DNA of 64,000 nt from Fimbriosthenelais zetlandica (Eukaryota): assembly GCA_977030845.1 (NCBI GenBank), contig OZ365115.1, positions 31,682,001 through 31,746,000 on the forward strand, read 5' to 3'. Both the position numbers and the translations under genes were made by a program. Below are positions 1 to 64,000 of this stretch, piece after piece (the stretch's first letter is position 1; every line of letters begins with the position of its first letter). Under the pieces are notes generated by a model. That model saw nothing but the letters and a program-made list of their open reading frames with translations. It did not search any database and was not told the DNA's origin.

Positions 1-1798
1 GTAAAAGTTACACATAGGCGCAATCTCAACACAATCTCAATACAATTCTATCCATAGAGAAGCATATGGATAGAGTGCCAAGTATGTACTGTCTTCATAT
101 AAAATCCCGTTGAGAAGTAACAGAAAAAAAATCCGCAGACAGGTTTTCCGAACAGGAGAGAAGAAAAGTTATATTTCAAAGATTCTAATGTTGATATTTT
201 TATACTGGAACCATAATTGATATTTCGATACTGCATGGAACCATTATACCAAGGTAAAAAACGCTATTCGCACAGAGAAAGGTAAGGCAGTGATATAATA
301 TGCGCATGTACAGCAATGAAGTAATCAAATGCATGGAAATGGGGTCTGGTTATTGTAAAAAGAACCCATCCTTGACATTGATAAAATCCCCCCCTGAAGT
401 GACCTGAAATACAATCAATGGGAGGCACACTGCTCTTATTTCTAAACCGGAAGTGAACGTCTTTTCTCCTCAAAGTCTGACTCAAAACAGGAAGTATAAT
501 ACCACCTCCATAAAGGTATGGTTTAGATAACGTTGATCTATCCTGATTGATTATTTTAAATATGTTTTCCCATTATAAAGAAGAATGACCCTATAATCTT
601 GATGTAGTATAATATACATGCATTTCAATATCATCTTGTGGGTTATAAACTATGCACCAATCAATAGCCTGAACTTTCAAATGTTGTAACAGACTAATTG
701 AAGGAACAATTAACCCAGAATAGTGATGCAGAACGAAGTTGATTTATTTATAACATGCTACTGAATAAATGATCGGGCTCCAGATGCAAATGTATATTAT
801 CGATCTAACGGGATGTATTATGATCGAGATATATACCACAATTCGTTAGCGGTACATTGAAAATGATAAGATCAGGTTTTCATAAGTTGCAAGCCGAAAA
901 AGTAGGTTAAACTTAACTCAGGAAATCAAATTATAATCCAACACGATTTTAATTTCATTTGTGCCACACAAATGTAAATGTAAAATACAATCAGATGCTC
1001 TGTATTATCAGTTGACCTGCTTTCAGGATAACATGATGGATATTTTGTTATGCGAGGAAAACAAATAATTTCGCTCACATAAAAAATAGTGTAGGACACG
1101 ATGCAGAACGATGAAGAGGTGAATACCCTTTGTTTGTGGTCGTACCGTTATCCTGAGGATACCCTCTGGGGTCAGAGGGTTTGGCATCAGACAATATTAA
1201 CCCCGTCGATGAAAACAGTTGGGCCTTGCCAAGGAATACTAATGAATCTGTAGTGGTATAAGGATAGCACAAGAATGGTTCAATAAGCATTTCCTTAGCC
1301 ATCCAAATACCACACCCATACATGCAAACAGCCCATGAACACGCAGCCAATCCCACAAACAATCCACGCCACAAAAATGAGTTCAAAGAATCTGCCCGAG
1401 AAAAATCAATAGCAATAAAGATAAAACTTCACATACCTCCCAAAAAGCTTCATGTTGGTTGGGGATGTCCAAGGTTTCTTAAAGATGCTTAAATGTTCTT
1501 AGATGAGCACTAGAGTTCTGTACGACAACAATGTTAAATCCTCTAGGCTCCAATGGAGCAATTGGACATCTTTATCACACAGCAGGTTGGAATGCTAGGA
1601 CCTGGGTGTCAGTCAGTATCACTGCCGTATAAATGAATATCGTCTTCTCCCACAGAACATTCAGACAGCCTTGGTACAACTTGCTTGCACTGCTCCAATG
1701 CAGAGCTCAACAAACAGGCTTTCAGAGAGGAGCGTATTGCGCTTCGAGCAGATGGGTCCTGTTTGCCAGGCAATGCTGAAATGCGTCGCATATGAAGA

Positions 1799-1826
1799 GG
1801 CGCGCGATAGGCCGATTGGAATTTAA
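1799..1826. promoter_or_regulatory. E2F/CCAAT-like motif cluster
   Basis: GGCGCGCGA (1799-1807), GATTGG (1814-1819), ATTTAA (1821-1826); motif evidence only. Confidence 0.2.
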
Positions 1827-4800
1827 GTGCCAGACACTGTCTACCTGATGGGTGGAGGGTCTGTTTATGCTCATAACATCCTGTTGCTGATGGCTGCCTT
1901 CATGTATAGCTACCTACACAAGATTCATTGGTGTTTGGTTCCAGAAATAGATTGTTTCAATAGGTATCTTTACGTTTTTTTAAGTGATGAATATATCAAA
2001 ATGCTACAGTATGATTCAATTGATTCAATACAATAGATTCAATTGCTGTAGGAGACTTGACGTCATACAATGTGGCATCTGCTGCAGATGGGACTATCCT
2101 ATACACAGGTGTCCATCTGTTATATGTCTATATATGCGTTTATCCACCCTGGAGAAGGTCCTGTTAGGTCCAGTAAGGTCTCAAACTAGATCATCCAAAA
2201 GAACATGACTCATTGAGTGTATAACTCAAAGGAGCAGCTCCCACCAAGCATGTTCACTCGCTTGCAGGTACACTTGTGCCTCAGGTGGACCAATGAGTGA
2301 TACCCTGGAGATAATAGAGCACCTCTAGCCTGAACACACCTGGGGATGTGTTATGACTTGGTTTAGTCGGAGGCTGAGTGATAAGAGAGGTGGAGAAGAA
2401 GGCAATGTGTGGGACGTGCTAAAGGTGACGGTAGCAGTGCGCGTGGTACAGATTGCTGTTGCTGCTTCATTGTCTCCCTGCAGGAGTCACATATAAGCCC
2501 CACAAGCAGGAAGATGCAAACGTATAGGTCTCAGGTAGGAAAGTAGAGTGGCTTCAGGATAAAGGCTTCACAGCCCTATAACCTCTTGGACACTTCTGTT
2601 GAACCTTCTAGGTCTGCAGGTTGCTTACACTAGTACAAACATGTAGTGTATAGGATCACTTATGAATATAGTCAAGGTCTAATCACCTCTTCAATCACCT
2701 CTGAGAAGTAACAGAGAACCTTAGAAGCCAGTTCCGTGGTTTTCGTCTGAGTATTTTTGGTATTTAGCGTTTGTCGAAGAGTATACTACCTTCCTATAGC
2801 CCAGGATGAATAGACGGGGTCGTGATCCTCAACCTAGCTATCTAACCTAGTGTTGATTCTAGTGCAATAATAGATCGCTGAAAGTGTAGATTAGGGCATG
2901 AAGGTACAGTTAAAGAGACCATGTGACAGTGCATAGTAATTAATCTCTCTACACAATGCAGACTCAAAGACGATGGGTAACACAAATTATAGGTACCTAA
3001 AAAGCTTGGGAATATAGATATAGGATACCAGTAGATTCCAGATGACCATGCAGGCAAGGCTTCCACTAATCCTGGTTGGATATATACATGTATGGGGCAG
3101 GCTGGTGTTGGTCAAGCCCATACTGACCATGTCTGCTGCTCTATAGTCCTCAACTACCAGTTGCATTTATATACAAAGTCTTGTGGCGGGGGAGGGGTGT
3201 ATTGGTAGGAAGGGAGGGGCCTCTTCTTTGATAGGTGGGGTGCATACACAGATTTGTTCTGCAGTTGGGACCAGATTCCCTGCTTGGAGCTGACTGTGAC
3301 GTCAGAAGACGCCCACTCAACTATATTTTATCTTTTAATGGCTAAACATATTTTAGGGTTATCACTGAAATCCTTTAGGCGTCTCAACTTGACACACAAT
3401 ACTTTGCTTGAAGGACGTTCGGAGTACTCATGTCCTCAAATTCGTGTGATCCTTTCATCTTTTGTCCGCCTTCTCTATTCAGACAAGCATAAATACATAC
3501 ACTGACCTTATAAGATCTGGCCAGGAGCGTTACTGGGAGATACATCCTCCACCTTCAACCTCACCACCTTACCATCTGACATTGTCCAGTATTCGAGCTA
3601 GATCTGGCCATTTCAGTCATTTTCACTAAATTACATCCCATATATAACGTTAAAGATGATCACGACCCCCAGAAAATAACTTCTAAACCTGCCCTTTGAA
3701 AGTAGGTGAAGTGCGTTCCTTCTCCCACTTTCCTTACCCTGAAAGGATTCCCCCATCATTGTTACCAGTACGGTGGAAACATTCATGAGAAGCAGGGGTA
3801 TCGCAAAGGTATTTCCCAAAACGGTTCACCACGGCTCTCCCCTGTATAGAATTCCCTTTATTTCAACACATCTGAAGCCATATTGAAGTAAGAGAGTAAA
3901 GGCCATTCGGCCCATGACCTATCGCTAGGGTCATTCCTTTATTCATTGGCTTAGGTTCTACGTATTCAGCGATCTATCTCTGGAGAATATGTGGCACAAA
4001 GCGACCTTCATACTTTAACCATGTCTTGTCATCTTTTCATGTAAATAACATAATCTTCAATTTTAAAAGCCAGCGCGATGGAGTGTAGTTTGAAATACAA
4101 TTTCAAATCTGAGAAGTATGTCCGACAACAATATTCTTTTAGTATATATCATTGATTCCTGATTTGGTCTTGAACCGTACTGTTTACTTATTTCTTCGCC
4201 TATGTACATGTATGTATAAATTCGAGATTATCGACATATGTTTCGAATTTATTCCATCTATATTGTCACTCCAGTAACACGGTCATGGTGTATCGTTGCA
4301 GAAAACCAATACAATAGGAGCGTCCCTACCAGGCCAAGACATCAACACAGATATTGATGCTAATGACTTAATTAACAAATCAATTATCGCTTCGCTAATT
4401 GGGTTCATTATCTATAAGAAGGCATTTTCTGTCTGTGTGTAGGAGTGTGCTTTGAATGAAGGCAGTTGAGGGCCTTTAGTCTGCTATTTGATCTACTTTT
4501 CAAGCTTTGTAGATAGACTATGCCCAATATATTGCTGAAGTAACAATCATGTGGTTTTTCCAACTGATCGACAAAGTCAAAATGATATATGTTTTAATGT
4601 GAACACTTCACTGTAAACATAGCAGTCAAGATGCATTTGCCCATACTGGCAACGGTTGAAATATAGTTGATGCATAGCATCAGAATTCTGCAGCCTGTCT
4701 TCACATTTTGGACAAAATTATCAATTTAAAAGGTCAGCATATTGCCATGTTGAATCTCTCAGAAAACACAATCTGGCGTCATTCGTCGCTAAAACGCTTC

Positions 4801-6413
4801 AACATTCACCTTTTTGTAATACATTCAGCCCACCTCTCTTATCGACGCAAATATTGAAGGCTTTCTCCATCTTTAAAGTCCTGCACTGAGGACTTCCTCC
4901 TCTTTGATTCTCCCTTTAATCATTAAAAGCATCTGCACTTAATTTTACACTATTGATAGCGATGTTGAATGTTCTACAGAAGCTGCAGCGATCAATTTCA
5001 ATATTCTGAAAACTGCTTTCTGGTTTTATCAGGCGAAACTTTTGCCAGATGTTTACCTCTATGAAGGTTAGATGATGAAGGTTAGTTCAATGAAGTTCAT
5101 TGAACAATGTGGAGGGAAATGACGTAAATTCATGTTTGGCGCCTCTAGTTTAGATCTCTACAGGAACCAACATATAGGGCATAGGATATTATGGAATGAA
5201 CCACTAGTTGGTATGAGGGAACGTGTTATAAATATATGGATTTTCAGCCAGGTCGCTAGATCTTGAGCAGGAACACTGAACAGGAACAGTGCACTTGAGC
5301 AGTATCGGAATGAAGATACCTGACTCTACGCCCACTTTCCATGTACTACTTACACGGCAGTAGTATAGGAACGCAGTACATATGGACAAGGAGAATTAGA
5401 GTAGTATAGGAAAATGGGGGGTTGATTCAGGGAATGTAGTCGGGACCTATAAGGTATGATTTAGCCGCCGTTAGCCTCAAGCTTGGTGTCGAGAACTGCA
5501 GGTATTTATGATGTAGAGACATATAGACAAGTTACAGTGGGTTAAGTGGACCTTCTCATGGACTATCTACATGCACCAATTAAAGTAAGGCTTTAATCAA
5601 CTCATCGTAATGCTGTTTGGTCCAGGTGACTTGTAACTGAACAGTCACCTTTCACGATCTAAGTGCTGCAAGAGGTTAGGGGATAAATTGAAGGATTTCA
5701 TGAAAGGGAAATGCATCCGTTTATTGAGAGATACAGCAATATTTAATTCTTGCCATAAGTTATAAGGGAACCTAGATATCAAGCGGCTCCGGATAACAGG
5801 TGTGCAACGGTTATTGGAGTGGTTCTCCAAGAGTGCCTCTAGATGCAGCCATAGAGTAGCCACTTCCGGTGTAAAGTCCTCTCTCCATCCAGTGTCATAT
5901 CTACAGCTATAATAGATGAAGACATCAGTGGAGAGCACTCTCTTGCACTCACCCTTTCACGTTGCCAATCTCATCGGCGCGTGGTATGTTGAAATAGTAT
6001 TCACGCAGTGGTCGTTATCGGTTTAACTAAATCGCATTATGCTGGCGGCTTTCATGGCGAGGCCTAATCCCCCTGCACACAAACACGCTCATCATGGAGT
6101 TATCCTACCAAAGGTTTGGTCAGTATTTATGGCCCTCAGGCACGAAGGAATTTATTATCAAACCAATATATATTCAAACAGGAAAACCGACTTTTGAACA
6201 TTGAAGGTTTTTTAAACATCGCTTCAAGTGTTCACAAGATTTAATTGAAAATTTTCACCTCTTCATAATCAGTATTTTAGAAAGGTTTGAAACATAGTAC
6301 TGGGAAAATACTGCAATTGTGATAGATATGGTCATAGAAAATTTTGCTTCTTACGAATCTGAACAGGTGGGCTAACACAATAACAACATACTTCACCTCA
6401 GAGCAGAACATAC

Positions 6414-6500
6414 CTGCGCAAGCCTACCAACGAATTCAACATCCATAATGCACCACCCTAACACCATCTGAATAGTAACTTTCTCCTCAGACGCCGCCAT
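6414..6500 (-). CDS. Candidate first coding exon of an unidentified gene
   Basis: caatATGGCGGCG start context, MAASEEKVTIQMVLGWCIMDVEFVGRLAQ, strong donor CAG|gtatgt (phase 0). No recognisable homology. Confidence 0.25.
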
Positions 6501-7913
6501 ATTGCTTTTGTCTCGGTGAAAAAGGGCCGGGATTAATTCGGTGGCTTTCTGACATGCCATGAATCTCGGGGTTTGATGAATAAAGGGGAGGGCCAAAGAC
6601 CTCTACTACCATGGCCATTGAAACCGGTATGTTTTTGTTTCCTTATACCAGCACAGAAATATAGACCCGTGCACTCATGCATCAGCTGTATGTGAGTAAA
6701 GAGGCCTAGGTTTTTGTGAGCGAGGCCCGCATTGAAAGTAGTCCGGCCCACTAGCGTGGTAATCTGATTTGTACACACCATGGCTGGTTGAGAGATCCAT
6801 AAAGGATGTTGTGGGGCAGCACAATATAATCCTCTGGCAGGATTGTTTGGGAGGTTAGGAGGGAGTGAAAGGGAAGGACGATTGAGAGTAGAGGGATATG
6901 AAAGAGTATGCTATGATACTGATTACATGGGGAAAATAATGGGAAAAAGACTTTTATTTTAAGATGCTATATAAAATCCGCTCGCATTTGTCATTTTCAT
7001 CTCAAGTCTCTTTGTGTTGTTCACAGGATTAGGCATTTTTTCTTGTCCTTTGCAACATTTTACATAAAGTCTCTGTTAGTGGGTAATTCCAATGCAAAGC
7101 TACATGTTGTCTCCTTCAGAAAGGAATCTTACACTCAGGAAGACGTTGCTGTACAGTATTCCAGTATTTGCCTTGTCTTCCGGGCTGTAGGGGGAGCCAG
7201 TTAGCCTCTCCAGGTTTACTGGCGAGCTTTGTGATTTTTCCCAGGATGCTCAGAAGTTGGCTGCCTCCGGAAGTGAGGGCCTGCTGGCGCCACGTGGTTT
7301 GGACCCACAGGAGATGGAGTAGAATGGCAAACAACATGTGAATGCTCAGTCACTCAGGAATGTCCATATCTATTACGACTAGAGCAGCTAATCCTTTGAA
7401 ACTAATAATTATAAAAAATGTAGTTTTAAATCCCAGACAGAACCTATGATACTTCATAGGGATATGATCCAAACCACTGCATATGAGTCCAAACAATTAG
7501 TAAGAATATTGTATAGCATTAATGTTGTGCCATTTACATGCGAAGTGAAAATAGAATTATCAAAAGGATGAGACTGATGTCGCAGCGACGGCGACAGCTC
7601 ATTTAGAGACAGCGAATATACAAATTGATATGTCTTACGATAAGGGAATATTTTCACATTTATTTTTTAGGATGGCCCCTGCAGGGTGTTCCATTAAAGT
7701 GACTATAGAGGCCTCGTCCTGTCCCAGCATACTATTCCCGATATGCACAACCTGGCCCACTCTCATTGAGGACTGGGTGTCTACACCTTCAAGTAGCCTC
7801 TAGTCTGCCTGCTTTTTCCCTTCTCCAGTAACTGAGCCTCAGTAAAACTATGGGGAACACCCAGCTGGTGAAGAGGCCAACAGTGAGATCTCTGATGAAG
7901 CCACGTTTCCAAC

Positions 7914-7986
7914 CACGTGACTAATCCATCCACGAGTGTTTACTTTCCCGCCATCTTGAGAGCGACTGCAGCGCCGCCTGACGTGA
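7914..7986 (-). promoter_or_regulatory. Housekeeping-promoter-like cluster (E-box, E2F, YY1, CRE-like)
   Basis: CACGTGAC (7914), TTTCCCGCCATCTTG (7944-7958; minus strand CAAGATGGCGGGAAA), TGACGTGA (7979). Confidence 0.35.
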
Positions 7987-10403
7987 ACGAGGAAAGGGGG
8001 AACCTGATCTATCGACTGCGTGAGTGGTTTCGTATTTCGGGAGATATTTTTGTAGGATGGGTCCTGGGCATGCCACGGTTTAATTTAGAAGCACTTTTCA
8101 GCTTCGTGTTCATGCAAAGAGATTTTCAGCGTATTTCATACTGGGTAGAAATGCTGCACTGGTGTTCTTTTTATGTAATCTAAATCGATTTAAAAATTCA
8201 AGGCCATCAATTGGAGAAAATTAAAACCAAAATGAATAGGAAGAATATTGGGAAATCTCCCAATACTTCGTAGGATGAGATTAAATAGCCTGAGTGAATC
8301 GACACATTTTCATTAACAGCAGTTGCAACCCTACTCCGCAACTCCAAATAGCAAACATATTTAGGCCAATGCGAGCCTTTCAGGTCAAGGCAATTGCTTT
8401 TATCTTGTTTCCATTTTTGCCAGGTGAATGACTATCGCCTCTACTTCCTCCCACTTTACCTTCCTTTTCTGGCGTCATTTAACCTGCACGATCTGTCACT
8501 TCTCCTTTCGCTTAAAGTCCCCATAAAAGCGGCCATCATAGGCTGAATCACCACCAACAAAGTAGTCCATGCCTAGTTCTGAAAGCAAGTGCCCACCCCT
8601 TACCACAGTATGATTGCCTAGAGAAACGAAACCGGAAGCAGTCTTCGTGTCAACGAGCGATAATGGAGATGGAAAAAAAAGGAAGGTCGGAGGGTTAGTT
8701 ACAGTAAAAAATAGGGCGTTTTAGGGGGAAGGGCGAATGAATGTGATCAGACCGCGGAGGAATACACAATGTAAGAGGAAGTTGAAGGTGCCATGCGATG
8801 TAGTCGTTAGATCAGTGGAGGGATATGAGGAGAGGGAGTAAGGAGGCCGGGCGGGGGATAACAACATCAAATTGTTGCGTGCCCAAAGATTTCAGACTGG
8901 GACCACTTTGATGGATTACTTTTATGGCGAAGTAATATGGATTTTGCGCGGCATTCCTGCGTGCTGTTGTGCCTCGTAATAAGCCCGGAATTGTTGTGGT
9001 AATTTGTCAATCCCTGCATTAAAATCCCACTTTTGTTTTCATGGTTGAAAAGCACTAAGAGCTTTCTAATACAGTCATCATTTATATCACCGAAGAAAAG
9101 GGGTATGAATGGCAGATATTTCTGAGACACCTTAAAAAAATAAGATGTGATTTGATGTAAATGCAATATAAAGTCCTAATAAATATTCACAGGGTGAAAA
9201 TCTGTTGCCATGTGACTACTCAATTATCACTTCCCTTCGAGATGCGATTGAGAAATATGAACAAGAAAAAAACAGGATTAATACCCTGAAAGGTATTTCC
9301 CAGCTCAGTCATATTTATGCATCAGTTTGTGATTGTCATGAAAATGATCTCGCCAAGAAGTAGCTATTAAGCCGCAAAGTTATGGTTCTTCCTCTTGATA
9401 TCACCCCGTCATGAATAATTGAAACTTAGCGTCCCAAATCCTTTAATAATTGGACTCCCATAATGCATACTTGTGACGTCATTCACGGGCAGACGCCTTT
9501 TAAGATCAGCCAGGAGCGTCGAGAATGAGACCCGGCAGGTCTCATGCATACTTTACAACGACATTACGGTCGAGCCGTTCTACTGAGATAGATTGGGATT
9601 ATCGCTGACGGCGTTTTATTTTAAGATACAGCCTTGATTTGCATCAGAAAATTGTTTTGATCCTGCAAAACAACTTAGTATGTGACATATTATGACACAG
9701 GATTAAATGTTCCCATTATACTGACAAAATACTGCCTATATTTGTACTGTGTCATAAATCTTTAAGTAATAATGGAGGTGGTAAAACGATTAGATTCATA
9801 GGATAGTTATCCTTGCTATGATACACCTGCAAGTAATAGGCTAATACACATGTGTAGAGTATTAGAAAAGTAAAGAAAGGCCCAAAACCTGCAAGCCCAC
9901 AAGATGGCTCTCCACAGTTCCTATAGCCTATAGACTGTCGGGGGGAATATTTCCACCTTTATTATGTGGGCAATTATTCCTCAGATATCATTTGGGCACA
10001 GCTAATCCGATAGGAAGAACACCCCCCCAAAGTACATTAGGATCGTCGCTTGGAATGCAGGGAAGGCCAGACGCCAGTGTGACGTCATTAACGAGTATTG
10101 ACATTCAACCAATGATGCTTTGTCATTGATGCAGCCATGTTTTGAAAGGCTGCTAAAAGGATGGGGACGTGTTTGTAGAACAAAGCGAGGGAAACTGATA
10201 GGTTTACTTTGTCCCACAAATCCTGTTATGACTGCACTGTGGAAGGGATAAGCGATGTTATAAAATATCTAATTTGCTGAAATTTCTGCCCCCGGAGAAA
10301 CTGATTGGCATTGAAATATTGCTTTCTAATTCCTCCATATGGTGATGTGCAATCTCAACTAATCCACTGTAACTTTTGTTGCAGCTGCTACAGAGGATTT
10401 GCA

Positions 10404-10447
10404 ACATTACTTTCTAACAACGGATTACATTACTTCCTAACATGGAT
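10404..10447. repeat. About 23-bp imperfect tandem duplication
   Basis: acattactttctaacaacggatt / acattacttcctaaca-tggat. Confidence 0.8.
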
Positions 10448-12932
10448 GTTTTTTTACATGAAGGGGAAAATTGACCAATGATACTTTCATATGGGCAGGG
10501 GACTCAATGTATATATACATTGTACACAAAATGATTGCAGGCGGAGGGAGTAATAAGACCTTTGGCCTTTAATTCCCTCAGTGTCAGGACTTAAAGTCTG
10601 CTTTCTGGGCTCAGTACCAATTTGTTTTATGCGCTGAGACCCGGGGCACCTTGAATATTCATTATCCGGAAATGGAACGAAAGCTAAATGAGGGTAGACG
10701 ACAATTCTGACGCCTTACAGCGCCTCAAGTTTGATTAAGACGAAAAAAGCGCCAAAAGCGGGACAGGGCAAACGCCTAGTCCTCTGCTTTAACTACCTCT
10801 GGGGAGAGCTTACAAAAGCAGGGTCAAGGTCATTAGTATTCAGGTCTCGCATCACAAACTCCACACCTTTGCCGATGCCACTGAAACACTTCCCCTATGG
10901 GACATGGCGCAAATCTTCAAGCCCCGGGATCTTTCGGAATCCTCACAAAGGCCCCAGTACCCGAGGGTCACTATGCTTTTAAGGTGGCCAACATGGCGTG
11001 GGCAAGCAAATGAAAGTCAATTTATTCTCTCGGAGGGGCTCTCTATTTCTGGACCAACAGAGGACATTTTGTTCTGATTCAGTCGAGCCCGCCATTAGAT
11101 GCAATTGACTCAAAGCAGTTTACCATGTTAGTTTAAGATGGTGGCTCAGGAAAGCAGTCTGCTACATCGACCGATCCGCTAGCAGAAAATCCCCACTCAC
11201 AACCACCAACAGGAAGTGACGTAGAATCTCGTGCAAGGTGACCCAAACACAGATCTCGTGGGGAAACTGCATTAGTGCTGAGTCATGTGACTTAAGTCCC
11301 GTTGTTCACGAGCTTTTGATCTAGTCCCGGCAGTCAGGATTGGAAATTCTTTTGAGGGAGGTAATAGCAAATTGTCTCAAATGGACTTTCCACTTTATTT
11401 CCATTTTTTGTAGTGAGATGAAAGGAGTACTTTTTCGTCGTTCAAAAAGGCAGCAATCAATGAGTGACTTTATCATACCTTCGAGGGATTTAAGGAACAT
11501 CATGAGAGAATCTTCGGAACACTATGGAAATTCTTGCCTTTTTTCTTTCTTTATTGGATTCAAATCTGGAGGGAAAATGCATATCTTGAGAGGAGAGGGA
11601 ACGATGGTAACTCCTTACAAAGAGAATTTGAAGTCCACCTCCTGTTTTAAAAGTTTTGTTGGAAAAATATGAACGATAATAATAATATAGTAGCGCCACA
11701 TTAAAAATAAACAATGGAACTGAATAATAAAGCAATCCATGCAGTTTAATCTAGGTCCAGGTCAGATTTAAAAGGCATTTAACCAGACATAAACTATAAC
11801 CTTGATTCTGCCACAAAACCCACTTTCTTATCACCCTCGATGGTCAATCCCTGGCCCCAACCCTGGCAAGTCTGGGTTCTTGGGCTTTCCCGTGAGAGCA
11901 CAAGAAGGAATGAACATTTCGATATGCGTGACCACTAGTATTTAATGGACAGTAAAGGCGATAAGCTGAACATAGAGGGCACTAAGTGACCCCCCAAAAG
12001 CACCGGATGAGTTCTAAAACAAATTGTCCATAGAATTCGCTGACAGTTTGCCTTTCCTGACAGATCGCTTAATATAGGGTGGAATCTAACTGGAGCTGTA
12101 GCCACGTTAGACTTTTGACAATGTAGCAATTATGTCCATTGGCATAAGGCCTCCATGGGTGATGGTTCTCTAGTATTGAACCACCAAATGCTGCCCTTTC
12201 TTATGTGTGGGACATTGTTAACAATTCCAAATTAGAAACATGAATATTGTCTATGTACATAAAATATATGCAAGAAATGCATCATACACCATTATTGATC
12301 GAATAGCAATATATAGGTCGGCTACAATACAGTAAGTAATGAAGCCATCTTGGGCGGCAAGGCCCTGCTGCTGCTGTAGGAGTGTGAAAGGTGGGCTTCA
12401 GTCAACTCTCTGTTCACAGCCCTGTGTGAATGTGAAACGAGCAATTACTGGACGGCTAAGTGGCAGGTCATGTAGACAGAGCAGTGTGTACATTGACAGT
12501 CGAGCCCGCCCAGGCCCCGGCACAGCCAAGTGAGCCACTCCCAGGATACAAAGCGGACCTGGGACAAGGCGTGAGCAGGAGTCAAGAGGCTCAGGCTGTG
12601 TCTAGAGCAGCTCAACATGGGCCCAACCTGGGTGATATTGGAGGGAAACAAGCGGGTGTACAGGTCATTCCGACTGCCTCAGCGAGGCACAAAGGAAACA
12701 TTTACTGGTACCTCAATATATTGGGGTATATCTGAGAAGGCTTTTGGTGCCCATAAGTTACAAGATCTTCCACATAAAATAATGTATTATTCTACTTCTC
12801 AAGTTCGGCATAAGTTTGTGGGTAAGGAATGGGCCTTAACACATACCTTTAGCACCTCATGCTAGTCATGTTGTACCTTGTGGTGAACTAAATCATTCCA
12901 CACCTACGCACACTCAAAGCACTAAAGCCTCC

Positions 12933-12946
12933 GCGCCCCCTGCTGA
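12933..12946 (-). promoter_or_regulatory. CTCF-like motif
   Basis: Minus strand TCAGCAGGGGGCGC, close to the CTCF core CCASYAGRKGGCRS. Confidence 0.4.
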
Positions 12947-14218
12947 CAAACAAACTGCACTTTGCTGCCTACCCGTCACGCATGTGTGCGTCGAATTTGT
13001 CAGCCATGTTTGAGTAATGACCTCTACAGGTCGATCATTGCACCAGTAGAGTCCTTCACGGGAGGGGGGCCTGGCGTTATAGATTGATTAGCCATGGCTT
13101 CACCGAGCAATTGATTCTTCGTCATAGTAAATCCCTCTTCACCCCCAACAGTACACACCTTGAGCTGCACATAAATGATCCTCTCTCTACCTACCTGTGA
13201 ATTTATTTCACCTTCTCACGCCTTCTCTTACTGCAGCCATTCATGGGCCAATAATTTCAATAATGGAGAAAGTAAATTATTCATCTGTGACCGACTGGTT
13301 CTGGTCGGCTGGTTTTTACTCCAGGCAGTGTGGTGATGGCTACGTCGAAGTGAGAGGCATCAATTGATGTTTGGTGTTTTTGTGCTTGTAATCAATGCCA
13401 CAAGGAGGGGTATCTATATGTGGACCTTAAACAGAGATCTGAATTGAAAGTCGTTTGTCGAAACGCCTCGAGCAAAGGATTGTTAGTATAGAGCACAATC
13501 GATAGAGACAGGGATATACATGCTGACAGACAGAAGAGAGGAATAGCTCATATACTTATTACTGTCACCAATTCAATAAAGTCGTTTTCTACCACCGGGA
13601 ATTGCAGATAACTAACACTTAGAGATCTTGACTCAAACCTCATTTAATCGATTAAAGATATTAAAAAGCTGCCGCTGTGATTTAATGTTGACGTTTCTCT
13701 TCAAAAGCTAATGGCTTCAAATGGGCGATAATGGGTTGAATGAAGCGTGCGGATGATGCGATGGTCATCAATTAGTAACCTACTTTGGAAAGACCCAATC
13801 ATCCGGCTGGGAGAGTAGGTAAAGGAGCCAGTACTTAAGATTTTCTTGAAAGAACTGGAGTAAAATTTACATGACTATGTGTGTGAGGTAATTTTGGTTC
13901 CCCCACAATTTTGTCTGTCTATAATGGAAAGGGACTAAAAGGAAATCTTGGTGAGAATGATTTCTATTCAAATGGGATGTTTTTTTCGAAAGTCTGATTC
14001 AGACTGACTGGATCGAACTGTTTCAATCATTAGATATAATTATTCTCAAGCAGTTGTATAATATCATATTAATCTAGTTGTATTTTGCACACCAGGACAA
14101 AAACATATTGGGAATTGAGGTTTTGGCAGTGTGATATGCCACGATTCGCCTTTAGAGGATGATAATTCATACTGACAGTGATCTGCCGGAAGTGAACCTC
14201 GTTATGACTTACGGTTGG

Positions 14219-14236
14219 GCCGCCTCCTAGTGGCCA
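14219..14236 (-). promoter_or_regulatory. CTCF-like motif
   Basis: Minus strand TGGCCACTAGGAGGCGGC. Confidence 0.4.
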
Positions 14237-14998
14237 TGGAGTGAAAGATGTAATTGAATTGGTCTGAGTGGAGTAGAGGGGATTATGGGTAGTGGCTGAG
14301 AGAGTAGGCCGTCATGGTAACCTTATATAGGTCAAAAAGCCCTGGGCTATCCCAGGATAGTGAAACCATGGCCACGCGGAATATTATCTGTAGATCTTAT
14401 ATCCTGTAAAAATTCAACCTGCATCTCATGAAGTTCAGAGTATGATCACGATTATTAGTCTTTTTAACTTTCATTTCCCTTTAAATGAAGTAACCAAGAG
14501 AAGCTTTTTTGGTGTTTTCAATAAGGTATTTCTCTATGTAAAAACATTTCTGTTTTCCGGATTCATCCCTTCAAACTTAAAATGCGGCCTTTAAAGTCAC
14601 ATTTGGAAATTGCATGGCAATGCAGGAAGCGATAGACCTTTTTCTGCAGTTGTCAGAATTCATTAATGATTTTTTCGGGAAGGGTAATTTGTTATTAATG
14701 AACAATCACCTTCGGGATTCTTTTCTAGATTTCAATTCTTTCCTTCCTGGATACTAGAGGTTATAAAAACAATCTCATATTGGCAATGTTATCTCTTGGG
14801 CTAGAAGGTTTATTAGCCTACATTTGAATTAGGAATCACCAGAGATCAATTCAGGGTCATTATAATGGTTTAACGGTTTAATCTATTGTCTACCGATCTA
14901 TAGTGTATGGCTATGAATAATATAGACCCCATATGAACTGTAAAACGCCTTGCTAAGCGAAGTTCAAGCCTTTATTTAAGATGACCAGAGTCCACTGA

Positions 14999-15011
14999 GG
15001 CCCTCTAGCGG
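14999..15011 (-). promoter_or_regulatory. CTCF-like motif
   Basis: Minus strand CCGCTAGAGGGCC. Confidence 0.3.
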
Positions 15012-15957
15012 ACGTCACATTGGATCAGGGAAGATTTCATCAGGTGGCGCATTCCTCTACCGCCTTTCTCTCCAGTAATTTGATTACAACGGACCTAATT
15101 ACTGTTGCTGTTCGTCCCCACCTCCCAAAAAACTGAGCAGTTACAATGGGCGTGCAGGAATTCCAATACGAGCAACCAAATGTTAACAGATTTTAATTGG
15201 CAAGCAAATGTTGCGTTTCAATTTTGAAACTTTCGGAGATAATAAAATTAAGGGGGGAAACCACTAAAAAATATTTATATTCAAATCCCATATCTCATAA
15301 ATTTTGGTTCAAGCGGTTATATTGCTTATTTTGTAAGTACAAGTATAGGTTCAAACATATCCTTTATAATCCTCTGCGTTGAGAAGATGGTTCCAGTGCA
15401 TGCTGTTATCTTTTCTTACGTCAGGGCAAGGTCAAGTCCTGGGATATGAGAAGAATAAGTGGAACTGACAGATTGGAGATGAAATGAATGTCTGAGGTCG
15501 GCAAACCACCTTCAGTTCCTTCTCCTTGGAGAACACTTTCCGACTTTGACTCTTCTCATGAATATCTCAGCATGCTACTGCGGCTGTATTAACCGATGCC
15601 TTCTGAATACAAAGAACATCAAGAGTTTAAGACAATAAAGTCAGATATATATTTAATAAGATTCATACATTGGTAGGCCTACAATATTCACCATTCCCAT
15701 CATCAGGGCCTGCTTATAGGACATTCAAAACTTTCAGGTCATCATCACTGAGTCTTCGTATGCCGCAGGTCGGGGTGGACATGATGAATGGTGTCATTTG
15801 CCACCCGTCCATTTCCGGAGGAGGGGCATTTAGATTGTCGCTGTGGGCGGCTGGCCAGCTCAGTGTATTATCTCAAGCGGTCCACTCGAAACAACAGGTA
15901 CCCCCAAAACCTCCAAAACACATATCTGGCCTATATTAAGAGATGAAAGATACAGGG

Positions 15958-16027
15958 ACAAGGCACAGGGCAGTCCGGTCCCACTTTTGTGCACAAGGCA
16001 CGGGGCAGTCCCGTCCCACTTTTGTGC
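15958..16027. repeat. 35-bp tandem duplication (2 copies, 2 mismatches)
   Basis: acaaggcacAgggcagtccGgtcccacttttgtgc / acaaggcacGgggcagtccCgtcccacttttgtgc. Confidence 0.95.
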
Positions 16028-17882
16028 AGTGATTATAAGCCTGCAGGGTATCTTAGATGCGCATTCAAAGGTCTCGAAATTAAGATACATTTGACATTTC
16101 TCAGGTTATCAGTCGCTGTGTTAACAGCCAAAACATGCGAATGTCAGTTTGTCTAAATTGAATCATGCAATATTCACGTTATTTCAGAAGTGCATGCACG
16201 ACAGTATTAAGGTGTGACAAGCATGTAAAATTCATGGGGGTTTCTGAGCCCTAAATGGATTCCCATGCATCCCTCAATGCATTCCCAGCGCTTTGGGAAG
16301 AGCCATCAGAATGTAAAGGGAAACAACAAAAATCTGCTTTAAGCCAATTGTTGGCACAGTCCCTTATAGAAAACGGAATCAATGGGACGATAAAAAGTTC
16401 AACAATGGGATAAAGTAAAGGCTATTTTTAGACTGGTCACGTGGGTTTGAGACAATCAATAGTTAATGGATTGATCCATCGGGGGCGTAATGGCATACAA
16501 ATAAGCCAGAGACAGGTTGAATGGCTTCTGGTATTGGCCTGGAAACCAGTTGCATGTTTTCATCCATGTTTCCCATGCTAGTAAACAGGTGGATTCCACA
16601 TGCGTCATGGATAATTATTATTTGTAATGAACTCACGTGTCATTTTTAATATTTTTCCGACACAGAAACCTTTCGTTCTCTCCTCCAACAACTGATGCAT
16701 TTGGAGCATTAGACAATGCATCATAATTTCTATTATAACCAATAATTTTGTTCCAATGTCGATCATGTATAGAGACCTGTCCCTCGTCCGCACCTGTCAT
16801 GTGCTGTCAACAAGCTGTCATGACATTGTTGCCATTATACATGTCACCGGGCCCTGAACATGAGGATTTAATTATTCATGTTCATGCATGACCTCCAGTC
16901 CCCATCACTGAGACAGAGAACATGGCGTGTGGTGGAGGTGGGTCAGGGTATGACTGAGCAAGTCAAGGTCAGCGAGTGGCTCCCCAACTCACTTATCATG
17001 GCAACAGTTGTATAGCATAATAATTATATAGTTTCTAAAAAATATATAGTTTCCAAGATAACAGAACTGATATAAATATATATATTATAGAACGGATATT
17101 GTACCAAACTAATATTCAAATGTTGGTACGTTTCTGCTGAACTAAAACACCTTTCGATGGAAACAAATTCTCAGTGGAATAGGAACGGTGGATACTGGGG
17201 CAGTCGAATGCTTCCATGTAGCTCAGCTCCTCCTGGTGTGCTGAACATGGAACCCATCACACACTTTAGCTCCATTAGCGAAATGAGATAAAATTCAGCT
17301 TCGTTTAACAGCTTCAGGAGAAGGCCAGAGTCGAGGGGAGACTTTAACGGGCAGCAAAGGTGCACTTAGTGCAAGTCTCCCCATAATGCACAATGTACGG
17401 ACCTCGTAATGTGCATTGTGCATCAGAGATAAACCTACTAAAATCGATGATAAACTCACAGCACTCCTTCAATGATTATACTGTATGTTATCGTATATTA
17501 TACTTCAATAAAATGGATAGTGAAAGAAATTATAATTATGTCATAATGAATGTTTATTTGGCAATTTGGATGCGCATTGACAAAGGTCAGCATGTCATTG
17601 CCAACCAACGATATCACCTCCCCAAGCCTCTTACCCCATCTGTCCTTTCCAATATCCCTTCTTGACCACAAGATCAGAGTCCCACTCATGTCGACCAAAG
17701 GAGTTCCCTGGCCTGCCATCTCCACTCTATTTGATACGCTACCCCTCTCATTTGTTTTCATACATTCTTTTCATCACGCCGCCGCTTCCACCCACCAACA
17801 TGTCCAACGGAACATCTGCACACCGACAGCCTCTATTTCATTAGTCATGATTGAGACTGTGCATGCACCTGCGCCCAAGCTA

Positions 17883-17930
17883 TTTCCGGTGTCACGTGAT
17901 ATAAGGTAGACGATTGAGCGCAAGATGGCG
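17883..17930 (+). promoter_or_regulatory. Housekeeping-promoter-like cluster (ETS, USF/CLEAR E-box, YY1)
   Basis: TTTCCGGT (17883), GTCACGTGAT (17891), CAAGATGGCG (17921) within 50 bp. Confidence 0.35.
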
Positions 17931-20900
17931 CAGGAGGATAAAGAAGGCCAAGGGAAACGATTTTGCCCGTATTAGCCATATTGGGAAATTAAGCACTATC
18001 CAGCTTGAACATATAGGTATTATTTTCTACCTGATGGTAATATCTGAATTGTGAAATCAACGTTCAATGCTGATTGCAATAAGAGAGGCTCAGAAAGTGA
18101 ATCCAGTTGTATGTGGGATTGACACCAATCCTACAATAGTCTTCTCTGTATAATCATATATACTGTCAGTGACTGACAGTGACCCGGGGTGGTCTCAGGT
18201 GGTCTGCACATCTGTTATCACTAATCATGAAATGTACTTGCAACAATGTCTGCAGCAATGATACCTATTAGCCTCTTATCTGGGTATTCAACTGACTAAG
18301 GCAACAGTGGATAAAGGAAGGATATGTATTCTGACTAAATGTACAGGTCTTGTAGATACTCAGCAGTTATGAACAACAGAATGTCAGCAAAATATTACAC
18401 TCATCAAGGTCTTACCAAGGACGTACCTGGCATTGAAATCAAAGTGTTATAGGGCAAAGTGGTAACTAGGGGTAAGTGGGATGGATGTTGGACAGTATCC
18501 AAACTAACAGTGGATGTCACAAACAATGATTACATCCCCACTTGGCTCAATTACCCTTCTAAGTTCTATGAATTCTTGAATCTCGAATCTTTGGGAGGAT
18601 TTCACGGTTAACTGAATGATTATTGCACATACACAAGAAATGATATTTGTTTGGACAGAGATAAGTAAACGATAGACGGTAAAACTTTTGTCCAATTTCT
18701 AGTTCATTATATATAAGCTGCATTGTCAAAATAGATGAGATATAGCCAACTGGTTGAAAGGTTATAGATCAACTGTTTTTTCCCACTCAATGTAAAGCAC
18801 CAAACCAACAATGCAGCTATGAAGAAGAGTAGCAATTATTCTCATTTAGAAGTACGTGTCCCAGTCCACTCATTCCTGCCCTCAACTCATCCCACTCATA
18901 TTCATCTCCTGACATTCATTCATCCCAATCTAGCCAGCAATAACTCCCTCTGGTGGACGATAGGCAAGCTGATACATCAATTTAGGGGATCAGCCATGTC
19001 TGTCGTGTGGCTCTCAACTCAATGTCAGATCTCAGGTCTTGAAACGTGAGGCAGTTTGGAGGCTGCCATTAAGTATTACCTGGGGTTATAACCAACTTCA
19101 AGTTTAACTATCAAACCCATCAACAATTAGGCATATGAAGGGATTTCTTTGAAAATAAAACGTAAGCCATACTTCAATTCATTGATGCAGAAAACATAAT
19201 CTAAATTAAATATATCAACATATACCACCTTCACGGACATTATCTGTTCAAATCCTTTGGTCACAAACTCTTAAACAGCTATTGCTCTTAGGATGGAGTA
19301 TATTGAAGGTTGCACACGGCCTTTATGGCGGTGAATATATTGGTCTGTGATGCATGTGCTTCAGAAGCATAGGAGCTAGCCAGAATTGGCAATGTGCCTG
19401 TCTGCATAGATGGCAAAATCAAGGTCAAACTCTAGCTCATAGGAGCTATAACTAAATATCTTACTTATACTGATTCAGAAGAATGTTGTAGTTTCTATCT
19501 TCTGCCATACCAGCTGTTCATTAGTGTCAGTATAAATTATATTAATGTTACACAAGTTTTTTTGACCAAATAATTCCAAGGAAAATTATCATGACTTAAC
19601 CAAGGAAAATATCAATGAACAAACTGAAAACCGTAATGAGAAACTTATCTTTAAAAAATTAAACAAATATCACTAAAAGTATTAAGGAAAATAAGCATTA
19701 ATGTGAACAAAATATAGGAAACATAATTCAATGTCAACAAGTAAACTTGATAAATGATAACAAATCAAAATTAGCTGATAACTATCAAAAAGTATATCTG
19801 AATATCACTGAGGTTAAACAGGTTAAAATGTTAATAAATGTAATTGTAATTAGTATATCAAATCATAAGCAAATACTACTAATCTGTTATAATATTATCT
19901 ACATCTATATTATTTCGTACCTACGGTTCTACAGGAAGCATGTCCTTTAATAAGGTATTCCATTCATGCATTACTCATTTCGGGCTTCCTCTTTGAGTCT
20001 ATACTACAACTACAGCCTTGATTTCTCCAAAGGCTCAGTCACTACAGTCTACTCCAAAAGCAAGACGTTCTATAAGTCAAATTAAACAAATACAAATGAA
20101 AGAAAGTAAATGGTTCTAGTCTACAATAATCAATTATCTACAACTAGTCTACTTTTTCTGATAGCATGCAATATCAGCGTTTTTAGTATTTACAGCCTTC
20201 CAGTTCCTGTCATTGTCGACAGTTTTCATGCAGTGTCTGGTAGAATCGTTGCTGTCTGCATGCAAGATCATTATTTGTTAATTCCAGCATCCAATGACTT
20301 CTTCAGTTATGCATGCAAATATTAGCCTTTTTAAAAGGCGAAATGATTTCGGTCAGTATCCAATGTTCACCGCGATATTATACAGTACAGACTGTTTTAT
20401 CATGGTGTTGAATGGGTACTGACTGAATTATAGTACATTTTCATGCAGAATCGCCATGTCTTTCACCTGCCTATTATCTACACAGAACCAGACTGCTTTC
20501 AGCAGTGTTCTCTGTACATTTATATTAATGGAGGTGACTCTATTATTGCTACATATAGCACATGAAAGTAAGTTTTAATGGACCAGACGTTTTACTAGAC
20601 CAGCCTTGGTGAATTTTTAGTACAATCGAAAGTGGTTGGCTTTTCGTCAATGCAATTAACGTTGCATGGCCACATGCAAGCTCTGAGAGAGTCACCTTCA
20701 TACTAAACAGGGCCGTAGATTCCTTCGTCGTTTGTTCGAGCTTCTTATTCAGCATGCAGAGCTCTTCGTTTCTTTGTTTCCTACATAATTTTTCTACATT
20801 CTTCTAGACTGACAACATACAGCTTGAGTTGGCAGAAGAAAAAACATGACCTTTACCAGCTATTACCCTGGCCTGCAAAGGATTGCAAATGAGGCCAAAG

Positions 20901-20973
20901 GCAATAGAAATATCACACTCGTGCACGTGTTTGTATTGCCTGCTGCATGCTCCTACTCACAGGGAGAGAAGCT

Positions 20974-20998
20974 GGGGGATGGGGGATGGGGGATTGGG
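20974..20998 (+). other. Canonical G-quadruplex motif
   Basis: GGGGGatGGGGGatGGGGGattGGG. Confidence 0.6.
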
Positions 20999-23900
20999 CC
21001 TTGGGAGGGATCCAGTTGCGCCAATATTGCTTTCGGGTTCTGACCCCCCGAGGCAATAACTTTTATTATTGTGGACGATAATGGGGGTTCTTCTTACACA
21101 CAGAAGGCAATATGAGGTAGTGTGGGAACGTGAGCAGTGTTGGGAATAAAACAGAGTAGCAATGAAGCATATATACTGTAGTCTGGCGCCAATATATAGT
21201 GAAAGGCTATAGCGTGGAGGGTACGTAGCACTTTCACATATATTATTCCCTGAGGCCTTTGGCAGTCTCTTCTGATTACAAGTCTAGAGCAAGGGGATGA
21301 GTCTTATATTTCTGTTCATCTTCCCACATTAATATAGGTTACACTGATACTGAGCTGGTGGCTAAAGCTTCAGATTGGCAAACAACAAGCGACCACTTTT
21401 AAAAAGACATTTCTCAACAGAGGCAAATAGTGTCAATCTGAGAAAAATTGAAGGAATTATATCCCATTTCGACTCCTATTAGGAGCTTTTAAGGCTTTGT
21501 GTTGAGGAATTAATTGATTCGTAAGATCACCCCTGGCGCAGGCCATTGAAGTAATTGAAGCGCCTCTTTCGTCCCCTCAGCATTACTGGCTGGGCGATAA
21601 CGCCCCGTGGCCCACTCCACAAGCAGGGCTTGTTACACTGGTGTTCTTGGGATAATTACCTGATAATGCGTGCCTAATTTGTCAGTGTTTTCCCTCTCTC
21701 TGCTCTTGCTAACATCATGACATGTGCTCATTTGGTGTGCTGATATGGTTTACGGGCCCGAAAGCAGAACATTCCAGAGGCTGCTTACAACATTGTGAAG
21801 CATCGCCGGGTGTGCTAATGGAGACAGACCACGGGATGTTAGATGCTTTATCGGTGGAAGACTGGGAAGTTCCCAAGAAAGCTTATTTATGGCTTATCCC
21901 AGACCAAAAGTAACTTGTCCTGTCTGCTATTAGTTTTTACCAGAATATAAATCCCCCCTTATATGGCTTTAGTGGGACGCTTTTCAGATACAACTGAGGT
22001 CCATAATTATTCAGAACACGAAAGATAGATGAACCTAAATGTAAGCTAGTTCTTATACGATATATCGCTTTGAACCTTACAATTCAATTTTAGGCATTAA
22101 TAAGTCAAAAGAGATAATATTAAAGTATCCACTTGGTGGCCCTAAAAAGGATAAGTAAAGAGCCTCAGGGAAATTAGCGACCACAGCTCATTAATATTCA
22201 TCAATCTTTTCTTTTAACCCTCCACATGCTGCAATCCATAATGTGCACATTCAGCTACATGCACCATGAAATATAAAAAGAACGGATCGGAATTTAATGT
22301 TTCTTGTGTTATTGAATGTTATAATTTCTCCATAAATTCCAAATATACAAAGGACTAAAGTTTAAGATGTGTACCCTTTACAGTTTGTGTTTATCTCTTG
22401 GAGTTTTCTTCGGATAAGGCCCAGATTAAGGCATGTTTCCATTACTATACGATAGATTAGAATCGTGAAATTAATTTTCATGTGACCTATTGTCCCTGAC
22501 CTCTAACCGTTTTGACTATTTTTCTTTGGAGGCAATTCATCTGAGCCACATTACAGACAGGTATTTTATAAGTGCATTTGCTTGGCCTAAGCACTCTGTT
22601 GGATGGTCTATAGAACCCTTGAGAAACGACCTATTTTCTGAATATGGGGATGGCACTTAAGGCAAACGGTGAGATTAATGCACGGTCGTCACGCGGAGGG
22701 AGTTATGCGGCCCCATTATATGAAGTATGGTGGTCGGAAATGTGGAAAGTGCTGGATTTGTATGGGACTTTCTGCATGAAAGGGCCATTGAGAGCCACCA
22801 TATCAGGGGACCAAGTCGCCAATGGCTCCAGCGACCAGTTATTGGAATTTCGGGAAAGACGTTAAAAAGTAAGAAAGATATCGACCATAATTCATACATA
22901 TTCCTCAAAAACAGCCTATGGTTGGTGATAAATTCAACTTAATCATTGCATAGTTTATAGATCCGAAATAATATTATCATTCATGCATTTTTAAAAGGCA
23001 AACCATTATGTCACTCATGTCAATAAACGTTTTTGCATTCATTTCCAATATTCATAGTGACAAAGAGATGAGACGATGAGTCTGTACATAAAAGCATGTG
23101 TGATCTTTATAAAGTTGATTTGCAAAAGGAACAAAATAACAAAACATCCCCAACTTTGTTTGTCCTTGTCCCAAATGTGTACTGAGCATGATTATGAGAC
23201 TGGGATAGGATCAAGGGTGGGCGTTACTGTTGTTTTTACAATTCTATTTGAGTTTGAATGCATTTATTCACAAAGGCCCACCTCCATATTGGGTACATGT
23301 AAATATTATAATTCTTCAGAAAATCAACCGCTATATAAGCCAACCCAGTTTGTTTATGAGAGGCTAATGAAGTCCTGAAAGAGTTTACGATTCAAAAAAC
23401 TATTTTAAAAATCATGAATATAATAAAGTTTCTCCTGTTCTACTGATAAATTGTTAATCCAGTCTCCCTGACCTCAGCGATATTACTTCCGGTCCAGAGG
23501 ACTCTTTAGAAGTGATAGCACCGATCTAAGCCCTCACTAACCATGGGGCACACAGCCATCTACCTCAGGACAATCTAACGTTGCTAGGCGAATTGGAATG
23601 AGAAGGACCATAGTTTGGAGGGAGGTGGAGCAGATATGACTTCAGGGGTGACAAAGCTGTGTGCATGAAGAATGCAGACAATACTTCCTGGATATAATAC
23701 AGAGGCAAACAATGTTTTTTTAGGCATTTGCCTCCTCCAAATGTGGATTCCTGTGTATAATAGATAGCTTTCCTTTTTAGAAGCATAATTGTAATAACAG
23801 ATGTTACACAAGGGATCACATTAAAATGTTGTCATGACATTGGCCGAAACATTAACTGTGTCACCCTGTCGATGGACTAAGTCTAATATTAACAGTAGTG

Positions 23901-26900
23901 TTGGCAACAGTAGTTCTGTCCTCATTCCACGAATCCTGTACCCAACGTCAAGCCTCTAAAACAAACATTACCTTTAAATATTGATGCATTAATGCACTCC
24001 CGACTCAATGGCCCAACTCCATTCTCTCTTCTCCTCTCACTCACTTCCTCCCTGAAACCATGCCATTCACCTCCAATATCATAACGACAACTACCCCTTC
24101 CCCAGCCCCTTCTCCTCCCCACACACCTCAACACATTCACTCTCAATTTCCATGAATACATGGAAAAGCAAAATCTTAAATTAGAATAGGTAGGAGCCCT
24201 CTCTCAAAATTATATGTAGATAATTATAGCCTACATATGTGTAGATGTAATACGTGGATAGGTAAAATGGACCCGGTCATTCCACCACCCTCACCCATCC
24301 ATCCAATACATTTATCATAATGCATTAGTCTCTGGCATCATATACCCAGACTCTAGATCTGCATTTTCCATTGATAAGATACATTGAGAATGTATACTGG
24401 CCAATGTTGACGGCTGCGGTAGGTTAAGTAGACTGCAGTCCTGTCAACCCATCAAACCAGAGAAATATTGATTGCAATACGTAATGGAAAGCAACGCAAA
24501 AATTTTGAAAATGGAAATTGAAAATCTGCGTGCGTCAGCCCCCTTTATTCATATGGACAATGAATGATCCTATAAATGGAAAGATTGCAATAAGGCTGTG
24601 GTGTCATATTGAACTGCCCTCTGATTAATTTCCATATAGTTCCCACAGAGTTTGATATTAAAATTTTCATTTCAGCTATGGAGAAAAGCAACACATTTGC
24701 AGAACTGAAATTCAAACTCCTTCAGTACATTATGAAATATTATGAAATATTTCCTCTTTCGAATATGGAGGAACACTTCATCACATGAACGTTGAAAATA
24801 TGCATCTATTAATAGAAAAATAATTTCTCCAACAATATACTGTACTCACAGTCCTATTTTCGAAAGTAACATTATTTACCCATGGCTTTTAGTGTTCTGG
24901 TCTGCTGTCATAGTTGTAGATTGCAGTTTCTAAATAAGGTATAATGATTATCCACGTTTCCCTGTAGGCCTACGTCTGGATTTCTGGGGCTAGGGATGTG
25001 AATGCTGGAGGGCAGGAAGTGGCCTATCTCTTTGATCTGAGAGTACACTCTATTCTGGGTCCGAGCCAAAGCCGAGGCTCTACAAACTGGCCAATGGCTG
25101 ACCGGATCAGCAATGTGCCCCAGGAGCCTTTCAAATTCTTGGATTATGTGTCGTTCTTTCCACATAATATATAGCCTTATCTGATTTTTAATTAACAAAG
25201 ATTAATAATCATTATTTGGAATATATGATAGGAATTGTTATGATTAGACTTTCAATTTCACTTTAATGGATCAATATGTTATCCGTTTATATTTCCGCAT
25301 AGGTTTTTAATCATTATACAATCCAAGATACTGGCCATATCTCGTAAAGTGAATGTGAATTAGAATGCCTTTATCAGAGCCATCATCTCTCGTGACCTCT
25401 CGTAGGCACGTGAACAGAATGAGGTTTGGGAGTTGTTGTTTCTCTTTACGGACCAACTGGGGTCAGGTGATGAACGCCAGTGTCAGAGGTCAAGGTCAGA
25501 GGCCAACAAAGACCGGAAGTGAAGGAGGCAGTATCTTGGCAGGTGAAGTTCAAGATGTGGGACTACAAGAGTTAGGTTGGGATCTTTTATCTTTTCCATT
25601 CAGATAAATGGAATGGTTTCACTCAGTACTGTTCCAAAAAGATATAGGCCTATATTATGCAAAACTGTCAGCCATGCTGGATAACAAAATGATCTTCTTC
25701 TTCAGTTGCATTTACTGTATGCTTCTTGGAAAAATTTCCTATGGGGAACATCAATATCAATTTATCTGTAAAAAGAGTCGCACCTGAAGAAAAGCTGATC
25801 CTCAGCCTGCACAGGTAAACATATCGTGCATGGCCCAAGTTATTTCCAGCCTGTGTTTCCCATATTCTTTTGCTTGCTGCATCGCTGTGCCATCGATTTT
25901 GTTTCATCCTGCATTGGAGGTTTATATATTTGAAATCCGATGACAGCCAGACACGCAAAAATAAGACAAAAAACTATTGTTGTTTGAGGCTTTTGCCATG
26001 TAACAGGATATTGCTTAAAACAGGCAATACTCCATCTGATATGTAAAAGTAATATCTACAGAAACAAGTAGCAGGCGATGCCCCGACCCCCTTCTCTAAT
26101 ACATTTAATAAATTCGGAAAATATAGCGGTGCAAGGTATTAAATTACCCTGTTTGGGGCGTGTTTTTGCAGAAAAAAAATAGCATCCAGCCTTGTTTCTA
26201 ATGTAATTCTCTGACGCATTTAGCGGGATTCCTCACCGAAGCTTGTGCCACTCCCTTTTCTAAAACCACAGTATGCACCCAGTGCACGTTCACTCCCGAA
26301 AACAACATCTCATCACCAGACGCCCACTTGGCCTTCCTTTTCAACCTCTCTCCATGTTCTCTGCCGCTGCAGCATCATCTTTGATGTGAATTTTTATATC
26401 AGCAATGTCAGGTAAAACAACAATACCTGATGCGCTCTTTCTTGATCTTCAAAGCCTACCATTAATCTATTGTTCCGTTTCCCCATTTTCTGCTTGCATA
26501 AAAGTAAGTTCTTTCCGGGGGAATTATTGAGTGGTTCTCCTGGAATCTAAAGTGGGCTGACAGGTGAACATGTGTTGCCTCTTATGAGGTGTGTATTGAT
26601 AAATTTGTACCTCTTATATTATATATAAAAGTGTTCATTCTACATTGCTTTGTTGAATCAAGTAAGGATAGGCCCTCCCTACCTTGGATATTGTTTGACC
26701 CTTTTCATGAACTCTAATTATATTATTATTTGTCGGTACCAATGTAGGCAACGCCTGAAATATTATCAGGCGTGGAATACAATGACTGCAAGTTACCAGG
26801 GGTCATTATATCATTAGATTGCACATTCAAAATCGCACTTCATTAATTTTCCATTTCATTCATGTAAGGATCCGTTGCGATTGTATGCAGTAGTCAAAGA

Positions 26901-27169
26901 GGAATACCAGGTAAAAGTAATTTAAGAAATGTAGGACAAGCCCCACCCATATTAGGTTAGATACATATTGTTCCTATATATGAATGGTGATTCAGGCCAA
27001 CACCTGTGCCATGGCTACATCCTCATGTTGTTACAAACCATTGCTTTCATTTGCTTCACATTTCATTCTTTTTTTCCGGTTCTCAATAGACTAAAACCTT
27101 TCATGGATCTTTTCATTGTTACTTTTACTCCTAGTTCCTATTTCTTCGCGTGTCGGATGCGTCTCATCC

Positions 27170-27340
27170 AAAGCCTTTCCTCTCCTCCCCTTACACTGCT
27201 TTCCTGCCTTTCCCGTCCTTGCTTTCATCCCCCTTCTCACCACCTTTCCTTTACCTCCTGCGCCACTGGCTCCTCTTTCTTCTGTTCCCCCTTGCCCTTT
27301 CTTCCCTCCCCCACCCGGCAGACCATCTCCCATCACCTCA
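27170..27340. repeat. Pyrimidine-rich low-complexity tract
   Basis: About 170 bp mostly C/T on the plus strand; explains the overlapping long ORFs at 26968-27450. Confidence 0.8.
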
Positions 27341-30300
27341 AAGCACGGAAGGCAAATTGCCAATTGAATCGATCCCGGAAGATCATCGTGTCTCTGGAGG
27401 AAGCAACTCCACTTCATCTTGTCTGTTTCTCTAATAGTCCTGCCTCCTGAGGCTCCTATACAGCCAAACGAGACCGATACTACTTAGTAATTGTAGTTCA
27501 ATGTCAGGGTGACCAAAAAATCTCTTATATTTTGTCCAAATGATTGAAATATACGTGTCTTTTCCCGAAGTTCAATTTCACATTGTCAGTCCTAAAACAT
27601 AGTCTTGTCAACATGGATCTACATGTTGGCGAAACTCTTATCGGGGAAAATGGCTCAAGTTACCAATAGTGAAACAGAGGAGGCAGAGTGGGAGTGATCG
27701 GTGTAACAATTACCATGCTCATTGTAGTCCAGGGTGGCAGTTGAGATGGTTCAGCACACACATGCTCCGTAAAGTAGCCCCTAGTGTTAACCTCCATAGG
27801 CCTTGGGTACACATCGTTCACTGCACAGCCACAACAAGCACTAATTCTTTATTGAACCTGGTTCACTCTATCTGGAGAACCATAATATGAGCCAACGATA
27901 ATGAAGATAGTAAGGAAACGGAAGTTATATGAACCTGATACCTTCACAACTCACAAGTTGGTATATGAATCAAGCAGTTTTCTCGAGCCTGTGCAGCATC
28001 ATTAAGATATTTGACAAATATTGAAGAGTCATGCTTCTATTAACAATCCTTTTCTAAAAGCATAACCCTTCAGAAAGTCGGTATAGTGCTCGGGATCAAA
28101 TAGACGATGATTATCACATGAACTTTCGAATAACAGCTCGTATAAGAAGTAGTTTCGTAGAATCGAAATGCACAAAGTTCTTCTGAGAACAATGTTCTTC
28201 TGAGAAAGCATTACTTTTGCTAAAGTAGCCAAGATATTTCCAGAAAACAAAAGATGTAGGTGATGACCTAGGACTGTGGGAGGCATGCACAGAGGTGTTT
28301 CAAGTTTCAAGATTATGTTATGGTGAACCTTTCCACGAAAGAAAATTTGGTCCGGGGTGACTATTTCACACCATTTAAATCATTACAATCACGTCATCCA
28401 CATTGAAAATTACAAAGAAAGCATGCAATGTTTGTTGCCGGGAATAACACAGTATGAACGACACAGCTGTGTGGACACGTTACTGTATAGCGAGTAAGAA
28501 TTTTGGGTCAGGTTGAGTATGAGGTGGAGGAGCAGGAGCTGGCAGAAACCGACTCATCATCTGGGGCAATATTTCCTGACAAAGAGATGCTCGAGCTCAG
28601 GCACAAATATTAGCTTTTGTATGAGGAGGGTGCAGCAAGGTGAATCCACAAATAGTCAATGGGAGGGAGAAAGGGAAGGCTGAGAAGAACAATCATCAAT
28701 GGAAGGCTTTGGCATTTTTACACTATTGGTGCCGGGATATTTGAAAAATTTAACTCCTGCTATTGGAAAAAGTCAGTGAGTGATGTCTTCTGAAGATATC
28801 AATATTGGAAGGGCAGCTGACCAATAACCCACTTCCACATTGTTTGGTCATCCATTCACTAATACTCAAAGCTGAAATACAAACAACCAGAATCCCTGGA
28901 TCCACTTTCCACTGATGGAAAATACAGATTCCTAGCAGCTGTTGAAAGGAAGGGAACAGTAGTTTTCCTCATTCATTTTTTCACATGGCTTTAAAATTGT
29001 TCAGGGGCTGCAAAAGTATTAAATCTAAAATAACCTGGGGATATTTGTTTCGGTGTGGTAATGGGAATCTGCTGTTGCGTCGTTTGATGTCTTTCGTTCA
29101 ACAGAGTCAGAGCTATTACATTCTGCATAGTCATTAGAAGATTTTCATATCGAAAATCAGGTTAGCGCGTTTATACAGCGACTTTAAGGCCTACAACTAG
29201 TTCCTTTATCACACATTTGGGGGCTCCAGTTTACAGGCCTCCGGCTAGAGGCGATTGAATAGTGCTTGGAGAGGAAATGCCATCGCCCCCTTCCGCCGAG
29301 CACCATGAACTACTAGCCTCACCTCCTGTCAAAGAAACCTGCTACTTCCGGTAGTGTTTGCTGACCTTCACCTTGACAAAGTCAGGTGGCATCAAAGGCG
29401 TGTTGGGATTGGTTAACTTCCTATGTGTTCAGTATATAAGGGATCTAGAGCTTGTTCTATGCTATATACGTACCGAGACTTTTAAATATTATAAAATATT
29501 ACTTATTTACATAATAGAATTTGACATAACATGAGGAAATTCAGGCGAAAAAGGTTGGAACATATCCTTATATATTTGATTACCAGGTTTAAAGCTACGG
29601 ATTCTTCTCAAGTAAGCTTTTCAGTTGTGTTCTAGATAGAAGATCCATAACAATAGAGAAATATGACTTGGAACATCTGCGAGACATGTGATGATTTAAA
29701 AAACTTGCAAGAGGAAGCCAAGTCACTCTGTGAGTCGGGAAATACCTGTATTATCGCTCATACAAAAGACATTCTGTAGCTTAGTGGAGCGAGCAGCTGT
29801 GCTGTGCTACTACATACATCTACAACGTGAAAAGGTATCAGGAAGTTAGTGTCGTTAATCCATTGTGACCCCGCCTATAGTTAAAGGTGGATGTCAGCGT
29901 ATATAATATTATGAATTATGACCCGAGGCCTGTGCAATGTCACTGGGAGGAGAGCTGTGGCTGGGGGTGGGGTCGAGATTTAACTCATATGGTCATTTGA
30001 AACTTGTTGGGATTGATGACAATGTCTGATCTGATACATGTCCAAACAGGAATCTTTTTGTAGCTAAATGTTCAATGATTTTTGTATAAGTGAATTGACC
30101 ACAGAGCAGCAGCATGAAAAGGACACGGAAAATCCTGGTTAAGAACCAAAAGGGGGGATATATCCGCACGCAGGAAGGTGAATCAGGGTGAGAGCCATCT
30201 TAATGTTGTCTGATGTCAAAGGTCCTTACCAGCCCCATACGTACAGGTTAGTGGGTGGAAGCTTGGATATCGAGATTTGATTTCCTGTCTATAGAGGACT

Positions 30301-32233
30301 CTCTGCAGCAGAATATTACTTGATTGGATGTGACACTTTATTCACAGAATGTTCCAGACTCGGAGCAACCTGGGAGCATCTGCCTTTTAGGGCGCATATT
30401 TGAGCATAACTGAAAGTGACAGGTTGGTGTCTGTCTTTTGAGGCCTCGGACAAGCCGGGGCCAAGCTAGGCTTGCTGTATTTTCAAGCTGGGCTCAAGTC
30501 AAATAAGGCATCGTAGGGTCTATATATTGGGTCTGCAAAAGTAAGAGAATATTACTACAGATAGATAAAAGGGACCTATGTCCAATGTACCCGTAACGCT
30601 GGTTTAACTGTGTCTACATCAATTAATATAGTTTTATTCAAGCTCTTTAGAAACACATGGTATCCTGTTACATCTTTTTCGTAAATCGAGAGTCATCTGA
30701 CCAGATGAGGCCATAGGTCTTGGTCATTCTGACAGTTCCCAGAATACACCTGGCCCCATGATAGTTCTGAGACCATTCTCAAGAGGGAAAGGGCAATCAT
30801 CTCAAGTTTGTTATTAGGTTACTCTGACAACATAACACATCGTCTCGGCTCAACGAGATTTGGAAAGACATAGCAAGTGAGGTAATCTCGTTTTCATTCC
30901 TGGGGAAGAGGGTTCACCAAGAGGTGTTTATTTGCCACTGCTCTGTTGACCTTTTGCATATTTGAAAAATCCCATCAAATGAATCCTATATTTCATCCTT
31001 CCAGCTGGAGAAGTTCCTTTTCTCCCCACCTTGAGGACTCTTGGAACTTGGGAGTCTTTATCACCTATGGTGTCATACACGTAAAGACTGACCTACTCAC
31101 CTTGTAACGGCACGTATGCGTGCCCCTCAGCCGTATACAACATTCAATATTCATAAACATCCTAACGGCAACAGCTGCGTGTGCTCATATTCGTCTTTTG
31201 CTGGAGCCAGGAGGAGAATAGCTTTGTCGATACAGATCGCGTCAATTATCAAGGGAGTTAGCTGAGATGCTCCCATAGAGGTCTATAGACCCCCACGGGA
31301 GCATCTACCCGACATGCACAAAGGGAATACATTCTATAGAGTCTGATAGTTTTCCCTGTTTCTTTGGCTAGAGGAAGATCTTCCCGAACATTTACCGACT
31401 TTCTTTTGTATCCTTTTTAATCTTTTGGATTCATGGATGCTATTTCATGGTCACGGTTTATCTTTTCAACTCAGCAATCTTTTATCAATTTGTGTATGTT
31501 CATGATGATTCTACCACGTGATAGGTCAGATGACCTAGGGTTTCGAGGCCGAAGACCTAGCATGAAGCATGACGGATGAATTTCTCCTTAGTACATCATA
31601 CTTTAGACCAATGGATTATATAGAGCTCAGAAAAAGGGATTTGGATGATCTAATACGAGATAGTGCACTAGCATCAGCCTTATGACATGTGTCAGAAAGT
31701 ATTAATATCATCTAGTTCTGTCCCACCCATAGCCTACAGGTATAGCTCCAATACCTGGTAGTTAATGTGACACAAAGTCGTTCTGTACAGTGACAATGAC
31801 TGTTTACCCTGCAGTATACTATAGTCTTAATGGGGGTACATGGGTCACAGGGATTAAAGGGGAAAATGGAAATGCAAGGCCTCATTATTACTAATTCCAT
31901 ATTCAAGGAGCCGTTTAGAATATGCGTTGCATTTGCCAATTTAGTAAGTCTCTGGGCTAATGTAGCACATCTTCATGTGAAACAGGCCCCAGGTGTGGCG
32001 AATGTAGCCGTACACAAGACCTCAGAGTCCAATAAGGATGAAGGGAGTGTTGGCTGTAGTGTGCCGGGACATCAGTAGGAGTCCTCTTACCAAAGTCGAT
32101 CCATTTGCAGATGAAAACAGATGAAAACATCAAGTAAGCCCAAAGCTCCCTCCACACGCAATGCTGTAGCACGCATACAGTCCATATTTCCAATACAACC
32201 CCAGGCTAAGTTGCGTAAAAGCTTTTTTGTGGC

Positions 32234-32260
32234 GGGGGTGGGGGTGGGGGTTGTATTGGG
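32234..32260 (+). other. Canonical G-quadruplex motif
   Basis: GGGGGtGGGGGtGGGGGttgtattGGG. Confidence 0.6.
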
Positions 32261-35200
32261 AGGATGTCTGGTGAACAGCCAGCATCCCAAGTCAATGGAG
32301 ATAGCATGAGGTAGGGATGAACTGATGGGGCCAGAAGGCATGATCTAGGCCAAGAAACTTTGCCTGTTTCACAAATACATGTATTATGATGTTAAAGCCC
32401 TTTGTTGAGAGAAAACATCATTATCTTAACTAATTGAACTTAATTTGTGTGCCTTTCTAATAACCTGTACTGGCCAAGGTGTTAGAACACACATCAAAAG
32501 TATAGGGCAGAATGTTAAGGACTTACATGACAGTGGCTTAATAGTTTTCTAGGCGCCTCTGCCTGGCGATGACAGTAAGAAATCCGCCAGGAGGCATTGT
32601 TGTCTGGCTCCATATTCTCTGACATTCATTGCGTGACGTCACACCGGTTGTTATGACCAAGGAACTTTGCTCCTTCGTTGGGTGGAGTTGTTGAGATCTG
32701 AGCTAATGTATTATATCCAAATTATGATATGCCATCATTATTCATTTTAATGCCCTTTTCTTATCCAAAGTACAGAAAGATATTCCATGCTAAAAGTGTA
32801 CAAGAAGCATAGTAGGCCCTTTATGCATAGGATAATTTCAGTTAATAATTTTACTGAATTGGGTTCAAAGTCACAAAGGGCAAATGGATATCTCCCATTT
32901 TGACTCAAATTGACTGAAATACATCTTGGCCAAGTGCAAATTTTTCTTGAAACCTAGCTCGCCTCTCCCCCAATTTCACTGACCTTCTCTGTGCTATTAT
33001 ACGCTGTATATTCATTCCCTTAATAGCAAATTAAATCTGTGCCTTGACCATCCCACCTGCGTGGAAGACATGAGATTATCTCAAGTTGCTAGATATCACA
33101 AAGGAAGCTTTCTTTGAGATCCTCCACTAGATCTGCATCAGTCACCAATGGTGAAAGGAGAGATTAAAACTAGACAGGAGCAGGTGCCTCGGCAAGCCAA
33201 GGTAATTATAAACGTCATGAGTTATGGCCTCTTTAGAATAAATCTGTTATATCTCTATCAGCAAAAACCCCTGGACAATTAAAGGAATATCATATATTCT
33301 AACTTTATTATTGTCCTATTGTGTATAATGTACTTGTCTTTTTCATAAATCTATTCACTTCCTGCGATGCCAAAGTACAGAATCGGCATATGTTCAGCGA
33401 GGTTATTTAATAAATCGCACAATAAATCTTGGGAAGACTCATCAATATCTTAGACGTGAAATTTGATGTTTGATTGCTGGTAATCAAAATACAGTACCAC
33501 TGAAACCTCATTAACAGCAGGCCATATTGGCGAAACACCGAAAGCTGCTGCCAAATTAATACATGTTCAGGGGCCTGGCTGCAATCATTCCGCATTGCTG
33601 GCAAAGTCATTCAGGGTATGTATAATTCATGTTCTGGCCCCAGGGACGAGGGCGCATGCGTGGAGTGAATGGGAATTAGCTTTGAAGACAAAGGAGGGCC
33701 CGTGTACAATGTTTGGAAGAGATGGGTGAGGACGGGAGTGTGATGGGTGTGTTAGTTCTTTGGGGTTCTAATCTAGGCTATTTTAGATGACCACTGAATT
33801 CCCATACAAAATGCTTTTCATGGCGTTGGATATAAATAGTAATATGGAAAGGGAGAGGGATTTCTTCTGTTCAAATCTTGAATAATACTATCTCATTTTA
33901 TCAATATCTGACATCTAGGACAAAATATGATACAGTACTAAATCATCTGTATCGCTAATGGATTATTCTGATAAATTAATATTTCTTCTTCTATATAATG
34001 GAAAGAAATTGTTGTTCAGAAATGTTACTGGTGACATTTGTCCTGGGATCGGATTTCAATGTCACAGAGAAAATGCAAAGGTCTTGGGGTCCTACTGTAA
34101 TGAACCCTGCACTGTTCTCCGAGTTAAAACTCATTGTTTGAAAACATATGTAATGGGATGTGGGTGTTATTTTGAGGTGGCTTTCCTATTCTCTGCACTA
34201 TCAAAGGTCAACATTGTGGTGGCATTTACTCTACACCTTACAGTAAGGAGCGACTTTTTTAAAAGTTGGACTTGGAGGTATAAGTTCCATTTTGGGTTTG
34301 AATAACTTTCTCTTGTCAGCTGGCCATTTCCCATGGCTGTCTGCATGTAGTTCTAGTTTATAGATAATTCATTCAATTTATCTCACTCTTATATGTCATA
34401 TTCAAAGTCTTTGTTGAAAACTTCTGTGTTCGTTCTCAGGACTAAAAGTTTCCTTACTGCCCAATCTGACTTGAGAAAATATTCTGCAATATTTTGGTCG
34501 GGTGAGGACAGCATGGAAGGTGAGTTTGGAAACCCCGAAATGAGCAGCTGTAAAACTAAAGATGTGTGGTACAGAAGCAGAAAACGGAGCAAAGACTGCG
34601 GAGAAAACGGGCGTTACTGTTAACAAAAGAAAGACAGGGAATAGTGGGGGCAGGAGCACATCCAAGATAGACAATACATTAAGTATTCCCTCTGAGACGA
34701 GATGACGACACACTTCTGAAAAGCTACCCATGCATTATATATGAAAGCTTTCCCTCCTAGACCCTCTAACACTGAGGCTTTTATCCTTACAATTAGAATA
34801 GGCCATTGCACGAAATGTGGTAGGCCTACAATACGCCCCCCAATATGATCCTAACTTCATTTTTCCTTCAATTAAAATGAACAGCGACATTATTATAAGA
34901 ATCAAACTAATCTAATAAAGGACATGCTCTGAAATTCAATACATGAATTATATTCAAATACATGGAATGGATCGAGCCTACTTTTTCTATGATTACTATT
35001 ACATAAAAAAAAACGCTGATTTAAATTTAGAAGGCATACCTTTAGAGAACAGCCTCTATCGTGCATTAGGTACGTACTAACATGATACAGACTAATCAAT
35101 AAAAACTAACAGGGATGTTTTGCTTTGAATGGGGCTGAACTGAGGACCTATAACTATATATCAGGCAAAATCAGAGATGATAGGACTAATGCTGCTTTAT

Positions 35201-36093
35201 ATGCCTGGACGAAGTACTTATGATATTATATTATTCGTGTTCGGATGCAATTTATATTGATAACATCGAACAATAATAATATATATACCTGGCACTGCAT
35301 CCACATGGAATTGATCCAGTGGATTGTTTCATAGTACCGAATGCACAGCATTGGCCAGTGCTAAATGCACGGGCTAATAAAGTTAAACATTTTTTTTGGA
35401 AGCAGGCCCTGAACGAAACCTATATATATCATGCTACAATAACAATGATTTCAGAACAGTAATATCATTATAACTGTTCATAATTTGTCCAAATTCGATT
35501 CCAATACTTGTTTTTATAATAATTCAGTTAGAAATTTAGTCCTATGTATAGTATATTATATAGTACTATATTTTAGTTTTGTCTGATCAGGAGAGTCCAG
35601 ACTCCATGGTGAATGGCAACTAATTTTTATCTTAGACACGGGTAGATAACTATTGTTTAAAATAAGTATAGATCTTCATCCTTCGCTGAAAAAGACTAGA
35701 CACATTTCACCTATGTGGAAAGAATATGAATGCTGAAAATGGGCACAATATTCAATGAAATAGCTACCATAGCTTCCTCGCGCACCACATGCATAATGAG
35801 GCAAATCATAGATTATATCAATATACCCTGATCGGGTCAAACACACAAACACCTTCACATGCCCTTCATCCAATAACAACTTACCACAGCGCATATAGTA
35901 GCCCACAAATGTCCCTCAGTATTCCACCAAATTCTAATAACTAATTCTAACATCTAATAATTCATAACATCAAAAAGCATTCATGGTAGGAGGTAGCCAG
36001 TCGGTGAAGGAATGCAGGAGGCTTTTTTTGAGGGGGTGATCATACATATTTTGTCTGCATACATCTTGTGAATGAATTATGTTGATGTTTCAG

Positions 36094-36200
36094 ATCCTCC
36101 TCCTCCTTCCCCTCCCCCCCCCCCCCCCCACCCCACCTCCCCCTCCTTCTGCTCCTCATCCTCCTCCTGCTGCATGGCCTCGTCCTCCCTCCTCCAGTAG
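36094..36200. repeat. C-rich low-complexity tract, (CCT)n plus a C16 homopolymer
   Basis: C run at 36114-36129 flanked by CCT repeats; the minus strand is G-rich. Confidence 0.9.
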
Positions 36201-37123
36201 TCCCACCAGCGTTCACCATGGAGGACGCTGAACGCCGGTATCTTTGACCTTCAGGAGAACGCACTGCCTACCATCTACCTGCAGCCCCTCCAACTCCCCG
36301 CAGGAAAACACTCTCCCTTATCTTCACCTTATGATAAACAATTCCCACCCCAAATTTTCCTAATTGATACATGACAAAATAGAGTGGGAAAGTTTTTTTT
36401 TCATTTGGGAAAAGTCAGAAAATAATAATTTCTTAAGGTTGGGGAAATGGCTGAACATAGATCGGTACAGGTGAGGGAGTTGAATTCAGCATTTTGACTT
36501 GTTCGGCCGAGTAATGGATTTTGATATCTTAATGTTATGTTAGTAATAATAATTCTATTAGCATTTGTGTACTGTTTTGTCTGAGTTGATGAAGTGTTGA
36601 GTGGGTGTATTGTATGATCAGGGAAGCAAGGTATGACCTACCTGCGCAAACGTTCTCCTACCATCCACTTCCACCTCTGAAATCTACTTGTCATCCTCGA
36701 TTGGAAATACTGTTTTCCAAAACAAAAAGCTTCGACCGTCGGAAACAACAATCAAGGACCAAAATAAATGAATAGATCCCAACCGAGAAAAGAAATCGAC
36801 AACAATGCTTTCTCCTGATTAATATGTGTTGGTCTCTCGGGGAAATGTCGGTCCAAAGTCACCTTGGATTGTTGATATACGAAAGCCACAAATGGTAAGA
36901 TTCGTTCCCAGGTGTCCCGAGATGTGCCTGAATCTTCAAATATTTTCCTCTGGGGTCATAGGTAGGCGCACCTTGATATACCAGCCTGTACCTGTAACTG
37001 GAATCAATCAGGTTATTATTCCTGGCCTCCTGGCTTAATTGTTGTCTCAAGTGACTTATCGATGGTTGTTAATGACATGAGAAGTGGGTGTGTAGGGTAT
37101 GTGCATGGAGGTCGCTGGAGCGA

Positions 37124-37165
37124 TCTCTCTCTCCCTCTCTCTCTTCTCTCTCTTCTCCCTTCCTC
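37124..37165. repeat. (CT)n-like microsatellite / polypyrimidine tract
   Basis: tctctctctccctctctctcttctctctcttctccctt. Confidence 0.9.
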
Positions 37166-38772
37166 CGCCTCCAGTCTATCAACCAACACACCTATGGCAG
37201 GTTGCCCCACCACCAAGGCCTGCTTCCCAAGTACTCCAACAAACCGTCACCACCACACTACCATGCACCTCCCACTCTCTCCACCTTTCCCTCAGCCTAC
37301 TTGAATGAATAATAATATTAATGGTAATAAAGAAAATTATCTCCTCAAAGGAATATTTCTCATTTCGCTCTGCTTTGATTTTGGTCTATAGAGAAAGAAG
37401 AATTTTGCTATGATGGTGGCATTCGTTCACCTATAATCTGGGGTCAATGATGGGTGGTTGGTTGAGGGTGGGTGGGTGTTTGGAGGGAGGGGGAAGTTTC
37501 CGAACACAGTCAATGCACCAAGATGTAGCGGATGATGATGGACACTCCTCCAGGGCCTCCAGTATGGGAGGGGGGGTTTACTTGGTCATGTGGTATGTAG
37601 GTTTCGTCTTTCTCCTCTTGCATGCTGCAGCAGGAAGGTAGGTGAGGAGAGATGGGGGCATAGGACGGAGAGGGAGGAGGTGTGCCAGCGCCAGAGTTGG
37701 AGTTGGAGTTGGCTACGGCACCGCAGCGCCATCAGTGGCCACTTGTTCAAGTGCAGCAAGCGTCCCAATCAGCGTTCAGGTTTAAATAGAACATACCGCT
37801 ATAGCTTGACTGGCTTGAGAGAGTGTGTGAGTGTATGTTGGATATATATATAGTATTGGATAGTTGCATGGAAAAATCCCATTGTCCCACAACAGTTTCT
37901 ATTGGATTCTAAAATATTACCAACATTACATATGTTAATGATGTTATGATGTATGAATAATACGAAGTCAAACTATTCAACCCTTAGTATACACAGGGGA
38001 ATTATAATGTGTTCTCTCCTATATGAAGAATAAGGAAATACACATTTTCGAATGGCAAATATTGTTATCTGAGTAGTGAGCATTTGAGAAAGCGTATGTT
38101 ATTGGAAACTATAGTTTAACATTAGTAGTAGTACAGGGAAATGAATAATTTCTTCGGGTAACCCATTATATGGTGAGTAGTATAAGTAATGTCTATAATA
38201 ATTCTATACTATATGAATATCAACCTATATAATATATATTGTTAGTCCAAAGGCTGTCGAGTCTTAAAATAATACAAAGAAGATAAAATATGACACTTGG
38301 ATTCTGAACCACTGTAAATTCATAAATGTTGGCCAGTTTTACAAGGTCTGACTGTAGGCACAAGCTTTTATAGGACAGGTCCCACTTTAGCCCTTGTATA
38401 AATCAAGGCTAGGCCTAATCTACTGAGCTGATCAAATATTTAGAGGTATTCGCAGACCGGACCAGATCACGCCATCGTATTCACGCTTCCTCTCGCTCTG
38501 CATCATTGCAATCACCAATCACAATCAAGTAAAGACTCATAGCTCCACGAGAAAGATTTCTCCGTGAAACATGACTTTCCTCAGTCACTTGACAAGTAAT
38601 TTCGATTGATGAATTATTTCCCATATATATGATCCCTCACTTGAAAGACAGGTAGAAAAGATTGCCTCTGACATCCAATGCATCATTTTTGTTTCACATG
38701 TTTGACGTTTCACATGTAATGTGGGACATTGAAAAAAAAATACTGAAGGTATAAGAGCAGCAGGTCATATAT

Positions 38773-38793
38773 ATTTCATTTCATTTCATTTCA
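38773..38793. repeat. (ATTTC)4 microsatellite
   Basis: atttcatttcatttcatttca. Confidence 0.9.
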
Positions 38794-41700
38794 CTAGTAT
38801 TAGTCACTCTATGGGTGAAAGAATCTCTTTGAAGGTCAAAATTGTCTTGAGAAGGCCAAGTCAGTGACCTCAAAGTCTTGAAAGATCTCGATGTTAGGAT
38901 TTCAACAGATGAATGCCAACTGAATAATCAAGACATTCTTCAAATGAACCTAACAAATGTCAATTATGCATATGATGTTTCTATCCAAATACAGAGGCAG
39001 GCTGATGCTGCGATATTCAATTCACTATATGACAAGTGCATAACAGTGTTCCTGATCAATGCATAGTTCCTGCAGGCTGTATAAGCTTTTCAGGTAACAC
39101 TAACACATACTAAATGCAATTTGGAAAATCTTGATGTGTCAAGCACTACTGATTTGAAGTATATAGAAAAAACAGATTATCAAGGTTATAGACGAATTTG
39201 CAGCCACTACGACCTATGGAAGGTCTAAGCTTTCAACGAAGGGCATCTCGTAGAAGAAGGAACGGAGGGCCCTTCTCCGGCACCCCGGTCTCCACCAGTG
39301 CTGGTAATGGTAGGGTGTAGCCTTGCTGGAGCCAGCTATATGGCTCCACCAGCTGCCAGTGAGCAACAATGATGATAACACACAGATTACGCTATGGAAG
39401 CACAAATTTCAGTATAATTTTACAATATATAAATGTATATATATGTGGAAAATGTATAGTGTCTATTTAAATTTAGATACAATATCCCAGGAAAAGCTAA
39501 GGAGATGGCGTATCTAAAAGATTTAATTCAAAACGCAGCAAGGAAGGCACGAGAACAAGTCAGGGATGCAAATAGCACCAATGCTGCTGAGTCAGTGTGC
39601 GTGAGTGCACCAGTTACCGTTGTGTAAAGCCTGTCTGCTATTTCTGAATGGTGTGCGTATATGCATAGGTGATGTGCCAGCTTAAAGCCAAGTTCACCTG
39701 TCTGATAGTACCACACCCAGATCATCTTCAATCCAGCATCATTATGACCTTAGAAATCTTAGACCTCATACGTTTTGCATAAAATCATGCATACAGAAAA
39801 TACATTCACATTATTACTATACATGTATTGAAACAGCGATAAGATTTTCTATGAACATTGCATTCAGAGTTATTAAAGGATGGAGTTGATATATGTATGA
39901 GGAGACTGGCAGTGAGGAAGTGGGGACTTGGAAGTCAACGCCGGGAGGAATAGGGCAATGATTGCCGGTCTCTAAGGCTGGAATCGCCGGGGAATCTTCC
40001 TCCTTCACCCTAACTACAAAACCAAAGATGCCACAATGCCCCAAAGATGTTGCAGCAAGGTATCCCATAGAAAGATATGAATTACTGGTGCTACTCATAC
40101 ATTATTTAAGCAAGAATGCATTACTATTAGATTTATCTCGACTTAGAATTCATGTCATACAGTACTTGGCTTTTGCTAGAGATTGTAATTGTATGTGATA
40201 TAACATCATTAATTTAAAATCTGACTTTTCTCATTATGTAATGATAATGAATTATTGAGCCTAATTGTACATTATGTATGATTAAAGATCTCATACAAAA
40301 TTCTAAGTGTGTATCTCATGGATATACTCACTCAAATTTTGACAAGACTAACAGCAAAATATATCAAGTTCCAATTATGCTCTCCGTCCATTTTCTGTAC
40401 AGCTTTCGCCTTTTATCTATGGGTGAAATCAGACAACATGGAAAGGAATTTGAAACTTCTTCTCCGGGTACATAGAACATTCAAGAGACTGACGGAACAA
40501 GGCCTCACGGGAGGGAATGTCGAGGGAACTCCAGCTTGGAAGGCAAGGAAGAAAACTCTGCTGACCAATCTGAATAATCTGTGAGTCTGTCTATGTCTCG
40601 CCATGGTAAATAACGCCCACCGTGAAGTGGATTAGGCAGTATATCTATACGCAATACGTACTGATAGTCAAAGTATGGTACTGGAGCGGGCCATCTGAGG
40701 GAGCAGTTGCAACAGAAGCGGATAGAATGAGAGACAAGGGCTAGGGACAGATGATAGGGAGGGGGGCAGGTGCAGACAAGGGGAGTGAGAGGGAATCGGG
40801 GTACGTGAGCGTGTGGGTGAGTGAGCGAGTGAACTAGTGAGTTAAAATTGTGTGGGAGGAAAGAGGTGGTCAAGTGAATATTATTTATGCCCGATAAAAG
40901 AAACAAAACCGACAAGAAGTGAAAATTCCTCCTCCAAATCATCAATATCACTATAATTATAGGACCTCAACAATTAGTAACCTTTAAGACATCTTACTCC
41001 AAGGCATTCATTAGAATGTTTCGCCTCTGTAAGGCCCTTCTCAGATCATTTCACTTCAACAAAAGCACCAGCCACTTATTTACAGACGAAATGCCTTCTC
41101 TTTTCCACCCTCACACCCTTTCCCTCCCTTAAGTACCCTTCTCACCGTCTCTCCTCTGTTCGCGGTTTTCGTGGGACTAAAGAACTAATTATAGTTGCCA
41201 CCGTTGATGGGAGGGGTATCGCTTTTGTATTGCTGAGCAGCCCTTAATATTGCTGAGTGCAATTTTCTGTTCACATTTTCCTATCTTGCCATATTGGCAG
41301 CCTTGAGATATGCTGAATAATAGAGTGAAGAGAGGTGAAGAGTAAAAGACATTGGAAGATTATATATATTGAATGTAACTTCAAGTGCGGATAACTTTGT
41401 GTTGAATCAAATGGTCACGAACAGAGAATCAACCGCAGAATTATGCATATCATTAAGATGACATTACATTACTGTACCACAAACCTCTAGCAATACACGG
41501 TTTAATACCTTATAGCATATATAAGATGATGCTGAATCTAACGTTCATTCACACGAACCACAGTCACTACCCACAATAACTCTGAACTCTCGCATTTCTA
41601 ATGGGAAGTCTCATGTGGCGAGACTTGAACGAGAGTGTCACTTTACCACCTCTCCACCAGGTGTCACCTTGCTGAGTCAGAACCCTTGCCCTTAATGCAG

Positions 41701-42306
41701 CCTTGTGGAAGAAGTCTTCCACAGATGCATTTCACCACTAATAAAGTAAATAATCCGATTGGTACACTTTCCTTTTCACTGTTCAATAACACGACAGTCA
41801 ATGTCACCTTCCAAGAATTAAGTGAGTCTGGACGTTGTTCCATATGAAAATGCTGAGTCATGGGTTCTAGATCTTACAGTTGGATGAGTATGATGGCTGT
41901 CAGCGTAAGTGCTAGCAGAAGGAAGCTAATGACATAATGGGCTCAGATGGCTAAGAAGTACATGGGAGAACCAACTCTCATTTAATAAAGTGCTCGATAT
42001 CAGATCTAATGTTCTAGTGATTGAACTTTTCCTGAATAATACTTTACGATATTCATAAGGACTTTGTTTTTGCATAAACCATACCAGTCATTGATTCTAG
42101 AAATTGTTTCGCTTAATCGTAATAAAACGTGGGAATATAAATGCTTCAATTGAGTCCTACATTCTTTTATAATATACAGCATTGTCAGTACTGTACTGCT
42201 GCTCAGAAGGGCAATTGATGAGTCAGCAGAAATAAATGGCCGTTTATATATACATGAACGCACATCTATTCTGATACTTTTCATTCCGTCCATCCAGACA
42301 GCTTAC

Positions 42307-42416
42307 CAAAAAACAATACACTATATAAGAAGAATTATCCCAATCTGTACAGTTACTACTTTCCCTTTCTGTCGCCTTCAATCTGATTCGGTAATATTCT
42401 GTGAGCATATCTAGAT
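42307..42416 (-). CDS. Orphan candidate exon, weakly FN3-like
   Basis: Acceptor tattgttttttcag|AT, donor TTG|gtaagc; only one frame open: LDMLTEYYRIRLKATERESSNCTDWDNSSYIVYCFL. Confidence 0.2.
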
Positions 42417-43767
42417 CTGAAAAAACAATAACTTTTTTAACCTTCCAGCTTAAATAAATAAATTTAAGCTGGAAAGTTTTATTTCTCAAATGTATTGCAT
42501 ACAACTACAGGCTATAATCTATTAAATTACTTCAACGTGAGAATATTCTAAGAACCATGTCATACTGTCTAATAAAGTGGTGGTTTTATATGTTGGTTCT
42601 CTGCCATTAATTTTCATCTTATATTTGTTTTGCTTTTGGCTTTCTACCATAGAAGAGATAGAAGCTACAGGAGGGATGCATTTCCTCATGAAAATTTGAG
42701 TGAGCCTGGGACAGAGGTTGGCCGCCAACTTGCTCCACTCGCCCAACCTTCACACGCCAACAGGGGACCAGTATGGTGTCAAAACATGGCCGCCAAGATT
42801 TCTCCTGGGGCCAGGCCTCACACGAACTGAAGACAGTGGGTTTGTGTGTCTTTGAGTTTGAAGGGCGAAGGATGGGAGGAATATAGAGGGTGGATAGATA
42901 AAGGATGAGAGACACACGAGAAGGAATCGAAGTGGGAAATGTGTCTGTCGGTCACGAGAACAGGGAAAGAACCAGAATAAAGGTCTTAGCTGATATGATA
43001 TATAGATTATCTGGCGCATAGGCTTTATATTATAATAGAATAGAATGAAGTCGAATTATTGCCTGATCATTTCAACTCCATTTCCTTCTCCACGGGCTAT
43101 GCAATGAAACTTGTATGAAACTTGGAGCCTCATTTTGCACAATAGAAGTGAGATGCTTTGGAAATAGTCTGATTGAGTGCCGAGACCGTTTGTATATTGT
43201 ATGAATAATATATTGCTGTACAAGAGGACCATTGCCATAAATATGAGGTGTCCTGCTTCATACAGAAACAGAATATATGCTCCTTCCTTTCTCCATTGCT
43301 TTATGAACATAATGGACTCTTAGGAATTGAAACACAACTGTCATAGTTGCTCCACAATTCTTTTATCATTACATATTCACAGTGGATATATTTGATATTT
43401 ATTTGATAGAACACTTCTTTTATATCATAATGATGGCTGAATATTTCATCGTGCATCGCGTTTCAATGGTCTGACAGTCTGCCAATCTGAAAAGATTCTC
43501 TTTCGCCCACCCATTCTCTTATTCTGTTCTGTTTATAGACCTTTACATCTGGATCCACCACTGCACCGTGTAGCTGAATACAGCATCTCTTCAATGCCTT
43601 CCATCCCTGGTCCCCTTTATTGAAACTACTGCCGATCGCGAGAGAAAATTGAAAAGTCGTCTGCTTCACAGAATGATTAGATTTTGGCGAGCTTTTCTTT
43701 ATCCATAGTCAGTGTGCTTAAGGGCATCGTCTCCATTAAATCCCTGCCATGAATGGCCCACAGAAAC

Positions 43768-43826
43768 AAACATGGCGCCAAGCAGACGTGCGCGCGCATA
43801 TAGGACGTAAGATCACACCGGAAGTG
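43768..43826 (+). promoter_or_regulatory. Housekeeping-promoter-like cluster (YY1, NRF1-like, ETS)
   Basis: AAACATGGCG (43768), TGCGCGCGCA (43789), CCGGAAGTG (43818, overlapping a GTGAGT donor-like hexamer). Confidence 0.35.
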
Positions 43827-45316
43827 AGTGTGTACTGAGACAATGGCTTCATTTCCGGCAAAGCACCGCGGTGTCTGATACGGCGTAGGAATACACAAGA
43901 CCTCCTCCTCTGCTCCTTGGTGAGGTGAGGGTTTAATTTCAGCGGCGAGATATGAAGTGACACTTCACTGAATACATGACACACATGTCCCAGGGAAATT
44001 TCATTTATGCAAATCATGAAATGCAATAATCTCCCTGTCGTCTGGTGCTTCTCTAAAAATGTATTGAAATGATTAATCAAATTTCCAAGCCTCTTGACGG
44101 CTCCGTCTGTTCTGATTAATTTGAGATCTGACTGTAGCTGCTTGGGGCAAGGAAGAAAAACAGTTTTGTTGTCAGAGGAAGCAACAAAAACACAAAATAA
44201 AGCGCCAGCGTGCCATGTGTGCTGATCATGGAAGCCAGTAAAAGTGGTTATTAATTTCTCTGATAAGTGTGCTGGGTATTTCAGCGGATATTGTAGAGAA
44301 ACCTTTAATATTTCTCTCAGAGTCAGGGCCAGTAAGCTACAGGAAATGGAAAAAAAATAGATCCACAGAGAGATAATTGATAATTAGACTACAGAAGGTT
44401 AGCTAAGGAGACGTCTTGACATGGTTCTAGAACAAATACTTGTCCTGTTTAAGGATAATTTAGGTGATGTGCATTAAATTTATAACTCATATGCCGACAT
44501 CTCTGACGAAGATCGAGCCTATCTTTATGTAAGAATTGCTCGCTTCGCCAATAATTAAACTCTTTTAACTCCACTTTTGTATCCCATGCAGCCTGAATTA
44601 TTCTATAATATATAGGGGCATAGGCATGAGGCAACTTCGTATTTCCATGCAATTGCCATGGGCTTGTAAGATTTCGTGTACATCTCTCTGCACTCCCCTC
44701 ACTGTCCCTGTTCCCCAACCGATATCTTCACTTCCAGAGTTCTTATGAGTGTCTAAGCACTTTTCTGTAGCAGGGACCAGTTCAATAAAAGGATCTGCTC
44801 ACATCTGCTCAACAGAGCTTCGAGCAGCTTTGACCTGCACTGGTGCTGCCGACTACTGGGAGCAGGGGGCTCAGTTTTGACAACGGTGCCCTGGTGATTT
44901 TCAGTACTACTAACGTTTTACAACTTTCACCGAGCTGCAGATTGCTGCATAATGCCACCAGCTGACAGTAGTGAGAACCACACAAAATGTCTTATATCAC
45001 TCGATCAGAAAGTGTTTCTGTATGTAAAATGTTACGGTACATCTCAAATAAATCAACAAGCAGAATGTCTGCAGATTCTCACACAAGAGGTCTCCCCATC
45101 TCGTTTCCCTTCTTCAGTTCGTACTGAACAGAGTGTCCCATACTTAGAGCAGGTCTGAATGGCAGATGGTTAGGTGCTCTTACCAGCATGGCCATCTAGT
45201 GCTTTGTAACAGAACCAAAAGAAGACCCTGATGCCTATAAATATACCTGATCTATTTGATCCATGTGTAATTCCAAGTGGTAGGAAACACAAAGCAGGAA
45301 CAAAATTTCAGTAAAC

Positions 45317-45322
45317 TTTATT
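45317..45322 (-). terminator. Possible polyadenylation signal (AATAAA) about 950 nt after the stop codon
   Basis: First clear AATAAA I saw on the minus strand downstream of TAA 46277. AATAAA is common in AT-rich DNA. Confidence 0.2.
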
Positions 45323-46276
45323 TCTTGCTTAATCAAATCAACAATCATGTTTCCAACATTGTACACAGAAATATACTGAACAGAAGCAATTTGAAATGAA
45401 AAGGATTTTTCCTGGGTTACTTGGAACTTAAATGGCAATATATCTTCGTTCCCATGACATCTTGCTATAGGCCTATTATATACACAGAGCCCACCTGATG
45501 CTTTATCCTGTCGTTACCCGACATCTCTAACATGGTCAAGAGACGTGTCAAATCCAACGACACTGAATCAAGACGTTTAGAAGACGTGGAGATGACGTTT
45601 TGTGCTAGCGGGGCAACTAATTTCCTTTGATGGTTTGGGTATCAGTTGTTAATAGTTTCCCTTGAATGGTGTGCCCCTATTTCTGGTATTTACATATCCT
45701 TGATTTTTGCATGAAAATATGTCACGACCATAGAGGTAACGTAACTCCACCCAGTCGCCACATTTCCTCAAGTGCTCACGGCTTCCGCAGACCCCTCAAA
45801 TCTCTTGCTCTTGACCGCACATGCCGTCCATTGCAGACCCAATCTGCTTTGTGTATTCATTTTGAACATCTATTTTGATTGACGGGAGAATTCCTGGATG
45901 TTTGTGTCTTTACGAATGTTTCTAAAATGCGCGTAATAATGTTTAAATGCAAATTAGGGATTTCAGATATAGACCGATATGTATTATAAGCTACGGCGAT
46001 TCGCTTAGTGAACAAAACTAAAACCGACGCCCATTGAACGAAAAAGAAAAGCAGGTCTAAATTAATTGACACAGGTCAGTCGACGTCGATGTTGCATAAA
46101 TTTCGTGCAATAGCCTAATGGCCCATAATTACCACACAATCTTGAGGCAAATTTCCTCAGGCGAAGATCTCGTACCAGCTTTCTTCATTGTGCTATGCAA
46201 GAACTTGACCTTGGCTCATATATCTTGTATGAGTCCTCGTAGATCTTGTAAAATGGTTCGGTTTGTGTCTTGAGGG

Positions 46277-46559
46277 TTACATATTTGTTTTTTCATTGGT
46301 AAAACTGAAAATCTGTCTATCAAATAAGTAAACTATAATATATATCGACAAAGGAAGGTATACTGTAATATTGTAAATTAAAGGAAAACCTCGACTTCTA
46401 ATGGCATTTGGACAGGAGTCTATTGAACTCTTCTCACATGGAGGTAAGAAATCAAATGAATACTGCATCCGGATAAGGGGTTCAATGGTGGCGCTGCCAT
46501 TTGCGGTGCACTCTCGACCCATGAAGGCAGAAAAACACTCTATTAACTTCTCCCGTTTT
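46277..46559 (-). CDS. Terminal coding exon (module 4 second half plus hydrophobic C-terminus), phase 2 to stop
   Basis: Acceptor cctttccactttccacag|A; KREKLIEC...LPPCEKSSIDSC...FPLIYNITVYLPLSIYIIVYLF...M*, with TAA at 46279-46277. An earlier weak donor and a further exon cannot be excluded. Confidence 0.8.
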
Positions 46560-49500
46560 CTGTGGAAAGTGGAAAGGTAGAATAAATTTATTTTTATTAT
46601 CCTATAGATATATCAGACTAAGTTCCCTATCTTCCCCAGGAAAATAAATCTAGGGTACCATTGGCATATTGAAACTGCATTTTGAATATGACAAACCGAG
46701 GAAAAATACTCACTGCATATTTTCCCTGCTGACAGAGCGAGTGGGAGAACATTTAACCTGATAGGCCTCGTACTTGGTGGGGTATTTATCAAACACCTTC
46801 CGACACAAGTTAAAACTGTTAGAATGTCGCATCATCTTCTTATAACATGGTAAGAAATGCTTATAGTCTGTGGGAGAGAGAGAAAAAACCTTATTCAAGA
46901 TGCTGTTTCGGTGTGACTGATAAAGACAATAACAGTTTATCTAAGAAAACTCAAGTGTGTTTTTCTAGTTGAGTGAAGGCAGAGCCCCTTGAGGGATTTT
47001 TTCCCAGCGGAATCATGAAATTTTCCATTACAATTTTCTTCTTGCGACATGCGTTACAAGTAGTGGAACAACACAATCGTCACAACATTCACAAAGGTTT
47101 CAGTTACAGGCTGAATGCTTTGAGATATAGACTATAGTCTATATCTCAAAGCATTCAGCAACTTCCTCAGGCATTGGGTCTCATACCTAACCGTACAATC
47201 GCTAGGAGGCCATCATAGAACCACAAGTTAAGTGATGCCAGAAAATTACAATTTTGCAAGATCCCAAGGCAAAAGAGAAGAGTACGAACCTGTGAGAGCG
47301 GGACCACACAGATAGTGGGCCACCATGACGATCCGGTGCCACTCGTTCTCAGTGGTATACACTTCCTGTACACCACCTGGACATGCTTCACTTATTGGTG
47401 CCAGGCACCGCTCATACTGCCGGTACGCTCTGTCAAAGAATAATCGAGTCAGATCATGTTTAAATTCAGATTTACAATAATATAAAACCAGTGTACGTGT
47501 ATGGTTTCGTTCATTGAATAAATTACATTTAGAGTTCGATGAAACTTTTGACTGATCCTTAAGGTATAGAAATCAAAACAAACGAGTTGAGCGATAAGCA
47601 CTCATCATCAATTGCGAAAATTAATGAAATTTCATAATATAAAACATATCAAATTCGTCTAAAAATGGATATTAAGAATATGAGAAGAACCTAGTATCGT
47701 ACCTGCACCAGTTGTCTAGCTCAGCTTCGGTTCCCCGGATGATGGCCAACATGCTGTGATACAGCGCCACCTTTGTTACCTGAAAATTATCATAGCACTC
47801 ACGCATGCGCACAGGAAAATCTGGCGAACAGTGCATGGTGTAGGAAAAACCTGCAAAAAGAAAATTATTGATTATATCATAAGGATCTGGACATGATGAA
47901 AATCTTAAAATCTTAAAAATTCAAGATCCATTTATACTGCCCCTTCAACTTACCATTGTATTTAGTCAGTGGAGTGTAAGAACACTTGTCGTTGACACCA
48001 AGTTCTGTAAACTTGGATTTGATGGAAATTGCAAGAGAGAAGTCTGCCAAGTCACTGCCACATGCAGACCGTAATAACCTATCTTCACACTCTATGTACT
48101 CCCTGGCTACCCTAAAAATACATACAGCAATAAAAGGTCATAAATTTAGTCAGCCATTTTGAAAAGTGATGAAACCCATTCAGACTCTCCTTTACTCTTC
48201 TCAATGTATTTTCAGTAAAGCCGTAGGCTTTAATAGTTTGCCTCAACCTCTCACTTTTACCCTTCCCATCCACTGAACCACAGAAGGGAAAGATCTCCAG
48301 CAATGGCTTATTCAATATAGATCAATACCCCTTTTATCGCCCACATCTGACCAAAAACCAACATGGCCACCATCAGCCTGGCCCTGCACCCTGGGAATAA
48401 ATTGGACTTCCTGTCCCTGTCATTGGAGACAAAAGCCCCTCTGATAAACCCTCCCGAATTATGATTTTTACAACTGGCTGCCCTTCTTAAAGGCCATCTT
48501 AAGCGAGGAGGCGTGGAAAAGACCGCAGTGCCTCCTTGAAAGCCGAGCTAAAACTAACAGTTTCAGGTCTGCAATTATTGACTGGTGGGAATCCTTGTGG
48601 GACAGGCTCACTATGGTGTTGTATTATTCTGGGGTTTTTGTCAACTCTTTTACCACAGTTTGATGTAAATTGTAAATAATACGTAAATCTTGTTCTATTT
48701 TATACATCCTACGAATATACTTCACAACAACAACTGCTTTTCGCTTGAAAATAATGATATACATATGCCTATTCTAAACCTCTCCTAGCAGTTCTTAAAG
48801 GAAGTTACCACCAAACCACTTCTTTTTTCACATCGACCCAAGCCATAATTTTCATCATGGTAGGCACAAAACCGAAACTTTTCTTTCAAGGCATGCATGT
48901 CAGAAATTACCTCCCATCCACCTGCCCACCCCACTTTTCCAATCTAGCCATCACTAAATCTGATTTGGTGAGACAAGTAGTGGTGATGGGGGAGCAGAGC
49001 GATTTCTGACAGTTCTGGCTATTAAGGAACACTGGCCATTACGACACCTGGCGGCTAATCTCCCCCTTAAAGTGGATGTGAGGCATGCCGGGAAAGAGCA
49101 AAAGGCATTTCCGGTTGGCGGGGAGAAGAGGCTTATGGGTCGCCAGGGAAACAATGTGTCCAGAGACCGCATATGCCTGGGCCGAGGGGCAAAAATAGGT
49201 AAAACGTGACGGGAAACTGGGAGCATATATAGGGTGGGTCAAACTATGAAGAGGAGGAAATTATGCTCCTGCAAGAAAAGCGGTGAATGGAGTGAGGTCA
49301 AGAGGCAATTAAAGCAGCAAGATTGTATACATTGGTCCAATTATTCATATCTGCTCTGTTCAGTAAATTGAACAAGGAAATATTTCGGTGCAATGCTAGG
49401 GGGAAGATACTACATTTGTGAGGGAACATAAAATCCCCTGAGTCAGAGACTTTTCTTTTATCTATATCCTCAGTGTGGGGAGGTGATGGCTGGGTTTCTA

Positions 49501-51127
49501 TAGCTTGAAGGATGTCTTTTAGCTCCATGACTAATATTCAGCCTCTACCTTGTCTTCCTACTGTATACACCTCTCCCCAATTACTACCTTTCCTTCCATT
49601 TTTCAAACTGCCCACCCTTCTCCCAGTCCGCCATATTGTGAGTCCCTCATTGATATTAAAAGAGTCACTCAGCAGCTGAAGGGAGTAATTATACGCTGGA
49701 CAATCATATTATGCTAATTCCATAGAGGCCTGATTTCTCAGGGAGGGTGAGTGGCTGCAGTAGCAGCTGTCAGGGTGAGTTAGCCATGAGCTGGCTTGGA
49801 ACTTACACCGGTACAAGTTCAGAATGCAAACTAGATTTCTTGCCACACTTTCATATTTCTTTAACAATTACCAGTGAAGGCTATTCATGGAACTTTTCAA
49901 AATGTATTCACTACGGCACCTTGGACCAATCAATTGTATCAACCCAAAAGTAACTGATCCTGACAGTTGAATATTTTAAAGAACATTAAATGCCAATGTA
50001 TGGGTGATTGTTAGGCAATGGTGAAAGCCTGACTAATTTGCGTGTTTACTTGTAGAGACTCTGTTGGATAAAGAGTTAAGCCTTTTATGGTGGACCATAC
50101 CCAGAGGAATCTCTGTAAATGGCACCTCGTACAGCTGAGGTGTTGGGATGGTTCGCTTTATATCACATCTTATGGTACCTTGGAGACATATGCACCAGTT
50201 TGACCTACATGGAGGATATTCATGCTCTGGTGATATATGTCTACATTAATAGGAACATGAATTTCAATTTGCAATATGCCACCAGTCTCCATCCGGAAAC
50301 ATCCTGAAAAACGCTAAAAGAAAACAGGTACACTATATAAATTCTTTATGACACCAGTCAATTCACATAAAAGAATATGTAGGGATAAACGTGATTTCTA
50401 TTACTATAGGACTTACATGCACATGTCGAAAACTCCTGACTCTGTCTGCAGCTCCATGAGACTGTAACATCCTCGAAACAGGGGGTTAGCCTCCCCAGAC
50501 TGAGACACGAGGCAAGGAAGGTTATGTAGGGTATCTGTAACACGAGGCAATTAAGGCAAATTATGTAGGGTATACATAAAGATAAAAAAATAAATTATAA
50601 AACACATTTTAGAGATAAACATTAGTTTTGGGGATGGATGTGGGTAAGGTTACTTACTCTGCTTTCTGTCATTACAAGTTTTTGCCACAAGTCTCTGAGC
50701 CAGTTTAAGACTATTAGCCGAGTCTTGTATTCTGATGTTACAGGTTTCATACAGTGCCTTGATGCAAACTATCCACTTCTGATAGGCACTGAAACAAAAA
50801 TTAACAATGAGAACAATTGAACAACATATCAAGTGCAAAGGCATATAACATCTGGGGGTTTGCAAGTCATCATTAAGTCAGCCCTATATTCCCTTACTTC
50901 AAGTGACCACACGTATAGGATCAAGGGGGTGTCTTACGAATACTACATGTGTAAGATGGTGTTGCCATACCTGCATATGGTTTCTAGTTTTTCCTCTGTG
51001 GGACTGTTGAGTAAGGTGGAGTAAAAGGCGCCATCATGAAGCTTGGCAACTTCTGCATAGCAGATCTTTTGTTCATCCCGCCAAGTGGAGGTGTTAGTAC
51101 ATGGCGTCCTCACCACAATGTCATCTC
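46277..51127 (-). CDS. Spliced 8-exon gene (5' end incomplete) encoding a Cys-rich (4 x 6-Cys module) membrane-anchored protein, DUF19/CPG4-like
   Basis: Exons 51127-50971, 50788-50658, 50534-50417, 48111-47954, 47850-47703, 47429-47290, 46867-46714 and 46559-46277 total 1289 nt; with 1 nt from an upstream exon this is 430 codons including TAA. All introns are GT..AG (182, 123, 2305, 103, 273, 422, 154 nt). Translation: (x)DDIVVRTPCTNTSTWRDEQKICYAEVAKLHDGAFYSTLLNSPTEEKLETICSAYQKWIVCIKALYETCNIRIQDSANSLKLAQRLVAKTCNDRKQNTLHNLPCLVSQSGEANPLFRGCYSLMELQTESGVFDMCMVAREYIECEDRLLRSACGSDLADFSLAISIKSKFTELGVNDKCSYTPLTKYNGFSYTMHCSPDFPVRMRECYDNFQVTKVALYHSMLAIIRGTEAELDNWCRAYRQYERCLAPISEACPGGVQEVYTTENEWHRIVMVAHYLCGPALTDYKHFLPCYKKMMRHSNSFNLCRKVFDKYPTKYEAYQVKCSPTRSVSRENMQKREKLIECFSAFMGRECTANGSATIEPLIRMQYSFDFLPPCEKSSIDSCPNAIRSRGFPLIYNITVYLPLSIYIIVYLFDRQIFSFTNEKTNM*. 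The family name is inferred from the Cys pattern only. Confidence 0.9.
46714..46867 (-). CDS. Internal coding exon (module 4, first half), phase 1 to 2
   Basis: Acceptor ttttttctctctctcccacag|AC, donor ATGCA|gtgagt; 154 nt; YKHFLPC...VKCSPTRSVSRENM, 3 Cys. Confidence 0.85.
47110..47159. repeat. Perfect 50-bp palindrome (25-bp arms, no spacer) in an intron
   Basis: GCTGAATGCTTTGAGATATAGACTA|TAGTCTATATCTCAAAGCATTCAGC equals its own reverse complement (checked base by base). Confidence 0.97.
47290..47429 (-). CDS. Internal coding exon (module 3, second half), phase 2 to 1
   Basis: Acceptor ttattctttgacag|A, donor ACAG|gttcgt (weaker); 140 nt; AYRQYERC...HYLCGPALT, 3 Cys. Confidence 0.88.
47703..47850 (-). 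CDS. Internal coding exon (module 3, first half), phase 1 to 2
   Basis: Acceptor aattttctttttgcag|GT, donor TGCAG|gtacga; 148 nt; FSYTMHC...ELDNWC, 3 Cys; aligns with exon 50971-51127 (CY..., A-F/L-Y-x-S/T, TE..L...C). Confidence 0.92.
47954..48111 (-). CDS. Internal coding exon (module 2, second half), phase 2 to 1
   Basis: Acceptor gtatgtatttttag|G, donor AATG|gtaagt; 158 nt; VAREYIECEDRLLRSACG...DKCSYTPLTKYN, 3 Cys. Confidence 0.92.
50417..50534 (-). CDS. Internal coding exon (module 2, first half), phase 1 to 2
   Basis: Acceptor ttgcctcgtgttacag|AT, donor TGCAT|gtaagt; 118 nt; TLHNLPC...GVFDMC, 3 Cys. Confidence 0.85.
50500..50573. repeat. Imperfect 35/39-bp tandem duplication spanning a splice acceptor
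   Basis: ctgagacacgaggcaaggaagg----ttatgtagggtat (50500-50534) vs ctgtaacacgaggcaattaaggcaaattatgtagggtat (50535-50573). Confidence 0.88.
50658..50788 (-). CDS. Internal coding exon (module 1, second half), phase 2 to 1
   Basis: Acceptor aatttttgtttcag|T, donor CAGA|gtaagt; 131 nt; AYQKWIVC...KTCNDRKQ, 3 Cys; lies inside track ORF 50650..50865. Confidence 0.92.
50971..51127 (-). CDS. Internal coding exon (module 1, first half), phase 1 to 2
   Basis: Acceptor cacttttatacatcgattag|GA, donor TGCAG|gtatgg; 157 nt; DDIVVRTPC...EKLETIC, 3 Cys. Confidence 0.9.
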
Positions 51128-63000: not shown

Positions 63001-64000
63001 CAGAGTTTATTTAAGGTACTCAGATATGCCCACACCATTGGACATCCTTAGATTTAGACCCTGACCTTTCACATTTTCATGTTCCTAGAAAATGCATGGG
63101 GATGATGTATGAAAAAACGACCAAAGTTTTACCCTGGTCACACATGTATCTTCTATAATTATACACTGCTGGGGTTTACGACTGCTCCTATATTGGCCCT
63201 GCCCTGGACCCCACTTCTCCCTCCTCTACCCTATTGTCCATGCAATTTGAAGCCAATGACCAGAGGAAAGTAAGGGATTGGTGTCCGTAATGCCCCCCTA
63301 GGACTGACCAACAGCTTGAGAGCGATTCGTTAGCGCTAAATGAGAGAAGAGGCTGATGTGGAGAAGGAAGAGTAGGAGAATTGGTCAGCTGAGGCATCCT
63401 TGCTTCTCAAATAGCTCTGAATATTTATGGAACTGACAGTAATTGTGACATAAATATTTGATATTTCCTTTGCTTTTGATTGGGTCACCCAGGGAAACGT
63501 TTTCGGTGCGTCCCGGAAAATGAGTTAGTTTGGTTTGTTTTACTTTGTTTTGTGTAGCTAATTTACAAAGCCAGTCTCCCCAAAGACTAACCGACCCAGA
63601 TTTGAATTTGATTTGGAAATATTGACGCCATTAACAGTTTCAGGTCCTATCTGAAGAGACCCCAGAATACATTCTATGTATCCGTTATGTTCCTGACTCA
63701 AGTTTTCCCGTGATCTCCCATGGGAATCTGTCATGTGATTGGGATATGGGCTACAATAGTGACTCAATACTGTTTTACTATTTAATTAACACAGTCTGCA
63801 TTTATCTATTGTTTGAGCGAGATGAATCAGCTGTATCAGCTGTAATTTTCTCAGCCCAGATATTTATGTGAGGTTTCAAACTAGGTTTGACTTTCATCCC
63901 ATACAATTTAGTCACATGTGCTTCAGTTAGAACAAATCAGAAAACATTGTTCCATTAGACGACCACAAAGATGTAACTATTAACTATTCTGCATGTGTCA

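Follow-up and report, generated by a model that had tools for sequence, protein, structure and literature searches.

We consider it likely that the 64,000-nt window (i.e., the whole stretch of DNA that was analysed, positions 31682001-31746000) carries an intact, purifying-selected gene for an N-glycosylated, membrane-held protein of a divergent and unnamed family, with a DUF19/CPG4-like fold and a binding or scaffold role. The evidence lies in the rebuilt exon structure of the gene, in homologs that share its Cys framework, and in structure predictions for P0004, a 481-aa homolog from another species.

Exon structure of the gene

All coordinates are given as positions in the window, and the exons and their junctions were rebuilt by script. 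The rebuild places the gene on the minus strand from 51127 to 46275 and results in eight exons and seven introns, all of which show GT...AG boundaries (Table 1). The joined reading frame comprises 428 sense codons plus the stop, and the spliced protein contains 25 Cys, which are split over the exons as 3/3/3/3/3/3/3/4. From the first to the last intron, the lengths are 182, 123, 2305, 103, 273, 422 and 154 nt.

Table 1. Exons of the gene and the candidate upstream exon, in window coordinates.
Feature	Positions	Strand	Content and support
Candidate upstream signal-peptide exon	52409-52538	-	ATG at 52538 or 52523; phase-1 GT donor at 52412/52411 or 52409/52408
Exon 1	50971-51127	-	First half of module 1; 3 Cys; NTS sequon (51095-51087); preceded by AG acceptor; from residue 22 onward inside the single BLASTP alignment with P0004
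Exon 2	50658-50788	-	Second half of module 1; 3 Cys; alignment with P0004
Exon 3	50417-50534	-	First half of module 2; 3 Cys; tblastn with P0004, E 2e-5
Exon 4	47954-48111	-	Second half of module 2; 3 Cys; tblastn with P0004, 48% identity; paralog exons alignable
Exon 5	47703-47850	-	First half of module 3; 3 Cys; tblastn matches with P0004 and Helobdella P0010
Exon 6	47290-47429	-	Second half of module 3; 3 Cys; orthologous exon in L015 with 70% aa identity and equal splice phases; paralog matches
Exon 7	46714-46867	-	First half of module 4; 3 Cys; ortholog in L015 with 79% aa identity
Exon 8	46275-46559	-	Second half of module 4; 4 Cys; hallmark motif PLIRMQYSFDFLPPC; NGS sequon (46501-46493); 22-residue hydrophobic tail (46390-46325), then 14 more residues before the stop (46279-46277); ortholog in L015 with 60% aa identity over 80 aa

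With regard to intron phases, introns 1, 3, 5 and 7 are in phase 2 and each lies one residue past the third Cys of its module, while introns 2, 4 and 6 as well as the start of exon 1 are in phase 1. That is, each 6-Cys module corresponds to a symmetrical, phase-1-bounded exon pair with a phase-2 intron inside. This arrangement bears the signature of a two-exon unit that was duplicated in tandem. Across the phase-2 intron, modules 1-3 share a C-x8-C spacing (ETIC/S AYQKWIVC, FDMC/M VAREYIEC and DNWC/R AYRQYERC, respectively), while the corresponding spacing in module 4 is x19 and not x8.

The rebuilt model bears out what the original prediction had described for this locus, i.e., eight exons with canonical splice sites, three Cys in each of the first seven exons and four in exon 8, a C-x8-C conserved over the phase-2 intron in three modules, and the NTS and NGS sequons together with a hydrophobic tail, all of which could be located.

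The gene is absent from the ORF track, which is a mere reflection of a prokaryote-style ORF list that is blind to spliced genes.

At the 5' end, exon 1 lacks an in-frame ATG and opens in phase 1; at least one upstream exon is therefore absent from the model. When positions 51128-60000 of the minus strand are scanned for hydrophobic ORFs that start with ATG and end in a phase-1 GT donor, a single one emerges at 52538-52409, and we list it as a candidate for the missing 5' signal-peptide exon. Because the N-terminus of P0004 is a hydrophobic leader, the window protein would likewise be secreted by means of this missing exon.

Homologs, paralogs and selection

With exon 8 as the query, an exhaustive HMMER search yielded 11 true relatives. 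Only one relative bears a name, namely a hypothetical protein of the leech Helobdella robusta (T1EWH6), while the others stem from metagenome or run assemblies. Going by this one protein, the invertebrate that carries the gene is probably an annelid. Two further HMMER matches, P0002 (an Ig-repeat protein) and P0011, were discarded, since they match the hydrophobic tail in repeated stretches only. Word-indexed protein searches with P0004 and with the alignments A1 and A3 returned either P0004 itself and one fragment or nothing, such that full-length relatives are evidently rare in this collection.

The reading frame of P0004 runs uninterrupted through a Logan contig of 1872 nt, which contains UTRs and no introns and is presumably a transcript. 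In BLASTP, the window protein and P0004 are identical at 39.7% of 368 aligned residues (E 1.4e-110). The original prediction had named a lack of homologs with this Cys pattern, together with a lack of junction reads, as grounds against the gene, and P0004 is a homolog with the pattern: within the MAFFT alignment of the two proteins, 24 of the 25 Cys are aligned and none of the seven exon junctions coincides with an indel. Of the 23 Cys-to-Cys gaps that separate shared Cys, 20 are equal in length. Judged from these alignments, the agreement of the spliced model with the independent P0004 is far above chance.

The Helobdella protein (HELRODRAFT_165246, here P0010) is a true, so far uncharacterised family member and matches modules 3-4 of the window protein with 37.8% identity over 209 aa (E 1e-46), including the same Cys framework and motif. 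Unlike the window protein, its deposited model of 357 aa comprises no modules 1-2 and is therefore probably incomplete. The window protein thus shows collinear similarity and the conserved Cys framework of the unnamed family formed by T1EWH6 and P0004. The most conserved stretch of the family is located in the last exon and reads KLIxCYxxFxxxxCGxxxRxxIxPLIRMxYSFDFLPPC.

A closer relative is found on the genomic contig L015, which covers exons 6, 7 and 8 (identities in Table 1). DNA conservation between both loci is confined to the exons while the introns are diverged, and acceptor and donor positions as well as phases are identical. For these three exons, pN is 0.22 and thus far under the pS of 0.75, which is itself saturated, and this difference indicates purifying selection on the predicted frame.

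Within the same chromosome, the gene has three paralogs, all of which agree with it in exon order and in the arrangement of Cys, intron and x8-Cys; one of them is a tandem copy located 16-20 kb beyond the window end. Taken as sequence evidence, these comparisons indicate a real, protein-coding and conserved animal gene. For the genome, the outcome is a reliable annotation of a gene that has three paralogs, by which no long-standing question is opened.

Family assignment and predicted fold

For the Pfam comparisons, the gathering cut-offs are 23.2 bits for DUF19 (PF01579), 32.7 for CPG4 (PF15481), 24.2 for RGM_N and 27 for NRN1. Six-frame searches of the whole genome (447 Mb, 79 contigs) with PF01579 and PF15481 gave zero matches at the locus, and a Pfam scan of the single exons gave no match either. 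The homolog P0004 served as a proxy for the window's own spliced protein in further Pfam and database queries as well as in structure modelling. Up to E 10, the DUF19 HMM matches none of P0004, P0010, P0013 and their halves. For CPG4, the best scores on P0004 are 12.7-13.6 bits (E 0.1-0.19), i.e., below the gathering score; the sub-threshold match corresponds to module 3 (P0004 residues 255-310, profile positions 3-50). A profile search with A3 found no protein that bridges to DUF19 or CPG4.

Sub-threshold matches of P0004 and other relatives are also observed for RGM_N (15.5-17 bits, E 0.007-0.02) and NRN1 (14.3 bits, E 0.047), both over C-x8-C-x7-C. Together with the helical, Cys-rich and probably GPI-anchored architecture, they would fit a GPI-anchored co-receptor domain family of the GFR-alpha/GAS1, RGM or neuritin type. 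These matches are, however, only ~25 residues long and lie far under the cut-offs, a GDNF-receptor Pfam match is absent, and GFR-alpha and RGM structures exist in the PDB but do not occur in the Foldseek and VIA-align lists. Given the sub-cut-off Pfam scores and the lack of a PDB fold match, we reject an identity as GFR-alpha, GAS1, RGM or neuritin and regard membership in such a family as highly improbable.

Using alignment A3, the AF2 model of P0004 modules 3 and 4 (residues 241-452, 12 framework Cys) is all-helical and confident (pLDDT 86.1, pTM 0.79), and hence agrees with the helical bundle that the original prediction had expected from AlphaFold and Foldseek. Within the full-length AF2 model, modules 1 and 2 show pLDDT <50; MAFFT stacked exons 1-3 onto later modules, and no good alignment of modules 1 and 2 was obtained. 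When both halves are compared via hhalign, only the C-x8-C-x7-C motif is common (E 0.08), and an internal duplication of the two halves was rejected on this basis.

Helical bundles match one another easily in fold searches. Among solved structures, neither the PDB sequence search nor Foldseek (best E 0.77) nor VIA-align (best Z 5.3, which is in the generic helical range) provides a credible relative. Among the best 30 Foldseek matches within the AFDB clusters, most are 'DUF19 domain-containing' and 'CPG4 domain-containing' proteins, while the remainder largely consists of secreted proteins without a name from nematodes, arthropods, oyster and Lingula. The AFDB matches listed have a probability of ~1.0, E 5.6e-3 to 7e-2 and TM 0.4-0.57 at 12-17% identity, with predictions on both sides; for the oyster protein K1PQZ1, TM is 0.57 with an rmsd of 4.5 over 190 columns. 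A shape search of the ESM Atlas ranks a DUF19 cluster first (TM 0.56), followed by a row with 0.38. CPG4/DUF19 clusters are likewise neighbours by language-model features (0.75-0.78), which is a weak pointer. In Swiss-Prot, the structural neighbours are F44E2.4, AAIM-1, UPF0376 and EXC-13 of C. elegans; the probabilities of the C. elegans Cys-rich proteins are 0.85-1.0 (EXC-13 0.63) compared to <0.2 for unrelated helical proteins such as nuclear receptors and TDO.

These statistics bear on whether the fold similarity is a matter of convergence, i.e., whether the helical Cys-rich family of the protein is unrelated and lineage-specific and merely matches generic disulfide-stapled bundles. The low TM values at low identity, the lack of any matched solved structure and the lack of significance in all sequence matches to Pfam families are in line with that. 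On the other hand, the matches are enriched for secreted Cys-rich invertebrate proteins instead of a mixture of helical folds, and the unrelated Swiss-Prot helical proteins fall far behind the C. elegans Cys-rich ones, such that we deem convergence clearly improbable.

The protein might also be a true though divergent DUF19/CPG4 member, namely with two tandem 12-Cys DUF19 domains. The fold-search and language-model neighbours and the sub-threshold CPG4 match over module 3 point in this direction, as do the similar Cys gaps of module 1 (12/28/8/7/21) and module 3 (10/29/8/7/24). Yet the exons, P0004, P0010 and P0013 all stay below the Pfam gathering thresholds, the A3 profile search revealed no bridging protein, and the model of the N-terminal half is of low confidence. 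Full membership thus appears unlikely.

The DUF19/CPG4 label of the original prediction therefore stands in part: the nearest structural neighbours of the C-terminal 12-13-Cys half are predicted DUF19/CPG4 proteins, while the Pfam thresholds are not reached. P0004 modules 3 and 4 show the DUF19 trait of 12 conserved Cys in an all-helical arrangement, and the DUF19 match has TM 0.50-0.56 between two predicted structures. Based on the model, modules 3 and 4 form a compact helical two-module domain with a DUF19/CPG4-like fold. Accepting this prediction, we read the proteins as an unnamed, divergent family with a DUF19/CPG4-type fold that is outside both Pfam families by sequence.

Proposed product and comparison with known systems

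The product of the gene is Cys-rich and all-helical and probably extracellular. Its eight exons encode four alpha-helical 6-Cys modules and, with the signal-peptide exon added, would give rise to an N-glycosylated extracellular protein of ~470 aa. We infer from the sequence both its N-glycosylation and its tethering through the C-terminal hydrophobic segment. Those homologs whose C-terminus is complete (P0004, P0003, P0007, P0008 and P0012) have a short hydrophobic end and no cytoplasmic domain, and this ending favours a GPI signal. The segment that would hold the protein at the membrane is thus more probably a GPI-attachment signal, and we keep the transmembrane anchor as the less likely option because 14 residues trail the tail in the window gene.

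Within this protein, modules 3 and 4 would pack as one disulfide-stapled helical domain with the fold predicted for DUF19/CPG4. The periodic exon phases suggest a 6-Cys two-exon unit as the building block of the 12-Cys domain. The family is a small one, marked by the motif PLIRMQYSFDFLPPC and too divergent to be covered by either Pfam family. Since no enzyme family or catalytic motif was matched in the searches, we favour a non-enzymatic role, most likely that of a rigid cell-surface protein that would bind partners or act as a scaffold. To narrow this further to a receptor, co-receptor or immune role is speculation.

A wider evolutionary reading is possible, though rather doubtful. Here, the gene would stand for a lophotrochozoan family whose members are tandem DUF19-like proteins anchored at the membrane, and its strictly periodic structure would keep the ancestral 6-Cys two-exon unit behind the nematode 12-Cys DUF19/CPG4 domain. 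If true, DUF19, CPG4, UPF0376, AAIM-1-like and possibly the 27 kDa hemolymph proteins would form one ancient protostome superfamily devoted to surface or secreted binding. A membrane-tethered four-module relative outside nematodes would widen the range of DUF19/CPG4 across animal groups, a duplication unit that is visible in the gene structure would hint at how the 12-Cys domain arose, and a cell-surface form would ease testing for binding partners. To our knowledge, the DUF19/CPG4-type secreted proteins are a large group with neither a solved structure nor a known biochemical function.

Among individual proteins, AAIM-1 (Q5WRS0) and EXC-13 (O01454) are secreted and resemble the window family as Swiss-Prot structural neighbours (probability 0.99 and 0.63, respectively; TM 0.41-0.43), whereas no sequence similarity to the window family was detected for either. 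In C. elegans, AAIM-1 acts in the gut lumen in microbial adhesion and invasion (PMC8806185), and knock-down of EXC-13 leads to a distorted excretory canal (PMC6505153); according to the respective authors, both are nematode-specific and without known domains (PMC8806185, PMC6505153). Any transfer of these functions to the window protein would be a loose analogy.

With regard to CPG4 (the chondroitin proteoglycan 4 domain), the likeness consists of the weak match of module 3 and of a CPG4 protein among the fold matches, while the difference is the score of P0004, which does not reach the CPG4 cut-off.

The comparison is closest to hand for DUF19, the nematode secreted 12-Cys domain that 51 C. 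elegans genes encode (42 with signal peptide, 140-220 aa), 14 of them infection-induced (PMC3534327). Like DUF19, the window protein is predicted to be extracellular, all-helical and Cys-rich, and for one of its module pairs, which has ~190 aa and 12-13 Cys, superposition with predicted DUF19 proteins gives TM 0.5-0.56. Unlike DUF19 proteins, it has no DUF19 Pfam match, is twice the size (four modules), would be membrane-tethered by its C-terminal hydrophobic tail and carries its own motif, and its relatives come from one annelid as well as metagenome and transcriptome sources and not from nematodes. That is, the product is a divergent four-module, probably membrane-anchored variant of known, poorly understood invertebrate Cys-rich proteins.

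Paralogs on the same chromosome

Three paralogs of the window gene lie on its chromosome, one in tandem (loci L006 and L007) and two at a distance. In the tandem paralog, the exon order matches that of the window gene from the exon 4-like to the exon 8-like exon, with an additional 'second-half' exon about 7 kb upstream. In the exon 4-like exon, a polybasic stretch, KRVRKRRC, directly precedes the last Cys. Both distant paralogs are more similar to the tandem copy than to the window gene, and all three paralogs share the ending DPFYLKFKYKPDCKLH.

Coordinates of the paralogs and intronic features
Feature	Position	Strand	Location
Tandem paralog (L006, L007)	G000:C25:31762385-31773511	as window gene	16-27 kb past window end
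Further paralog	C25:~10.177 Mb		
Further paralog	C25:~18.265 Mb		
Intron 3	window 48112-50416		window gene
Palindrome	window 47110-47159		intron 6 of window gene

Introns of the window gene

With 2305 nt, intron 3 is about 5-20 times as long as the remaining six introns. Within the sensitivity of the DNA search against its own genome, this intron is single-copy and hence no obvious repeat insertion. Intron 6 contains a perfect 50-nt palindrome, i.e., two 25-nt arms (GCTGAATGCTTTGAGATATAGACTA / TAGTCTATATCTCAAAGCATTCAGC) that are 100% complementary with no spacer. This palindrome may be an element that forms a hairpin, or what is left of a small mobile element.

Relatives in metagenome and run assemblies

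Several last-exon relatives (P0005, P0007, P0008, P0009 and P0012) are metagenome and run-assembly proteins. Their source sequences, in JGI/IMG, ENA and Logan assemblies, are GC-rich and Ala/Pro-rich. These GC-rich sources appear to be host-animal contigs within metagenomes, with genes called by prokaryotic gene finders.
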